The position numbers were made by a program, and so were the translations under genes. Shown here in pieces: positions 1-64,000 of a stretch of DNA of 64,000 nucleotides. The stretch is from an uncultured delta proteobacterium. Lineage in GTDB: Bacteria; Myxococcota; Myxococcia; Myxococcales; Myxococcaceae. The stretch covers positions 32,001 through 96,000 of the forward strand of contig CAVZMH010000019.1 in the NCBI GenBank assembly GCA_963776345.1, in the 5' to 3' direction. Under the pieces are notes generated by a model. That model ran no database searches and was not told the DNA's origin. It worked only from the letters and a program-made list of their open reading frames with translations. Positions within the stretch are counted from its first letter, which is position 1. The number at the start of each line of letters is the position of its first letter.

Positions 1-248
1 CGTCCTGGGCGGGATGGAGCTGTTCGGGTTCAGTCATGGATCGTGTGTCGCCGTCGTGAACGGTGGGCCGGCCCTCGACCCACCATGCCGCGCTGCAGCG
101 CCTCCCTGCTGAGACCACCAGGTTCCGGCTGGATAGCAGCACGGTTTGGCTCGGTGCAACAAGGTGGAGGGGCCGCACCTACACGGCGGGCAATGGGGCT
201 TCCCCTGGTATTCTCGCGGGTTTCAGGGCTCCCTGCAGCCAGACCCTC

Positions 249-2252
249 GTGATCATCTCCTGCGCGCAGTGCCACACCCGCTTCAAGGTGCCCGACGGGA
301 AGGTCACCGCGCGTGGGCGCAAGGTCCGCTGCTCGCGGTGCGGACACACCTTCCGCATCTTCCCGGAGTCCGCATCCGATCGCGTGGGGGATGCGGCGCC
401 TGCCGCACCGCGTCCGAGCGTCCCTGACCCGTTCCAGGCGTTCGGTCCCGAGGGGACCTTGGACATGGAGAAGACGCCTGCGCGCGGGACGACGGTCTCG
501 GCCCTCCTCGCGCAGATGGCGCCGGCCCAGTCGGCAGAGGACTTCGACGTCGACGTCTCCGGGGAGCCGCCGGTCACCGAGCCCGCCTGGAACTTCCCCC
601 CGCCCCCCGCGCCTCCGGACCTCGCGTCCGGCGGGGCCGCGGTGGACCTCGAGGCCGAGCCGGCCCGCGCCCACGAGGTGCCTGGCCACGAGGTGTCCCA
701 CGAGGTGTCTGACACCTCCGTCGGAAACACCTCCCTGGACCAGGGCGGCCTCGGCACCCCGGACTGGCCGGACGACCTCGCCTCCCACGAGGCGGCTGAC
801 ACCTCCTTCGACACCTCTTTCGGAGACACCTCCTTCGGAGACACCTCCCTGGACCAGGGCGGCCTCGGCACCCCGGACTGGCCGGACGACCTCGCAGCGG
901 TGCCGCCGGATCCGGTCTCCGTGCCCCCGCCCGCCCCTCCGGAGGACCTCTCCTCGATGGCCGGGTTCACCCCGGCCTGGGGCGTTGCCGCGCCCGTCCG
1001 GGCGCTCTCGGTGGACGGCACGCTGGGGAGCCACGTGTCCAGCCTGGCGCCCGCCGCCGAGCCGGAGTCGCCACCGCCGGCACCGCAGTTCGGCGGAGCG
1101 GGCACCGTCCTGGACGACCTCCCCACGCTCGAGCCGGCGAGTCGTCCCCCGAGCGACCTGGAGCTGGATCCGGGCAACGACGCCCGCGACTGGACCGGCG
1201 CCGCTCCCGGTGGACACCTGGGGATGCAGCTCGAGCTCGAGCCCGACCTCGCGTCGCTCGAGCTGGACCGCCGCCCGCCCCCGGAGCCCCGGCCCGCGTC
1301 GCCTCCCGACCCTGCCTGGGCCCTCCCGGTCTCGGGTGGCTCGCCCGCGCCCGCGGCACCCGCCTCGTTTGGACTGGCCTGGGACGACCCGTTCGGCGAG
1401 CCCCTGCCTCCACCGCCTGCGCCGGCTTCCCCGCAGGAGCCGGCCATCGCCCTCTCGGCTGCGCCCGCCGCCCCGAACTCCGTGCTGCTCGACGAGGCTC
1501 CTGCGCCGCCCTCCGGCCAGCCGGACCACGGCTTCTTCGAGATGTCGGGGGCCTCGCCATCCTCCCGTCCCGAGCCGTCCGGCGCGCTGCTCCCCGACGT
1601 GCCCGAGGCCGAGGAGCCGTCGGCAGCACCCGGGTCCACGGGTCCAGGACGGCCGGCGCCGATGCCCGCCATCTCCAAGCCTCCGGGGCGGGCGCGGCTC
1701 GGACTTCAAGAACGCGAGCAGCTGGGAACCGCGCGCCGGGTGAGCGCGGTCATCCTCAACGTGGGCCTCGCCGCGCTCCTCCTCCTCGTGGTCCTCGGGC
1801 TCGCCTCGAGCTGGGTGACCGCCGGACGGGTGGACGGCTCCGCGCTCTCGCCCCGGCGGCTCCTCCAGGCGCTGCGTTCTGGCAGCGGCGTCACCCCGGT
1901 CGAGGTCACGCCCGGGACGTACGAGACCCGGTCGGGGCGCTCGCTGCTCTACGTGCGCGGCCGGGTGCTCAACCGCGGCGCTCCCTCGGCGCGCGTCCGC
2001 GTCCGGGTCGAGGTCTGGGACGGGGCCCAGGCGGTGAAGTCCGGCGAGACGCTGGCCGGGGCCATCGCCACGCCCGAGGAGCTGTGGCGCGCCGCGACCC
2101 CGGCCGACCTCGACGCACTGCGGGCACGGCTCGTCTCGGCGGCCACTCCGGTGGCCGACGGCCAGCAGGCGGACTTCCTGGTTCTGCTCGACGAGGCCCC
2201 GCCCGACCTCTCGGGTCTGCGGCTCCGGGTCACCGCCAGCGTCGAGCGCTGA
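249..2252 (+). CDS. Zinc-ribbon (MJ0042-type) protein with long acidic/Pro-rich linker, one TM helix and C-terminal DUF3426-like periplasmic domain
   Basis: GTG at 249 gives MIISCAQCHTRFKVPD...VRCSRCGHTF (two CxxC). Hydrophobic segment VILNVGLAALLLLVVLGLA near the C-terminus, followed by a beta-rich domain. Start chosen inside ORF 63..2252. Confidence 0.8.
   Translation: MIISCAQCHTRFKVPDGKVTARGRKVRCSRCGHTFRIFPESASDRVGDAAPAAPRPSVPDPFQAFGPEGTLDMEKTPARGTTVSALLAQMAPAQSAEDFDVDVSGEPPVTEPAWNFPPPPAPPDLASGGAAVDLEAEPARAHEVPGHEVSHEVSDTSVGNTSLDQGGLGTPDWPDDLASHEAADTSFDTSFGDTSFGDTSLDQGGLGTPDWPDDLAAVPPDPVSVPPPAPPEDLSSMAGFTPAWGVAAPVRALSVDGTLGSHVSSLAPAAEPESPPPAPQFGGAGTVLDDLPTLEPASRPPSDLELDPGNDARDWTGAAPGGHLGMQLELEPDLASLELDRRPPPEPRPASPPDPAWALPVSGGSPAPAAPASFGLAWDDPFGEPLPPPPAPASPQEPAIALSAAPAAPNSVLLDEAPAPPSGQPDHGFFEMSGASPSSRPEPSGALLPDVPEAEEPSAAPGSTGPGRPAPMPAISKPPGRARLGLQEREQLGTARRVSAVILNVGLAALLLLVVLGLASSWVTAGRVDGSALSPRRLLQALRSGSGVTPVEVTPGTYETRSGRSLLYVRGRVLNRGAPSARVRVRVEVWDGAQAVKSGETLAGAIATPEELWRAATPADLDALRARLVSAATPVADGQQADFLVLLDEAPPDLSGLRLRVTASVER
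702..718. repeat. 17-bp palindrome GAGGTGTCTGACACCTC, in frame (EVSDTS)
   Basis: Read directly. Degenerate half-copies (GAGGTG..., GACACCTC) occur across about 675-850. Confidence 0.9.
727..895 (+). repeat. 55-bp exact direct repeat (727-781 and 841-895), in frame, encoding TSLDQGGLGTPDWPDDLA twice
   Basis: ACACCTCCCTGGACCAGGGCGGCCTCGGCACCCCGGACTGGCCGGACGACCTCGC occurs twice, 114 bp apart. Confidence 0.9.
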
Positions 2253-2283
2253 CGCGGCGGTGGTGCGCCGCCCCCCCCCGAGT

Positions 2284-2505
2284 TCAGCCCTGGCCGGAGT
2301 CGCCGCCCTGCGCGCCGCGATCGCCTGGCGGCCGGAGCGCGCGCTCCGGCTTCACGTCGATGAAGCCCTGACCCTGGGACGCCTTCTTGAAGGAGTAGAT
2401 GAACTTCCCCAGCGCGTTGCCCAGCGACGCCATCCGCGAGGCGGAGAACACCACCAGCAGCACGAAGCCGATGACCAGCAGCTCTCCGAACCCGAGACGA
2501 GGCAT
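2284..2505 (-). CDS. tatA: Twin-arginine translocase TatA/TatE family subunit
   Basis: 73 aa: MPRLGFGELLVIGFVLLVVFSASRMASLGNALGKFIYSFKKA, a short TM plus amphipathic helix. The usual FG hinge reads FS. Confidence 0.75.
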   Translation of the reverse strand: MPRLGFGELLVIGFVLLVVFSASRMASLGNALGKFIYSFKKASQGQGFIDVKPERALRPPGDRGAQGGDSGQG

Positions 2506-2591
2506 GATCCGGGCCGGACCATCGCCTGCAGGGCCACGCGGTGCAAGCCGCTTGACCTCTCCGGGCTCCTGAACGGACGCTCGCCGGCGCC

Positions 2592-3314
2592 GTGCGCATC
2601 CTCGGTCACCGGGGCGCGAGCAGCGACGCGCCGGAGAACACGCTCGCCGCGTTCCAGCTCGCGCTGGCCCAGGGCGCCGACGGCGTGGAGCTGGACGCCC
2701 GGCTCTGCGGCTCCGGAGAGGTGGTGGTCTTCCACGACCAGCGGCTGGAGCGGCTCACCGACGCCACCGGCCGGGTGGCGGACACGCCCTGGTCGGCGCT
2801 GGCGCGGCTCGAGGTGCGCGCCGGTCCGCCGGGAGCCGCTCCCGGGCGAATCCCGCTGCTCGCCGAGGTGCTCGAGGCGCTCCCTCGCACCGCGTTCATC
2901 AACGTCGAGCTGAAGAGCGAGGACTGGACCGGGAGCGCCGTCGCCGGCGCCGCCGGAGCGCTGCTCGAGGCCGGCCGCCACCAGGACCACGTCGTCGTCT
3001 CGTCGTTCGACCTGCGCTGCCTCTTGCGGCTCGCGCTCGGCCACCCCGGGCTGCGCCGGGGTCTGCTGCTCGATCCGGACCGCCCGCAGCTCCTCCAGCG
3101 CACGGTGGCGCTTCACCTCCTCGGGCGGGACGCGGTCCATCCCCAGGCCACCCAGCTCACCGAGGCCGACGTGCGCCGCTGGCACGCCTGCGGCCGCGAG
3201 GTGGCGGTGTGGACGGTGGACGACCCGGATCTGGCCCGCCGGCTCAGCGCCTGGGGCGTGGACAGCTGCATCACCAACCGCCCGGGAGCGCTCCGGGCGG
3301 CGCTCGGCGGCTGA
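2592..3314 (+). CDS. Glycerophosphodiester phosphodiesterase (GDPD)
   Basis: Motifs GHRGAS..PENT, GADGVELD, HD, NVELK, WTVDD, ITNRP. Confidence 0.92.
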   Translation: MRILGHRGASSDAPENTLAAFQLALAQGADGVELDARLCGSGEVVVFHDQRLERLTDATGRVADTPWSALARLEVRAGPPGAAPGRIPLLAEVLEALPRTAFINVELKSEDWTGSAVAGAAGALLEAGRHQDHVVVSSFDLRCLLRLALGHPGLRRGLLLDPDRPQLLQRTVALHLLGRDAVHPQATQLTEADVRRWHACGREVAVWTVDDPDLARRLSAWGVDSCITNRPGALRAALGG

Positions 3315-3386
3315 GCCCGATCGACGCCGGCGCGCCCCTGCGCCGGCCCCGCAGGCGTCCCCCTGGTGCGGGGGTGAGCACGATCG

Positions 3387-6300
3387 CTACGGCCGGGCCG
3401 CCGTCTCGCCCTGGTTCCTGGCCAGCGCCTGCGCCACGGCGGCGGGACGCCGGCGGATGATCAGCACCTTGCGCGAGGCGAAGTCCTGCGTCTGGCGCGC
3501 CACCACCATCACCGAGTTCGCGCCCTCCTTCAGCGAGAAGTCGGCGCTGAACTTCAGCTTGGTGGGCTCGTTCTTCGGGCTGTCCGAGGTCCGGAAGAAG
3601 ACCTTCTGGTCGTTGACCAGCACGTACATGTCCAGGAGACCCTTGGGCTCGCTGACCGTGCCGGAGAGGGTGAAGCGGTCGGAGGGCGCCACCACCCCGC
3701 CCTGGGTCTGGTCGACCTGGAGGGCGATCTGCGGCGGCTCGCGGTACGGGACCGCGGTGAGCTCGGGCGGCGCGGCCTTCGCGTTGCGCGTGTCGTGCGC
3801 GTCGGCGGCGCGCACGAAGCCGAAGCGGCCCTTCTCGGTCTCGACCTTGGTCAGGCCGTTGACCCGGGCGAGGACCGGGACCACCCCGGCCTTCTTCACC
3901 TTGGCCATCACCGGGGCCCGTTCATCCGGACCGGCGAGCACCGGCGCGCCGGCCTCCAGCCGCACGGAGCCCTTCCGCGCCTCGACGGTGTAGGGCCTGT
4001 CGGACAGAGGGAGGTTCAGGCGCTCGGTCGCGAACTCCTCCAGCGGCTCGTCGACCACCGCCAGCTTCAGGGGGAAGGTGTCGCCCACGTAGCCCTTCTT
4101 CACCTCGAGCTGGAAGCGCGCGGTCTTGGTCTCTCCGGGCGCGAGCTCGCCGAGGTGGAAGCGGCCCTTCTCGATGAAGACGTTCTGGTCGGCGGCGTTC
4201 TTGATCGAGCCGACCGTGTCCAGCGCCTTCCCCGGCCCCTGGTTGGTCACGTCCACCAGCAGGGTCACCGTCTCGCCTCGCTGGGCCACGCCGTCGCCGT
4301 TGCACTGCGCGCAGTCGTCCACCACCTGCCAGTCGAGCGCGAAGGCCGGGCGGGCCAGCTCGCCGAAGTTCACCTCGGCCACCAGCTGCTGCGGCAGCGC
4401 ACCCTGATCGTCGAAGAACTTCACCGTCACGTCGTCGCGGCGGCTGTAGAGGTCCTTGGGCAGCTTCACCGGCGCCTTCCAGGTGCGCTTCTCGCCCGGC
4501 TTGAGGGTGCCGAAGAGGAACTCGCGATGGTCGAGCATCGGGTCCTCGCTCTCGGTCCAGGCCCGGATGCGCGAGAGCGGCTCGGAGCCCTTGTTCTCCA
4601 CCGTGACCTCGAGGTCGAACGCGTCACCGGGGTTGAGCCGCTTCTCGGGGCCCGGGCGGAGCGTGGCCTGGAGGTGCGGCGCCTTCGGGGTGGGCCCCGG
4701 GGTCCAGTCCACGCCCAGCGCGGCGATGGCGGTGTTGATCCGCTCGGTCTCCTGCTGGCCGCGCTCCTGGAGGAATCCCTTCCCGGCCTGCAGCATCCGG
4801 TCGCGCTGAACGAACGGCTCCTTGAGCACGAAGTCGCGGGCGAAGAGGACCTCGAAGTCCTCCTTCACCTCGTCCTGGGCCTCGGCGTCGAGCTGGTCGT
4901 AGAGGTCCTCGTCCAGCTTGTTGGGGTCGGTGTCCAGGAGCGGGTGGGCGTCCTTCTTCTTGCCCGGCTCGGGCCTGGCGCCTTTGTCCTTCTCGCTGCG
5001 GGAGAGCTTGGGGTCCTTGCCCTCCTCCGCCTTCTGCTGGCGGGCCGCGGCGTCCTTTTGCTTCGCGTCCTCCTTCAGGTAGCGCATGCTGACGAAGGGC
5101 TTCTCCTTGCCCAGGACCTCCTCGCGCTTGGTGGCCGCGGCCTGGCTGCTGGAGTTGCCGAAGTGGTGCTCGAGGTCCGCCTCGCCCAGCGTCTTCCTAG
5201 GGGCGAAGACGTTCACCCGGTCGGCGGTGACGCGGGTGGGGACGAGCTCGATGTCCGGCTCGATGCCCACCTCCTGGATGCTGACGTCGCCCGGGGTGAG
5301 GTACTTGGCGATGGTGAGCTTGAGCGCGCTCTCGTCGTTGGGGTTCCCGGTGGGCGAGCCGAACTCGTAGAGCACCTGCACCGAGCCCTTGCCGAAGGTC
5401 TGCTGGCCGATGATCACCGCGCGGTTCAGGTTCTTCAGCGCGCCGGCGACGATCTCCGAGGCCGAGGCGCTGCCGGGGTTCACCAGCACCGCCAGCGGAT
5501 ACTTGTTGTCGCCGTCGTCGGCGTGGGCGCGCTTCTCCTCGCGCTGCCGCTCGCTCAGCGAGACGGTGGTGACGATGGTCCCCTGGCTGAGGAAGAGGTC
5601 CGAGACCTGGATCGCCTGCTCCAGCAGCCCCCCGGGGTTGCCGCGGAGGTCGAGCACCACGCCCTTCAGCCCGCCGGTGGCCTCGGCGTCGCTCGCCAGC
5701 TTGCCCAGCGCGGCCTGCATGTCGCGGGTGGTGTTGCCCTGGAAGTTCTTGAGCCGGATGTAGCCCACGTTCCCGGCGAGCAGCTTGGACTGCACCGACT
5801 CGATGGAGATGGTGGCCCGGGCCAGGGTCAGCACCATCGGCCGGTCCATGCTCTTGCGCTCGACGGTGATGGTGACCCGGCTGTCCACCGGGCCGCGCAG
5901 CTTGGACACGGCCTCGTTGAGGTCCATGTTGACCGTGGACTCCTCGCCGATCTTCTTGATCTGGTCGTCCTTCTTGATGCCGGCGCGCGAGGCGGGTGTC
6001 TTGGGGAGCACCCGCACCACGGTGAGGTTGCTCTCCTTCATCTGGATGACGAAGCCGAGGCCGCCGAACTCACCCTTGGTGGTGAGCCGCATCTCCCGGT
6101 AGTACTCGGGCTTGAGCAGCACCGAGTGCGGGTCCAGCGTGGAGAGCATGCCGTTGACCGCCGCGTACTCCACGTCGCGGGTGTCCTCGCTGGGCCGGAG
6201 GTTGTTCCCGATGAACTCGAAGACGTCCTTCATCTGGAAGGACATCTTCCAGAGCGAATCGACGTGGCTGATGTCGAAGTCGCGGGTCTTCCCGTTGACG

Positions 6301-6650
6301 TTGAGGTGGAGCGCCTGGCGCTCCTTGTCCGCCTCGACCATCACGTCCGGGACGGTACGCTCCACCTGCTCCAGCGCGGCGACCATCATCTCGCGCGGGT
6401 TGATGCGCTTGGGGTCGACGTACGCGTCCTTCACGTAGATCACGACCTTGTTGAAGATCTTGAGCGCCGACAGGTCGTGCGGCGGGCGATCTCCGTTGCG
6501 GAGGACGTCGGAGGAGCCCTCGCCGCGAGCGGCGGGACCGGCGACGGCCTCGCCGACGGTGAAGGGGAGCGGCGCGTGGTCACGCGCGAGGAGGGCCCAG
6601 GCCCCGAGAAGAGCGAGGACCAGGAGAGAACGGCGCATCAATCGGGGCAT
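3387..6650 (-). CDS. Large C-terminal processing serine peptidase (S41, PDZ) with C-terminal Ig-like extensions
   Basis: Signal peptide; LDPHS; PDZ GEFGGLG; DLRGNPGG; SASASEIVAG; QTFGKGSVQ. 1087 aa. Confidence 0.9.
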   Translation of the reverse strand: MPRLMRRSLLVLALLGAWALLARDHAPLPFTVGEAVAGPAARGEGSSDVLRNGDRPPHDLSALKIFNKVVIYVKDAYVDPKRINPREMMVAALEQVERTVPDVMVEADKERQALHLNVNGKTRDFDISHVDSLWKMSFQMKDVFEFIGNNLRPSEDTRDVEYAAVNGMLSTLDPHSVLLKPEYYREMRLTTKGEFGGLGFVIQMKESNLTVVRVLPKTPASRAGIKKDDQIKKIGEESTVNMDLNEAVSKLRGPVDSRVTITVERKSMDRPMVLTLARATISIESVQSKLLAGNVGYIRLKNFQGNTTRDMQAALGKLASDAEATGGLKGVVLDLRGNPGGLLEQAIQVSDLFLSQGTIVTTVSLSERQREEKRAHADDGDNKYPLAVLVNPGSASASEIVAGALKNLNRAVIIGQQTFGKGSVQVLYEFGSPTGNPNDESALKLTIAKYLTPGDVSIQEVGIEPDIELVPTRVTADRVNVFAPRKTLGEADLEHHFGNSSSQAAATKREEVLGKEKPFVSMRYLKEDAKQKDAAARQQKAEEGKDPKLSRSEKDKGARPEPGKKKDAHPLLDTDPNKLDEDLYDQLDAEAQDEVKEDFEVLFARDFVLKEPFVQRDRMLQAGKGFLQERGQQETERINTAIAALGVDWTPGPTPKAPHLQATLRPGPEKRLNPGDAFDLEVTVENKGSEPLSRIRAWTESEDPMLDHREFLFGTLKPGEKRTWKAPVKLPKDLYSRRDDVTVKFFDDQGALPQQLVAEVNFGELARPAFALDWQVVDDCAQCNGDGVAQRGETVTLLVDVTNQGPGKALDTVGSIKNAADQNVFIEKGRFHLGELAPGETKTARFQLEVKKGYVGDTFPLKLAVVDEPLEEFATERLNLPLSDRPYTVEARKGSVRLEAGAPVLAGPDERAPVMAKVKKAGVVPVLARVNGLTKVETEKGRFGFVRAADAHDTRNAKAAPPELTAVPYREPPQIALQVDQTQGGVVAPSDRFTLSGTVSEPKGLLDMYVLVNDQKVFFRTSDSPKNEPTKLKFSADFSLKEGANSVMVVARQTQDFASRKVLIIRRRPAAVAQALARNQGETAARP

Positions 6651-6687
6651 GGGGAGTGATCGACTCTAACCACCGGGTATGGGGCCT

Positions 6688-7458
6688 TCAAGACAGGGTC
6701 CCGGCGGAAACCAGCGAACGGTGCAGGAGAGTCCCGGCGACGACGGCGACCGGCACCAGGAACAGGTTCAGGAGCGGGACCCACAGGAGCACGGTGACCG
6801 ACAGCCCGAAGCCCAGGGCGAGCCCGGTGCGCCGGCCAAGCACCCGCCGCACCTCGGCAAAGGAGCCTCCGCGCCGGGCCACCGGTGGGTCGAGGTACTC
6901 GGCGCAGGCGAAGAGCGCGGTCAAGCCCACCCCGGCCCCCGCCCAGAGCGGCGCGGCGGCCGGCAGGAGCAGCTGGAGGGCCAGGAGCAGCGCCTGACCC
7001 ACGAGGAGGACCAGCACCCGGGCGGTGGTCCGCGCCAGGGCGGAGGCTGCCAGGCGCGCGGCGCGGCCGAGGCCGACCGGGGGGGCGGGCGGTGCGCCCA
7101 CCGCCGACTCGGTGGCCTCCACCAGGAAGTCCTCGAGCGGTGCCAGCGCGAGCAGGGGAAGGGTCGCCGCGCCCACCAGCCAGGCGAGTGCGCCGCCGAC
7201 GACGAGCGTGAGCTGCCAGAGCCATCCCGCGGCGCCCTCCGGATGCGGCCAAACCCGCGCGAGCACCTCGGGGAGCCAGGTCCAGAGCGCCCAGCCCCAG
7301 AGCCCGAAGACCAGGAGGGTGATGGCCGCGCACAGCGCCGCGAGCCGCCTCAGGCGGGGGACGCGGAGCACCAGCTGCGCCGCCCGGACCGGGAAGGTCG
7401 CTCCCCGGAATGGGTCGAGTGGACCACTGTCGCGCGGCAGCTCGGGGGTGTCTTCCAT
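6688..7458 (-). CDS. EI24/CysZ-like membrane protein
   Basis: ATG at 7458 (MEDTPELP). Several TM helices with EYLDPP..RRG.SF and VPLLNLFLVPVAVVAGT motifs. Confidence 0.7.
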   Translation of the reverse strand: MEDTPELPRDSGPLDPFRGATFPVRAAQLVLRVPRLRRLAALCAAITLLVFGLWGWALWTWLPEVLARVWPHPEGAAGWLWQLTLVVGGALAWLVGAATLPLLALAPLEDFLVEATESAVGAPPAPPVGLGRAARLAASALARTTARVLVLLVGQALLLALQLLLPAAAPLWAGAGVGLTALFACAEYLDPPVARRGGSFAEVRRVLGRRTGLALGFGLSVTVLLWVPLLNLFLVPVAVVAGTLLHRSLVSAGTLS

Positions 7459-7507
7459 GGAAGGGAGCGGGCATGGCCCACGCCCCCTGTTATATGCGCG
7501 GCCCTGC

Positions 7508-8857
7508 ATGTCGCTCGACCGCGCTCCGACCGAAGACGAGGTCGTCACCTCCGCCGACGCGCTGATCGACGTCTTCCGGTCGGCCGAGCGACCGCGCGCC
7601 GAGCAACGCGTGGGGCTGGAGCACGAGAAGTTCCTGTATCCGGTGGAGGACCCGCCCGCGCCGGTACCGTACGAGGGTCCGCGCGGCATCGGGGCGCTGC
7701 TCGAGCTGCTCGAGGCGCGGGGCTACACACCCTTCCGGGACGCTCCGGACGCGCCGTCCATTGCGTTGACCCGGGACGACCACACGCTGTCGCTCGAGCC
7801 GGGCGGGCAGTTCGAGCTGTCGGGCACGCCGGCGCGGACCGCGCGTGCGGTGCACGCCGAGAACCTGGCCCACGCGCGGATGCTGACCGAGGCCGCGGCG
7901 ACGCTCGGCCTGGTGCCGGTGACGCTCGGGTACCGGCCCTGGGGCACCACGGCGGACATGCCGTGGATGCCCAAGAAGCGCTACCAGATGATGCGGCAGA
8001 CGCTGCCCGTCCGCGGGAAGCTGGCGCTGGACATGATGCTGATGACCTGCACCGGGCAGGTCTCGCTCGACTGGGTGTCCGAGGCGGACTGCGCGCGGAA
8101 GCTGACCGCGACCGCGCGCCTCACGCCGATCCTGGTCGCACTGTTCGCCAACAGCCCGCTGGTGCAGGGCCAGTCGAGCGGCTGGATGAGCTACCGGAGC
8201 CACGTGTGGAGCGACGTCGACTCGACGCGCTGCGGGTACTTCCCCCGGATGCTGGACGGGACGTTCGACTATCGCGCCTACGTCGACTGGGCGATGCAGG
8301 CGCCGCTGCTGTTCATCCGGCGGAACGGCGGCTACGCGACGCCGTCGCTGACCTTCGGCCAGCTGCTGGAGCGCGGGTTCGAGGGGCAGCCGGCGCGCCG
8401 CTCGGACTGGACGGACCACCTGTCGACCCTCTTCCCCGAGGTGCGCATCAAGCGGGTGATGGAGGTGCGGGGGGCCGACTCGGTCTCGCTGGAGATGACC
8501 GCGGGCCTCCCGGCGCTGTGGCGTGGGCTGCTCTACGACGACGCCTCGCTGGACGCGGCGCTGGGGCTGGTGCCGCGGCTGTCGTTCGCCGAGCACCTGA
8601 CGTTCCACGAGGAGGGCCAGCGGCACGGGCTGCGCGGGAAGCTCCGCCGGACCTCGCTGGCGTCCATGGCGCTGGAGATGATCCGCCTGGCGCGCGCGGG
8701 GCTTCAGCACCTCGACCCCGAGGACGTGCCGCTGCTGGAGCCGCTCGAGGCGCGGGCGAGGTCGGGGCGCTCTCCGGCGGAGGACGTGCTCGACGCCGCG
8801 AAGCAGGAGAGCTCACCGGCGCGGCTGCTCGCGCGCTTCGCGCTGCTCCCCCGCTGA
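7508..8857 (+). CDS. gshA: Glutamate--cysteine ligase (GCS2 family)
   Basis: ATG at 7508. Motifs VGLEHEKF, SLEPGGQFELSG, MPKKRY, QVSLD, ALFANSP, HLSTLFPEVRIK, MEVRGAD. Confidence 0.88.
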   Translation: MSLDRAPTEDEVVTSADALIDVFRSAERPRAEQRVGLEHEKFLYPVEDPPAPVPYEGPRGIGALLELLEARGYTPFRDAPDAPSIALTRDDHTLSLEPGGQFELSGTPARTARAVHAENLAHARMLTEAAATLGLVPVTLGYRPWGTTADMPWMPKKRYQMMRQTLPVRGKLALDMMLMTCTGQVSLDWVSEADCARKLTATARLTPILVALFANSPLVQGQSSGWMSYRSHVWSDVDSTRCGYFPRMLDGTFDYRAYVDWAMQAPLLFIRRNGGYATPSLTFGQLLERGFEGQPARRSDWTDHLSTLFPEVRIKRVMEVRGADSVSLEMTAGLPALWRGLLYDDASLDAALGLVPRLSFAEHLTFHEEGQRHGLRGKLRRTSLASMALEMIRLARAGLQHLDPEDVPLLEPLEARARSGRSPAEDVLDAAKQESSPARLLARFALLPR

Positions 8858-8874
8858 GGCCCCGAGCGCCCGGT

Positions 8875-11800
8875 CTACCGTCGACCGAAGAGTCGCTTCA
8901 GCCCGCCGATGAGGCCGGCGTCCGGCTGCGGCGGGGCGACGGGCGCCTCCGGCTCGGAGGGTGTCCGGGGCTGAGGCGCGGCCTCCGCCTCCTCGCTCGG
9001 CGCGGGCATCTGGAGCTGCAGGGGCTGACGCTTGCCGCTGGGGTTCGTCGCCGACGCGCGGAGCACGCCATCGGTGTCGAGCGACAGGGTCAGCGTCCAG
9101 TCTCCGGCGCGGTCGGCCGCCGCGCGGAGCAGCCCGAGGAAGCTCCGCGGGTCCGGAGCGCGCGCGGGACCCTGGAACACCTGGACCTCCAGCGGCGTGC
9201 CGAGGCCCAGCGTCACGGTGAGCGTCTTCTCCGCCGGGAGCCGGGTGTTGCGATCCAGCACCCGGACCTGACCCAGCTCCTGGGCGACGATCTCCAGCGG
9301 GACGCCGAGCACCTCGTGCAGCGCGGTGCGCGAGGCGCTCTTCGGCCCGGCCGACACCAGGAGATGGGCGAGCGTCGCCGCGCCGCTCGACGCCGCCGAG
9401 GCGGCGTCCACGTCGGTGCGCGCGGTCCGCCCCATGGCCTCCTCGATCATCCGCCGCACGTGGGGAAGCCGGGTCGCGGTGCCCACCAGGACCAGCTCGT
9501 CCAGCGAGTCGGGGGTGAGCGAGGCCGAGCGCAGCACCTCGCGCGCGAGCAGCACACCGCGCTCCACCAGCGCCGTGGTCCGGGCCTCCAGCTCGGCGCG
9601 GGTCAGCCGGGCGCCGCCCTCGAGGACCGCCTCGGCCACCGAGGCGTCCTCGAGCTGGCGCCGGAGCTGCGCCGCCTCGGCGATGCGCCTGCGGAGCACG
9701 CCGGCGTCCGCCCGCGCTCCCTTGTCCAGGGCCAGCGCGATCTGCTCGTCGAAGTTCACCGACCCGAGCGAGGCATCCCCGGCGCAGGCCACCATGTCCA
9801 GGTCGTCACCCGAGGCGGCGAGAACGGCGATGTCGCAGGTGCTCGCGCCCATCCGCCAGACGAGGATGCGGCGCCGGGCCAGGCCCCGACCGTGGGCGAA
9901 GGCCATCGTCGCCGCGGTCGGCGCCTGGACCAGGCGCACTCCCTCGAAGCCGGCGCGCTCGGCCGCCTCCCGGAGCCGCTCTCGCTGGAGGGTGTTGAAG
10001 GCCACGGGCACGCTGAGCACCACCCGTCCTGCGTGGTGCGAGGTCAGCTCCTCGGCCCGGTGACGGACCCAGCGGAGGAGCGTGGCCACGAGCTCGGTCG
10101 CGCCCACCGTCCCGCCCTCCAGCGCGAACGCGGCCTCGCCCCGGTCGTCGGGGACCACCGCCGCCGGCCAGCGGCGGGCGACGGTGCGGGAGGCGTCCGA
10201 CTCGGCCCGTGTCCCGAGGAAAGGAAGGGGCGCTCCGACCCAGAGCGCCGGCTCGGGAGCGTCGGGCGGGAGCATCCTCGGCGGTGCGCCCGGCTCGCGG
10301 ACCAGGCGCACGGGCATCTCGGCGCGCCCGTGCCCGGTGTCCAGCACGAGGGGCTCGGCGCGGCCGTCGTGGAACCAGGCGACGCGGACCGACTCGGGGT
10401 CGATCTCGACGCCGAGCTCGGCCGTGCCGACCGGCGTCGTGCGCACGGGCGTCGGCGTGGCCTCCGGAGCCGAGGAAGGCGGAAGCGTCCCAGCGCGTGC
10501 CTCGGGGGCGCGGACGAGGGAGGGTGCCGGACGCGGCGCGGCGGGGGCCGGTGGGAGCTCGCGCACCTCGGCCCGTGGCAGGTCCGCGCCGGCCTCGATG
10601 GGCACCGCTCCCTCCTCGAGCGTGGGCGCCTCGTCGAGCGGGGGCGGCGGGGGCGGGACGGGGACCTCGTCGGGAGCCGCCGTCTCCATGGAGAGCAGGA
10701 GTGGGATGGGGGCGGTGGGGCGCTCGTGCACCGAGGCCGGCTGCCCGAGCGCCTGCGCGACCTCGTGGAACGAGGACTCCGGAGGATGGAGCGGCTCATC
10801 CCCGCGCACCGGGGCATCGAGCTGGAACCGGGGTTCCGTCGCAGGTGGCGGCTCGTCGAGCTCGGTGACCACCAGCGTTCCGGCGGGTGGGGTGATCGCG
10901 GCGTGAACGTCCGCCGACGCCCGGGTGTGCTCGAGCCCGGCGGGCCGGAGCGGACCGGGGCCCTTGAACTCGGTGACCACCAGCTCGGGCAGCTGCGAGT
11001 CGTCGAGCGGAGGATGGGGCCCCGTGCTCGTGGTCGGTGGCTCGACCGGAGGAGGAGCCGGGACCTCCACGGGCAGGGCCCGCTCCTCGGGCGCCTGCTC
11101 GCTCGCTGCGGCGAGTGCAGCCGCGGGCGTGGGCGATTCCGCCGTGGTGAAGGAGGCCGGGTGACCCGGAGCCCCGCGGGAGGTGTCCTCGACCGAGGTG
11201 TCGGACACCTCGTCGGCCGGGACCTCGGGAGTGACGGGGACGCTCGCGCGAGCGTGCGCCGCCGCCCAGATCTCGAGCGAGGTGTTCTCGAGCAAGGGGT
11301 TTGGCTCGTCGTGCGCCCCGAGCGAGGCTGGAGTCGAGGCAGCCTCCGCCGAGGCCTCGGACGTCTCGGCGGGCGCCTCCTCCGCCTCCGCCTCCGGCGC
11401 GGCGGCCGGCTCCGGAGCCGCTGCCCTCACCGAGGTGTCAGACACCTCGGACGGCGGCTCCTCCAGCTCCGAGGTGGGGGCCGGTTCCGGCTCCGCCGCC
11501 GTCACCTCGCGGTCCGCGCTCTCCGACGTCTCCGGGGAGCCTTCCGATCCGAAGGCGTCCGCCGGGGAGGTGTCCGCCGGGGAGGTGTCAGACACCTCGG
11601 AGGGGGGCTCCTCCAGGGAGGACACCTCGGCCGGGGAGATCTCCGGGAGGGGCGCCGAGAGGAGCGACTCCTGCGGCGGCTCGGCCTCCGGACGTGTCTC
11701 GCTGGTGGCCGGTGGCTCGGGACGTACAGGCCCGGCGGGTGGCGCCCAGGCCTCGCGATGGGCGGGCACGCCGTCGCGTGTCGGAGTGATCGGCGCGGCG

Positions 11801-12147
11801 CTCGGCCCTGCCGGCGGCTCCCACCCGCTCGGGTGCGCCTGGGTCGCCGTGCGGCTGGAGACGATGCGTTCCACCAGCGCCTTGCCCGCCGCCTCCAGGC
11901 GGAGGAAGCGCAGGGTCATCCCCGGGCGCTCGCCCGAGGCGCTCGACCGCACCACCACCCCCTCGCCGCGCAGGAGCGAGCGGCCGTCGGCGAGCACCAG
12001 GTCGAAGAGGAGCTGCGCCCCGACCGGCTTCGGCGCGCGCGTGGCGAGGAAGAAGCCGTCACGGCCCACGTGGGCGCCGTAATGGGCGGCAAACTCGTCC
12101 TCGCTGCGGAAGGGCAGCCGGACGCGGAGCGGCGTCGGCGCGGACAT
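8875..12147 (-). CDS. Hsp70-like protein with N-terminal myxobacterial PilZ-like (TIGR02266-like) domain and long acidic linker; ATPase motifs degenerate
   Basis: N-terminus F..HYGAHVGRDGFFLAT...GEGVVV...GMTLRF. C-terminal half VLSVPVAFNTLQRERLREAAERAG, AGDASLGSVNFD, LVGTATRLPHV, RNTRLPAEK. Confidence 0.8.
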   Translation of the reverse strand: MSAPTPLRVRLPFRSEDEFAAHYGAHVGRDGFFLATRAPKPVGAQLLFDLVLADGRSLLRGEGVVVRSSASGERPGMTLRFLRLEAAGKALVERIVSSRTATQAHPSGWEPPAGPSAAPITPTRDGVPAHREAWAPPAGPVRPEPPATSETRPEAEPPQESLLSAPLPEISPAEVSSLEEPPSEVSDTSPADTSPADAFGSEGSPETSESADREVTAAEPEPAPTSELEEPPSEVSDTSVRAAAPEPAAAPEAEAEEAPAETSEASAEAASTPASLGAHDEPNPLLENTSLEIWAAAHARASVPVTPEVPADEVSDTSVEDTSRGAPGHPASFTTAESPTPAAALAAASEQAPEERALPVEVPAPPPVEPPTTSTGPHPPLDDSQLPELVVTEFKGPGPLRPAGLEHTRASADVHAAITPPAGTLVVTELDEPPPATEPRFQLDAPVRGDEPLHPPESSFHEVAQALGQPASVHERPTAPIPLLLSMETAAPDEVPVPPPPPPLDEAPTLEEGAVPIEAGADLPRAEVRELPPAPAAPRPAPSLVRAPEARAGTLPPSSAPEATPTPVRTTPVGTAELGVEIDPESVRVAWFHDGRAEPLVLDTGHGRAEMPVRLVREPGAPPRMLPPDAPEPALWVGAPLPFLGTRAESDASRTVARRWPAAVVPDDRGEAAFALEGGTVGATELVATLLRWVRHRAEELTSHHAGRVVLSVPVAFNTLQRERLREAAERAGFEGVRLVQAPTAATMAFAHGRGLARRRILVWRMGASTCDIAVLAASGDDLDMVACAGDASLGSVNFDEQIALALDKGARADAGVLRRRIAEAAQLRRQLEDASVAEAVLEGGARLTRAELEARTTALVERGVLLAREVLRSASLTPDSLDELVLVGTATRLPHVRRMIEEAMGRTARTDVDAASAASSGAATLAHLLVSAGPKSASRTALHEVLGVPLEIVAQELGQVRVLDRNTRLPAEKTLTVTLGLGTPLEVQVFQGPARAPDPRSFLGLLRAAADRAGDWTLTLSLDTDGVLRASATNPSGKRQPLQLQMPAPSEEAEAAPQPRTPSEPEAPVAPPQPDAGLIGGLKRLFGRR
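11194..11212. repeat. Palindrome CGAGGTGTCGGACACCTCG (EVSDTS in frame)
   Basis: Read directly. Confidence 0.9.
11430..11450. repeat. Palindrome CCGAGGTGTCAGACACCTCGG (EVSDTS in frame)
   Basis: Read directly. Confidence 0.9.
11582..11598. repeat. Palindrome GAGGTGTCAGACACCTC (EVSDTS in frame), preceded by a tandem GCCGGGGAGGTGTC unit
   Basis: Read directly. Confidence 0.9.
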
Positions 12148-12191
12148 TGGCGAGGCTCAAAGATGCCCCGAATCCGGGCACTTCCCAAATC

Positions 12192-14867
12192 CTAGGCTCG
12201 AACCGAGGCCACCAGCTTCTCCACCGCGGCCCCCAGCAGCGTCGGGTCCGCCCCTCCAGCCTGGGCCAGATCCGGCTTCCCGCCCCCCGACCCGCCGGCC
12301 ACCTTCGCCACCTCGCGGACGGCGTCGGCGGCGCTGAACCCGCGGGCCACGATGTCCTTCGTCGCCCCCACCAGGACCATGCCCTTGCCGTCCTTCTCAC
12401 CCCAGACCACCACCACCCCGGAGCGGAGCTTGTCCCGCAGCTGGTCGGCCAGCCCCCGGTAGGCCTTGGCGTCCGCCGGGTCCACCCGCTGGGCGAGCAC
12501 CTTCACCCCGTTCACCTCGCGGGCCTCGGAGAGGACGTCCTTGCCGCTGGTGGCCGAGGCGCGGAGGGACGCCGTCTCGACCTCCTTCTCCAGCTCCTTG
12601 ACCCGCTTCTGCGTCGCCTCCACCCGGCGGGCGAGCTCCTTCGGCGAGGTGCGCAAGAGCTCGGCGGCGCGGCGCACCTCGTGCTCCATCTCCCGCACCC
12701 AGGCCAGCGCGCCGGAGCCGGTGAGGGCCACGATGCGCCGCACGCCCGAGGCGATGCCGCCCTCGGAGGTGATCTTGAACAGCCCGATGTCGCCGGTGCG
12801 GCGGACGTGCGTGCCTCCGCACAGCTCCGTGGACTGCGGGTGCACGCTGACCACCCGGACCCGCTCGCCGTACTTCTCGCCGAACAGCGCCACCGCGCCG
12901 GCCCGCTTCGCCTCGTCCAGCGCCATCACCTTGGTCTCGGCACCGGCGTTGTCGCGGATCCACCCGTTGACCAGGTCCTCCGCCTGCTCCAGCTGCGAGG
13001 CGGTGGGCTGCGAGAAGTGCGAGTAGTCGAACCGGAGGTGGTCGGGCGCGACCACCGAGCCCGCCTGCTTCACGTGGTCGCCGAGGACGATCTTCAGCGC
13101 CCGGTGGAGCAGGTGGGTCGCCGAGTGGTTGGCGCGGATGGCGCTCCGCCGCTGCCCGTCGACGGACAGCTGCACCATGTCGCCCGCCCGGATCGTCCCG
13201 CTCGCGACCTGGACCTCGTGCACCACCAGGCCGGGCACCGGCTTCTTCGCATCGAGCACCTGGGCCTCGGCCTTGCCGCCGTGCCCGAGGATGCGCCCGG
13301 TGTCGCCCACCTGGCCGCCGGACTCGCCGTAGAAGGGGGTCCGGTCGGTGACGAGCTGGCCCTTCTCGCCGGCGCGGAGCTCGGGGACCTCGCGCCCCTC
13401 CTTCACCAGCGCCACCACGGTGCCCTCGCCCTCGTGGCCCTCGCCCTCGTAGCCGAGGAACGCCGTGTCCCCCAGCCGCGTCTGGAGTGCCGGCCAGAGG
13501 TCCGCGACTGCCTTCTCGCCCGAGCCGCCGAAGGTCCCGCGCTGCCGCTGGGCGTCCATCAGCTGCTCGTAGCGGTCCAGGTCCACGTCGAAGCCACGCT
13601 CGCGGGCGATGATCTGCGTCAGGTCCCAGGGGAACCCGTGCGTGTCGTGGAGGAGGAAGACCACGTCGCCCGAGAGCACCTTCTTGCCGCGGGCCTGGAC
13701 CATCTCCTCGTCGATGAGGCGCAGCCCGCGGGCGAGCGTCCGGCGGAAGGACTCCTCCTCGTGCCGCGTGGCCTCGAGCACGAAGCTCTCGTTCTCCTGG
13801 AGCTCGGGGTACGCGCCGCGCATCTCCTGCACCACCACCTTCACCACCTCGTGCAGGAACGGCTCCTCGAGGCCGAGCCGGGAACCGTGACGGATGGCCC
13901 TCCGCATGATCCGCCGGAGCACGTAGCCGCGGCCCTCGTTGGAGGGCTGCACGCCATCCGAGACGAGAAACGCGGTGGTCCGCGCGTGATCGGCGATGAC
14001 CCGCATCGACGCGTCGTCCGCCGGGTCGCGCCCGTACGTCCTTCGGGAGAGGTCGGCCGCCCGGGCCAGCAGCGGCACGAACTGGTCGGTGTCGTAGTTG
14101 CTTCGCTTGCCCTGCACGATGGCGCTCATTCGCTCCAGGCCGGCGCCGGTGTCGATCGAGGGGCGAGGCAGCGGCTCGAGCGGACTGTCCTTCTCCTTCC
14201 GCTCGAACTGCATGAAGACCAGGTTCCAGAACTCCACCCAGCGGTCGCACTCGCAGGCCACGCCCAGGCAGGCACGGCCCGCCGCCACCTCGGCGCAGGG
14301 CAGGTCGTCACCCTGGAAGTAGTGCAGCTCGGAGCAGGGGCCACATGGGCCGGTGTCCCCCATGGCCCAGAAGTTGTCGCGGTAGCCGAGCCGGTGGATG
14401 CGCGATTCCGGCACGCCGACCCGCTTCCAGAGCCGGGCCGCCTCCTCGTCCCAGGGGATGCCCCGCTCGCCGTTGAAGACCGTGGCCGCCAGCCGGTCCG
14501 GGGAGAACCCCAGGTCCCGAGTGACGAACTCCCAGGCAAACTGGACCGCGTCCTCCTTGAAGTAGTCCCCGAAGGAGAAGTTCCCCAGCATCTCGAAGAA
14601 GGTGTGGTGCCGCCCGGTGAAGCCGACGTTGTCCAGGTCGTTGTGCTTGCCCCCCGCGCGCACGCACTTCTGCGACGAGGTGGCGCGCCGGTACGGCCGC
14701 GACTCGCGCCCGGTGAAGACGTCCTTGAACTGCACCATGCCGGCGTTGGTGAACAGCAGACTGGGGTCGTCGAACGGGACGAGGGACGAGCTGGCCACCC
14801 GCCGGTGACCCCGGGTTTCGAAGTAGGAGAGGAAGGCTTCGCGGACCTGTGCGGCGGTGCGGACCAT
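12192..14867 (-). CDS. alaS: Alanine--tRNA ligase
   Basis: LLFTNAGMVQFK, HHTFFEMLGNFSFGDYFK, TPFYGESGGQVGD, NHSATHLLH, ELCGGTH, GGGKPDLAQAGG. Confidence 0.98.
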   Translation of the reverse strand: MVRTAAQVREAFLSYFETRGHRRVASSSLVPFDDPSLLFTNAGMVQFKDVFTGRESRPYRRATSSQKCVRAGGKHNDLDNVGFTGRHHTFFEMLGNFSFGDYFKEDAVQFAWEFVTRDLGFSPDRLAATVFNGERGIPWDEEAARLWKRVGVPESRIHRLGYRDNFWAMGDTGPCGPCSELHYFQGDDLPCAEVAAGRACLGVACECDRWVEFWNLVFMQFERKEKDSPLEPLPRPSIDTGAGLERMSAIVQGKRSNYDTDQFVPLLARAADLSRRTYGRDPADDASMRVIADHARTTAFLVSDGVQPSNEGRGYVLRRIMRRAIRHGSRLGLEEPFLHEVVKVVVQEMRGAYPELQENESFVLEATRHEEESFRRTLARGLRLIDEEMVQARGKKVLSGDVVFLLHDTHGFPWDLTQIIARERGFDVDLDRYEQLMDAQRQRGTFGGSGEKAVADLWPALQTRLGDTAFLGYEGEGHEGEGTVVALVKEGREVPELRAGEKGQLVTDRTPFYGESGGQVGDTGRILGHGGKAEAQVLDAKKPVPGLVVHEVQVASGTIRAGDMVQLSVDGQRRSAIRANHSATHLLHRALKIVLGDHVKQAGSVVAPDHLRFDYSHFSQPTASQLEQAEDLVNGWIRDNAGAETKVMALDEAKRAGAVALFGEKYGERVRVVSVHPQSTELCGGTHVRRTGDIGLFKITSEGGIASGVRRIVALTGSGALAWVREMEHEVRRAAELLRTSPKELARRVEATQKRVKELEKEVETASLRASATSGKDVLSEAREVNGVKVLAQRVDPADAKAYRGLADQLRDKLRSGVVVVWGEKDGKGMVLVGATKDIVARGFSAADAVREVAKVAGGSGGGKPDLAQAGGADPTLLGAAVEKLVASVRA

Positions 14868-14911
14868 GGAAGCCCTGCATATAACGTCTGCTAGGCTCCA
14901 GGCCTCACGCC

Positions 14912-15676
14912 GTGTGCGACCTCCCCCTCGCTCTCCCCGCGCGGACCCTCCGGACGGTGGCCCTCGGGGTGGTGCTCCTCGGGGGAGTGGCGCTGGCCGA
15001 CGACGACCCCCGCCTCACCTTCCTCGCCCGGCAGCTCGGCACGGCGACGGACCCCCGTGTCCGGGCCCAGGCTGCCCTGACCCTGGGGACCACCGAGGCC
15101 CCCGGAGCGCTCGGCCCGCTCTGCACCGCCCTGGCGGACCCGGTCCCCCTGGTCCGCGGCGCGGTCGCGCGCTCGCTGCCGGAGCTCCACGACCTGGGCG
15201 CCCTGGACTGCCTCGCCCCGCACGCCACCGACCCCGCCCCCGACGCGCAGACCGAGATTCACCGGGCGCTCGCCCTGCTCCGGAAGGTGAAGGAGCGCAC
15301 GCCCACGGTGGACGTCTGGGTGGATCCGGTGCGTGACCCGTCGACGCCGCCCCTGGGCGAGGTGCTCTGCGGCGAGGCCCGCACCCGGCTGGTGAAGCGC
15401 CTGGCCTGGTCCGGAGCCCGGAGCGACAGGGTCGAGTCGGCGCCGAAGGCGGCCGCGCACGGCACGCCGGCGTATCTGCTGCAGCCGACGCTGCTTCGCG
15501 CCGACGGCGGCGCCCTGGTGCTGGCGGCGGTGTGCCTCACCTGGCCGAGCAAGCAGATCCTGGGCGAGGTGCGGGTGAAGGGGAGCGGGGCAAGGCCGGC
15601 GGACCTCATCCCCGCGCTGGTGCCCCGGCTCATCCAGGACGCGGCAAGCACGTTCGAGTGGGAGCTGGCTCCCTGA
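14912..15676 (+). CDS. Exported HEAT-repeat protein
   Basis: Signal-like hydrophobic N-terminus, then HEAT-type repeats (DPRVRAQAALTLG; DPVPLVRGAVARSL). Start uncertain. Confidence 0.65.
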   Translation: MCDLPLALPARTLRTVALGVVLLGGVALADDDPRLTFLARQLGTATDPRVRAQAALTLGTTEAPGALGPLCTALADPVPLVRGAVARSLPELHDLGALDCLAPHATDPAPDAQTEIHRALALLRKVKERTPTVDVWVDPVRDPSTPPLGEVLCGEARTRLVKRLAWSGARSDRVESAPKAAAHGTPAYLLQPTLLRADGGALVLAAVCLTWPSKQILGEVRVKGSGARPADLIPALVPRLIQDAASTFEWELAP

Positions 15677-15687
15677 GGGAGGCGATC

Positions 15688-16383
15688 ATGGCGTCACGGC
15701 AGAGACGGCTCCGCAACTACCTGCTCGACGCGCCGATGCAGCTGCGCTTCACGGCGGTGCTGGTGCTGGCGACGCTGCTCGGGGCAGGGCTCCTCGGCAT
15801 CTTCCTCGCCCGGGCGCTGAACCGGCTGGCCGAGCAGGCCGAGCGGGCGGTCGAGGCGCGAGCCGCGGCGGCCCAGGCGAGCCACGAGCTGGGGAACGCG
15901 TCGCTGTCGAAGACCCTGCTCGAGCGCTTCAACGACCCGGAGTTCACCGCCCAGCTCGAGCGCCAGTCGCGCACCATCGACGCCGCGTACCAGGCCGAGC
16001 AGGCCCAGGTCGCCGAGCAGCGCCGGGAGGTGGCACGCGAGTCGAGGCGGATCGGCTGGCTGGTGGTGCTCTCGGTGCTGGCCTTCGCGCTCGCGGTGCT
16101 GCTCCTGGGCATCGTGGTCACCCACCGCATCGCCGGGCCGGTCTTCCGGGTGCGGCGCCTCCTCGACGACCTCGGCGAGGGACGGCGCGACGTGCCCCTT
16201 CACGGGCTCCGCGACGGTGACGAGCTGCGCGAGCTGTTCGACGCCGCGTCGTCGCTGGTGAAGACGCTCCGGGCCGAGGACGAGGCGACGTTCGAGGCGG
16301 TGTCGGCGGCGCTCGTCTCCCCGGTGCAGACCGAGGGGCTCCGGCAGGTGCACGACCGGCTCGCGGTGCGGCTCGCGCGCTGA
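15688..16383 (+). CDS. Two-TM membrane protein with coiled periplasmic loop and HAMP domain, no output domain
   Basis: ATG at 15688 after GGGAGG. TM1, coiled coil, TM2, then THRIAGPVFRV...LRDGDELRELF. Confidence 0.7.
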   Translation: MASRQRRLRNYLLDAPMQLRFTAVLVLATLLGAGLLGIFLARALNRLAEQAERAVEARAAAAQASHELGNASLSKTLLERFNDPEFTAQLERQSRTIDAAYQAEQAQVAEQRREVARESRRIGWLVVLSVLAFALAVLLLGIVVTHRIAGPVFRVRRLLDDLGEGRRDVPLHGLRDGDELRELFDAASSLVKTLRAEDEATFEAVSAALVSPVQTEGLRQVHDRLAVRLAR

Positions 16384-16405
16384 GCCCCCCGGCGAGAGCG
16401 GCCCC

Positions 16406-17398
16406 TCAGGTGCTCGGAGCAGCCTGGTCGGAGATCTGCTCCCAGGAGATGAGCGCGTGCAGCGGGACCAGCACCTCGGCCCCCGCCGACCCGAGCACCA
16501 GGTCGTAGGGACCCACCGAGAGCAGCGTCTCCTCGATCGCGAAGCCGTTCCGGAGCACGAGCCGGACGCGCCCGCCCACCGCCGGAAGGAATGGCCGAGG
16601 GTCCGAGTGCGGCCGCCGGTCCGGCTCGCGCGCCACCGGCACCGGCTTCTGCGCCAGCCGGGAGTCCCGCTGGAGCCGCGGCAGCAGCACGTCCCAGGTC
16701 GTCCGCCGCGCCAGCGCGCACACCGCGAGCTTCTCCACCCTGCCGGAGCGCTCGAGCACGAACGCCACCGGGTGCGTCTGCAGCAGCACGTCGAGCAGCG
16801 TCCGGTCGGCGAGCACGAACGCCAGCGGCGCCTTGTCCGTCGCCGCAGCCGAGAGCCATCCGTCCACCTGGGCGGCGGAGACGGCGCCGCGCGCCTCCTT
16901 CACCGTCGCCTTGGCGCGGGTCCTCGCCTGCCGGGCGCGGAACTGCTCCAGCGTGAGCCCCGACTGGAGCAGCCCGAAGGCCTCGGCGAGGTCGAGCCCC
17001 GCGTGCTGGGCCATCAGCGCGTAGGCCTGATCGAACCGGCGGGCCTCCTCGGCGTGGAGCTTCCGCCAGATGCGGACGCGCATCTTCCCTTCCAGCTCGC
17101 CCTTGGCGATGCGGGCCGGGACGTGCTCCCTGGCGGCGAGCGCGGTGATGGCCTCGGCGGTCGGTGGCGTGGAGGGGCCGCGCGGCGGCGGCCGCCCGTG
17201 CGGAGCGGCTCCGGGGCGCAGGGGTGGGCGTGGCGGACGGGGGGTGGTGGACGTCGGGCGGACCGGTGCGGGCCCGGCGCCCGCCGTGGGCGTGGGCGCG
17301 GATGAGGGCGAAGGCGAGGGCGAGGGCGGGCCGGTGGCGGGCGCGGGGCGCCGGACCACCTCGACCATCGGTGGACGCCGGCCCTTGCGGTCAGCCAT
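16406..17398 (-). CDS. Hypothetical protein, Pro/Arg-rich N-terminus, two putative Hfq/Sm-like C-terminal domains
   Basis: 330-aa ORF overlapping the upstream lipoprotein gene. C-terminus PFL..V.LVLRNG...LV.LHAL resembles Hfq Sm1/Sm2 (fold call is my inference). Confidence 0.7.
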   Translation of the reverse strand: MADRKGRRPPMVEVVRRPAPATGPPSPSPSPSSAPTPTAGAGPAPVRPTSTTPRPPRPPLRPGAAPHGRPPPRGPSTPPTAEAITALAAREHVPARIAKGELEGKMRVRIWRKLHAEEARRFDQAYALMAQHAGLDLAEAFGLLQSGLTLEQFRARQARTRAKATVKEARGAVSAAQVDGWLSAAATDKAPLAFVLADRTLLDVLLQTHPVAFVLERSGRVEKLAVCALARRTTWDVLLPRLQRDSRLAQKPVPVAREPDRRPHSDPRPFLPAVGGRVRLVLRNGFAIEETLLSVGPYDLVLGSAGAEVLVPLHALISWEQISDQAAPST

Positions 17399-17795
17399 CC
17401 CCGGACGTCTCCAGGACGGGGATGGAGACGCGCCAGTGCCCTGCCTCTCGGACCAGGTGGACCTCCTGCACCGCGCCGTGGGCGGTGACCGCCAGCACCG
17501 CCGTCCGGCCGTCGTCGGAGCGCACCGACACCTGGGCCGGGTCAGGAGGCCTCGGCTCGGCGAGGAGGAGATCCACCGGGGTGGGGCGGAGGGTGCCGCC
17601 GCTCGTCCTGGCGAGCTCCTCGGCCCGCGCGGTCAGCGCGGTGCGACTCTTCTCGGAGAGCAGGGCCAGGGTGCGCGCCTCGTCGTCCCGTTGCACCGCC
17701 GAGAGCAGGCTCCGGTACGCGTCCACCGGCGTGTCGTCGGGGAAGCGGTGACAACCGGCGCTGGCCAGGAGCAGCAGGGCGAGGAGGCGGGGCAC
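17391..17795 (-). CDS. Small lipoprotein (possibly NTF2-like fold)
   Basis: Lipobox LASAGC after a hydrophobic core. TPVDAYRSLLSAV and VHLVREAGHWRV pattern. Confidence 0.75.
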   Translation of the reverse strand: MPRLLALLLLASAGCHRFPDDTPVDAYRSLLSAVQRDDEARTLALLSEKSRTALTARAEELARTSGGTLRPTPVDLLLAEPRPPDPAQVSVRSDDGRTAVLAVTAHGAVQEVHLVREAGHWRVSIPVLETSGDG

Positions 17796-17871
17796 GGCGG
17801 GGGCGCATCGTCCGGCAGGCGCGGCCGGCGCACAAGCGGAGAAACGCGAAGGGGGGCTGCCAGGTAGCGAC

Positions 17872-18492
17872 TCAGCGCTTGACCAGGCGAGCCCTGTACA
17901 CCGGCTCTCCGCTGGCGAGGTAGCGGCGCTCCCGGCTGCTGGGGACTTCCTCGGGGTCTGGCGGATGGAAGGCGCCGGGGCCGAGCGGGTTGTGCCAGCC
18001 GGCCGCCTCCAGGGCCTCGAGCATCTCCTCGGCCCGCGCCCGGACGTCCGTCCGGAGATCGAACACCGCGCCAGGGGCGGCCAGGTCCAGGAGGAGGGCG
18101 GCGAACGCGGGGGTGAGGATGGCGCGCTTGCGGTGCGCCCGCTTCCACCACGGGTCCGGGAACTGGAGGTGGATGCCCGAGAGGCTGCTCGGGGCGAAGA
18201 GGCGGGGGATGATCGCCCGGGCGTCCGCCTCGACCACCCGGAGGTTCGCGAGGCTGCGCGTCCGGGCCCGGTGCTCGAGCTCGCGGGCGTACTTCTTCCG
18301 CCATTCGATCGCCACGTACCGCACCTCGGGGTGCCGGGCGGCGTAGCCCAGGGCGAAGGCCCCGGCCCCGGAGCCGATCTCCAGCTCCAGGCCCCCGGGG
18401 CGGCCGAAGACGGCGCTCCAGTCCGGAGGAGTCGGCAGGGTAAGGAACTCGGCGCCGGCCGGTTCGGGGCGAAGAAGTGGACCTCGGGTCAT
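17872..18492 (-). CDS. trmB: tRNA (guanine-N7)-methyltransferase
   Basis: ATG at 18492. LEIGSGAG, AIE, EADA, FPDPWWKRAHRKR, RTDV, SSRERRY. Confidence 0.88.
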   Translation of the reverse strand: MTRGPLLRPEPAGAEFLTLPTPPDWSAVFGRPGGLELEIGSGAGAFALGYAARHPEVRYVAIEWRKKYARELEHRARTRSLANLRVVEADARAIIPRLFAPSSLSGIHLQFPDPWWKRAHRKRAILTPAFAALLLDLAAPGAVFDLRTDVRARAEEMLEALEAAGWHNPLGPGAFHPPDPEEVPSSRERRYLASGEPVYRARLVKR

Positions 18493-18567
18493 CGGGGCGT
18501 GATGGCGGAGACTCGGTTTCCGCCATGAGGGACTCGGCCGTGTACCACGTGCTACAGGGCGGGCCAC

Positions 18568-19485
18568 ATGAAGGTGCTCCACTCGCTGGAGGACGCGCGT
18601 GCCCTGGCCGGCGTGGCCCTGGCGCTGGGCAACTTCGACGGGGTGCACCTCGGGCACCGGGCGCTCTTCAAGGAGGCGGCCCGGCACGGCCGGCCGGGCG
18701 CGTTGACCTTCGACCCCCACCCCGGGAAGGTGCTGCAGCCGGACCTCGCCCCGAGGCTCATCACCCCGCTGCCGAGGAAGCTCCAGCTGCTCGAGGCCTC
18801 GGGGCTGGACGTGGTGGTGGTGCTCCCCTTCAGCCTGGGCTTCGCCCGCACCCCGGCCCGCGACTTCGAGGCGATGCTCTTCGACCGGGCGAGGCTCAAG
18901 GCGGTGGTGGTCGGGCGGGACTACACCTACGGAGCGCAGCGCACGGGCACGGTGGCCACCCTGCGCGAGGCGGCCACGGCGCGGGAGGTCGCGGTGGCGG
19001 TGGTGGAGCCGGTGACCGTCGGGGGCGTGGTGGCGTCGTCCTCGCGCATCCGCGAGTACATCCTCGAGGGCCGGGTGGGGGCGGCACAGGCCCTGCTCGG
19101 CCGGGCGTTCGACCTGGACGGGGTGGTGGTGAAGGGCGACGGCCGCGGGCGGAGCATCGGCTGGCCCACCGCCAACGTGGACACCCACGGAGAGCTGCTC
19201 CCGGCCTCCGGGGTGTATGCGGTCCGGGTCCGTGCCTCCGACGGCTGGCACGGCGGCGCGGCCAACATCGGAACCAAGCCCACCTTCGGGGGCTCGGCGG
19301 TGACGGTCGAGGTGCACCTGCTCGACTGGTCGGGCGACCTGTACGGGCAGGAGGTGCGGGTCGAGTTCCTGGAGCGGCTGCGCGCCGAGCGCCGCTTCGG
19401 TTCGGTGTCGGAGCTCACGGCGCAGATCCATCGCGACGTCGAGGCGGCCCGGGTGGTGCTTGCACGCACCCCGGCGCTTCCTTGA
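18568..19485 (+). CDS. ribF: Bifunctional riboflavin kinase/FAD synthetase
   Basis: GNFDGVHLGH, TFDPHP, SSSRIR, GRSIGWPTAN, NIGTKPTF, EVHLLD, LRAERRF. Confidence 0.96.
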   Translation: MKVLHSLEDARALAGVALALGNFDGVHLGHRALFKEAARHGRPGALTFDPHPGKVLQPDLAPRLITPLPRKLQLLEASGLDVVVVLPFSLGFARTPARDFEAMLFDRARLKAVVVGRDYTYGAQRTGTVATLREAATAREVAVAVVEPVTVGGVVASSSRIREYILEGRVGAAQALLGRAFDLDGVVVKGDGRGRSIGWPTANVDTHGELLPASGVYAVRVRASDGWHGGAANIGTKPTFGGSAVTVEVHLLDWSGDLYGQEVRVEFLERLRAERRFGSVSELTAQIHRDVEAARVVLARTPALP

Positions 19486-19511
19486 CACCCTTTTTTCCGG
19501 CCCCTTAGATC
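19482..19511 (+). promoter_or_regulatory. Candidate sigma70-type promoter for the pilB operon
   Basis: Perfect TTGACA at 19482-19487, then TTAGAT/TAGATC 17-18 nt downstream, about 70 nt before the pilB ATG. Confidence 0.45.
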
Positions 19512-19580
19512 GAAACCCCCGGGCAGGAGCACCTCCCGGGCGTCCCACGCCATCCTTCCTTCAGGGGTCAAAGCGAACGC

Positions 19581-21275
19581 ATGTCCTCCGGCCGCCTCGG
19601 TGAATTGCTCGTCCGGGAGAACCTGATCTCGGTCCAGCAGCTCCGCAAAGCGCAGGAGGAGCAGCAGCGGAACGGCACCCGCATCGGCTCGGCACTGATC
19701 AAGGTCGGCGCCATCGAGGAGCACAAGCTCACCGACTTCCTGAGCAAGCAGTACGGCGTCCCGGCGATCAACCTGAAGGACTTCGAGATCGACCCGGAGA
19801 TCGTCAAGCTGGTCAAGAAGGAGGTCGCCCAGAAGCACCTGGTCATCCCGGTGAACCGGGCCGGCCAGTCGCTCATCGTGGCGATGAGCGACCCCTCCAA
19901 CATCTACGCGGTCGACGACCTCAAGTTCACCACCGGGTACAACATCGAGCCGGTGGTGGCGTCCGAGCCGAGCATCCGCGAGGCCATCGACCGCTACTAC
20001 GCGGAGAAGGGCCCCACGCTGGACGAGATCCTCGGCGCGGCCGACGACCAGGTGGACGTCGCCGAGCAGGAGGAGGACGAGTTCGACGTCAAGGCGGCCG
20101 AGGACGCTCCGGTCGTCAAGCTGGTGAACCTCGTCCTGGTGGACGCCATCCGGAAGGGCGCCTCGGACATCCACGTCGAGCCCTACGAGAAGGACTTCCG
20201 GGTTCGCTTCCGCATCGACGGCGTGTTGTACGACGTGATGAAGCCGCCGATGAAGCTGAAGAACGCGATCATCAGCCGCCTGAAGATCATGGCCCAGCTG
20301 GACATCAGCGAGCGGCGGCTCCCCCAGGACGGGCGGATCAAGATCAAGACCACCGGCAAGGAGATGGACTTCCGGGTGAGCGTCTGCCCCACGCTCTTCG
20401 GCGAGAAGGTGGTGCTCCGGCTGCTCGACAAGTCCAACCTCCAGCTGGACATGACCAAGCTGGGGTTCGACGCCGAGCCCCTGAAGTGGTTCAAGGAGGC
20501 CATCGACCGGCCCTACGGCATGGTGCTGGTGACCGGGCCCACCGGCTCGGGGAAGACCACCACGCTGTACTCGGCGCTGACCTCACTCAACACCGCCGAC
20601 GTGAACATCAGCACCGCGGAGGATCCGGTGGAGTTCAACTTCGCCGGCATCAACCAGGTGCAGATGCACGATGACATCGGCCTGAACTTCGCCGCCGCCC
20701 TCCGGAGCTTCCTCCGGCAGGACCCGGACATCATCATGATCGGCGAGATCCGCGACTTCGAGACCGCGGAGATCGGGGTGAAGGCCGCCCTCACCGGTCA
20801 CCTGGTCCTCAGCACGCTGCACACCAACGACGCCCCGGGCACCGTGAGCCGGCTCCTGAACATGGGCATCGAGCCGTTCCTGGTGACCGCGTCCCTGAAC
20901 CTCATCCTCGCCCAGCGTCTCGCCCGGAGGCTGTGCCCCGCCTGCAAGCGCCCGGCGAAGAACATCGAGGAGCAGGCGCTGCTCGACGCCGGTGTGCCGA
21001 CGGACAAGATCGGCACCTTCACCGTCTACGAGAAGGCCGGGTGCCGCGAGTGCAACGACCGCGGCTACCGGGGCCGCGTCGCCATCTACGAGGTCATGCC
21101 GTTCTGGGACGGCCTCAAGGAGCTGGTGATCAACGGCGCCTCGGCCGCGGAGCTGAAGCAGGAGTCCATCCGGCTGGGGATGCAGACCCTGCGGATGGCC
21201 GCTCTCGGCAAGATGATGGCCGGGATGACCACCCTCGAAGAGGTGGTGGGCAACACCGCGCCGGACCGCTTCTAG
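19581..21275 (+). CDS. pilB: Type IVa pilus extension ATPase with N-terminal MshEN-like domain
   Basis: RLGELLVRENL..QL (MshEN-like), ASDIHVEP, ERRLPQDGR, GPTGSGKTTT, RQDPDIIMIGEIRD, CPAC..CREC. Confidence 0.97.
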   Translation: MSSGRLGELLVRENLISVQQLRKAQEEQQRNGTRIGSALIKVGAIEEHKLTDFLSKQYGVPAINLKDFEIDPEIVKLVKKEVAQKHLVIPVNRAGQSLIVAMSDPSNIYAVDDLKFTTGYNIEPVVASEPSIREAIDRYYAEKGPTLDEILGAADDQVDVAEQEEDEFDVKAAEDAPVVKLVNLVLVDAIRKGASDIHVEPYEKDFRVRFRIDGVLYDVMKPPMKLKNAIISRLKIMAQLDISERRLPQDGRIKIKTTGKEMDFRVSVCPTLFGEKVVLRLLDKSNLQLDMTKLGFDAEPLKWFKEAIDRPYGMVLVTGPTGSGKTTTLYSALTSLNTADVNISTAEDPVEFNFAGINQVQMHDDIGLNFAAALRSFLRQDPDIIMIGEIRDFETAEIGVKAALTGHLVLSTLHTNDAPGTVSRLLNMGIEPFLVTASLNLILAQRLARRLCPACKRPAKNIEEQALLDAGVPTDKIGTFTVYEKAGCRECNDRGYRGRVAIYEVMPFWDGLKELVINGASAAELKQESIRLGMQTLRMAALGKMMAGMTTLEEVVGNTAPDRF

Positions 21276-21287
21276 AAAGACAGGGCC

Positions 21288-22418
21288 GTGGCCAACCTCC
21301 ATCAGCTGTTGAAGGCGATGGTCGAGAAGACCGCTTCCGACCTTCACATCACCACCGGCAGCCCTCCGCAGCTGCGCATCGACGGCGAGCTGGTGCCGCT
21401 GAAGGCCGCCCCCCTCTCGCCGGTGGAGACCAAGCAGATCTGCTACTCGGTGCTCACCGACGCGCAGAAGGCCAAGTTCGAGGAGGACCACGAGCTCGAC
21501 CTGTCGTTCGGGGTCAAGGCGCTGAGCCGCTTCCGGGCCAACCTCTACATGCAGCGCGGCGCGGTGGCCGGGGCCTTCCGGACCATCCCCTTCAAGATCC
21601 TCTCCTTCCAGGAGCTGGGCCTGCCCCCGGTGGTCACCGAGCTGTCGAAGAAGCCGCGCGGCCTGGTGCTGGTGACCGGGCCCACCGGCTCGGGGAAGAG
21701 CACCACGCTCGCCAGCATCATCGACAAGATCAACACCGATCGTCACGAGCACATCATGACGATCGAGGACCCCATCGAGTACCTGCACCCGCACAAGAAC
21801 TGCCTGATCAACCAGCGCGAGGTGGGGGCAGATACAAGAAGCTTCAAGACCGCGCTGAAGTACATCCTCCGGCAGGACCCGGACGTGGTGCTGGTGGGCG
21901 AGATGCGCGACCTCGAGACCATCGAGGCGGCGCTGGTCATCGCCGAGACCGGCCACATCTGCTTCGGGACGCTGCACACCAACAGCTGCGTGCAGACCAT
22001 CAACCGGGTGCTGGACGTGTTCCCGCCCTTCCAGCAGCCGCAGATCCGCGCCCAGCTCTCCTTCGTCGTCGAGGGCGTGATGAGCCAGGCCCTTCTCCAG
22101 AAGGCGGGCGGGGGCCGCTGCCTGGCGCTGGAGATCATGGTCCCCAACCCCGCGATCCGGAACCTCATCCGCGAGGACAAGGTCCACCAGATCTACTCGG
22201 CGATGCAGGTGGGTCAGGCGAAGTTCGGGATGCAGACCTTCAACCAGAGCCTGGCGAGCCTGCTCTCGCGGCGGTTGATCTCCCAGGAGGAGGCATTCGG
22301 AAGGTCCTCCGATCCCGAGGAGCTGAAGAACATCATCGCCAGTGGCGCCGCGGGGGGTGTGCTGCCCGGGCACACCGCCCCACCCGTCGGTGGCCGACCC
22401 ATGCCCCCGCGCTCCTGA
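21288..22418 (+). CDS. pilT: Type IV pilus retraction ATPase
   Basis: ASDLHITTGSPP, GPTGSGKSTT, EDPIEY, ETGH, AIRNLIRE, GMQTFNQ. Confidence 0.97.
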   Translation: MANLHQLLKAMVEKTASDLHITTGSPPQLRIDGELVPLKAAPLSPVETKQICYSVLTDAQKAKFEEDHELDLSFGVKALSRFRANLYMQRGAVAGAFRTIPFKILSFQELGLPPVVTELSKKPRGLVLVTGPTGSGKSTTLASIIDKINTDRHEHIMTIEDPIEYLHPHKNCLINQREVGADTRSFKTALKYILRQDPDVVLVGEMRDLETIEAALVIAETGHICFGTLHTNSCVQTINRVLDVFPPFQQPQIRAQLSFVVEGVMSQALLQKAGGGRCLALEIMVPNPAIRNLIREDKVHQIYSAMQVGQAKFGMQTFNQSLASLLSRRLISQEEAFGRSSDPEELKNIIASGAAGGVLPGHTAPPVGGRPMPPRS

Positions 22419-22435
22419 GCTAGGATCTCACCCTC

Positions 22436-23683
22436 ATGGCCGTCTCCGCGACCGCACTGAAGAACAAGGCCACCCCCAAGCCGAGGCAGTGGGTCTGGGA
22501 GGCGAAGACTCGCGCGGGTGAGGTGAAGAAGGGCGAGATGGAGGCGCTCGACGCCTCCGCGGTCGACACGCGGCTGAAGTCGCTCGGCCTCTCGCCGGTC
22601 AAGGTGAAGAAGAAGGCGATGGCGATCACCCTCCCGAAGATCGGGAGCGGGGTCTCGGGCAAGGACATCCTGGTCTTCACCAAGCAGTTCGCGACGATGA
22701 TCGACGCGGGCCTGCCCCTGGTGCAGTGCCTGGACATCCTCGCGAACCAGATGGACAACGCGGCCTTCAAGAAGGTCCTGCTGGCCATCAAGAGCAAGGT
22801 GGAGTCGGGGTCGACGTTCGCCGACGCGCTGAAGGATCACCCCAAGGTCTTCGACGAGCTGTTCATCCAGCTCTGCGCCGCGGGCGAGGTGGGCGGCATC
22901 CTCGACACCATCCTCAACCGGCTGGCGAACTACCGGGAGAAGGCGGAGAAGCTGAAGCGGAAGGTGAAGGGCGCGATGATCTACCCGATCATCGTGATCA
23001 CCGTGGCCATCGGCGTGACCGCGCTGCTGCTCCTCAAGGTGACGCCGGTCTTCGCCAAGATGTTCACCGACTTCGGGTCGGCCATGCCCGCGCCCACCCA
23101 GTTCGTCATCGACATGTCGAACTGGCTGCAGCACTACTTCCTCTACCTGGTCGGCGCCACCATCGCGCTGGCGGTCGCCTTCGTCGCCTTCTACCGGAAC
23201 CCGAAGGGCCGGAAGATCTTCGACAAGCTGGTCCTCCAGGCTCCGATCATCGGCCCGGTGATCCGCAAGGTCGCGGTCGCCCGCTTCACCCGGACGCTGG
23301 GGACGATGATCAGCTCCGGCGTCCCCATCCTGGACGCGCTGGACGTCACGGCGAAGACCGCCGGCAATCGCACCATCGAGGACGGCATCTATTACGTCCG
23401 GGGGAAGATCTCCGAGGGCAAGAACATCGCCGGCCCGCTGCTGGAGACCAAGGTCTTCCCGCCCATGGTGGTCCAGATGATCGGCGTCGGCGAGGCCACC
23501 GGCGCCATGGACGCGATGCTGAACAAGATCGCCGATTTCTACGACGACGAGGTCGACACCGCCGTCGCGGGCCTCACGGCGATGATCGAGCCGCTGCTGA
23601 TGGTCTTCCTCGGCGGAGTGGTGGGCGGCTTCCTGATCGCCATGTACCTGCCGATCTTCTCGATCGCCGGTGCCATCAAGTAG
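22436..23683 (+). CDS. pilC: Type IV pilus inner-membrane platform protein
   Basis: FTKQFATMIDAGLP, GEVGGILD, AMIYP, GEATGAMD, EP...AMYLPIF. Confidence 0.97.
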   Translation: MAVSATALKNKATPKPRQWVWEAKTRAGEVKKGEMEALDASAVDTRLKSLGLSPVKVKKKAMAITLPKIGSGVSGKDILVFTKQFATMIDAGLPLVQCLDILANQMDNAAFKKVLLAIKSKVESGSTFADALKDHPKVFDELFIQLCAAGEVGGILDTILNRLANYREKAEKLKRKVKGAMIYPIIVITVAIGVTALLLLKVTPVFAKMFTDFGSAMPAPTQFVIDMSNWLQHYFLYLVGATIALAVAFVAFYRNPKGRKIFDKLVLQAPIIGPVIRKVAVARFTRTLGTMISSGVPILDALDVTAKTAGNRTIEDGIYYVRGKISEGKNIAGPLLETKVFPPMVVQMIGVGEATGAMDAMLNKIADFYDDEVDTAVAGLTAMIEPLLMVFLGGVVGGFLIAMYLPIFSIAGAIK

Positions 23684-25291
23684 CGCAGCCGAGGCGCCCG
23701 CCGCCGGCAGCTCGCTGCGGCCCAGGCTGGTCTGGGTCACCGCGTTCCGCACCGCCGCGGCGACGCTGCTCCTCGCGGTCTACGGCGTCCGGCTCCTCTC
23801 GCGGCCCAGCACCGAGGCGCTGGCAGGCGAGGACCTCCTCTCGCTGTGGATGGTGGGGAGCATCTACCTCCTGGTGCTGGTCCAGGCGCTGTTCCTGCGC
23901 AACAGCAAGCCCGGGCTCCGCAGCGCGCTGGTGCACGTGGCCGGGGACGTGGCCACCGCCACGGTGCTGGTCTTCCTCACCGGCGGAGCGGAGAGCCCCT
24001 TCACCTTCACCTACCTCCTCACGGTGGTGGGCGCCTCCATCCTGCTCGGCCAGTGGGGCGCGCTGGCGGCGGCGGCCGCGTGCTCGGCATCGTTCCTGGT
24101 GCTCGCCGCGGCGATCTCCACCGGGACCCTTCACCCGCCGGTCCCGGTCACCACGCTCCCGGTGGGGCGGCTGGCCTTCCTCTGCGCGAGCAACGTGCTC
24201 GCCCAGTTCCTGACCGCGGTGCTCACCGGCTTCCTCGCCCGGCAGCTGACCACCGCCGGCGGCCGGCTCTCGGCGCGGGAGCGGGACCTGCGCGAGCTGA
24301 CCCGCCTGCAGCAGCAGATCCTCTCCGCGATGCCCTCGGGTCTGCTCACCTGCGACGTGGACGGGCGCATCACCTACGTGAACCGGGCGGCCCAGCAGAT
24401 CCTCGGGCTCGACCCGGGCGGCGCCGCGGGCAACGTGGAGGACCTCATCCCCGGAGTCCGGACGCTCTTCACCGGCCGGCCGCGCTCGGAGGTGACGGTG
24501 ACCACGCCGGCGGGCCGCCGCATCCTCGGGCTCACGGTCTCGGCCCTGGGCGCGTCGCCGGCGCCGCTCCTGGTCGTCTTCCAGGACCTGACGGACCTGC
24601 GCCGCGTCGAGCAGGAGCTCCGCCGGTCCGACCGGCTGGCCGAGCTGGGCGCGCTCTCGGCCCAGCTGGCGCACGAGATCCGGAACCCGCTGGCCGCGAT
24701 GCGCGGCTCGGCCCAGCTGCTCTCGCCGGGGGCGGACCCGGACACTCAGCGGCTGGTGGGCATCCTCACCCGCGAGGCGGACCGGCTCGGCGAGCTGGTG
24801 ACTGACTTCCTGGTCTTCGCCCGTCCGCCGGCCCCGGTGCTGCGGCCGTGCGACCTCGACGAGCTGGTCCGCCAGACCATCGAGCTGGTGTCCTCCGACC
24901 CGCTCGCCTCGGGCGTGACCATCGACGTCACGCCGGGCGGGCTCCAGGCGGAGGTGGACCCGGACCAGGTCCGGCAGGTGCTGCTCAACCTGCTCCGCAA
25001 CGCCCTGGCCGCGGCCGGCAGGGACGGGCGGGTCCGGACCTTCTTCAGCCGGGTGGACGGGCAGGTGCAGATCCACGTCTGGGACTCGGGGGGGAGCATC
25101 GCCACCGCCGATCTGCCGCGCATCTTCGAGCCGTTCTTCACCAAGCGCGCCGGGGGCACCGGGCTCGGGCTCTCCACGGTGCACTCCATCGTCCGCGCGC
25201 ACGGGGGGCAGATCCAGGTCAGCTCCTCCCCTGGCGAAGGCACCGAGTTCGTGGTGGGGTTCGCCGCTCCAGCGGGCGAGGTCCGGCAAGC

Positions 25292-25295
<4 letters not shown>
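23670..25295 (+). CDS. pilS: Sensor histidine kinase (multi-TM, PAS)
   Basis: Multiple TMs with TGG.ESPF, PAS domain, AHEIRNPL H-box, NLLRNA, FEPFFTK..GGTGLGL. Position matches pilS. Exact start uncertain. Confidence 0.88.
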
Positions 25296-26683
<1,388 letters not shown>

Positions 26684-26703
26684 CGCTGCTGGGCCAGACC
26701 GGC

Positions 26704-26718
26704 TGACGAATTTCGTCA
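26704..26718. promoter_or_regulatory. Palindrome TGACGAA-T-TTCGTCA, candidate PilR enhancer site
   Basis: Perfect 7-1-7 inverted repeat about 65-80 nt upstream of the sigma54 element. Confidence 0.55.
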
Positions 26719-26781
26719 CGCCGGGTCATGGTCGGGGCGGTGCCGGACGAGGATCCGGGGACTTGCAGCGCGGGAGGGGCC

Positions 26782-26797
26782 TGGAACGCTCCGTGCA
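26782..26797 (+). promoter_or_regulatory. Sigma54 (-24/-12) promoter of pilA
   Basis: TGGAACG-CTCC-GTGCA versus consensus TGGCACG-N4-TTGCW, with correct GG/GC spacing, upstream of pilA and next to pilR. Confidence 0.75.
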
Positions 26798-26867
26798 CAT
26801 GCCCCCCGCCGAGCTGCTCCTCCCCCCGGGGCGGCCGCTCATCACCCGAATCAGGAGTCACTCCCAC

Positions 26868-27539
26868 ATGAAGAAGCTGCACAAGGGCTTCACGCTCATC
26901 GAGCTGATGATCGTGGTCGCCATCATCGGAATCCTCGCCGCCCTCGCCATCCCCAACTTCATCCGCTTCCAGGCTCGCTCGAAGCAGAGCGAAGTGAAGG
27001 CGAACCTCAAGTCCCTCTTCACCGCCGAGCGCTCCTACTACCAGGAGCACGACACCTACTCCGAGTGCATCCGGAAGATCGGGTTCAACCCGGAGCGCGG
27101 CAATCGCTACCACTACGTCGTCAACAACACTCTGAACAACGAAAACTGCAACACTAACGAGTTCCGGGACAACGCCGCCGGCATCACCGCCAGCACCGAT
27201 GGCGCCGTCCGGGCCGATACCTTCAAGTTTGGCACCGGCGCGGGCATCACCGCGGCGAACGGCGCAGTTGCAGTGCTGTATGCCCCCATCGCCCCCTTTG
27301 GCACCGCGATCGTTGCTGTCGGCAACCTGGTGGGCGTGAGCCCGGCCACTCCTGATGCGAACGGCTCGTTCGGTGGCGCGGCTCAGGGAGACATCGACAG
27401 CGACCTCCAAGTCGACCTCTGGTACATCTCCAGCCTGTCGAGCACCACCGCTGGCATCTGCCCGCTGCTGGCTGGCATCGACCAGAACGCTCCTGGTGGC
27501 GAGCCGAAGAACACCTACAACGACGTGAACTGCCCGTAG
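26868..27539 (+). CDS. pilA: Type IVa major pilin, copy 1 (223 aa)
   Basis: [49 protein letters not shown] class III signal with E5, myxobacterial PERGNRY motif, 4 Cys. Confidence 0.95.
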
Positions 27540-27562
27540 TCGCGGGGAGCGTCGGCAGCACA

Positions 27563-27604
27563 GAGGGCCCCGTCGCGGGAATTCGCCGCGATGGGGCCTT
27601 CTTC
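27563..27604 (+). terminator. Hairpin (terminator or stabiliser) after the first pilin
   Basis: GAGGGCCCCGTCGCGG-GAATTCG-CCGCGATGGGGCCTTC followed by TTC; short U-tract. Confidence 0.65.
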
Positions 27605-27645
27605 AATCGCTGGAGAGGACTCCTTCGGGCACCTTCACTCGCCTC

Positions 27646-28323
27646 ATGAATCCACGCCACAGAGGCTTCACGCTCATCGAGTTGATGATCGTCGTGGCGG
27701 TGATCGCTCTTCTTGCCGCGCTGGCGATTCCCAACTTCATCCGCTTCCAGGCGCGGTCGAAGCAGGCCGAGGTCAAGGCGAATCTCAAGGCGGTCTTCAC
27801 TGCCGAGCGGTCCTACTTCCAGGAGCACTCCTGCTACACCAGCTGCACGAAGAAGGTGGGGTTCGCTCCGGAGCGGGGTAACCGGTATCGGTATTCTCTC
27901 AACGTGATCACCCGAGGCGACGAGACCTGCAACACGACCGAGAACAGGTCGACGGCTGCAGGCATCAGCCTGGGGACCGATGGCGACATCCTGGCCGACA
28001 CCTTCAAGCATGGGACCGGACCAGGGATCACCGCCGCCAACGGCCCCAAGCCCGCCCCCCTGTACGTCGCGACTCAGCCGTCGGGAACCTCCATCGTCGT
28101 GCAGAGCGACCTGGTAGGAGTCGTACCCGCCTTCGCTGACTCTGCCGGCTCCTTCGGGGTGGCCGCGCAAGGCGACATCGACACCGACCTCAACCTGGAC
28201 CTCTGGTACGTTTCCAGCGTCTCCTCGACCACCACCGGCGTGTGCCCCGTCCTCGTGGGCATCGGCCAGCAGGTTCCTGGTGGAGAGCCAAAGAACACCT
28301 ACAATGATGTCGACTGCCCGTGA
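27646..28323 (+). CDS. Second pilA-like type IVa pilin (225 aa)
   Basis: [42 protein letters not shown]. Collinear with copy 1 through to [15 protein letters not shown]. Confidence 0.92.
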   Translation: MNPRHRGFTLIELMIVVAVIALLAALAIPNFIRFQARSKQAEVKANLKAVFTAERSYFQEHSCYTSCTKKVGFAPERGNRYRYSLNVITRGDETCNTTENRSTAAGISLGTDGDILADTFKHGTGPGITAANGPKPAPLYVATQPSGTSIVVQSDLVGVVPAFADSAGSFGVAAQGDIDTDLNLDLWYVSSVSSTTTGVCPVLVGIGQQVPGGEPKNTYNDVDCP

Positions 28324-28375
28324 GCTGAGGACCGGTCCAGGAGCGCCTGGCCTGGTCGCCCTTTCGACGAGACAC

Positions 28376-29269
28376 ATGCGACGGAACGTGGCGATGGCGG
28401 CGAGCATCATTGGGATCGGACTCCTGCTCGGGATCAGCTACGCGAGCGGCCGCTATGCCGACCTACGACCCGTCCGCAGCGATCTGGTCATCGCCCGGGA
28501 ACTGATCTACCTGCCCAGCCCGACGACCGCGCGAGTGATGTCCCTCGGGTTCGGGCAACTGCTCGCGGACTGGTACTGGGTGCGTGCGCAGCAGTACTTC
28601 ACCGAGCCGGCGCAGGAGCTGAACCAGTACCGCTCCCTCGGAGATTTTCTCGACGTCGTCGTCGGTCTCGATCCGGACTTCGAGTACGTCTACAAGTTTG
28701 CGGGGATCTCGATTCCGTACGACACCGGCCGTCTGCGATACGCCAACACCGAACGAGCGATCGGCTTTCTCCAGCGAGGTGTGGCGCGCTTCCCCCAGAA
28801 CTGGGAGATGCGTCTGTATCTCGGGTTCTACCTGCTCAACTTCCGAGGCGACTCGGCAGGTGCCGCCGAGCAGTTCGCCCTCGCTGCACCCATCCCCGGT
28901 GCGCCACAGTACCTGAAGCGGTTCGCCGCCCGGCTGTTCTCGGTCAGCGGCGAGGTCGAGCGGGCGAAGGCGTTCACCGAGCAGATGCTTTCCATCACCG
29001 ACGACCCGGACGAGCGGGCGCGGCTCGAGAATCGGCTCAGGGAGATCGAGATCGAAGGGCGATTCCGCGAGGTGGAAGCGGCCGCGGAGCGCTTCAGGAC
29101 CGAGCACGGGCGCTGGCCGGTCGGGCTCGAGGAGCTTGCCGCGGTCTACCTCCTTCCTCCCTTGCCAGCCCAGGCCCGTCTGGAGAACGGGACCGTCACC
29201 GCTCCCTCGGTCAAGCGGCTGGTGGTCTACGAGCACCCGAAGGAAGCACCGATGCGAGCAACCCAATGA
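28376..29269 (+). CDS. pilG: PilG-like accessory protein (N-terminal TM, TPR-like periplasmic domain)
   Basis: ATG at 28376. SLGFGQLLADWYWVRAQQYF, LDPDF, FPQNW. Sits between pilA and the ABC ATPase, as myxobacterial pilG does. Confidence 0.7.
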   Translation: MRRNVAMAASIIGIGLLLGISYASGRYADLRPVRSDLVIARELIYLPSPTTARVMSLGFGQLLADWYWVRAQQYFTEPAQELNQYRSLGDFLDVVVGLDPDFEYVYKFAGISIPYDTGRLRYANTERAIGFLQRGVARFPQNWEMRLYLGFYLLNFRGDSAGAAEQFALAAPIPGAPQYLKRFAARLFSVSGEVERAKAFTEQMLSITDDPDERARLENRLREIEIEGRFREVEAAAERFRTEHGRWPVGLEELAAVYLLPPLPAQARLENGTVTAPSVKRLVVYEHPKEAPMRATQ

Positions 29270-30198
29270 GCAATGCCATCGATCTTCAAAATCTCGAGAA
29301 GAACTTCACCCTGAGCCTACGCCTCGGACGGCGGCGGGCCCTGGACGGGCTGTCGCTTTCGGTGCGGCCCGGTGAGATCTACGGCTTCCTCGGACCGAAT
29401 GGCGCGGGGAAGACGACCTCGATCAAGATCCTCGTCTCGCTCCTGCGGCAGGACAGTGGCCTGGCGACCGTGTTCGGCGAGGATCCGATGCGCAAGGAGG
29501 CCCGGAGGTTGATCGGGTACTTGCCCGAATCGCCGGTCTTCTACGATCAGCTGACCGGTCGGGAGTTTCTGACCTTCTGCGGAAAGCTGTGCGGGCTTCG
29601 CGGGCGCGCCCTCACAGAACGTTCCGATCGGCTGCTGGAGCAGGTGGGGCTCGCCCACGCCGGGGACCTCCACATTCGCCGCTACTCCAAGGGGATGAAC
29701 CAGCGGGTGGGGATCGCGCAGGCGCTCCTCCACGATCCTCAGCTGGTCATCCTCGACGAGCCGATGAGCGGCCTGGATCCCATCGGGCGCGCCGAGGTGC
29801 GGGACCTGATCCTCGAGCTGAAGAAGCGAGGGAAGACGGTCTTCTTCTCCACGCACATCATCCCCGACGTGGAGATGATCTGCGATCGGATCGGCCTCAT
29901 CAACCACGGGCGGATGGTCGCCGAGGGGAGCGTGAGCCAGCTGCTCGACTCCAGCGAGGCGCGTCCGATCGAGGTGATCGTCGAGAACGTCACCGAGGCA
30001 CTCGACAGCGCGCTGGCCTCCGAGGTCTCCAGCACCGGTGGCCAGCGGCTCTACCTGGTCAATTCAAACGAGGCGCTCGCTCGCTTCGTCTCCGACGTGC
30101 TCCAGCGTCGCGGCCGGCTGGTGTCGGTGACCCCCCGCCGCGAGGGGCTGGAGAACCTGGTGGTTCGTCTCCTGGAGCAGGATCGCGCCGCAGCCTGA
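29266..30198 (+). CDS. pilH: ABC transporter ATP-binding protein
   Basis: GPNGAGKTT, YSKGMNQR, LDEPMSGLDP, FSTH. Synteny. Confidence 0.85.
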   Translation: MSNAIDLQNLEKNFTLSLRLGRRRALDGLSLSVRPGEIYGFLGPNGAGKTTSIKILVSLLRQDSGLATVFGEDPMRKEARRLIGYLPESPVFYDQLTGREFLTFCGKLCGLRGRALTERSDRLLEQVGLAHAGDLHIRRYSKGMNQRVGIAQALLHDPQLVILDEPMSGLDPIGRAEVRDLILELKKRGKTVFFSTHIIPDVEMICDRIGLINHGRMVAEGSVSQLLDSSEARPIEVIVENVTEALDSALASEVSSTGGQRLYLVNSNEALARFVSDVLQRRGRLVSVTPRREGLENLVVRLLEQDRAAA

Positions 30199-30205
30199 GC
30201 TCGCC

Positions 30206-30967
30206 ATGAACGTCCTGACCATCGCTGCTCAGACCTTCACCGAGGCCCGCCGGAACCGGGTCTTCTACTCGCTCTTCCTCTTCGCGCTGGTGGTGGTGCT
30301 CAGCTCGGTGATCTTCACCGAGGTCACTGCCACCACCGTGGACCGGATGCTGAAGGACACCGGGCTGGCGGCGATCAATGTCTTTGCCCTGGCCCTGACC
30401 ATCTTTGCCGGGGTGGGGATCATCAACCGGGAGATCGACCGCCGCAGCATCTACACGGTGTTGGCGAAACCAGTGAGCCGCCTGAGCTACGTCGTCGGCA
30501 AGTACCTGGGGCTGGTGTCGATCATCCTCGCCACCTCCTCGCTGATGTTCCTGGGTTTGCTGGCGGTGATGAAAGGCTACCGGACGGAGATCCACACCGG
30601 CATCTTCCTGGGCTTCCTCGGGATACTGCTGGAGGTGCTGGTGCTGGGAGCGGTGGCGGTGCTCTGCTCCACCTTCACCACCTCGTTCATCTCCGCCTTC
30701 ATCTGCACCGCGGTGTACCTCTCCGGCCACCTCTCCACGGAGTTCCTACGGGTGGTCCGCAAGTCGGCCGGGGCCCGGCGGGTGGTGGGGGAGACGATCT
30801 ATTACCTGGTGCCGAACCTCGAGCGTTTCAATTTCAAGTACCACGCCACCTACGACGTGTCGGTGCCTTCGACCACGCTCCTGGCAGTGGTGCTCTTCGG
30901 CCTGGCGTACGCCAGCGCCGCCCTCCTCGGGGCGGTGGTCGTTTTCCAGCGGCGCGACTTCCGCTGA
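30206..30967 (+). CDS. pilI: ABC-2 type permease
   Basis: TFTEARRNR, REIDRRSIYTVLAKPVSR..VGKYLG, C-terminal FQRRDF, multiple TMs. Confidence 0.85.
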   Translation: MNVLTIAAQTFTEARRNRVFYSLFLFALVVVLSSVIFTEVTATTVDRMLKDTGLAAINVFALALTIFAGVGIINREIDRRSIYTVLAKPVSRLSYVVGKYLGLVSIILATSSLMFLGLLAVMKGYRTEIHTGIFLGFLGILLEVLVLGAVAVLCSTFTTSFISAFICTAVYLSGHLSTEFLRVVRKSAGARRVVGETIYYLVPNLERFNFKYHATYDVSVPSTTLLAVVLFGLAYASAALLGAVVVFQRRDFR

Positions 30968-30986
30968 GCGGGCGGCGCCAGGCGCC

Positions 30987-32402
30987 ATGCCCTTCACCGA
31001 GCCGGCGTTCCTTTTCTACTTCCTGCCCGCCACGCTGGCCGCGTACCACCTCGTGCCGGCGCGGCTGCGGAACCTGGTCCTCACCCTGGCCAGCTTCCTC
31101 TTCTACGCCGTCGGGGAGTGGGGGTTCGTCGGCTGGCTCCTTGGATCGACCGCGGCCACCTATGCGCTGGCCCGGGGCATCGACGCCTGGCGGGGGAGGC
31201 GCGCGGCGGCGCTCCTGCTCGCGCTCGGGTTGGTCATCGACCTGCTGCTCCTCGGGTACTTCAAGTACGCCGGCTTCGGCCTCCGCACGCTCGCGCGGCT
31301 GGGGCTGAGCCACGGAGCCATCCCCGAGATCCTGCTCCCGCTGGGGATCAGCTTCTTCACCTTCCACAAGATCTCGTACAAGGTCGACGTCTGGCGGGGC
31401 ACGGCGGAGGTCCGCAAGGATCCGCTCGACCTCCTGCTCTACATCCTCTTCTTTCCCCAGCTCATCGCCGGGCCGATCGTCCGCTACCACGACATCGCCG
31501 GCGAGCTCGTCTCGCGGCAGGTGCAGGCCGAGACGTTCGCCTCCGGGGTCCGGCGATTCGCGGTGGGCTTCGCCAAGAAGATGCTGGTCGCCAACACGGT
31601 GGCCACGGTGGCGGACCAGGTGTTCGGCACCGACCCGGCGCGGCTCGGGATGGCGAGCGCGTGGCTCGGGCTGGCCTGCTACACGCTGCAGATCTACTTC
31701 GACTTCTCGGGCTACTCGGACATGGCCATCGGCCTGGCTCGGATGTTCGGCTTCCACTTCCTGGAGAACTTCGATCACCCGTACACCTCGCGCTCGGTGA
31801 CCGAGTTCTGGCGGCGCTGGCACATCTCGCTCTCGCGCTGGTTCCGGGATTACCTTTACCTGCCGCTGGGGGGGAACCGCGTCTCACCGCTCAGGACCTA
31901 CCTGAACCTCTCGGTGGTCTTCCTGCTCTGCGGCCTCTGGCACGGCGCGAGCTGGACCTTCGTGGTCTGGGGCGCGTTTCACGGCCTCCTCTTGGTCACT
32001 GAACGCGCCGGGTGGAGCCGGGTCCTGGCGCGGCTGCCGCCCGCGGCGCAGCATCTGCAGACGCTCCTCTGGGTGATGGTCGGCTGGGTGTTCTTCCGGG
32101 CCCCCTCCGTGGGCCACGCGCTGCTCTTCCTCCGTGCCCTGGTGGGCGGCAGCGCCGGCGTGGCTCCGCTCGAGGCAGTGTCGATGGCCACGCCCGCCGT
32201 GGTGCTCGCCCTGACCGCGGGGATCATCGGCTCGACGCCGGTGGTGGCCGAGCTCGCCGGCCGCTGGCGCGCGACGACGGGCGAGCGGGGAGCGCCCGCG
32301 TGGACGCTGGCCCGCGAGTGCGCGCTGGTGGGGCTGCTGCTGCTCTCCACGATGCAGGTGGCCTCCGGCACCTACAACCCGTTCATCTACTTCCGGTTCT
32401 GA
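30987..32402 (+). CDS. MBOAT family O-acyltransferase (AlgI/PatA/DltB-like)
   Basis: PLGISFFTF, FFPQLIAGPIVR, QIYFDFSGYSDMAIG, ENF..PY, EFWRRWHISLS, GLWHGA, NPFIYFRF. Confidence 0.93.
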   Translation: MPFTEPAFLFYFLPATLAAYHLVPARLRNLVLTLASFLFYAVGEWGFVGWLLGSTAATYALARGIDAWRGRRAAALLLALGLVIDLLLLGYFKYAGFGLRTLARLGLSHGAIPEILLPLGISFFTFHKISYKVDVWRGTAEVRKDPLDLLLYILFFPQLIAGPIVRYHDIAGELVSRQVQAETFASGVRRFAVGFAKKMLVANTVATVADQVFGTDPARLGMASAWLGLACYTLQIYFDFSGYSDMAIGLARMFGFHFLENFDHPYTSRSVTEFWRRWHISLSRWFRDYLYLPLGGNRVSPLRTYLNLSVVFLLCGLWHGASWTFVVWGAFHGLLLVTERAGWSRVLARLPPAAQHLQTLLWVMVGWVFFRAPSVGHALLFLRALVGGSAGVAPLEAVSMATPAVVLALTAGIIGSTPVVAELAGRWRATTGERGAPAWTLARECALVGLLLLSTMQVASGTYNPFIYFRF

Positions 32403-33571
32403 TGACCTCCGCCCGGTCCGCCTCCGTCGCTCGCCCCAAGGCGCTGGCCCCACCGGGCCGGGGGCTGGTGCTCGCCTTCCTGGTGCTCATCTCCCTTCCG
32501 GCGCTGGTGGGTCTGGGAGGGCAGAGTGCCCGGGACCGGGAGCGCGCCGGCGAGCTTCCGGTGCGCCCGCCGTCGCTGACCCATGCGGGCGGCGTGGGCC
32601 AGTACCTCCAGGACATCCAAGTCTACCTCCGTGCCACCTTCGGGCTGCGGCAGACGCTGATTCACTCGGACGCCCGGCTGAAGCGCGCCCTCGGCCTGAG
32701 CGAGAGCGTCGGCTCGGCGGTGACGCACGGCCGTGACGGCTGGCTCTTCTACCGGGTGCACCGCGGAAGGCAGGGCGTTCGCCCCGAGCTTCCGTTCACT
32801 CCCGAGGAGCTCGATCGGTGGGTGGGGACCTTCACCGCCCAGCACCGGCGGGCGACGGAGCTCGGGATCCGCTACCTGCTCGTGGTCGCGCCCGACAAGG
32901 AGACCATCTACCCCGACTTCCTCCCCGCGGGGCTCCCCCCGGCGGAGCCGGTCTCCCGGCTCGACGTGCTTGCCGGCCGCCTCCGCGCCGAGGGCGTTCC
33001 AGTGGTCGACCTCCGGCCCGCGCTCCGCGAGGCGCGCGGTGCCTCCTCTCCGTTCTCCCGCTGGCCGCTGTACCACCGCACCGACGACCACTGGAACGAG
33101 CTCGGGGCCCTGATCGCCGCGCGCCCCGTCCTCGCCGAGCTGCGCGCGCGGTTCCCCGGAGTCCGCGTCCCGCTCGACGACGAGGTGGAGGTCACGACCG
33201 CGGCGACCGCCGGCGGCGACCTCGCCCGGATGGAAGGGGTCCAGGAGATCTCCAGCGAGCTCCAGGTCCTGGCGCGGCTGCGTTCCGCGGCCTGCGTGTT
33301 CGATCCCTTCGGCGGGCCGAGGCCCACCGGCCCCGAGGTGCCGCTCCAGGCCGCTCAGGTCCTGGAGTGCCCGGGCGCCCCAATCCTCCGTGGGCTCGTC
33401 CTGCACGACTCGATGATGGTGGCCATGCTCCCGGTGCTCGCGCCCGTGTTCCAGCGCTCGGTCTGGCGGCTCACCCCGGTCCTCGACCCGGCACTGCTCG
33501 CGGCGGAGAAGCCGGACGTCGTCGTGGTGGAGCTGGTGGAGCGCACGCTCTGGGAGGGGTTGGCCCAGTGA
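32402..33571 (+). CDS. AlgJ/AlgX-like SGNH O-acetyltransferase
   Basis: ATG overlaps the MBOAT stop. N-terminal TM, GRDGWLFY, VAPDKETIYP, RTDDHWNELGA, HDS, KPDVVVVELVER. Confidence 0.88.
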   Translation: MTSARSASVARPKALAPPGRGLVLAFLVLISLPALVGLGGQSARDRERAGELPVRPPSLTHAGGVGQYLQDIQVYLRATFGLRQTLIHSDARLKRALGLSESVGSAVTHGRDGWLFYRVHRGRQGVRPELPFTPEELDRWVGTFTAQHRRATELGIRYLLVVAPDKETIYPDFLPAGLPPAEPVSRLDVLAGRLRAEGVPVVDLRPALREARGASSPFSRWPLYHRTDDHWNELGALIAARPVLAELRARFPGVRVPLDDEVEVTTAATAGGDLARMEGVQEISSELQVLARLRSAACVFDPFGGPRPTGPEVPLQAAQVLECPGAPILRGLVLHDSMMVAMLPVLAPVFQRSVWRLTPVLDPALLAAEKPDVVVVELVERTLWEGLAQ

Positions 33572-34518
33572 CCCCCGACGCCGTCTTCCTCCCCGCCCTC
33601 GGGGTGCTCGGCCTGGTGGTGGGGAGCTTCCTCAACGTGGTCATCGCCCGCGTCCCCCACGGCCAGTCCATCGTCCGTCCGGGCTCGCGTTGCCCCCGGT
33701 GCGGTCACGCGCTGGCCTGGTACGAGAACGTGCCGCTCCTGTCCTGGGCCGCGCTCCGGGGCCGCTGCTGGAGCTGCAGGGCCCCCATCTCCATCCGCTA
33801 TCCGGCGGTGGAGCTCTTGACCGGGCTCCTCTTCGTGGCCGCCGGCTGGGCGTTCGGCCCGAGCTGGGCGCTCCTCCGGGCCCTGGTCCTCATCGGCTTC
33901 CTGGTGCCGCTCGCGCTCATCGACCTCGAGCACTGGATCGTCCCGGTGGGCCTCACCGTGCTCGGGACGGCGGCGGGCCTGTTGAGCGCGATCCCGCTCG
34001 GTCGGCCCACTCTGCGAGACTGCGCGATCGGCGCCGGGGCCGGCTTCGTCGTCTTCTGGGCGCTGGAGCGGGTGTCCCTCCTGATGGTGGTGAAGCTCAT
34101 CCGACCGCTGCTCCGGGCGCTCCGGGCCCTCCTCGCCCGCGCGTCCGGGCGCGAGCCACCGGCGCCCGAGCCGGACCCCACCGAGGCGCTCGGAGCGGGG
34201 GACAAGTGGCTCCTCCTCCTGGTCGGGAGCTTCCTCGGATGGCGGCCGCTGTTCGGGCTCCTCCTGCTCAGCGCGCTCCAGGGCGCGGTGGTGGGCACCA
34301 CCTTGCTCCTCCTCCACGGCCGGGCGGGCTCGGAGCCGCCGCCCCCGGGCTCGCCGGCGACCGAGGATGGCTGGGCGCCCGAGGCCACCGCGCTCCCCTT
34401 CGGGCCGTGGATTGCGCTGGCCGCGCTCGAGCTCGCGCTCGCCGGGCCCTGGCTCTCGGAGGCCTTCCCCTCGCCGCTGGTCGCGCTGGTGACCGGACAG
34501 CCGTGGATACCGCAGTGA
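33568..34518 (+). CDS. pilD: Prepilin peptidase/N-methyltransferase
   Basis: GTG overlaps the previous stop. GSFLNVVIAR.P, SRCPRC...ENVP..S...GRCWSC, YPAVE, IDLEH, GAGD, PFGPWI. Confidence 0.93.
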   Translation: MTPDAVFLPALGVLGLVVGSFLNVVIARVPHGQSIVRPGSRCPRCGHALAWYENVPLLSWAALRGRCWSCRAPISIRYPAVELLTGLLFVAAGWAFGPSWALLRALVLIGFLVPLALIDLEHWIVPVGLTVLGTAAGLLSAIPLGRPTLRDCAIGAGAGFVVFWALERVSLLMVVKLIRPLLRALRALLARASGREPPAPEPDPTEALGAGDKWLLLLVGSFLGWRPLFGLLLLSALQGAVVGTTLLLLHGRAGSEPPPPGSPATEDGWAPEATALPFGPWIALAALELALAGPWLSEAFPSPLVALVTGQPWIPQ

Positions 34519-36590
34519 ACGTGACCGAGGCACAGCCCGGGCGCGAGCCGGCCGACCCCGAGGCGACGGCCTCCGCGGCCACGGGGTCCTGGGCGCGCGT
34601 CGCGCTGCTCGCCGCCTCGCTGGTCGCCGGCGTGGTGGCCGCGCTCCTCGCGCTGATGCCGATGAACGACCCGGACCTGTTCTGGCACCTGGCCGTGGGT
34701 CGCTACGTGACGGTGCACCACCGGCTGCCCACCACCAACCTCTGGTCGTTCACCGCGCCGGATCATCCGTTCCTCGCCAGCTCCTGGCTGTTCGACCTGC
34801 TCCTGGAGCGACTGAACGCGGCAGGGGGGCTGGTCGCCGTTCACCTGGCCACGGCCCTGGTGGTCGGTTCCTCCTTCGCCGTGCTGCTCCTCGCCGTGCG
34901 GAGCCGGGGGGCGAGCCTGCCGTGGGCCCTGGGCACGGTGGTCGCGCTCGCGTTCGGGGCCGAGGCCCGCTTCACCCCCCGGCCGCAGGTGTTCAGCTAC
35001 CTCTTGCTGTCGCTGCTCTCGCTGCTCCTGGTGCGCGACCGGGCGCGCCGGTCCTGGCGCGCGCTCGCGTGGGTGCCGGTCCTGCTCGTCGTCTGGGCGA
35101 ACCTCCATGCGGGGGTGGTGTTCGGGCTGGTGCTCGTGGGCTGCCACCTGGCGGACGAGCTGTGGGCGCGCCTCCCGGGACTTCCGGCCGCAGGCCGCCG
35201 CCGGCTGCTCCTGGGCTCGGCCGCCGCCGGCGCCGTCTGTCTCGGGGCGCTGCTCCTCAACCCCGGCGGCCCGGATCTGATCAGGTACGCGCTGTTCCAC
35301 GTCTCCGAGGTGGGCTCGGTGGTGAGGCTCGGCGAGTTCAACAGCCCGAGCCTGCACGACCGGCCGCTGTTCTGGGTCGTCCTCGTCGCGACGCCGCTGC
35401 TCCTCCTCGTCTCCCGCCGGGAGGCGCGCCTCGCCGAGTGGCTCGGGTGGCTGGCCTTCGGCGCGCTCGGCTGCCGGGCGATGCGGCTCATCCCCGAGTT
35501 CTTCCTGGTGGTGGGTCCGTCGGTGGGCTGGGCGGCGGAGCGCGCCTTCCAGAGGATCGCCGCCGGACGGGTAAGGGCGGGGGTGGCCAGGCTGGTCCCG
35601 GTGCTCCTGCCGCTCGGCTCCCTGGCCATCCTCCCGTATCCGGCGCTGCACCTCCTCCGGCGCATCCAGCCGGGCCTCGACCCGTACCGGAACCCGGTGC
35701 GCGCGGTCGCGCAGGCCGAGCGGTGGGGGCTCTCGGGCCGAGTCTTCGCCGGCTGGGACGCGACCGGGCTCGTGGAGTGGGCCTTGCCGCAGGCACAGGT
35801 CCAGGTGGATCCCCGGCTCCTGGCCTATCCGCCCGAGGTCTTCCACGCGCTCGAGCAGGCCGAGGACTCGCCGCAGGCCTTCGACGCCTACGTCGACCGC
35901 TGGGACATCGGCTGGGCGCTCCGGACGCAGCAGCGGCTGCGCTTCACCGGGGCGGGCCTGTTCGACCCGAGGCGCTGGGCGGTGGTGTTCTGGGACGAGG
36001 GTGGGCAGATCCTCCTGCGACGGGACGTGCCCCGGTTCGCCGAGCTGATCCGAGAGCAGGAGCTCCAGGAGTTCCTCCCCGCGACGCCGGTGGTCGAGGC
36101 CTGGCGGACGTTCCGCGGCCCCCGCCGCGCGCGGTGGCTCGAGGAGGCGCGGCGGCTCGCCGCCACCTCTCCCCGGCTGGTGGACGCGCACGCCGCGCTC
36201 TGCCTCGAGGCGGCCCGCACCGGCGAGCTCGCCCCGGCGGAGCAGGAGTGCTCCCTGGCCGCGGCGGCGGCCGACGAGCGGTACTGGCTGCACCCCGCGC
36301 CGGGCGGTCTGCGGTCGCTGAGCGCGGCCATCGCCCAGCTGGTGCTCGCCGGCGAGATCACCCGCCGGGGCACGCAGGAGCCCGTGGAGCCTCTCCTGGC
36401 GCGGGCCGTTGCGCTCGCCCCGGAGAGCGCGGACGTCTGGGCCGGGCAGGGCGCGCTGCTGCTGGAGCGGAGGGACCCGGCCGGGGCGGTTGTCGCGTTT
36501 CGCCGCGCGCTGGCCATCGACCCGGCGCACCGGCCGGCGAGCGAGGGGCTGGCCCGGGCGGAGAGGCTGGCCACGGGGGGTGGCCGGTGA
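34515..36590 (+). CDS. Polytopic membrane protein, GT-C glycosyltransferase-like, with C-terminal TPR
   Basis: GTG overlaps the pilD stop. TM1 then DPDLFWHLAVGR acidic loop, RPQVFS, WANLHAG, about 10 or more TMs, a soluble domain and a TPR (ARAVALAPESADVW...FRRALAIDP). The GT-C assignment is inference. Confidence 0.7.
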   Translation: MNVTEAQPGREPADPEATASAATGSWARVALLAASLVAGVVAALLALMPMNDPDLFWHLAVGRYVTVHHRLPTTNLWSFTAPDHPFLASSWLFDLLLERLNAAGGLVAVHLATALVVGSSFAVLLLAVRSRGASLPWALGTVVALAFGAEARFTPRPQVFSYLLLSLLSLLLVRDRARRSWRALAWVPVLLVVWANLHAGVVFGLVLVGCHLADELWARLPGLPAAGRRRLLLGSAAAGAVCLGALLLNPGGPDLIRYALFHVSEVGSVVRLGEFNSPSLHDRPLFWVVLVATPLLLLVSRREARLAEWLGWLAFGALGCRAMRLIPEFFLVVGPSVGWAAERAFQRIAAGRVRAGVARLVPVLLPLGSLAILPYPALHLLRRIQPGLDPYRNPVRAVAQAERWGLSGRVFAGWDATGLVEWALPQAQVQVDPRLLAYPPEVFHALEQAEDSPQAFDAYVDRWDIGWALRTQQRLRFTGAGLFDPRRWAVVFWDEGGQILLRRDVPRFAELIREQELQEFLPATPVVEAWRTFRGPRRARWLEEARRLAATSPRLVDAHAALCLEAARTGELAPAEQECSLAAAAADERYWLHPAPGGLRSLSAAIAQLVLAGEITRRGTQEPVEPLLARAVALAPESADVWAGQGALLLERRDPAGAVVAFRRALAIDPAHRPASEGLARAERLATGGGR

Positions 36591-37708
36591 AGCTGCGCAT
36601 CGCCGCGATCGCCTTCCTCCTCGCGGTGCTCGCCACCGGCATCACCTGGCTGTCCTTCCAGCCGGTGGTGCTGCGGCTGGTGGAGGCGCTCCGGATCGCC
36701 GCGCCGGCGGGGAGCCCGTCGCGCCACGTGCTGGAGACGGCCCAGGCGTTCCTGCCGCTCTACCTCGGGCTCGATCTCCTGATCCTGGTGCTGGTGGCCT
36801 TCGGAGTCCTCTACTTCACCGTGGTGCGGCCGCTGGGCGCGGTGGAGCGCGAGATGCAGGGCCTCGAGCGGCTGGACTGGGCGCCCGAGGAGAAGGGCGG
36901 GGGGCCGCTCCTCAGCCGCTTCCAGGCCAGCCTGCGGCGGACCGCCACCGCGCTTCAGGCCGAGCGCGCGCTCACCCGGCGCCAGCTCGAGGACCTCGCC
37001 GCGGCCAACGAGCGGCTCACCCGCGCCCAGGCCGAGCTGGTCGCCAGCGAGCGCCTGGCCACGGTGGGCCGGCTCGCCGCCGGCGTGGCGCACGAGATCG
37101 GCAACCCGCTCTCGGGGGTGCTGGGCTGGCTGAGCGTGGCCCAGGCCCGGAGCGCCGGGGACGCCGAGCTCTCCGGGTACCTCCGGGAGATGGAGGCCGA
37201 GGTCCGGCGCATCGACGGCATCGTCCGGAGCCTCCTCGACCTCGGCCGGCCGGTGCGCACCCAGGTGGGCCCGGTCCCGGTGGCCGACCTGGTCCGGACC
37301 GCGGCGCGGCTGGTGGGCTCGGGCCCCGAGTTCCGGGAAATCACCGTGGAGACCGAGATCGACCCGGGGCTGGTGGCCCTGGCCGACCCGGGGCCCCTCA
37401 GCCAGGTGGTCATCAACCTCCTGATCAACGCCGCGCAGGCCATCGGCGGGCCCGGGACCATCCGGGTGGCGGGGGCGGCCGACGGGGGTCGGGTGCGCAT
37501 CGACGTCCTGGACTCCGGTCCGGGGGTGCCGCCCGAGCTGCGCGAGCGGATCTTCGAGCCGTTCTTCACCACCAAGTCGGGCGGGAAGGGCACGGGGCTC
37601 GGGCTCGCGGTGAGCCAGCACCTGATGCGGGTGATGTCGGGAGACGTCGCCGTGGGGGAGTCACCCCAGGGCGGAGGAAAGTTCACCGTCAGCTTGCCGG
37701 CCGCCTGA
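36587..37708 (+). CDS. pilS2: Sensor histidine kinase (PilS2-like)
   Basis: GTG overlaps the previous stop. 2 TMs, HAMP-like region, AHEIGNPL, NLLINA, FEPFFTTK..GKGTGLGL. Synteny. Confidence 0.8.
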   Translation: MKLRIAAIAFLLAVLATGITWLSFQPVVLRLVEALRIAAPAGSPSRHVLETAQAFLPLYLGLDLLILVLVAFGVLYFTVVRPLGAVEREMQGLERLDWAPEEKGGGPLLSRFQASLRRTATALQAERALTRRQLEDLAAANERLTRAQAELVASERLATVGRLAAGVAHEIGNPLSGVLGWLSVAQARSAGDAELSGYLREMEAEVRRIDGIVRSLLDLGRPVRTQVGPVPVADLVRTAARLVGSGPEFREITVETEIDPGLVALADPGPLSQVVINLLINAAQAIGGPGTIRVAGAADGGRVRIDVLDSGPGVPPELRERIFEPFFTTKSGGKGTGLGLAVSQHLMRVMSGDVAVGESPQGGGKFTVSLPAA

Positions 37709-37767
37709 TCGGCGGGTTCGGGGCTCGCCTCGGCGCTCCGTCGTGGGAGAATGCCCGCACCACCCCG

Positions 37768-39184
37768 ATGTCCATCCTTCGCTCGGTCCTCGTCGCGGAC
37801 GACGAGGCGTCGCTCCGCCACGTGCTCACGCTGGTCCTCCAGGGCCACGGCTACGAGGTGCGGGCGGTGAGCAACGGCGAGGAGGCTCTGGCCGAGCTCG
37901 AGGCGCGCGACTACGACGCGGTCATCTCCGACGTGCGGATGCCGCGGGTGGACGGGCTCACCGTCCTCAAGCGTGCCCTGGCGCGGCAGCCGGACCTCAC
38001 CTTCGTGGTGATGAGCGCCTACGGGCAGCCGGACGCGGCGCTCGAGGCCGTGGCCGCAGGCGCCTTCGACTACGTCTCCAAGCCCTTCAAGCCCGAGGAG
38101 GTGGTCCTCGTCCTGAAGAAGGCCGAGGAGCGGCGGCGGCTGGTGACCGAGAACCGCCGGCTCCGGCGCTCGGGCGCGGACCGGGGGCCGCTGGACCGGA
38201 TCGTCGGCAGCTCCGAGGCGGTGAAGCAGCTCCACAAGCAGATCCTCAAGGTCGCCCCGGTCTCCACCACGGTGCTGATCACCGGCGAGAGCGGGACCGG
38301 CAAGGAGCTGGTGGCCCGCGCGCTCCACGAGCTCTCTCCCCGTGCGGCCATGCCCTTCGTCCCGGTGAACTGCGGGGCCATCCCGCCGGGCCTGCTGGAG
38401 TCCGAGCTCTTCGGCCACGCCCGGGGCGCGTTCACCGACGCCCGCACCGCCAAGCGCGGCCTCTTCGCCGAGGCCGACGGGGGCACGCTCCTGCTGGACG
38501 AGGCCGGCGAGCTTCCGCCGGCGGCGCAGATCAAGCTGCTCCGCTTCCTCCAGGAGGGCGAGATCCGCGCGGTGGGCGAGAACCGCTCGGAGCGGGTGGA
38601 CGTCCGGGTGCTCGCCGCGACGCACCGCGACCTCGGCAAGCTGGTGGAGCGGAGCGAGTTCCGCGAGGATCTCTACTACCGGCTGAACGTGGTGAACCTC
38701 CACATCCCACCGCTGCGGGCGCGCCGGGAGGACGTGCTGCAGCTGGCGCGGGCGTTCCTCCTGCGCTTCAACCGGGAGCTCAACCGCCAGGTCCCGGTCA
38801 CCGGGTTCGAGCCGGGAGCCGAGGAGCTGCTCTCGTCCTACTGCCTGGCCCGGGAACGTGCGCGAGCTGGAGAACGCCATCGAGCGCGCGGTGCTGCTGG
38901 CGGAGGGGAATCTGGTGACGGTCCAGAACCTCCCGGAGCGGATCTGGTCCACGGCCCGGGGCCCCGATGCCCCGGCGCCGGCGGCGGGCGGCGAGACCCA
39001 GGATGACCTCTCGCTCAAGCGGGCCATGCGCTCGCTGGAGGAGCGCTACATCCGTGCAGCACTCCGTCGCACCCGCGGCAACCGGACCCGGGCCTCGGAA
39101 CTGCTGGAGATCAGCCACCGGGCGCTCCTCTACAAGATCAAGGAGTACGGCATCGACGCGGACGCCGAGGGCGAGCTGGGATGA
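37768..39184 (+). CDS. pilR2: Sigma54-dependent response regulator (PilR2-like); +1 frameshift near 38842 (probable sequencing error, otherwise a pseudogene)
   Basis: ATG at 37768. REC domain, GESGTGKE, GAFTDA. TAC-T-GCC-TGG-CCC-GGG-AAC: removing one base restores YAWPGNVRELEN and joins the HTH-bearing ORF 38858..39184. Confidence 0.85.
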
Positions 39185-39269
39185 GGCCCACCTCACCCAC
39201 CGTGGACGAAGGCGCACACCGACCCCTCAAAGACGTGTCAAACAGGCATGTACGAGCCGAACCCACGAA

Positions 39270-39299
39270 TTGCGCAGCTCCGGTTTTCGCGGGGATACT
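39270..39299 (+). promoter_or_regulatory. Weak candidate sigma70 promoter for HTH-pilMNOPQ
   Basis: TTGCGC-N18-GATACT about 30 nt upstream of the HTH gene start. Confidence 0.3.
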
Positions 39300-39330
39300 C
39301 GCTGCTCGCAGTGCAATCCCGGAGGGCGCG

Positions 39331-39558
39331 ATGGCGCGCGGCAAACGCAACGACGTCCAACGTCTGCGTGAGGACCAGCTGATGTCCAAGGCCGAGCTGG
39401 CCCGCCGCGCGGGCGTCTCGGTGCTCACCATCGACCGCGTCGAGCGCGGGGCCGAGTGCCGGGTGGACACCAAGCGGAAGATCATCCTCGCCCTGGGCTA
39501 CCGGGTGGAGGATCGGCGCAAGGTCTTCCCCGACGCGCGCCCGGAAGGAGTCCGGTGA
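39331..39558 (+). CDS. Small XRE-family helix-turn-helix protein
   Basis: GGAGG SD, ATG at 39331. LREDQLMSKAELARRAGVSVLTIDRVERG. Stop overlaps the pilM start. Confidence 0.85.
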   Translation: MARGKRNDVQRLREDQLMSKAELARRAGVSVLTIDRVERGAECRVDTKRKIILALGYRVEDRRKVFPDARPEGVR

Positions 39559-40640
39559 TGGCGAAGGGAAAGCTGGCCATCGGCCTCGACATCGGGTCGA
39601 CGTCGGTGAAGATGATCCAGCTCAAGGAGCAGCGTCGCCGCGGCGAGGTGGTCTACTCGCTGCAGAACTTCGGGATGAAGCCGCTGCCTCCCGAGGCCAT
39701 CGTCGACAACGCGCTGATGAACTCCACGGCCATCGTCCAGGCCATCCAGGAGCTGATCGGCGAGCTGCGGATCAAGCAGAAGCAGACGGCGATCAGCGTC
39801 TCCGGCCACTCGGTGATCATCAAGAAGATCCAGATGCCGCAGATGTCGCCCGCGGAACTGGACGAGTCCATCCAGTGGGAGGCGGAGCAGTACATCCCCT
39901 TCGACGTGAAGGACGTGAACATCGACACCCAGATCCTCTCCACCGAGGGATCCGCGGCCACCGGCCAGATGGACGTGCTCCTGGTCGCGGCGAAGAAGGA
40001 CATGATCAACGACTACACCGCCGTGGTCACCGAGGCCGGCCTGCTCCCGGTGGTGGTGGACATCGACTCCTTCGCCGTCCAGAACATGTTCAGCGCCAAC
40101 TACGAGACCGCCGACACGGACACGGTGGTGCTGATCAACGCCGGCGCCTCGGTGGTGAACATCAACATCCTCGACCGCGGGGTGACCGTCTTCACCCGCG
40201 ACGTCACCATCGGCGGGAACCAGTTCACCGAGGAGATCCAGAAGCAGCTCAACGTCTCCTACGAGGAGGCCGAGGCGCTGAAGATCGGCGGCGGACGGAG
40301 CGAGTCCGACGCGGTGGTGCCCCAGGAGGTCGAGCGGGTGATGGCCGGCGTGGCCGAGCAGGTGGCCGGGGAGATCCAGCGCTCGCTGGATTTCTACGCC
40401 GGCACCGCGGCCGACACCAAGTTCTCCAAGGTCTACCTCTCCGGAGGCACGGCGAAGATCCCGGCGCTCTTCAAGACCATCGAGGCCCGGGTGGGCGTGC
40501 CGGTGGAGATCGCCAACCCGTTCAAGAACGTGGTCATCGACAGCCGCCGCTTCGATCCGGGCTTCATCATGGACGTCGCGCCGATGGCGGCGGTGGCGGT
40601 CGGGCTGGCCCTGCGCCGTCCCGGGGACAAGCAGGTGTGA
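39558..40640 (+). CDS. pilM: Type IV pilus alignment protein, actin-like
   Basis: IGLDIGSTSVK, EAEQYIPF, LINAGAS, EIQRSLDFY, LSGG, AVAVGLALR. Confidence 0.96.
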   Translation: MAKGKLAIGLDIGSTSVKMIQLKEQRRRGEVVYSLQNFGMKPLPPEAIVDNALMNSTAIVQAIQELIGELRIKQKQTAISVSGHSVIIKKIQMPQMSPAELDESIQWEAEQYIPFDVKDVNIDTQILSTEGSAATGQMDVLLVAAKKDMINDYTAVVTEAGLLPVVVDIDSFAVQNMFSANYETADTDTVVLINAGASVVNINILDRGVTVFTRDVTIGGNQFTEEIQKQLNVSYEEAEALKIGGGRSESDAVVPQEVERVMAGVAEQVAGEIQRSLDFYAGTAADTKFSKVYLSGGTAKIPALFKTIEARVGVPVEIANPFKNVVIDSRRFDPGFIMDVAPMAAVAVGLALRRPGDKQV

Positions 40641-40653
40641 GGAGGGTGCGGCG

Positions 40654-41337
40654 ATGATGATCCACATCAACCTCCTCCCGGTCAGGCAGGAGAAGAAGCG
40701 CGAGGTCGGGCGGCAGTTCCTGGTGGTGGTGGGCGGCGCCCTGTTCATCACCCTGCTCGGGAACTGGCTCTGGTACGACAGCCTGGCCTCCGAGGAGAAG
40801 AAGAACGCCCAGCGGATCGCCAGCACCCAGGCCCGCATCGCCGAGCTGGAGAAGGTGATCGGCGAGGTCAACAACATCAACGCCCGGAAGAAGGACGTCC
40901 AGGCGAAGCTGGCGATCCTCGCCGACCTGCGCAAGCAACGCACCGGCCCGGTGCGCATGCTGGACGCGCTCTCCACCGCGATCCCCAAGAAGGTCTGGCT
41001 GACCGCCTTCGACGAGAAGTCCAGCGCGGTGAAGATGACCGGCCGTGCCGCGAGTCACGAGGACGTGGCCGAGTTCATGCGCGCGCTGCAGAGCATCGTC
41101 TGGACCCCCCGCGGGATGGGGCGGCTCATCGAGCAGAAGCGCGACGCGGCCACCGCCCGGGTGGAGCTGGTGGGAGGCGAGGGCGCGGTGGAGGACTTCC
41201 CCACCAGGTCCATCTCCAACTTCTTCACCCGCGTCGATCTCAAGAGGGCCGAGTCGAAGGCCCCGGCCGGAGCCACGAGCGGGACGCAGCGCATCGTCGA
41301 GTTCGAGATCAACCTGAACTCGAACTACGCCATCTAG
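40654..41337 (+). CDS. pilN: Type IV pilus alignment protein
   Basis: N-terminal INLLP motif, TM, coiled coil. Confidence 0.93.
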   Translation: MMIHINLLPVRQEKKREVGRQFLVVVGGALFITLLGNWLWYDSLASEEKKNAQRIASTQARIAELEKVIGEVNNINARKKDVQAKLAILADLRKQRTGPVRMLDALSTAIPKKVWLTAFDEKSSAVKMTGRAASHEDVAEFMRALQSIVWTPRGMGRLIEQKRDAATARVELVGGEGAVEDFPTRSISNFFTRVDLKRAESKAPAGATSGTQRIVEFEINLNSNYAI

Positions 41338-41347
41338 GACCACGACC

Positions 41348-41956
41348 ATGGACGAGATCATCGACAGGGTCCTGAAGGCGCCTCCCCTCCAGCGGTGGGG
41401 CGGGCTGGCGGCCGTGCTGGTGCTACTGACCATCCTCAACGCCTTCCTCATGGTCCGCCCCGAGCTCGGCACCCTCGAGGGCCAGGCAGCAGAGCAGCGG
41501 CAGCTCGACTCGCAGCTGCAAGAGAAGTCCGAGATCGCCCAGAACCTGAACGAGCGCCGCCGGGAGATGGACGTGCTCCAGCAGAAGCTGGACGAGGCCC
41601 TCGCCGAGCTCCCCGAGTCGGCGGATCTGGACGAGCTCCTGGCACAGCTCAACGAGATCGGTCGCAAGAGCGGGCTGGAGATCGCCGCGGTGGAGCCTGC
41701 GCCCGAGGAGTCCGCGCAGATCTACGTGAAGATCCCCATCAAGATGGCGCTCACCGGCAACTACCACGAGGTCGCCATGTTCCTGCAGTCGCTGGCGACC
41801 CTCCGGCGCATCGTCAACGTCAACAACATCCAGCTCGGATCGCCCATCCTCAGGTCGGAGAAGGTGGTGCTCAACACCTCCTTCGTGGCCACCACCTTCC
41901 GGTTCCTCGACCAGAAGAGCCAGGGGACCGACAAGAAGAAGGCCACGCCCCAATGA
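41348..41956 (+). CDS. pilO: Type IV pilus alignment protein
   Basis: TM, coiled coil, LPE, GNYHEV..F, RIVNV, TFRF. Confidence 0.93.
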   Translation: MDEIIDRVLKAPPLQRWGGLAAVLVLLTILNAFLMVRPELGTLEGQAAEQRQLDSQLQEKSEIAQNLNERRREMDVLQQKLDEALAELPESADLDELLAQLNEIGRKSGLEIAAVEPAPEESAQIYVKIPIKMALTGNYHEVAMFLQSLATLRRIVNVNNIQLGSPILRSEKVVLNTSFVATTFRFLDQKSQGTDKKKATPQ

Positions 41957-42510
41957 TCTCTCCGCGCGCCCTTCGGTCCGTCCTCTGCGCCCTGGTCCTC
42001 GGGCTGGCCGTGCTCTCCGGCTGCGGCGGGAGCACCCCGGCGCCTCCGCCTGCTCCGACCAAGGCCGCCGTCGCCAAGCCGCCGCCCGCGGCCGAACCGG
42101 CGGCGCCGGCCGCGCCGACGTACGTGTACAACCCCGTCGGGAAGCGGGACCCCTTCCGCAGCCCGGAGGCCGAGCCCGCGGCGCAGGCCGCGCTGGCCAA
42201 CGCCACCTGCACCGAGCCGCTCTGCCGGTTCGACGTGGATCAGCTCACCCTGGTGGCGGTGGTGAGCGGCGACGCGAATCCCTTGGCCATGGTGCAGGAC
42301 CCGGCGGGGCGCGGCTACTTCGTGCGCCGGAACACCCGGGTGGGGCGGCAGGGCGGAAAGGTCACGCAGATCATGAGCGACGCGGTCGTCATCACCGAGT
42401 ACTTCACCACCCCCGACGGGAAGACCACCGCGAACCCCGTCACGTTGGCCATCAAGTCCGAGAAGATCCCCGAGCAGGAGACCGATCTCGCGACGGGGAA
42501 GTCCTATTGA
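41953..42510 (+). CDS. pilP: Type IV pilus lipoprotein
   Basis: ATG at 41953. Lipobox LSGC, YNPVGKRDPFRS, LVAVV...AMVQDP.G.G. Confidence 0.92.
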   Translation: MISPRALRSVLCALVLGLAVLSGCGGSTPAPPPAPTKAAVAKPPPAAEPAAPAAPTYVYNPVGKRDPFRSPEAEPAAQAALANATCTEPLCRFDVDQLTLVAVVSGDANPLAMVQDPAGRGYFVRRNTRVGRQGGKVTQIMSDAVVITEYFTTPDGKTTANPVTLAIKSEKIPEQETDLATGKSY

Positions 42511-42532
42511 GGCCGGAGCGGAGAGCCCTGTG

Positions 42533-45280
42533 ATGCGTTCCCAGAGCGCAGTGACCCTGATCGGCTGTCTGGCGGTGATCGCCGCAGCGCCCTCTCTCGC
42601 CGCCGAGCCCAACGTGCTCCGCGACGTCCGCCTGGAGCCCACCGCCTCCGGCGCCCGGGTGGTGGTGACCGGCAGCCGCCCGCCGGTCTTCACCGTCTTC
42701 CGGCTCGCCGGCCCGGATCGCCTGGTGGTCGACGTGGCCTCCGCCGACGCGAGCGCGGTCCGCGGCGCCCGCGAAGGCCAGGGCCCCGTCGGGGGCATCA
42801 ACGTCTCCCAGTTCACCGACTCGACGTCCAGCGTGGGCCGGGTGCTGATCACGCTGCGCGCGGCAAAGAGCTACGACGTGAAGGCGGACGGGAACCAGCT
42901 CCTCGTCTCGGTCCTGGGCGAGGGTGAGACCTCCGCCCCGGTGGCGAACGCCGGGCCGCCGGCGGTCCCCGCGCCTCGCGCCGCCGCCCCCACCCCCGCT
43001 GCTGCGGCGCCCGCCGCTCCGGTCGAGAGCCGCGCGGCCGAGGCGACCGAGCCCGCCGCGTCGTCGTCGGACGTGGTCTCGGTGGCGCGCGAGACCCGCC
43101 AGGTCAGGACCCCGGCCCGGCGCCTCACCGCGGCGCGGGTCCAGGGCAGCACCCTGCATCTCTCGTTCGACGGCGAGGTGCGGGGCTACGAGCTTCTCCG
43201 CCTGACCGGTCCGAGCCGGCTCGCGCTGGACGTCACCGGGGTGAAGCTCGCCACGTCGGTGCGCCGCGCGCCCTCCGGGCCCTTCTCCACGCTCCGCGCC
43301 GGGGCCCATCCGGACAAGGTGCGGCTGGTGGTGGACGTGGACCCGGCGCTCGAGGCGAAGGTGAGCTTCACCCCGCACGGGGTCCGCTGGGCCGTCTCCC
43401 CGCCTTCGGCGCCGGCGGCCGCCTCCGCGCCCCCGGCCGTGTCCGCCGCTCCGGGCCGCGGAAAGGGCGACCTCCAGGACGGCGAGGTGGAGATCGACGG
43501 CCGCCGGGTGGTCACCGCCGCGGCGGCGCCCGCGCAGGGCGGTCCGGCGGAGATGCTCGATCTCGGCTTCGTCGAGTCGTCGCGGGGCGGGCGCATCCAG
43601 ATCAAGCTCAGCCGCGCGGCCCAGTTCGAGGTGGAGCGCCCCGATGACCGCGGCGCGGTGCTGACCCTGACCGGGGTGCGACTCCCCAAGCGGCTGGAGC
43701 GCAGCCTGGACACCTCGGCGCTGGAGACGCCGATCAAGATGATCAGCACCTTCGCCGTCCCGGGCGACGCCCGGAAGGTCAGGGTGGTGGTCGCCGCCGA
43801 CGGGGCGCTCACCGAGCGCGCCGAGCGTGCGCCGGACGGTCTGGTGTGGCACCTCGAGGCCAAGGGGCTGAAGACCGAGGAGGTCGCGGTGTCGAACCGC
43901 ACCGCCGCCTTCACCACCGAGCCGGCCGTGGTCGTCGCCCAGACCGCCACCGGCCGGACCCGCTACGTGGGCAAGAAGGTGTCCTTCGAGTTCAAGGACA
44001 TCGACATCCACAACCTGCTCCGGGTCATCGCCGAGGTCAGCAAGAAGAACATCGTGGTGGCCGACGACGTGACCGGGAAGATCACCATCCGTCTCCGGAA
44101 CGTCCCCTGGGACCAGGCGCTGGACATCATCCTGGCCAGCAAGGGCCTGGGGAAGGAGGAGATCGGCGACATCATCCGCGTCGCCCCGCTCAAGACGCTC
44201 GAGGAGGAGGCGCGCTCGCGCGAGGAGCGGAAGAAGGCCCTGCGGCGGCAGGAGGACCTGGTGGTGCAGCTGATCCCGGTCAACTATGCCGCGGCGGGCG
44301 ACATGGCCTCGCGGGTCAAGGACGTCCTGAGCGAGCGGGGCACGGTCGCGGTCGACACCCGGACCAACACCCTGGTGGTGCGGGACATCGGCAGCAACAT
44401 CGGAAAGGCGCGCAGCCTGGTGGAGAAGCTGGACTCCATCACGCCCCAGGTCCTGATCGAGAGCCGCATCGTCGAGGCCAACACCAGCTTCTCGCGCAAC
44501 ATCGGAGTCCAGTGGGGCGGCTTCGGTCAGGCCGCGCCCGCCACCGGCAACGCCACCGGTCTGAGCTTCCCCAACACCGTCCGGGTGACCGGCGGAACCG
44601 ACCTGGGAGACGCCTCGGCCGCCGGCATCTCCACTGCGCCGAACTTCGCGGTGAACCTCCCGGCCGCGGTCGGCGCGGGCTCCGGTGGCGCCCTCGGCTT
44701 CGTCTTCGGCTCGGCCAACGGGGCGTTGAACCTCAACCTCCGGCTCTCGGCGGCCGAGAGCAGCGGCGACGTGAAGACCATCAGCGCGCCCAAGGTCACC
44801 ACCTTGCAGAACCAGAAGGCGACCATCAGCCAGGGCGTGTCCATCCCCTTCAGCCAGGTGTCCGCCCAGGGCGTGAACACCACCTTCGTCGAGGCCCGGC
44901 TGCAGCTGGACGTGACGCCGCACATCACCTCGGACGGCAGCGTGCTGATGGCCATCAAGGCCACCAACAACCAGCCGGACCCCTCGAACACCGGCGCCAA
45001 CGGCCAGCCCGCAATCCAGAAGAAGGAGGCGGAGACGCAGGTGCTGGTGAAGGACGGCGACACCACCGTCATCGGCGGGATCTACGTCCGCCGCGGAGCG
45101 ACCACCGAGGCCGGCGTGCCCTGGCTGATGAAGATCCCCATCCTGGGGTTCTTCTTCAAGACCAACACCATCTCCGAGAACCGCCAGGAGCTCCTGATCT
45201 TCATCACCCCGCGCATCGTGACCCAGAGCGGGTCACGGCCGGTGGCATCGGCGAGCGCGCCGGCTGGAGGGAATCAATGA
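42533..45280 (+). CDS. pilQ: Type IV pilus secretin with N-terminal AMIN domains
   Basis: Signal peptide, AMIN-like repeats (PDRLVVD, PSRLALD), VPWDQALD, QVLIESRIVEA, GDTTVIGGI, ELLIFITPRI. Confidence 0.96.
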   Translation: MRSQSAVTLIGCLAVIAAAPSLAAEPNVLRDVRLEPTASGARVVVTGSRPPVFTVFRLAGPDRLVVDVASADASAVRGAREGQGPVGGINVSQFTDSTSSVGRVLITLRAAKSYDVKADGNQLLVSVLGEGETSAPVANAGPPAVPAPRAAAPTPAAAAPAAPVESRAAEATEPAASSSDVVSVARETRQVRTPARRLTAARVQGSTLHLSFDGEVRGYELLRLTGPSRLALDVTGVKLATSVRRAPSGPFSTLRAGAHPDKVRLVVDVDPALEAKVSFTPHGVRWAVSPPSAPAAASAPPAVSAAPGRGKGDLQDGEVEIDGRRVVTAAAAPAQGGPAEMLDLGFVESSRGGRIQIKLSRAAQFEVERPDDRGAVLTLTGVRLPKRLERSLDTSALETPIKMISTFAVPGDARKVRVVVAADGALTERAERAPDGLVWHLEAKGLKTEEVAVSNRTAAFTTEPAVVVAQTATGRTRYVGKKVSFEFKDIDIHNLLRVIAEVSKKNIVVADDVTGKITIRLRNVPWDQALDIILASKGLGKEEIGDIIRVAPLKTLEEEARSREERKKALRRQEDLVVQLIPVNYAAAGDMASRVKDVLSERGTVAVDTRTNTLVVRDIGSNIGKARSLVEKLDSITPQVLIESRIVEANTSFSRNIGVQWGGFGQAAPATGNATGLSFPNTVRVTGGTDLGDASAAGISTAPNFAVNLPAAVGAGSGGALGFVFGSANGALNLNLRLSAAESSGDVKTISAPKVTTLQNQKATISQGVSIPFSQVSAQGVNTTFVEARLQLDVTPHITSDGSVLMAIKATNNQPDPSNTGANGQPAIQKKEAETQVLVKDGDTTVIGGIYVRRGATTEAGVPWLMKIPILGFFFKTNTISENRQELLIFITPRIVTQSGSRPVASASAPAGGNQ

Positions 45281-45990
45281 GCTCTCGCAACGGAGTCCTG
45301 ACGCTGGTGGCGCTGACCACGGCGCTGCTGCTCGCCGGGTGCTCCGCCGACCCGCTGAACATCGTCATCCTCAACGCCCGCGCTCCGACCGACAAGTGCG
45401 ACTTCAGCGACGACACCCTGTACAACCCCGGCGGGTCGCTGGACCTCACCCCCTACTACTTGGTCGACCCCGCCGCCAACCCGGGCGCGGTCCCCGCGGT
45501 GACCGGTCGCTACTACCAGGTGTTCTCCTGGCAGAACAACCTCGTGTCCACTCCGATCTCGGTCAACGGTCAGGTCGTCGATCCGGGCACCGGCAACGAC
45601 TTCATCGCCGACAGCGTCGTCTACGAGTACCAGTACGCGGACCCTTCCGTCGTCCTCGCGCCGGAGTCCGACAACCTGCGTGCGGTGATCGCCGCCGGCG
45701 GCCCGCCCGACAAGAACAGCGTCCCGGCCGACCTCATCCAGCCCAATGCCCGGGCGGCGATCGAGGGCAGCACCGCGATCGACACCAGCTCGCAGAAGCT
45801 CCTGGTCACCTTCCAGATCTTCGGGAAGCTCGCCGGGGGCAGCTCGAACCACACCAACAAGGTCACGTTCCCGGTCACCGTGTACCGGAGGTCGACGACC
45901 CCCCTCAACTGCTTCCCGGCCCTCGTGCCCAACGGGGGCCCGTGCCTGACTCCCGGGCGCGATCAGCCCGTCTCCTGCAAGACTCCCTAG
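45277..45990 (+). CDS. Cys-containing beta-rich lipoprotein coupled to pilQ
   Basis: ATG overlaps the pilQ stop, GGAGG SD, lipobox LAGC, four further Cys. Confidence 0.8.
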   Translation: MSSRNGVLTLVALTTALLLAGCSADPLNIVILNARAPTDKCDFSDDTLYNPGGSLDLTPYYLVDPAANPGAVPAVTGRYYQVFSWQNNLVSTPISVNGQVVDPGTGNDFIADSVVYEYQYADPSVVLAPESDNLRAVIAAGGPPDKNSVPADLIQPNARAAIEGSTAIDTSSQKLLVTFQIFGKLAGGSSNHTNKVTFPVTVYRRSTTPLNCFPALVPNGGPCLTPGRDQPVSCKTP

Positions 45991-45998
45991 GCTCGGAG

Positions 45999-46361
45999 AT
46001 GGCCTTCCTTCCCCTGCTCGAGGAGGTGGTCCGCTCCGTGGACGGAGCCCTGGCCTGCTCGGTCATGGGCTTCGACGGCATCTCGGTGGAGAGCTTCCAG
46101 GTGGACGCCGCCTCCGACCTGGACGTCCAGTCGACGCTGATCGAGTACGCGGCGGTGCTGGGGCAGGTGAAGAACGCCGCCCAGCTCCTCAAGACCGGGG
46201 CGGTCAACGAGGTGAGCATCAACTCCGACCAGGTGCTCACCATCATGCGCCTGGTGACCGACGAGTACTTCCTGGTCCTGGCGCTCTCTGCGCGCGGCAA
46301 CTACGGCAAGGGCCGGTACGCGCTGAGGATCGCCGCGCCGCGCATCCGCGCCGAGCTGTAG
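45999..46361 (+). CDS. mglC: Roadblock/LC7 polarity protein
   Basis: ATG at 45999. VMGFDGISV (F-D-I surface motif), [10 protein letters not shown]. Lies between pilQ and efp as in M. xanthus. Confidence 0.85.
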
Positions 46362-46429
46362 CGCCCACCCATCCCCGGAGCCCAAGCCCCTTCCCACTCG
46401 GGGGCCGCTCGGGGTAAGGGGCACCCCCC

Positions 46430-47005
46430 ATGGCCGGTGTCATCGATACATCCGAGTTCCGCAAGGGCCTGAAGATCGAGGTCGACGGAGAGCCCTACGA
46501 GATCATCGAGTTCCAGCACGTGAAGCCGGGGAAGGGCTCGGCCTTCGTCCGCACCAGCATCAAGAGCCTGCTCTCCGGCCGCGTGCTGCAGCCCACCTTC
46601 AAGAGCGGCGACAAGGTCGGCAAGCCGGACATCGAGGAACGGCAGATGCAGTACCTCTACCAGCAGGGCGACGACTACTACTTCATGGACACCCGGAACT
46701 ACGAGCAGACCTTCCTGGGCGAGGCGGTGCTGGGCGAGTCGCGCAACTACCTCAAGGAGAACATCGAGGCCTCGGTGCTCTTCTACAACGGCAAGGCCAT
46801 CGGGGTGTCGCTGCCCAACTCGGTCGACCTGAAGGTCGTGAAGTGCGACCCCGGCATCCGCGGCGACACGGTGAGCGGCGCCACCAAGCCCGCGGAGCTG
46901 GAGACCGGCTACGTGGTGAACGTCCCGCTGTTCATCAACGAGGGCGACGTCTTGAAGATCGACACCCGGGACGGCAAGTACCTCACTCGCGTGGCCGCCG
47001 CCTGA
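46430..47005 (+). CDS. efp: Elongation factor P
   Basis: [39 protein letters not shown]. Confidence 0.97.
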
Positions 47006-47007
47006 CC

Positions 47008-47553
<546 letters not shown>

Positions 47554-47573
47554 GCCGCCCCGCCCGCGCCCCC

Positions 47574-48959
<1,386 letters not shown>

Positions 48960-48996
48960 CCCCTCGGACTCCCTGGGGAACAGCTCGGCACGTTCC

Positions 48997-49026
48997 TTGA
49001 CGGTCGCGCCGCCGCCACGCTACCGT
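48997..49026 (+). promoter_or_regulatory. Candidate sigma70 promoter for sgmX
   Basis: TTGACG-N18-TACCGT in the accC-sgmX gap. Confidence 0.35.
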
Positions 49027-49098
49027 CCGAGGTGGAGACTCCCCGGCTACCGCCTGCGGGCCCGACCCCCCTCGGGCGCGCAGGCGCCGGCGCCGTCG

Positions 49099-52005
49099 AT
49101 GGACAAGACCAAGATCATCGAGGGCGCGGCCAAGCTCGTCGCCAAGGGAGCCTTCGACAAGGCCATCCGCGAGTACCAGAAGGTACTCGACCTGGACCCG
49201 CGTGACGTCCGCGTGCTCCAGAAGATGGGCGAGCTGTACCAGAAGAAGGGCGACAACCCGCAGGCCGCGTCCTTCTTCACCCGCGTGGCCGAGGTGTACG
49301 CGCAGGACGGGTTCTTCCTGAAGGCGGTCGCCCTCTACAAGCAGGTGCTGAAGCTCAACCCCGACCTGGTCGAGGTCAATGTCAAGCTGGCGGAGCTGCA
49401 CCAGCACCTCGGGCTGATGACCGAGGCGATGGCCTTCTTCCAGGTGGTGGTCGTCCACCACGAGCGGAAGGGCGACTCCAAGGCCACCTTCGCCACCCTG
49501 AAGAAGATGGTGGACCTCGACCCGGAGAACGTCTCCAGCCGCCTGAAGCTCGCCGAGCTCTACGCCCGCGAGCAGATGGGTGGCGAGGCGCTGGCCGAGT
49601 TCAAGCGCTCCGCCGACTGGCTGGAGCGCAACAACCGCCCCGACGAGCGGCTGCGCGTCCTGGAGCGCATCGCCTCGCTCGAGCCGGACAACGTCCAGCT
49701 TGCCCGGAGCCTGGCCCACGACTACCTGGCGCGCGGGGACCACAAGCGCGCGCTGGCCAAGCTGCAGCTCTGCTTCAAGGCCGACCCGCGCGACATCCCC
49801 ACCCTGATTCTCCTCGCGCAGGCCTTCACCGCGCTCAACCACACCAGCAAGACGCTCAGCGTCTACAAGGAGCTGGCCAAGCTCCACGCCGAGCGCAACC
49901 AGCACTCCGAGTCGCGCGACGCCTGGGGGAAGATCGAGCGGCTGGATCCGTCCGACCCGGACCTCCTGGCGTGGAAGGCGAGCCAGAGGCCCACGGCGGC
50001 GGCCCCGGCGCCCGCGGCGGCCCGCCCGGCCCGGACCTCCGTGTCCCAGGCGATCGCCGCCGTCCAGGCGGCGGCCCCGCCCCCACCGCCTCCGCCGCCC
50101 GCGCCGGCCGCCACGGTCTCGCTGACCCGGGAGCAGATCCTGAAGCTGCTCGCCGAGACGGACGTCTACGTGAAGTACGGGCTGCACGACAAGGCGCTGG
50201 AGCACCTGCGGCGCATCTTCGCCGTGGACCCCGAGAACCTCGACGCGCACGAGAAGGCCTACGTCATCTACCGGGCGGCGGGGCAGGGGGCCCAGGCCAC
50301 CGAGCAGCTGCTCAACGTGCTCCGGCTCTGCACCCGCGGCCTGGAGCGCCAGCGCGCCCAGCCCTACCTGGACACGCTGCTCTCCGAGGCGCCCGGTCAT
50401 CCGGAGATGCCGGCGTTCCTGGCCGTGCTCCGGCCGCAGGCGGTGCGGGGCGGGGCGGATCCGACGCTCGACACCGCCGCGGGCGACGAGGAGGTGCTGC
50501 TCGCCGACGAAGGGCTGGACAGCTCCTCCGACGACCTGGCGCTCAGGAACGCCGCGGGCGACGACGAGCTGCTCGCCGAGGACGACGAGGCGATGCTGGT
50601 CGACGACGGGCCCGAGCCGTCGCCGCTCCGGGGCGGAGCCGACGAGCCGCTGACCGGCGGACGCGGGGGCGCGGTGCTCGTCCCGCCTGCTCCCCAGGTC
50701 GACGGGTACGGCGACGCCACGCCCTACGGGGACGAGGCCGCGGAGCGCACCGAGATGAACGAGGCGCTCGGGGCTTACGAGCCGGGCGTGGAGAGCGCCG
50801 TCGAGCTGCCTCCCGACGAGGAGGTGGTCCTCACCCCCGCGCCGCCGGCGCCTCCTCCTCCGCGCCCGGCACCCGCCCGTGCGGTGGCTCCGCCCCCCGC
50901 TCCGACCGGTCGCGTGGCCTCGGCCGGGACGAACGGAGCGTTCGCCAGGACTGCGCCCGCTCCGGCGCCGGGTCCGACGGGCCGCCCGGCCCCGGCGGGC
51001 ACGAACGGTGCACTCAGGCGGGGCGCTCCGTCTCCGCCGTCCACGCCTCCACCCACCCCGGCTCCCCCCGCCCCCGCCCGCGCCGCGGCCCGGACCGCCC
51101 CGGAGGAGAGCGGCCCCATCACCGAGGAGCTGAACGAGGCCAGCTTCTTCCTGGATCAGGGGCTGCTCGACGAGGCACGCGAGGTGTTGGACACGGTGGA
51201 GCTGGTCCGCCCCGGTCTCCCCCGGACGGCGACGCTGCGCGACCGGCTCGCGGCGCTGGAGGCGGCGAAGGACGCGCAGCCCTCCACGCCCACGCCTCCG
51301 CCCCGGGCGGCTCCCCCGGGCGTCGAGCCCATCCCGTTGCGCACCGGCTCGTACAACCTCGCCGAGGAGCTGGCGGACGAGCTCGAGGAGCTCGGGCCGG
51401 CGCCGGAGGAAGAGCCCACGCCCGCGCCGGTGGCGGATTTCCAGTACTCGGTGGAGGAGGTCTTCACCGAGTTCAAGAAGGGGCTCGAGCGCGTCGTGCA
51501 GCGCGGCGACGTGGACACCCACTACGACCTGGGCATCGCCTACAAGGAGATGGGCCTGCTGGACGACGCGGTGCAAGTCTTCGAGGTCGCGCGCCAGGGG
51601 TGCCAGGGGCAGCCGAAGGAGGTGGACTGCCTCACCATGATCGGCCTCCTGCAGGGGATGCGGGGTGATCCCCAGCTGGCCGTCGCCGCCTTCCGCGACG
51701 CCCTGGCCAGCCCCCACGCCGGTCCGCGGGAGGTCAGCCTCCGGTACGAGCTCGCCCTCGCGCACGAGGCGGCCGGCGCCGGTGGCAAGGCGCTGGGGCA
51801 GTACCTGGCGGTCGAGAAGGCCGAGCCCACCCACCGGGACGTGGCGGACCGGGTGCGGAGGCTGTCGGCCACGGTGCGCCCGGAGGACGACGGGCCCGCG
51901 CGCCTCGCCACCTCCGTCGCTGCTCGGCCGGTACCCACCCGGCCGTCCTCCGCTGACCCCGCGCCCGCGGTGCCTGCGAAGACGCGCAAGGTGGGCTACT
52001 TGTAG
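49099..52005 (+). CDS. sgmX: TPR protein, T4P activator SgmX-like
   Basis: ATG at 49099: MDKTKIIEGAAKLVAKGAFDKAIREYQK. N-terminal TPRs, middle ETDVYVKYGL TPR, acidic linker, C-terminal THYDLGIAYKEMGL TPRs. Follows accC as in M. xanthus. Confidence 0.85.
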   Translation: MDKTKIIEGAAKLVAKGAFDKAIREYQKVLDLDPRDVRVLQKMGELYQKKGDNPQAASFFTRVAEVYAQDGFFLKAVALYKQVLKLNPDLVEVNVKLAELHQHLGLMTEAMAFFQVVVVHHERKGDSKATFATLKKMVDLDPENVSSRLKLAELYAREQMGGEALAEFKRSADWLERNNRPDERLRVLERIASLEPDNVQLARSLAHDYLARGDHKRALAKLQLCFKADPRDIPTLILLAQAFTALNHTSKTLSVYKELAKLHAERNQHSESRDAWGKIERLDPSDPDLLAWKASQRPTAAAPAPAAARPARTSVSQAIAAVQAAAPPPPPPPPAPAATVSLTREQILKLLAETDVYVKYGLHDKALEHLRRIFAVDPENLDAHEKAYVIYRAAGQGAQATEQLLNVLRLCTRGLERQRAQPYLDTLLSEAPGHPEMPAFLAVLRPQAVRGGADPTLDTAAGDEEVLLADEGLDSSSDDLALRNAAGDDELLAEDDEAMLVDDGPEPSPLRGGADEPLTGGRGGAVLVPPAPQVDGYGDATPYGDEAAERTEMNEALGAYEPGVESAVELPPDEEVVLTPAPPAPPPPRPAPARAVAPPPAPTGRVASAGTNGAFARTAPAPAPGPTGRPAPAGTNGALRRGAPSPPSTPPPTPAPPAPARAAARTAPEESGPITEELNEASFFLDQGLLDEAREVLDTVELVRPGLPRTATLRDRLAALEAAKDAQPSTPTPPPRAAPPGVEPIPLRTGSYNLAEELADELEELGPAPEEEPTPAPVADFQYSVEEVFTEFKKGLERVVQRGDVDTHYDLGIAYKEMGLLDDAVQVFEVARQGCQGQPKEVDCLTMIGLLQGMRGDPQLAVAAFRDALASPHAGPREVSLRYELALAHEAAGAGGKALGQYLAVEKAEPTHRDVADRVRRLSATVRPEDDGPARLATSVAARPVPTRPSSADPAPAVPAKTRKVGYL

Positions 52006-52019
52006 AGGCTCCACCGACG

Positions 52020-52931
52020 ATGAGCTACCTGGAACACTTCGGCCTGACGGAGGAGCCCTTCTCCAACGCTCCGGTCAGCCGCTTCTACTTCGAGTCGCCC
52101 CAGCACCAGCAGGCGCTGGTCCGCCTCACCCACGCGGTGTCGCGGATGCGCGGCCTCTCGGTGCTGGTGGGGGACATCGGGGCGGGAAAGACCACGCTCG
52201 CCCGGAGGCTGCTCGACGCGCTGCCCGAGGAGGAGTACGAGGCCGCGCTCTTCGTCATCATCCACTCCGGCGTCACCGCATCCTGGCTGCTCCGGCGCAT
52301 CGCGCTGCAGCTCGGGGTCGAGAACCCGGCGCAGGAGAAGCTCGCGCTCCTGAGCCAGCTCTACCAGCGCCTGGTGCAGATCCACGAGCAGGGCCGGAAG
52401 GCGGTGGTGCTCATCGACGAGGCCCAGATGCTCGAGACCCGCGAGCTGATGGAGGAGTTCCGCGGGCTGCTCAACCTCGAGATGCCGGAGCGGAAGCTCA
52501 TCTCCTTCGTCTTCTTTGGGCTTCCGGAGATCGAGCGGAACCTCCGGCTGGACCCGCCGCTGGCCCAGCGGGTGGCGATGCGTTACCGCCTCGAGCCGCT
52601 GAACGCCGAGAGCACGCGCTCCTACATCGAGCATCGCATCCGCACCGCCGGGGGAACCGGCGTCCCCTTCACCCCGGCGGCGATCGAGGTGCTGCACCAG
52701 CTCTCCGGCGGCTCGCCGCGCATCATCAACACGCTCGGTGACAACGCGCTGTTCGAGGCGTACCTGGCGCAGGAGACGACGGTGGACGCCCCGCGCATCG
52801 AGGAGATCGCCCGGAACCTGGCGCTCGGCCCGGCGGAGGGGACGAGCGCCAACGGCGCGCCGGCCCAGGCCCCCGCCGGAAACGTGGACCTCTCCGAGGT
52901 GGACCGCTACCTCGAGAGCCTGAAGAGCTAG
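52020..52931 (+). CDS. ExeA/GspA-like AAA ATPase without a peptidoglycan-binding domain
   Basis: YLEHFGLTEEPF, GDIGAGKTT, LIDEAQ, LAQR, SGGSPRIIN. Confidence 0.88.
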   Translation: MSYLEHFGLTEEPFSNAPVSRFYFESPQHQQALVRLTHAVSRMRGLSVLVGDIGAGKTTLARRLLDALPEEEYEAALFVIIHSGVTASWLLRRIALQLGVENPAQEKLALLSQLYQRLVQIHEQGRKAVVLIDEAQMLETRELMEEFRGLLNLEMPERKLISFVFFGLPEIERNLRLDPPLAQRVAMRYRLEPLNAESTRSYIEHRIRTAGGTGVPFTPAAIEVLHQLSGGSPRIINTLGDNALFEAYLAQETTVDAPRIEEIARNLALGPAEGTSANGAPAQAPAGNVDLSEVDRYLESLKS

Positions 52932-52936
52932 TGCCG

Positions 52937-55900
52937 ATGCGCTGGAGCGGCTCGAGCCGCAGGAGACGGCTCCTCGGCGTGGGCCTGGTGCTCGCGCTGG
53001 TCGCCGGCGGGCTGACCTTCCTCTTCGTGGGCCGCTCGCGCCTGGCCTGGGACCGCGCCTGCACCCTTGCCCGGCGGCAGCTCCCGGGGCTGCTCGGCGC
53101 CGACGTGGGGCTCGGGCGCTGCGAGGTGGACCCGGCCGGGCGCAGCATCCGCATCTACGGCCTCTCCGCCGCGGCCCCCGGGAGCGAGCGGCCTTATTTT
53201 AGCGCCGACGAGGTCGAGGTGACCGTGGCCGGCGTGCAACCGCTCTCCGGGCGGCTGGAGCTGGAGCGGGTCCGGGTCATCCGGCCGCGCATCTGGCTCG
53301 ACCTCTCCCGCCCCCAGGCGAAGCCCCCGGCCGAGGGGTGCCCGCTGCGCGCGCTGGAGCACGTGCTGGTGGACACCCTCGAGGTGCGCGGCGCCGAGCT
53401 CCGGCTCTCGCTCCCCGCGGGCCGCAGGGTCGAGGTGGCGGGGGTGGAGCTGAGCTGGCGGACGCGCCGCCGCGATGCCGAGTTCACGCTCCGGACCTCG
53501 CAGGGCCTGCTGGACCTGGCGAACGGCCGGCCTCCGCTGGCGGTGGCGGGGCTGGCGGTGGAGGGGGCGCTGGCGCCCGGCGGCCGCGAGCTCGAGGTGA
53601 GTCGGGGGGAGCTGTCCATCGACGACGCGCAGCTGTCCTTCGCCGGTCGGGTGGACGACCTCTGCCGCCCGGCGCTCGCCCTGGACGCGCAGCTCTTCCT
53701 CCCGATGCGGATGCTGGCCCGGGTCGTGCCCCTGGGCGAGGTGTCGGGGCACCTCTGGGCCCAGGCCACCTTCTCCGGCCGGCTCCCGGACGTGCGCATC
53801 ACCGGCGAGCTCATCGGCAAGGGCGTGGCGCTCGGCGCGCTCCGTCCGGGGGACTTCACCCTTCGCGCGGCGATGGCCGGCCAGGACGTCAGCATCGGCG
53901 AGCTCACCGTGCCGGTGGGCCAGGGCTCGCTGCGGGCCAGCGGCGACCTCCGGCTCGTCCCCGGCCTGCCGCTCCGGGCGAAGGCCGAGCTCGACCAGGT
54001 GAGCCTCTTCCAGGTCTTCGAGCGCGTGGGCCTGCCCGGCGCCTGGGTGGACCTCCTCGCCACCGGCCCGGTGACCCTCTCGGGCAAGCTCGCGCCCGCG
54101 CCCGAGCTGCAGGGGCAGGCGGCACTGCAGATCTCCCGGTTCGTCACCTGGGGCCACGCCGTGGACCGGAAGGTTCCCGGGCCACCCATCCTCTCCGTCC
54201 CCGCCGGCGAGGTGACACTCGACCTCGGCATCCACCCCGACCGGGTAGAGCTCACCAACGGCAAGGTGAAGGTGGGCGCGGCGCGGGCGGTGGCCAATGT
54301 GGTCATCCCCTACGGTGGCCGGGCACCCATCACCATCGACGCCACCGCCGAGCCGCTGGTGCTCGAGGACGTGGGCAAGCTCGCCGACATCCCGCTGGGC
54401 GGGGTGGGCGCGGCGCGGGTCGCCATCCGGATCCCGGAGGGGGTGGCCCAGATCGACGGCGAGCTGGCGCTGCAAGACGCGATGTTTCGTGGCTTCGCCC
54501 TGGGCAACCTCTCCTCGCCGGTGACGCTTCGCGACGGGGTCCTCTCCTTCCCCGAGGCCACCGGGACGAAGGGGCGCACCGCCTACCAGGGCCGCGCGGT
54601 GCTCGACTTCCGCGGCGACAGCACCGAGGTGCACCTCGCGGCGAACGTCCCCAACGGCCGGGTGGAGGACCTGGTGGAGGTGCTGGCACAGGTCTCGCCG
54701 GCCGTCCAGCCGCTGCGCCGGGTGCTGGTGGGAAGCGCCCGGGGCGCGATCACGCTCGAGGGCCCGGGGGAGACGATGGAGGGCCGCTTCGACCTCGACC
54801 TCTCGGGGGTGAGCCTCTCCGGGCGGCGCCTCGGGGACGGAGCGCTCCACGCCCGGCTCGACCGGGGCAACGCCATCGCCCTGGACTCGCTCGCCTTGCG
54901 CGGGCCGCTGGGCACCTCGAAGGCCGAGGCCCGGTGGGATTTCGACGGCCCGCTGGCGGCGCGATTCCGCGTGGACGGGCTCCAGCTCGAGGAGCTGGTG
55001 GGGAGCGAACTGGCGCGGAGACTGCGGGCGCGGGGGACCTTGACGCTGGTCGGAACGGTGGGAGGGACCGACGAGGTGCCCGAGGTGGCGCTGACCGTGG
55101 GCGGACCCCAAGTTTACCTCTCCGGCCGGGCGCTCGGAGCCATGGCGCTCGAGGCCCGTATGGTGGGGGAGCAGCTGGAGCTGAAGGGGCGCCCGGTGGC
55201 GGACACCGACCTCCGGATGACCGCGCGAATCAAGAAGCCCTACCCGTACGAGGCGACGCTCAAGCTGGCGCTGGCAGACCTCCGGGCGCTGCTCCCGGAC
55301 ACCGCCGCGGCGCAGGGCCTGAACGGCTCGGCGAGCGGCGTCCTCACCTCGAGCGGCACGCTGTCCGAGCCGGAGTCCTCCCACGGGACGCTGCATCTCG
55401 ACAGCCTCAAGCTGCAGCGCGGCGAGTTCCGCGCCGAGAGCGACGGCCCGTGGGACCTGCGGTTCCGGGGCGGACGGGTGAGCACCGACGGGATCCGGCT
55501 GAAGGGGCCCGAGACGGAGCTCAGCGCCTCGGGGTTCCTCGAGGAGAACGCGATGGACGTCGCGGTCTCCGGTGCGGTGGACCTCCGGCTCCTCGAGTCC
55601 TTCCTTCCCACGCTGGAGCGGGCCTCCGGGCGGCTCGAGCTGCTCGGCACGGCGCGCGGTGAGCCCGCAGACCCGCAGATCGTCGGCACCGCCACCCTGG
55701 TGGACGCCGGGTTCCGGGTCCGCGGCCAGCCCATCGAGCTCCGGGGGCTGAAGGGCAGGCTCGACTTCAGCGAGTCGCGCATCCTCTGGAGCGACCTCGA
55801 GGGCCAGGCCAACGACGGGCGGATCGCCAGCCGCGGCGACGTGCGCTGGCGCCGTTTCCGCCCCGAGCAGCTGGAGCTCTCGGTGCAGCTGGACCAGGTG

Positions 55901-56851
55901 TCGGTCCGGCTGCTGGAGGACGCGCCATTCGCCGCCACCGGAGAGCTCACCCTGACCGGCAGGCCCGGAGCCTTCCTCCTCGCCGGGGACATCGACGTGC
56001 AGCGGCTGCGCTACCGCCGTCCGTTCGGCTTCGACACGCTGCTCGCGCGAGCCAACCGGCCGACCGCGCCCGGCGAGGCGCCGAGCGAGTGGCTCCAGCT
56101 CGACGTGGCGCTGCACCTCAAGGACGCCGCGGTGGAGAACAACCTCGCCCGGGCGCGCATCGTGGGCGACCTGCGCCTCACCGGGAGCAACCTGCACCCC
56201 GGTCTGGTCGGCGCCATGGAGGCCGGGCCGGGGAGCCAGGCCTTCTTCCGCGGGACCACCTTCAACCTCACCCAGGGCTCGGTCGACTTCAAGGACCGCC
56301 GCAGCCTGGAGGGCGTGTTCGACGTGCGCGCCGAGACGCAGGTGCGCGAGTACCTCATCCGGCTCCACGCCTTCGGGAAGACCAGCCAACCTCAAGTCTT
56401 GCTCTCCAGCGAGCCCAGCCTGCCCGAGGGTGATGTCATCTCCCTCCTCACCCTGGGAGTGACCTCGCGCGACAGGGCCAACAGCAACACCACCACCACC
56501 GGCGCGGGCATCGCCGCCGAGGCGCTCTACCAGGCCTCGGGCCTGGACCAGCAGGTGCAGAAATTCCTGCCCCGGAACTCGGTCATCCGCGACCTGAGCT
56601 TCCACGTCTCCACGCTCTACAACGACGCCAACGGCCTGGTGGAGCCGACGGTGCAATTGGAGTCGAAGTTCCTCACCGACCAGCTTAAGCTCGGTCTTTC
56701 CCAGCCGGTGTCGGGCAAGGGAACCCGGGCCCTCGCCGAGTACCGCTTCGACGATCGCGTCTCCGCCCTGATCCAGTGGGACAACGTGTACAACGACGTT
56801 CCGATCGGGAATCTGGGCGTGGATCTGAAACTCCGCTGGGAGGTCGAGTAG
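52937..56851 (+). CDS. tamB: Translocation/assembly module TamB-like protein
   Basis: N-terminal TM anchor, long beta-taco repeats, C-terminal LSSEPSLPEGDVISLL..G (DUF490-like). Start at 52931 or 52937. Confidence 0.8.
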   Translation: MRWSGSSRRRRLLGVGLVLALVAGGLTFLFVGRSRLAWDRACTLARRQLPGLLGADVGLGRCEVDPAGRSIRIYGLSAAAPGSERPYFSADEVEVTVAGVQPLSGRLELERVRVIRPRIWLDLSRPQAKPPAEGCPLRALEHVLVDTLEVRGAELRLSLPAGRRVEVAGVELSWRTRRRDAEFTLRTSQGLLDLANGRPPLAVAGLAVEGALAPGGRELEVSRGELSIDDAQLSFAGRVDDLCRPALALDAQLFLPMRMLARVVPLGEVSGHLWAQATFSGRLPDVRITGELIGKGVALGALRPGDFTLRAAMAGQDVSIGELTVPVGQGSLRASGDLRLVPGLPLRAKAELDQVSLFQVFERVGLPGAWVDLLATGPVTLSGKLAPAPELQGQAALQISRFVTWGHAVDRKVPGPPILSVPAGEVTLDLGIHPDRVELTNGKVKVGAARAVANVVIPYGGRAPITIDATAEPLVLEDVGKLADIPLGGVGAARVAIRIPEGVAQIDGELALQDAMFRGFALGNLSSPVTLRDGVLSFPEATGTKGRTAYQGRAVLDFRGDSTEVHLAANVPNGRVEDLVEVLAQVSPAVQPLRRVLVGSARGAITLEGPGETMEGRFDLDLSGVSLSGRRLGDGALHARLDRGNAIALDSLALRGPLGTSKAEARWDFDGPLAARFRVDGLQLEELVGSELARRLRARGTLTLVGTVGGTDEVPEVALTVGGPQVYLSGRALGAMALEARMVGEQLELKGRPVADTDLRMTARIKKPYPYEATLKLALADLRALLPDTAAAQGLNGSASGVLTSSGTLSEPESSHGTLHLDSLKLQRGEFRAESDGPWDLRFRGGRVSTDGIRLKGPETELSASGFLEENAMDVAVSGAVDLRLLESFLPTLERASGRLELLGTARGEPADPQIVGTATLVDAGFRVRGQPIELRGLKGRLDFSESRILWSDLEGQANDGRIASRGDVRWRRFRPEQLELSVQLDQVSVRLLEDAPFAATGELTLTGRPGAFLLAGDIDVQRLRYRRPFGFDTLLARANRPTAPGEAPSEWLQLDVALHLKDAAVENNLARARIVGDLRLTGSNLHPGLVGAMEAGPGSQAFFRGTTFNLTQGSVDFKDRRSLEGVFDVRAETQVREYLIRLHAFGKTSQPQVLLSSEPSLPEGDVISLLTLGVTSRDRANSNTTTTGAGIAAEALYQASGLDQQVQKFLPRNSVIRDLSFHVSTLYNDANGLVEPTVQLESKFLTDQLKLGLSQPVSGKGTRALAEYRFDDRVSALIQWDNVYNDVPIGNLGVDLKLRWEVE

Positions 56852-59800
56852 CCTTCCTCCTCACGGTGCTCCTCGCCGCCGGCTCCGTCCGCGCGCAGGG
56901 CCCGGCGCCGTCCACCGAGGGCCCGCCGGTCGCCTCGGTCAATCTGCAGCTGCGCGGGGGCGGCAAGGTGCCGGCGGATCTGATGGGCCTGGTGGCGGTG
57001 AAGCCGGGAGCCCCGCTGTCCGGCCGCGCGGTGCGGCGGAGCATCGAGCGCCTCTTCTCCACCGGCCGCTTCTCGGACGTGGTGGCCCGCGGCGACGAGA
57101 GCCCCGACGGCCTGGTGGTCACCTTCGAGCTGGCCCCGGTGGTGCGCATCACCCGCATCGAGGTGACCGGCGCGAAGGCGCTCGGAACGGACGACGTGCT
57201 CGCGGCGGCCCGGCTCTCCGCCGGCTCCGAGTTCTGGCCCGAGCGGCTGGACGAGGCGCGCGCCGGTCTCCTCGCGGCGTACGCCCGCCGGGGCTGGAAC
57301 CAGTGCCGGATCTCCGCGACGGCGGAGCCCGCCGGGAACGACGTCGTCGTCCGGCTGGGGATCGCCGAGGGCGAGCCCACCCGGGTCAGCGCCGTCCGCT
57401 TCGATGGCCAGCCGGGGCTCTCCACCGAACGGCTCGCCTCGGCGTTCGGGCTCCGGGTGGGAGACATCCTCGACCGGAGCCGGCTGGACCCGGGCGCCGA
57501 GGCGGTGCGAACGCTCTACCGCGAGACGCGCCATGCCCGAGCCCGGGTGGGCGCGCCGCGGGTGACGCTCGACGGCACCAGCGCGGTGGTCAGGGTGCCG
57601 GTCGACGCCGGCCCGGCGTTCACCCTTCGCATCGAGGGGAACCGCCGTTACCCGTCCTCGTGGCTCCGCGGGGCGCTGGCCATCGATCCGGCCGAGACGC
57701 TCGACCGCTCGGTCCTGGAGCGCGAGGCCCGCCGCCTGGAGGCGTTCTACCGTTACCGGGGCTTCCGGAACGTGCGGGTGGAGCCGCGGGAGTCGCTGAG
57801 CCCGGATGCCACCCGCGCGGTGGTGGTGTTCCACGTGGCCGAGGGCCGCCAGGTTCGGGTACGCACGGTCCGGTTCGAGGGCCGCTCCGGGCTCTCCGAG
57901 GGCGAGCTGCGGACCGTGCTCGATCGCGTGGTGCGCGATCGCACTCCCGAGCCCGGCGAGCAACGGCTCCAGTCGGACCCGCTGCAGCTCGACGGACGGG
58001 TCGCCACCGACGGCCGTCCGGACACACCGGATCCGCCGCCCGCCGAGGTCTTCGTCGAGGAGGCGTGGCGAGACGCCGCCGAGGCGATGCAGCGGGCCTA
58101 CCGCGAGCTGGGCTGGGTCGAGGCGAAGGTGTCGCTGCTGGGCGCGACCGAGGACGTCCCCTCGGGCACGCTGGACGTCGGTTTCCGCATCGAGGAGGGC
58201 GTGCGCACCTGGGTCCGGGCGGTGAGCTTCGAGGGGCTGCCCGCGGGTTTCGCTCCGCCCGAGCTTCCGATGCTCCGCCCGGACCAGCCCTTCAGCCACG
58301 CGCGACTGGAGGAGGCGGTGAGCGCCACGGTCCGGCAGCTCGGCCGGGCGAGCTACCTCTTCGCCCAGGTGACGGCGCGGCCGGGGTTCTCCGCCGACCG
58401 GACAGCGGCCGAGCCCGTGCTGGTGGTCGACCCCGGTCCGGGGGTCCGGGTGGGGCAGGTGGTGGTGCGCGGGCTCCAGCGGACGGACGAGGCGCTGGTC
58501 CGGGCGAACCTCAAGATGGCCCCGGGCGCCCCCCTGGACCCCGACGCGCTGTTCCAGACCCAGCGGGAGCTTCTCCTTCTCGGCCTGTTCCGCACCGCCT
58601 CGGTGCGGCTCATCTCGCCGGACACGCCCGAGCCGGTGAAGGACGTGGTGATCGAGCTGCGCGAGCGCCCCCGGCTGTCGGGGAGCGTCGGGGTGGGCTA
58701 CTCGCTCGAGGACGGGCCCCGCATCATCGGCGACCTCGCCTATCCCAACGTCTTCGGCCAGGGCATCAACTTCACCCTGCGCGGCAAGCTCAACTACGTG
58801 GGGCTGAGCGCGCTGCCGCTCCAGGACTACGTCGACGGCTCCAACCTCCAGGGCCTCAACGGGCTGGACTTCAACATCAACGCCGGGCTGTCGCAGCCGC
58901 GCATCTACCAGTTCCTCCCCGCACGGGTGGGCGCGCGGCTGAACGTCACCGCCGAGCGGGTGCACCGGCCCACCTACTTCTTCGGCCGCGTCGCCGCGCT
59001 GCTCGGCGTGGACTGGACCATCACCCGCTGGCTGCAGCTGACCGGGAACTACCTCATCGAGAACGTCCTGGTCCGGGCCCAGCCGGGCGTCGGAGACCTG
59101 CTCCAGCCGAACCGGACGGACGCCGAGCGGCTGCGCTTCCCCACCGGCAACTTCTTCATGCAGACGATCGGGACGAGCCTCGCCTTCGATTTCCGGGACG
59201 AGCCGGCCAACCCGCACGCGGGCCTGTTGATCGCCGCGACCGGCGAGGTGACCAAGGACATCAGCGCCGAGACCACCGACGTCAACGGGGAGAACGCGGT
59301 GCCGGCGAGGATCTTCACCTTCAAGGCGGCCGGGGGAATCACCGGATACGTGCCGCTCGGGCCGCGGGTGGTGATGGCCCTGTCCGTCCGGGGCGGGAAG
59401 ATCTTCGCCCTCGAGCCGGACAGCCTCATCATCACCCCCAAGCGCTTCTTCCTCGGCGGGGCGACCACGCTCCGGGGCTTCCGCGATGACGCGGTCATCC
59501 CCGAGGACGTCCGCGGCGAATACGCCCGCGAGCGGGCCTCCTGCGACGCGCTGGCCTGGACGGGAGGGTGCACCAGCCGCGCCCTGGCCCTCCGGAATGG
59601 AGGAACGCTCCCCTCCGAGGGCGGGACCCTGTTCGAGCTGGCCAAGCTGGAGTTCCGGATCCCGCTGGCCGGCGACTTCGAGCTCGGCACGTTCCTCGAG
59701 GCGGGAAACCTCTGGTACTCGGCCGCCGCCTGGAAGCCGCTCGCCCTCCGGCCGGTGGCGGGCGCGGGGGTACGGTACGTCACCCCCGTGGGTCCCCTGG

Positions 59801-59886
59801 CGCTGGACGTGGGCTTCAACCTGTCGCCGGACGACCGTCTCAACGAGCCCATCTTTGCCATTCAATTCAGCGTCGGTGTGTTCTGA
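56776..59886 (+). CDS. Omp85 family outer-membrane protein with multiple POTRA domains (TamA/BamA-like)
   Basis: LFSTGRFSDV POTRA, RFFLGGATTLRGF, FLEAGN, GAGVRYVTPVGPLALD, C-terminal F. Start uncertain. Confidence 0.88.
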   Translation: MGQRVQRRSDRESGRGSETPLGGRVAFLLTVLLAAGSVRAQGPAPSTEGPPVASVNLQLRGGGKVPADLMGLVAVKPGAPLSGRAVRRSIERLFSTGRFSDVVARGDESPDGLVVTFELAPVVRITRIEVTGAKALGTDDVLAAARLSAGSEFWPERLDEARAGLLAAYARRGWNQCRISATAEPAGNDVVVRLGIAEGEPTRVSAVRFDGQPGLSTERLASAFGLRVGDILDRSRLDPGAEAVRTLYRETRHARARVGAPRVTLDGTSAVVRVPVDAGPAFTLRIEGNRRYPSSWLRGALAIDPAETLDRSVLEREARRLEAFYRYRGFRNVRVEPRESLSPDATRAVVVFHVAEGRQVRVRTVRFEGRSGLSEGELRTVLDRVVRDRTPEPGEQRLQSDPLQLDGRVATDGRPDTPDPPPAEVFVEEAWRDAAEAMQRAYRELGWVEAKVSLLGATEDVPSGTLDVGFRIEEGVRTWVRAVSFEGLPAGFAPPELPMLRPDQPFSHARLEEAVSATVRQLGRASYLFAQVTARPGFSADRTAAEPVLVVDPGPGVRVGQVVVRGLQRTDEALVRANLKMAPGAPLDPDALFQTQRELLLLGLFRTASVRLISPDTPEPVKDVVIELRERPRLSGSVGVGYSLEDGPRIIGDLAYPNVFGQGINFTLRGKLNYVGLSALPLQDYVDGSNLQGLNGLDFNINAGLSQPRIYQFLPARVGARLNVTAERVHRPTYFFGRVAALLGVDWTITRWLQLTGNYLIENVLVRAQPGVGDLLQPNRTDAERLRFPTGNFFMQTIGTSLAFDFRDEPANPHAGLLIAATGEVTKDISAETTDVNGENAVPARIFTFKAAGGITGYVPLGPRVVMALSVRGGKIFALEPDSLIITPKRFFLGGATTLRGFRDDAVIPEDVRGEYARERASCDALAWTGGCTSRALALRNGGTLPSEGGTLFELAKLEFRIPLAGDFELGTFLEAGNLWYSAAAWKPLALRPVAGAGVRYVTPVGPLALDVGFNLSPDDRLNEPIFAIQFSVGVF

Positions 59887-59921
59887 GCTGTCCCCTGTCG
59901 AGTCACCCCGAGGGAGGGCAC

Positions 59922-61726
59922 ATGGCAGAACGGAAGTCACGGCGGCGGTTCCTGGCGGAGGGCGCGCTGGCGCTGGCGGGGGTGGCGGCGGGCAGCGCGA
60001 GGGCCGGGCCCGACGGGGGCTCCCCGGCCGGCTCGGGCACGGGCAGCATCTTCTCCGGGACGCCGGGAGAGGCGGCAGGTCCGCCCGGTCCGGCCATCAC
60101 GCCCGAGACCTTCGTCCAGGCCGAGAAGCTGATGCGGGTGAGCATGACGCCCGAGCAGCGGACGATGGCCGCCGAGTCCTGGAACCTCAACATCGGCCCG
60201 TTCTTCGCACGGCGCGACTTCCCGCTCGATGACGAGGCGCCCGGCATGGTCTGGAACCCGGTGCTGCGCGGAACCGGACGGATGCCGAAGAAGAACCGCG
60301 TGGTGCGCTCGAGCTGGAGCGCGCGGAAGCCGCCCGGGGACGAGGAGCTGGCCTTCGCCCCGGTGCACCTGCTCTCGCGCTGGGTGCAGGCCGCGGCAGG
60401 TCTCGTCGGTGCGGCTGACCGAGCTCGCCCTGGCGCGGCTGGAGCGCTACCAGCCGCAGCTCAACTGCACCATCACCCTGGTGCGCGAGCAGGCGCTGGC
60501 CGAGGCGGAGGCCGCGGACCGGGAGATCGCCCGCGGGAAGTACCGGGGGCCGCTGCACGGCATCCCCTATGGCGCCAAGGATTCTCCTGGACACCGCGGG
60601 CATCCGGACCACCTGGGGCGCCGAGCCGTTCCGGAACCGCGTGCCGAAGGAGGACGCCACCGTCATCGCCCGCCTGCGCGCCGCCGGCGCCATCCTGGTG
60701 GCCAAGCTGTCCCTGGGCGCGCTGGCCCTGAACGACGTCTGGTTCGGCGGGAGGACGAGCAACCCCTGGTTCCTCGAGGAGGGCTCGGGCGGTTCGAGCG
60801 CCGGCTCGGGCGCGGCGGTCTCCGCGGGGCTGGTCCCGTTCGCCATGGGGAGCGAGACCTTCGGGAGCATCGTCGACCCCTGCATGCGGTGCGGCACCAC
60901 CGGGCTCCGCCCCACCTTCGGACGGGTCCCGCGGACCGGCGCCATGGCGCTCTCCTGGAGCCACGACAAGCTCGGGCCCATCACCCGCTCGGTGGAGGAC
61001 ACCGCCCTGGTGCTGGCCGCCATCTCCGGGCCGGACCCGGCGGACCTCTCGTCCTTGCCGAGCCGGTTCGCGTTCGATGCGACCCGCCCGGTGAAGGGCC
61101 TGAAGATCGGCATGGTCCCGTCCTGGATGACCGGGCCGGCGGCGAGCGAGGTCGAGCCGGCGGCGATGGCGGCCCTCGAGCGGCTCGGGGCGCGCCGGGT
61201 GGACCTCGCGTTTCCCGACCTGCCCTGGGCGGCCCTCCAGTCCCTGGTCCTGGCCGACGCGGCGGCGTCCTTCGAGCGGCTCACGCTCGCCGGCGAGGAC
61301 GCGCAGCTCCGGATGCAGGTGCGCGATGCCTGGCCGAACCTCTTCCGCCAGTCTCGCTTCATCTCCGCGGTGGACTACGTGCAGGCAGACCGGCTGCGCC
61401 GGCACGTGGCGAAGGTGTGGGCCGAGCAGATGGCCAAGGTGGACGTGCTGCTCACCCCCTCGCTCCGGGACGAGCCGCTCTCCACCAACTCCACCGGGCA
61501 CCCGTGCCTCGTCGTCCCGGCCGGCTGGGTGATGATCGACCGGATCCGCAGCGACTGGCTCCCGCCGCCGGGCCAGCAGCACCCGCCGGTCTCCCCACCG
61601 CGCCGGGTGCCCTACGGCGTCTCGCTCATCGGCCATCTGTGGGACGAGGGCACCCTGTGCACGGTGGGCCTGGCGCTCGAGGGGGCGATGAAGATGACCG
61701 ACGCCCATCCGCCCGGATTCGCGTGA
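59922..61726 (+). CDS. Tat-exported amidase (amidase-signature family); two +1 frameshifts near 60392 and 60583
   Basis: GGAGG SD, MAERKSRRRFL Tat motif. GPLHGIPYGAKD, GGSSAGSG, GSETFGSI..P are spread over three frames and join on removing two single bases. Confidence 0.82.
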
Positions 61727-62280
61727 ACACGGTGCCCGAGCGACGCACGGCGCGGCTCCTGCTCCGGGGCTTCCGTGGCGACGACCTCGAGACGCTGGCG
61801 GCGCTGAATGCGGACCCGGCCGTGATGGAGCACCTGCCGGGGCCGATGACCCTCCAGGACTCGGCCGCGCAGCTCGCCCGGTTCCGGCAGCAGTGGGAGG
61901 AGCACGGGTTCGGGTGGTGGGCGGTGGAGGTCCCGGGCGTCGCCCCTTTCATCGGCTGGGTGGGACTCGCCCGGCCGCGGTTCGAGGCGCACTTCACCCC
62001 CTGCGTGGAGATCGGCTGGAGGCTCGCCGCCGCGCACTGGAACCAGGGGTACGCGACCGAGGGCGCCCGGGAGGCGCTCCGGTTCGGCTGGGCCCTGGAG
62101 TCGCCCAGGCTCGAGGAGATCGTGGCCTTCACGGTGCCGGCCAACCACCGCTCGAGACGGGTGATGGAGAAGCTCGGCTTGCTCCACGACCCGCGAGACG
62201 ACTTCGAGCACCCAAGGCTCCTGCCTGGGCACCCGCTGCGTCCCCACGTCCTCTACCGGATCCGCCGGGGGCCGGCGTGA
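61723..62280 (+). CDS. GNAT N-acetyltransferase (RimJ/RimL-like)
   Basis: GTG overlaps the amidase stop. TARLLLR, FIGWVGL, VEIGWRL...WNQGYATE, N.RSRRVMEKLG. Confidence 0.9.
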   Translation: MNTVPERRTARLLLRGFRGDDLETLAALNADPAVMEHLPGPMTLQDSAAQLARFRQQWEEHGFGWWAVEVPGVAPFIGWVGLARPRFEAHFTPCVEIGWRLAAAHWNQGYATEGAREALRFGWALESPRLEEIVAFTVPANHRSRRVMEKLGLLHDPRDDFEHPRLLPGHPLRPHVLYRIRRGPA

Positions 62281-62365
62281 AACCCATGGACCGACCACAG
62301 TCCCGATGAGTGGACCCCTCTCGCAGGCCCGCATTGCTGGGCCCTTGCTCGAGGTCCGGACTGGA

Positions 62366-62421
62366 CAGGAAACTCACCTGTCTATTTCCCAGAATTACTC
62401 AGGTGAGTTTCCTGACTTTTT
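62366..62421 (+). terminator. 15-bp perfect inverted repeat plus T-run; terminator or REP-like element between convergent genes
   Basis: CAGGAAACTCACCTG-N19-CAGGTGAGTTTCCTG followed by ACTTTTT. Confidence 0.55.
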
Positions 62422-62468
62422 AGGGGACCCTCGTCGCGACGTCCTCGAATCGTCGCGGCTGAAGGGAC

Positions 62469-63572
62469 TCAGCCGACGGTCTGCGCGAGGAGCCACTCGA
62501 AGGCCCCCGGGCGCCGGGCGAGCGACGTCACCACCCGCTGGCGGAGCGCCGGCCGCTGGGCGAGGCCGAGCACCGCCCAGGCGGTCCAGGCGTACTTCCG
62601 GAACTCCCGTCGCGACATCACGCTGAAGGGCCGGAACGCGCGGACGTCCCCTCCGCGGCGTACCGCGTCCGGGAGACAGCCAGCGAGCGCCTCGGCGCAC
62701 ACCAGCGCCACCGACATGCCCTCGCCGGTGATGGCGTCGACGTAGCCGCCGGCGTCCCCCAGCAGCGCGAACCGCTCGGCGACGCGCCGGCGGGCGAGTT
62801 GCAGGAAGGGTCCGGCGCCGCGGGGCTCGGAGTCCGGCTCGGCGTCCGCGAGTCGCCGGCCGAGGAGCGGGAACCGCGCCAGCAGCGAGTCGACCGATGC
62901 CCGCGAGTAGAGCTGCCCGTCCGACCAGAGGAAGGCCACCCCGACGCGCGAGGGGCCGCAGGGGGTCACGTACGCCTCGGCATGCGTCGACAGGTGCACC
63001 TCGACCCGGTCGGTCCACGGCTCGGCGCGGAAGTGCTGCCGGAGCCCGAACCGCCGGGCGCCCCGCGCGGGGGCCTCGAGGCCCTCTGCTCGCCGGAGCG
63101 GCGAGTGCAGGCCGTCGGCGGCGACGAGTACCCGGGCCGCGAGCGAGCCTGTGTCGGTCTCGAGCAGCATCTCCTCCGCCGTCCGTCGATGGGAGCGCAG
63201 CGCGGTCCGGTCGCGGACGTCGACCCCCGAGGCCCGGGCCACCTCGAGGAGCGCCGAGGAGAGCGCGGTCCGGCGGATGCCGAGCCCTCCGGTCCCGGGC
63301 AGCGCGCCCTCCAGGCTGCTCCCGTCCTCCTGCACGTAGCGCACGCCCCGGATGGGGCCCGAGTCCGAGGCCGGGATGCGGTCCAGCGCTCCCAGCCGCG
63401 CGAGCACTGCCAGTCCCGCCGGCATCACGCCCTCGCCGCAGGCCTTGTCGTGGGGAAGCGGCGCGCGCTCGAGCAACGTCACCGAGAGCCCGCGGCGCGC
63501 GGCGAGGGCCGCCACCGCGAGCCCCGCCGGGCCGCCGCCCACCACCGCGACGTCGACGACGGGCGAGCTCAC
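62469..63572 (-). CDS. FAD-dependent oxidoreductase/monooxygenase
   Basis: GTG at 63572 overlaps the FAAL stop. DVAVVGGGPAG, DKACGEG, AADG, LLGDAGGYVDAITGEGM. Confidence 0.88.
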   Translation of the reverse strand: MSSPVVDVAVVGGGPAGLAVAALAARRGLSVTLLERAPLPHDKACGEGVMPAGLAVLARLGALDRIPASDSGPIRGVRYVQEDGSSLEGALPGTGGLGIRRTALSSALLEVARASGVDVRDRTALRSHRRTAEEMLLETDTGSLAARVLVAADGLHSPLRRAEGLEAPARGARRFGLRQHFRAEPWTDRVEVHLSTHAEAYVTPCGPSRVGVAFLWSDGQLYSRASVDSLLARFPLLGRRLADAEPDSEPRGAGPFLQLARRRVAERFALLGDAGGYVDAITGEGMSVALVCAEALAGCLPDAVRRGGDVRAFRPFSVMSRREFRKYAWTAWAVLGLAQRPALRQRVVTSLARRPGAFEWLLAQTVG

Positions 63573-64000
63573 GTCTCGGCCTCCGGCTGGGGCCGCACAC
63601 GCGCCCGGGCCAGCGCCAGCGCCGACCTCAGCATCTCGCCCACCAGCCGGATGGCGTTCACCCGGGCGGGGGGTTGCAGCGTCCCCGTCGTCCAGCGCCG
63701 GAGCGCCTCGGAACGGCGCAGCTTTCCGCTCGAGGTGCGGGGGAGCGTGCCGGGCACGAGCAGCTCCACCGTGTGCGGCCGGATGCCGGTGTGCTCGGCG
63801 ACGGCGGCGCGGATCCGGTCGACGAGGTCCGGCGCGGCGTCGGCCGTGGTCTCCACCAGGAGCGCGAGCTCCTCGCCGTCGCCGCCCGGAGGCACGAAGC
63901 CCAGGGCCACCGCGCACCCGGCCCGTACGCCCTTCACCCCGTCCAGCGCGTCCTCGAACTCCTGCGGCGAGTGGTTGGCCCCGCGCAGGACCACCACGTC
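63569..64000 (-). CDS. Fatty acyl-AMP ligase, C-terminal part (truncated by window end)
   Basis: D.VVLRGANHSPQEFE, GVRAGCAVA, LPRTSSGKLRR adenylation A10 motif. Confidence 0.82.
   Translation of the reverse strand, partial: DVVVLRGANHSPQEFEDALDGVKGVRAGCAVALGFVPPGGDGEELALLVETTADAAPDLVDRIRAAVAEHTGIRPHTVELLVPGTLPRTSSGKLRRSEALRRWTTGTLQPPARVNAIRLVGEMLRSALALARARVRPQPEAET

Follow-up and report, generated by a model that had tools for sequence, protein, structure and literature searches.

The open reading frame at positions 16406–17398 (minus strand) of the window, meaning the whole 64-kb stretch of Myxococcaceae DNA analysed here, encodes a protein of 330 aa that, judged by profile comparison and structure modelling, belongs to the Sm superfamily and is a homologue of Hfq, without being a canonical Hfq. 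The gene occurs once in this genome and is the ortholog of MXAN_5793 of Myxococcus xanthus, which has been linked to Pxr, the small RNA that acts as a brake on fruiting-body development in that organism. We lean, if modestly, towards the interpretation that the product is a divergent two-domain Hfq, likely assembled into a trimeric six-domain ring, which would bind Pxr as an Hfq-like RNA chaperone.

Domain organization and predicted fold

The frame is open throughout and ends with the residues in which the first-pass annotation had recognized an Hfq pattern by eye; the reading frame is real and is conserved among homologues. The N-terminal tail (aa 1–77, positions 17168–17398, minus strand as for all segments below), described earlier as basic, Pro-rich and probably disordered, was found to contain 25 Pro residues and to carry a net charge of +10; homologues differ in its length and align poorly, and disorder is likewise suggested by its composition and by the alignment. 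It is followed by a conserved, basic and all-helical domain (aa 78–172, 16883–17167) with 17 Arg/Lys residues and a mean column conservation of 0.73, the highest of any segment within the clade. When modelled alone, this domain was predicted to form six helices (pLDDT 94); its best match among known structures had a Z of 3.7 and Foldseek returned no match at E ≤ 0.001, which does not imply a new fold. Two helical sub-repeats spotted by eye in the sequence were not borne out by profile comparison. The remainder of the chain consists of a first predicted Sm/Hfq-fold domain of a helix and five strands (aa 175–233, 16700–16876), a conserved linker that in the alignment ends in an invariant Arg (R262) and an Asp (aa 234–266, 16601–16699), and a second predicted Sm/Hfq-fold domain, assigned by profile and structure match, with the motifs RNG, G-x-[FY]-D and PLHA (aa 268–321, 16436–16597). 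The more degenerate copy proposed to precede the C-terminal one was located at aa 178–229 (16867–16712).

AlphaFold2 modelling of residues 78–330 (pLDDT 87, pTM 0.74) yielded the helical block followed by two units of a helix plus five strands each. In a comparison of the model with 48,161 chains, Hfq took all of the first seven places (Z 9.4–10.0). The first domain matched Caulobacter Hfq (6gwk) with a Z of 10.0 and an rmsd of 1.5 Å over 59 aligned residues, and the second matched 2qtx with a Z of 7.6 and an rmsd of 2.0 Å over 54. Foldseek gave nothing at E ≤ 0.001 for the whole core, and Hfq made up most of its top rows, with a probability of 1.00. Both predicted domains have the N-terminal helix and the bent, five-stranded antiparallel sheet of the Sm/LSm fold, and both are accordingly predicted to adopt the Hfq/Sm fold. 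The Sm/SH3-like barrels expected from the original proposal of a divergent two-domain Sm protein thus appeared in the model with Hfq as the top match, and the sequence profiles described below reached no family other than Hfq. With two such domains in one chain, the canonical homohexamer of single domains is impossible; a homotrimer prediction (three copies of core residues 28–247, 103-row alignment) returned a score of 0.00, which speaks neither for nor against a trimer.

Sequence homology to Hfq and a second clade

Single-sequence searches of Pfam, NCBIfam and the PDB missed Hfq or found it marginally (E 1.6–2.1): no Pfam or NCBIfam model matched the 330-aa protein or its M. xanthus ortholog, and the former stayed below the cutoff of the curated Hfq HMMs (TIGR02383/PF17209). 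A 50-row family profile run against PDB sequences gave 11 matches at E ≤ 10, every one of them Hfq, the best of which (E 0.0026) fell on the last domain. For this second domain (aa 268–321), HHalign gave a probability of 84% against Hfq, and the C-terminal-domain profile scored E. coli Hfq at 13.3 bits, a value reached by none of 1000 shuffles (830 scored). The first-domain profile of the window's clade scored E. coli Hfq at 4.0 bits, a value at least equalled by 10 of the 845 shuffles scored, and the corresponding profile of a second clade, introduced below, scored it at 8.5 bits, equalled by none of 873; the domain 2 profiles of both clades placed E. coli Hfq above all scored shuffles. Within the window's clade, domains 1 and 2 gave no sequence repeat signal against each other (HHalign probability 2%). 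Profile methods thus give strong evidence of homology to Hfq for domain 2 and indirect evidence for domain 1, whose weak sequence signal is supported by the predicted fold and by the first domain of the second clade. The match to Hfq/LSm families anticipated in the first-pass annotation held for the fold and the family profile, and failed as a direct PF17209 match of the 330-aa protein. In the ESM Atlas, unnamed Myxococcota clusters ranked on top, and the Hfq clusters found at 0.78–0.80 serve as a lead only.

With residues 78–330 as query, 420 homologues were retrieved among 8000 candidates, the named ones being mostly from Myxococcaceae. Automated labels already call some family members Hfq, as in the JGI label 'sRNA-binding regulator protein Hfq' on 3 among the 120 homologues listed. 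An exhaustive profile search gave 77 cluster representatives. Eight distant, long proteins of the same layout were scanned, seven of which matched Pfam Hfq or Hfq_1 and only two of which (P0178 and P0196) passed the curated PF17209 cutoff. These relatives led to the second clade, comprising 203 proteins at E ≤ 0.001 with the same layout as the window's clade; the two clades aligned with an HHalign probability of 97% over 215 columns.

The second clade is represented by metagenomic loci (L105–L148, e.g. L108:5944-9145), in which an rdgC-like gene is conserved downstream (its ORF cluster covers 34 of the 44 loci) and a gene with a metallo-beta-lactamase fold also adjoins. Other relatives include fusion variants with N-terminal TPR (P0196, P0328) or with epimerase-type Pfam families (P0372), proteins with a C-terminal extension that by eye resembles ParB (P0183, P0190), and P0195, in which two canonical Hfq domains stand in tandem.

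The 330-aa protein has in common with bacterial Hfq (TIGR02383, PF17209) the predicted helix plus five-strand Sm fold, a short L4 loop, the NG turn, the F42-type aromatic and H57-A58 (the last three in domain 2), as well as a tie to sRNA function. It differs from it in having a single chain with two divergent Sm domains, in the 95-aa helical domain and 77-aa Pro-rich tail in front of them, in having PLH for YKH, in not keeping the distal Y25 and K31, and in lacking an HMM match. Tandem Hfq proteins (NF010691, 176 aa; P0195, 155 aa) provide a precedent for two Hfq domains per chain. Both domains of P0195 are canonical, with YKHAI, whereas those of the 330-aa protein are degenerate, different from each other and accompanied by extra domains; the NF010691 HMM gave no match to it at E ≤ 0.5.

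Conservation of RNA-pocket residues

For residue counts, the domains were laid gap-free on E. coli Hfq, using the 91 rows of the window's clade that remained after removal of sequences with <30% identity or >30% gaps, and 117 rows of the second clade. The NG and HA positions, on whose conservation the first-pass annotation had made its reading depend, proved nearly invariant in domain 2: N284 (Hfq N28) is Asn in 90 of 91 rows and G285 (G29) is Gly in all, and in Sm2 H314 (H57) is His in 91/91 and A315 (A58) Ala in 88/91. The F42 equivalent is aromatic in all 91 rows. The Sm2 motif [YF]KHAI is absent from domain 2, where PLHA is found instead (P 91/91, L 87/91, H and A as above). Domain 2 furthermore does not have Hfq Y25, K31, D40, Y55 or K56, the distal-site positions Y25 and K31 being variable. 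Domain 1 has EKL at the Sm2 position and a Lys equivalent to K56 in 89 of 91 rows, and has lost the equivalents of F42 and H57. Among the further proximal-pocket positions, Q41 is lost and Q8 was not confidently placed. The second clade is nearer to Hfq: its domain 2 reads FRHA, and its domain 1 has a Tyr in place of F42.

We take F42, K56 and H57 (also Q8 and Q41) to form the proximal U pocket of Hfq, and Y25 and K31 its distal A-binding pocket. With these assignments, the residue counts of the two domains suggest that the proximal RNA pocket is retained in part, split between both domains, and that the distal site is gone. The three-surface picture of Hfq is given in PMC3710371.

Genomic locus and identification of the M. 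xanthus ortholog

The 330-aa gene is the last of a likely operon whose first gene is of the trmB type (17872–18492, minus strand; MXAN_5790 position by synteny and the DK1622 annotation). Between them lies a lipoprotein gene (17391–17795, minus strand; MXAN_5792 position), the stop of which overlaps the start of the 330-aa frame by 8 bp. ribF and pilB, identified by Pfam, diverge from this unit (18568–21275, plus strand) and form a conserved neighbourhood, which does not in itself show a functional partnership. The divergent order, already noted in the first-pass annotation, is shared across 80 genomic loci as pilB-ribF facing away from trmB-[response regulator]-lipoprotein-double-Sm gene; pilB lies upstream in 49 of the 51 loci whose upstream sequence extends to 4.5 kb or more, and ribF and trmB likewise. 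A REC-GGDEF gene (MXAN_5791) stands between trmB and the lipoprotein gene in Myxococcus and relatives and is missing in this lineage (17795–17872). A local search for a sigma-70 promoter or terminator found none, and an Rfam scan of the window gave no match. Elsewhere in the window, two similar pilA-like major pilin genes were seen by eye in tandem after pilR (26655–28323, plus strand), and a 1090-aa protein (8875–12147, minus strand) has a weak match to PilZ at its N-terminus (E 0.059) and an Hsp70 domain at its C-terminus, as well as a long linker that is acidic and rich in Pro.

In the M. xanthus genome (locus L085), the ortholog is the sole ORF between two genes; their products agree letter for letter with ABF90970.1 and ABF86056.1, and the ABF90136.1 product is encoded next upstream. 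According to the supplementary table of PMC11928866, these accessions are MXAN_5792, MXAN_5794 and MXAN_5791, respectively. Since its flanking genes encode the MXAN_5792 and MXAN_5794 products, its position identifies the ortholog as MXAN_5793; no direct match to that gene's accession, ABF91950, was made. In the same table, MXAN_5793 appears as a hypothetical protein with expression during growth and no change in a pxr deletion (base mean 446, log2FC 0.27, p.adj 0.78). Close Myxococcus homologues share about 58–59% identity with the 330-aa protein over the core. In M. xanthus, a cupredoxin gene and an RNase T-type exonuclease/DinG helicase gene lie downstream of the ortholog and share its strand; no such genes follow in the window's genome. 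MXAN_5793 is not pxrA, which is MXAN_1079.

Pxr genetics and the reported absence of Hfq

Chen et al. (2019) reportedly recovered rnd, rnhA, stkA and Mxan_5793 as suppressor loci, and are said to have called the last a gene new to Cystobacterineae. A four-locus Pxr suppressor screen with rnd among its loci is also described in PMC10217877, where it is further suggested that Pxr-S may require a stabilizing partner and a second factor is proposed for its formation. In the main text of a 2026 preprint, MXAN_5793 is reported to affect Pxr-S function, and insertions in the gene show negligible aggregation scores, a positive starvation-spore score and a negative glycerol-spore score. The word 'Hfq' occurs 0 times in that main text; since its authors used the AlphaFold database, the fold might already be mentioned in their SI or Fig. 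S3. A literature search, which left most subscription papers outside its scope, found no paper that gives the MXAN_5793 gene an Hfq fold.

PMC5684412, PMC5568312 and bioRxiv 10.1101/2025.09.11.675593 state that M. xanthus or the myxobacteria have no Hfq, and the first two propose another, unidentified chaperone for Pxr. In agreement with these papers and with what the first-pass annotation had stated for M. xanthus, Pfam Hfq matched none of 401 genomes of the phylum and 5 of 14 controls, and no canonical hfq was found in the window's genome. The earlier suggestion that the gene might encode a missing RNA chaperone gains a genetic link in the reported effect of its ortholog on Pxr-S.

Co-occurrence with Pxr

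The new family profile detected the gene in 179 of 184 genomes from the window's own family and in none of 108 genomes from the other families of the order; elsewhere in the phylum it was found in two genomes, both with the second clade. Of the five family genomes in which the gene was not detected, four look like cases of an assembly gap: in G214 and G396 a contig ends close to trmB, and in G359 and G360 trmB itself went undetected. Pxr (RF01812) was detected in 47 of 51 family genomes and, marginally, in 2 of 99 others. In three of the four family misses there are weak full-length matches in which the conserved loop is exact and the last stem carries a U tail. With these counted, 49 of the 51 have the gene as well as Pxr, one has neither (G174, 100% complete, with trmB-ribF-pilB intact), and one has Pxr alone (G214, where trmB lies 1.8 kb from a contig end); this single Pxr-only count and its explanation as a gap rest on G214, an unpublished genome. 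The pattern reduces to a single common origin plus a single common loss, so that the genomes are not independent pieces of evidence; it is consistent with the proposed model and does not constitute a statistical test.

The window's genome contains a Pxr-like RNA (G000:C21:14849-14958, minus strand; locus L083:1501-1610) that scores 48.1 bits, where the gathering score is 80, and has the conserved first loop and a folding z of -3.65. By eye, no sigma-54 regulator/kinase pair adjoins it, unlike pxr of M. xanthus. Divergent Pxr homologues missed by the Rfam model were seen at L101–L104 (G185, G397, G208 and G101; 27–32 bits); their first loop is exact, their last stem has a U tail, and they have upstream motifs in common. 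A search with the exact loop pattern missed the positive control G086 and is uninformative. Five Pxr-like copies stand in tandem at G190:C1:8811591-8812986; Pxr paralogues are described in PMC5568312. Second, partial copies of the double-Sm gene with 38% identity occur in two genomes of the genus Myxococcus (G030:C502:3577-4080 and G014:C241:15139-15630), one with an internal stop. The small assemblies G086 and G217 (2.1–2.7 Mb; L089, L088 and L093) have kept the double-Sm gene as well as a Pxr-like RNA, and the pair may therefore predate or outlast fruiting.

Proposed function and alternative explanations

In the mechanism that we favour, the MXAN_5793-type protein of Myxococcaceae would place a basic helical domain ahead of its two Hfq/Sm domains, and three chains, by analogy with the behaviour of the Sm family, would close into a six-domain ring. 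The central, proximal face of this ring would grip the U-rich 3' end that follows the terminal stem of Pxr, through the F42 and H57 equivalents of domain 2 and the K56 equivalent of domain 1, and the basic helical domain and tail could stand in for the lost distal face by holding GC-rich RNA. Pxr-S would thereby be protected, or its pairing with target mRNAs aided, and loss of the protein would release the developmental brake. A more far-reaching version, which we put forward tentatively and regard as falling somewhat short of probable, is that the Hfq of Myxococcaceae is a fused, asymmetric one: a trimer of alternating A and B Sm domains that mimics a heteromeric ring, has a helical arm for GC-rich RNA, arrived together with Pxr, and acts as a general sRNA chaperone behind the growth-to-development checkpoint, with the second, uncultured clade following the same design. 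Several considerations weigh against the favoured mechanism. Domain 2 has given up Hfq Y25, K31, D40, Y55 and K56, and domain 1 the equivalents of F42 and H57; an Sm fold alone does not demonstrate RNA binding, as the analogy with cyanobacterial Hfq, which acts through a protein partner, illustrates; and insertions in MXAN_5793 lower the number of glycerol-induced spores, which Pxr alone may not explain.

An alternative that we judge unlikely but worth serious attention is that the Sm domains form a protein scaffold, e.g. an adaptor for a ribonuclease active on Pxr, such as RNase D, which it would recruit or control. The loss of most Hfq RNA-contact residues would fit such a role, whereas the aromatic at F42 and the His at H57, presumed RNA-pocket positions kept in all 91 rows of domain 2, argue against it, as does the second clade with its F42, F-R-H-A and domain 1 Tyr. 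That the Pxr suppressor screen also found rnd, and that a second Pxr-S formation factor has been proposed (PMC10217877), are points in favour of a scaffold, and Sm domains can act as protein-interaction modules (PMC3710371).

It appears less probable still that the connection to Pxr is indirect or polar, with insertions silencing downstream genes and the Sm protein serving other RNAs or an unrelated process. M. xanthus does have the cupredoxin and exonuclease/helicase genes downstream on the same strand, and the second clade adjoins rdgC and a metallo-beta-lactamase-fold gene. Against this alternative, the window's genome has the gene last in its unit with no such genes behind it, the main text of the 2026 preprint names MXAN_5793 and neither MXAN_5794 nor MXAN_5795, and G174 lacks the gene as well as Pxr.

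A partnership with PilB at the base of the type IV pilus, the other role raised by the first-pass annotation, fared poorly and is now very improbable. It was suggested by the divergently adjacent pilB (49 of 51 informative loci) and by Synechocystis Hfq, which is one of several fold matches sharing the top rank (Z 9.9), and the protein resembles cyanobacterial Hfq (NF047718) in its divergent fold, its eroded RNA-binding residues and its tie to pilB, here one of genomic proximity. However, cyanobacterial Hfq is a single-domain protein that binds the tetra-Cys tail of PilB1, a feature specific to cyanobacteria (PMC4390875), whereas the window's PilB (564 aa) ends just after its ATPase domain (172–556) and does not have this tail. 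In the preprint's pooled mutants, insertions in 13 pil genes are depleted from early aggregates and spores and accumulate in non-aggregated cells, and MXAN_5793 insertions do not behave in this way. Moreover, pilB occurs with no homologue of the gene beside it in 5/5 genomes of other families and in G174, and no pilB/T/C match was seen in the 44 loci of the second clade, many of which are short. Because trmB and ribF are as syntenic as pilB, the block looks like conserved gene order. That the two barrels are non-oligomerizing SH3/Sm-like modules forming no ring, as in RimP or BirA, is scarcely credible. In its favour, RimP, BirA and designed SH3 barrels match the model with Z 5.8–7.3; against it, the top seven rows are all Hfq (Z 9.4–10.0) and no family but Hfq is reached by the sequence profiles.

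Among bacterial sRNAs that govern multicellular development, Pxr is the best studied, and the value of the proposed Hfq-like chaperone lies in joining a predicted fold to Pxr genetics and to statements, repeated from 2017 to 2025, that no Hfq is present. A Pxr-linked gene with two predicted Hfq-fold domains offers one candidate, with specific residues and existing mutants. It would add a two-domain Hfq architecture with a helical arm, represented by hundreds of sequences, and, if the proposal is true, M. xanthus as an example of an 'Hfq-less' bacterium would need to be revised.

Follow-up and report, generated by a model that had tools for sequence, protein, structure and literature searches.

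What are an MBOAT gene, an SGNH gene and a glycosyltransferase-like gene doing around pilD in the pilus (pil) operon of a myxobacterium, and do the three act together? Myxobacterial pili drive social motility, known cases of pilin glycosylation and of glycan acetylation come from Pseudomonas and Neisseria, and glycosylation genes may follow pilA in Geobacter (our literature search gave no confirmation of this last point). The original prediction for the window, by which we mean the whole 64,000-nucleotide stretch of DNA analysed, placed an MBOAT gene and an AlgJ/AlgX-like SGNH gene between pilI and pilD, and a GT-C-like TPR membrane protein between pilD and pilS2. This layout stands, the first part on gene calls and Pfam and the second on gene order and structure (Table 1). 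The predicted overlaps of starts and stops at SGNH, pilD, GT-C and pilS2 could be read directly, as TGATG at MBOAT/SGNH and GTGA at SGNH/pilD, pilD/GT-C and GT-C/pilS2; the gap from pilI to MBOAT is 19 nt. Similarly, the claim that the window holds no polysaccharide synthase or export gene was confirmed, as Pfam (E<=0.001) found no such family among its 24 other called genes. From the overlapping stop and start codons alone, we infer that MBOAT through pilS2 may be co-transcribed; a promoter and terminator scan gave nothing exceeding shuffled sequence. The GC3 of the accessory genes (0.92-0.97) is similar to that of the pil genes and their dN/dS against relatives is 0.18-0.52, and therefore these open reading frames are real genes. 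The names pilG, pilH and pilI are our assumption, taken from the gene order of M. xanthus. The locus also carries two tandem pilA genes, which had previously gone unremarked.

Table 1. Features of the pil locus, in window positions.
Feature	Position	Strand	Remarks
pilA1, major pilin, 216 aa mature; putative acceptor	26865..27539	+	PF14245/PF07963; start = methionine of MKKLHK
pilA2, second pilin in tandem; 67% identity to pilA1	27646..28323	+	
pilG (TPR-like), pilH (ABC ATPase), pilI (ABC permease)	28307..30967	+	SGNH tracks divergence of this block
pilI	30206-30967	+	
MBOAT, AlgI/PatA type, 471 aa; His319, C-terminal FIYFRF acyl-shuttle motif (Tyr468)	30987..32402	+	PF03062, E 5.6e-32
SGNH O-acyltransferase, AlgJ/PatB1 type, membrane-anchored, 389 aa; Asp228-His230-Ser337	32402..33571	+	PF16822 (ALGX), E 4.5e-24
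pilD, prepilin peptidase	33568..34518	+	PF06750 + PF01478
GT-C-fold glycosyltransferase, unnamed family, 691 aa; membrane domain, STT3-like periplasmic domain, TPR tail; conserved Asp54, Glu274	34515..36590	+	
pilS2, histidine kinase; downstream boundary	36587..37708	+	

The label 'GT-C-like' began as a guess, and it was structure that bore it out. Pfam gave weak matches to the C-terminal TPR of the 691-aa protein and none to the membrane part, and sequence profiles of the family, searched against PDB, Pfam and NCBIfam, returned TPR matches or nothing, so that this is a candidate GT-C family covered by neither Pfam nor NCBIfam. A structure model of the protein (pLDDT 93) retrieved STT3 (E 3e-7) and PglB (E 1e-5) in Foldseek, and VIA structural comparison with OST-B gave Z 19.6 and rmsd 4.1 with 464 aligned. 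Asp54, kept in 41 of 42 family rows, lies after helix 17-46, and the protein thereby combines the two marks of the GT-C superfamily, a multi-pass fold and an acidic residue behind the first helix (the placement of the catalytic Asp is described in PMC11127046). Furthermore, position 274 is Glu or Asp in all 42 rows. The STT3-type WWD motif is absent from the window GT-C and from all 42 rows of alignment A4; WWD occurs, at whatever position, in 7 of the 37 rows of alignment A1. N-oligosaccharyltransferases of the STT3/PglB type carry a WWDYG motif and recognize the acceptor sequon D/E-x-N-x-S/T. At least one pilin of both GT-C-bearing genus genomes has this sequon, as has a locus without GT-C (L070); it was not in the pilins seen for G169, G207 and G210, and it occurs in 11 of 57 pilin rows. 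Neither the sequon nor Ser/Thr content separated the pilins of loci with GT-C from those of loci without.

The tie between the GT-C and pili was upheld by its neighbourhoods. Among the best six non-self matches in 208 family genomes, five lie in pil operons, at differing positions: one downstream and one upstream of pilD, one next to pilH and two between pilI and a pilA. Twenty-six more distant loci of the family lie outside type IVa pil operons. Surveyed beyond the genus, 39 pil clusters included 16 with GT-C-type genes of unrelated kinds, and it seems that such enzymes often settle in the pilA-pilD region of other Myxococcia; in one locus (L040) a complete sugar pathway is inserted between pilI and pilD, and another (L136) has an AT3 acyltransferase in its pil cluster. 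In these surveys tblastn was used for low-GC or frameshifted loci, where the ORF caller misses genes. Judged by gene context, the window GT-C is probably a glycosyltransferase with pilin as its acceptor.

Is the MBOAT-SGNH pair tied to pili in the same way? Its catalytic motifs are intact. The WHG of the MBOAT aligns with DltB, its catalytic His is His319, and its C-terminus, an FxYxxF shuttle as defined in PMC12148441, recurs in the pil-linked homologues. In the SGNH protein, which has the AlgJ/PatB1 fold (closest solved structures AlgJ 4o8v and PatB1 5v8d), D228 is kept in 78 of 79 rows and H230 and S337 in all 79. Across one genus the pair lies upstream of pilD: of 15 metagenome loci with a member of the SGNH clade (>=52% identity), 12 have a pil gene next to it, and each of the five genus genomes having SGNH yields a single match, located within the pil operon. 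The claimed link to pili thus holds within this clade and fails beyond it. The original prediction had named homologues unlinked to pil genes as evidence against itself, and outside the genus this is what the survey found, with pil genes at 0 of 18 homologous loci and at least five outgroup pairs (L060, L098, L100, L106 and L107) in glycosyltransferase/sugar-nucleotide gene clusters. Because the pil-linked MBOATs form one clade, their link to pil counts as one event, with no independent repeats, and with the 0/18 result this makes the acceptor of the pair less certain than that of the GT-C.

A serious rival, though less probable than the reading favoured below, is that only the GT-C acts on pilin and that the MBOAT-SGNH pair O-acetylates an envelope glycan outside the pilus (most likely O-antigen, otherwise EPS or peptidoglycan); the pair would have entered the pil operon a single time, and recombination of pilA-pilGHI would have carried it along since then. 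Besides the single origin and the outgroup clusters, this would agree with the absence of GT-C from most loci of the pair, with the polysaccharide-acting nature of the structural neighbours AlgJ, PatB1 and AlgX in the available portion of PMC12148441, and with gp41/gp40 of Pseudomonas phage JBD44 (39% and 26% identity to the window pair), which, as far as the available text of bioRxiv 10.1101/2024.03.05.583538 goes, acetylate O-antigen and mask a phage receptor. However, even where SGNH identity has dropped to 54-60%, the pair still lies between pilI and pilD and is still coupled to pilD; it is also the sole SGNH match in the genomes concerned, and probable pilin-modifying genes fill the same slot in other genera.

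Do the three genes form a single module that glycosylates and then acetylates, as first proposed? The survey does not support this. GT-C follows pilD in just 3 of 14 MBOAT/SGNH loci (G000, G003 and L065, where all three genes are coupled) and is missing from the other 11. The GT-C of G003 is 92% identical to that of the window, but the window SGNH is only 54% identical to its G003 counterpart and 89% identical to that of L061, a locus without GT-C. A contig 99.6% identical in pilS2 has pilD joined directly to pilS2, and the 3' half of pilD appears, from the sequence, to have been exchanged along with GT-C. Furthermore, the GT-C homologues of three other genera (G169, G207 and G210) lie in pil loci with no MBOAT-SGNH in the pil stretch examined. 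MBOAT-SGNH and GT-C are thus two accessory cassettes with separate gain and loss. One obligate pathway, in which the GT-C adds a sugar that the pair must then acetylate, would account for the three fully coupled loci, for the grouping of G003 with L065 by both SGNH and MBOAT proteins (100/99 and 99/97) and for the non-pil cassette of L100, where a distant GT-C family member accompanies an MBOAT and two AlgX-type genes; against such separate histories we regard it as very improbable.

We tentatively favour two independent cassettes that tailor the pilus surface, with the GT-C glycosylating pilin and MBOAT-SGNH acetylating a pilin-borne glycan. Given the observed gene order, coupling, folds and intact catalytic motifs, the chemistry expected from the family (the available part of PMC12148441) and acceptors suggested by gene context, the GT-C is predicted to work in the periplasm, transferring to pilin a sugar carried on a lipid. 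In the relay, acyl-CoA would donate its acyl group to Tyr468 in the FIYFRF tail of the MBOAT; Ser337 of the SGNH protein would then accept this group and hand it on to a hydroxyl, presumably of the glycan on pilin. As most MBOAT-SGNH loci lack a glycosyltransferase in the pil operon, in most cases some transferase encoded outside that operon would have to put this glycan in place. Candidate trans-acting transferases of the PMT_2 type (7-11 matches) and Wzy_C type (2-8 matches) occur in all five genomes of each test, and GtrA-type genes, found in all five genomes tested, do not discriminate. One PMT_2-type GT-C (G000:C16:751636-753942; 41% identity to a pil-locus GT-C of G165) was rejected as a universal trans partner, since it is present in only 4 of 13 genus genomes and no counterpart was found in G007 or G002, both SGNH-bearing.

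Could the pair instead acylate pilin itself, at Ser/Thr or some other side chain, so that no glycan is required? G004, G007, L070 and L071, complete from pilA to pilS2, have MBOAT-SGNH and no glycosyltransferase. Pairwise SGNH identity correlates with that of pilG (rho 0.95, 15 pairs) and of pilA (0.73, 10 pairs), but not with that of pilM/N/O (0.06, -0.01 and -0.38), a pattern expected from physical linkage alone and computed with several near-identical rows. Tandem pilA genes are present in all five MBOAT-SGNH lineages with the region visible, but also in other genera without the pair. The complex prediction for SGNH and PilA scored 0.00 and bears on neither side. Set against the many other candidate glycosyltransferases in these genomes, and against characterized MBOAT-SGNH pairs that, in the sources available, all acylate polymers (peptidoglycan, alginate, cellulose, wall polysaccharide, teichoic acid), direct acylation seems doubtful. 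Equally doubtful is its bolder form, in which this would be the first bacterial pair with a protein acceptor and one of many swappable pilin-modifying cassettes (unnamed STT3-like GT-C, PMT/TMTC-like, YfhO-like, AglB-like, AT3), making pil a pilus 'serotype' locus.

If true, the two-cassette reading would give myxobacteria an undescribed route for varying the pilus surface, and strain-level presence or absence of the cassettes would fit variation of a putative phage receptor. The MBOAT-SGNH relay co-varies with the pilGHI block and may help to explain that block. In the open literature, supplements aside, we found no MBOAT-SGNH pair described on pili, such as this relay in the pil locus of one genus, and no pilin glycosylation in Myxococcota.

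How do these proteins compare with known systems? PatA/PatB, AlgI/AlgJ and B. cereus PatA1/PatB1, as far as PMC12148441 describes them in the part available, share the MBOAT His, FxYxxF, SGNH fold and triad with the window pair, which differs in lying inside a pil operon, coupled to pilD, and in having neither a synthase gene nor AlgF, AlgX or an esterase as neighbour. Systems that acetylate alginate or cellulose (AlgIJFX, WssFGHI) come with linked synthase or export genes and further SGNH partners, none of which appeared in the window, and the cellulose synthase and alginate export families PF03552 and PF13372 were not found in five genus genomes, G000 included. The nearest characterized two-gene homologue, JBD44 gp41/gp40, is likewise a stand-alone cassette of MBOAT and AlgJ-type SGNH, although it is carried by a phage and modifies O-antigen, whereas the window pair belongs to a pilus operon on a chromosome. 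Neisseria already offers a case of pilin glycan O-acetylation, by PglI, an AT3-SGNH fusion rather than an MBOAT with a separate SGNH; the available text of PMC9558356 gives PglI as the sole glycoprotein case, and the MBOAT systems that it lists are confined to alginate, cellulose, peptidoglycan and teichoic acid.

For the GT-C, the best full-length structural matches are STT3/PglB/AglB, DPY19 and AftA/B, which span residues about 21-506, membrane domain and periplasmic domain alike, at 8-15% identity, the TPR tail being extra in the window protein. The family PF04030, which we take as a proxy for DprE1 in the D-Araf donor pathway (DprE1/DprE2) of TfpW, was not found in five genomes, the window's included. 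TfpW of P. aeruginosa is likewise a pil-linked GT-C of comparable length (646 aa versus 691 aa), and the two share some 11 membrane helices, a C-terminal TPR and strain-variable accessory status (available text of bioRxiv 10.1101/2020.04.19.049825). Unlike TfpW, however, the window GT-C has DPD in place of the DD motif, lacks the YX6PFX7P motif and does not directly follow pilA, and the two are likely analogous, not orthologous.

The acyltransferase pair and the membrane glycosyltransferase around pilD are two separable cassettes, rather than the one pilin glycosylation and O-acetylation module of the original prediction. The pil genes of the window, named after the M. xanthus order, run pilB-T-C-S-R, pilA1, pilA2, pilG-H-I, MBOAT, SGNH, pilD, a 691-aa membrane protein (GT-C), pilS2, pilR2 and pilM-Q, and the predicted overlapping stop/start junctions were confirmed in the sequence. 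The source genome (5.1 Mb, 98% complete, with the window at C19:32001-96000; close homologues of window proteins are labelled Myxococcaceae) has single matches to SGNH and to GT-C, and for MBOAT its own match plus one weak partial match. The extra base in pilR2 is either a true mutation of the strain or an artefact of assembly.

Features of the window and of related loci (G, surveyed genomes, G000 being the source genome; L, extracted loci; C, contigs; X, public sequencing runs)
Feature	Location	Remark
pilA1 + pilA2	window 26865-28323	tandem pair, 67% identical
pilR2	window 37768-39184	frameshift; one extra base near 38841-38843 vs L061 and contigs of runs X2, X3, X4
GT-C homologue	G003	after pilD
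GT-C homologue	G011	before pilD
GT-C homologue	G169	between pilR and pilH
GT-C homologues	G207, G210	between pilI and a pilA
GT-C homologue (remaining one of the six best)	G150	3.4-kb contig, downstream of unrelated gene
GT-C family member	L094:8418-9878 (G036)	closes a Tad/Flp pilus operon
Distant GT-C relative	L100 (G133:C72:76000-95000)	with MBOAT, two AlgX-type genes, GDSL protein, GT2, epimerase; unlinked to pil
PMT_2-type GT-C	G000:C16:749627-753942 (L162)	with GT2-like and methyltransferase-like genes
Complete-looking glycosylation cassette	L040:9483-17038 (G018)	between pilI and pilD; TPR membrane protein, hexapeptide transferase, DegT aminotransferase, oxidoreductase, GT2, PMT_2
AT3 acyltransferase (PF01757)	L136:1998-3062 (G208)	between pilR2 and pilM; unrelated acyltransferase within pil cluster
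Multi-pass membrane proteins	L126:9750-12893 (G117); L128:2-3669 (G114)	spermidine-synthase-like domains; in/near pil clusters
MazE-like antitoxin gene	L033:9518-9907 (G020)	between pilI and pilD

Across the 13 genus genomes, SGNH precedes pilD in five (G000, G002, G003, G004, G007), pilI directly precedes pilD in four, and the interval is unreadable in four. GT-C directly follows pilD in only 3 of the 14 MBOAT/SGNH loci where that position is visible (G000, G003, L065), which does not bear out a single module; in G003 a YfhO-like gene separates SGNH from pilD, and in G011 GT-C lies upstream of pilD. No glycosyltransferase is present from pilA to pilS2 in G004, G007, L070 and L071, where the whole stretch is visible. 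In metagenomes SGNH was found at 16 loci, several of them near-identical to one another; of the 15 with at least 52% identity, 12 adjoin a pil gene, two are too short and one holds only the 3' part of SGNH, preceded by an unrelated gene, and the sixteenth (24%) has no pil linkage. Furthermore, DNA identity between the window and G003 is 77-78% at the pilD 5' end and mostly 89-99% across the remaining pilD and GT-C, and L061 lacks GT-C although it is about 97% identical to the window over pilS2-pilR2; from these two observations the pil region of the window looks mosaic. The dS between window and G003 is 0.14 for GT-C, 0.30 for pilD and 0.31 for pilS2. In one public run a contig links a divergent pilD allele straight to a pilS2 that differs at 4 of 989 bases, and other contigs of that run span GT-C at 98-99%. 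Running against separateness, the SGNH and MBOAT proteins of G003 and L065 cluster together, so the three genes may have been together for long in that branch. An obligate pathway of all three genes is very improbable.

Pfam and NCBIfam searches recognised nothing beyond a TPR tail in the 691-aa protein, and a motif check of its sequence found neither WWD nor TfpW motifs. Its predicted model (pLDDT 93) drew Foldseek matches to STT3, PglB, AglB, AftA and DPY19, and was superposed by VIA-align on Pmt4 (Z 19.7, rmsd 3.9, 332 aligned), OST-B (Z 19.6, rmsd 4.1, 464 aligned) and PglB (Z 18.7, rmsd 4.4, 440 aligned). Asp54 falls after the first helix, where an excerpt of PMC11127046 locates the catalytic Asp of GT-C enzymes, and both Asp54 and Glu274 are nearly invariant across the family alignment. 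The protein belongs to an unnamed GT-C family, and its modelled fold upholds the earlier "GT-C-like" label.

GT-C matches were found in 25 of 208 family genomes. Leaving out the self match, five of the six closest (35-94% identity) are located within pil operons, and none of 26 further family loci (17 and 9 from two draws, excluding ten weaker-match genomes of the 25) lies inside a type IVa pil operon; these 26 include three order-level matches (34-36% identity) as well as L094 and L100. Taken together, these loci indicate a broad family whose nearest branch is pil-linked at several positions. GT-C probably acts on pilin. The PMT_2-type enzyme of L162, elsewhere in the source genome, is about 41% identical to the pil-locus GT-Cs of G018 and G165. 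At mature residues 156-160, the site that corresponds to the myxobacterial CPxC loop, pilA1 has a D-x-N-x-S sequon; the two GT-C-bearing genomes of the genus share it at that site and the GT-C-less ones lack it there, with counter-examples elsewhere.

Outside the genus, pilD loci came in two sets. A draw of relatives gave 27, of which 20 had pilD within a pil cluster; another 20 were hand-picked for spread from 194 family matches, and 19 of these had it there. PMT, PMT_2, YfhO or AglB_L1-type genes occurred in 16 of these 39 clusters (14 called by Pfam, some below the curated cut-off, and two by BLAST to such genes), a raw count from pil clusters alone, some of them cut short or poorly gene-called; an MBOAT-SGNH pair was seen in none of the 39. 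The best case for regarding the pil region as a host of pilin modification comes from these recurrent insertions of unrelated GT-C genes.

MBOAT has His319 and ends in the acyl-shuttle motif FIYFRF, whose Tyr is acetylated in PatA according to an excerpt of PMC12148441. SGNH has an N-terminal membrane anchor and keeps Asp228, His230 and Ser337 in 78/79, 79/79 and 79/79 aligned homologues, respectively; profile and structure comparisons alike place it closest to AlgJ and to PatB1 of B. cereus. These features make relay chemistry well supported; the acyl group and acceptor we only infer.

The relation of this pair to the pilus is less certain than that of GT-C. The family is rare (12 matches in 368 class genomes, 19 in 401 phylum genomes), and all eight pil-linked MBOATs, of 23 compared, fall into a single clade (support 100). 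We tentatively favour a pilin glycan as the acceptor. In favour of a pilus role, position and coupling stay constant at SGNH identities as low as 54%; SGNH divergence follows pilG and pilA, not pilM/N/O, in few, non-independent pairs whose tracking physical linkage also explains; no cellulose or alginate export family was found in five genomes; and candidate trans-acting transferases are present in the same genomes. Action of the pair on another glycan is less likely than on a pilin glycan. The predicted pil linkage did not hold beyond the genus, where none of 18 homologous loci held pil structural genes once generic kinase, regulator and ABC matches were filtered out. Eight of the 18 are annotated: glycosyltransferase or sugar-nucleotide genes surround five of them but not the other three; the remaining ten were examined by tblastn alone. 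The proteins gp41/gp40 of Pseudomonas phage JBD44, homologous to MBOAT-SGNH and likewise a two-gene cassette, are reported to acetylate O-antigen (excerpt of bioRxiv 10.1101/2024.03.05.583538). Direct action on pilin protein is less probable still.

Tandem pilA genes occur in all five MBOAT-SGNH lineages with the region visible, and a single pilA in G009 and G006, both without the pair; G001 (87% complete) has two pilA, and MBOAT-SGNH was not found in it. Loci L032 and L159 (G006, G008) carry pilA-pilGHI allele types that diverge strongly within the genus (G006: pilG 28%, pilI 33%) beside pilM conserved at 96-98%, and on this pattern the pilA-pilGHI block is exchanged as a unit within the genus.

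In the accessible parts of the literature searched, we found no work that describes MBOAT-SGNH within a pil operon or reports glycosylated pilin from Myxococcota; the arrangement is real and, as far as searched, undescribed. For the M. xanthus pilus, an excerpt of PMC11046646 mentions no glycan and raises the possibility that a Cys on the surface is modified. From excerpts of the respective sources, Neisseria acetylates its pilin glycan via PglI, an AT3-SGNH protein (PMC9558356), and Pseudomonas pilin is glycosylated by TfpW, a GT-C with a TPR tail (bioRxiv 2020.04.19.049825), a modification with a role against phages (PMC11841053).
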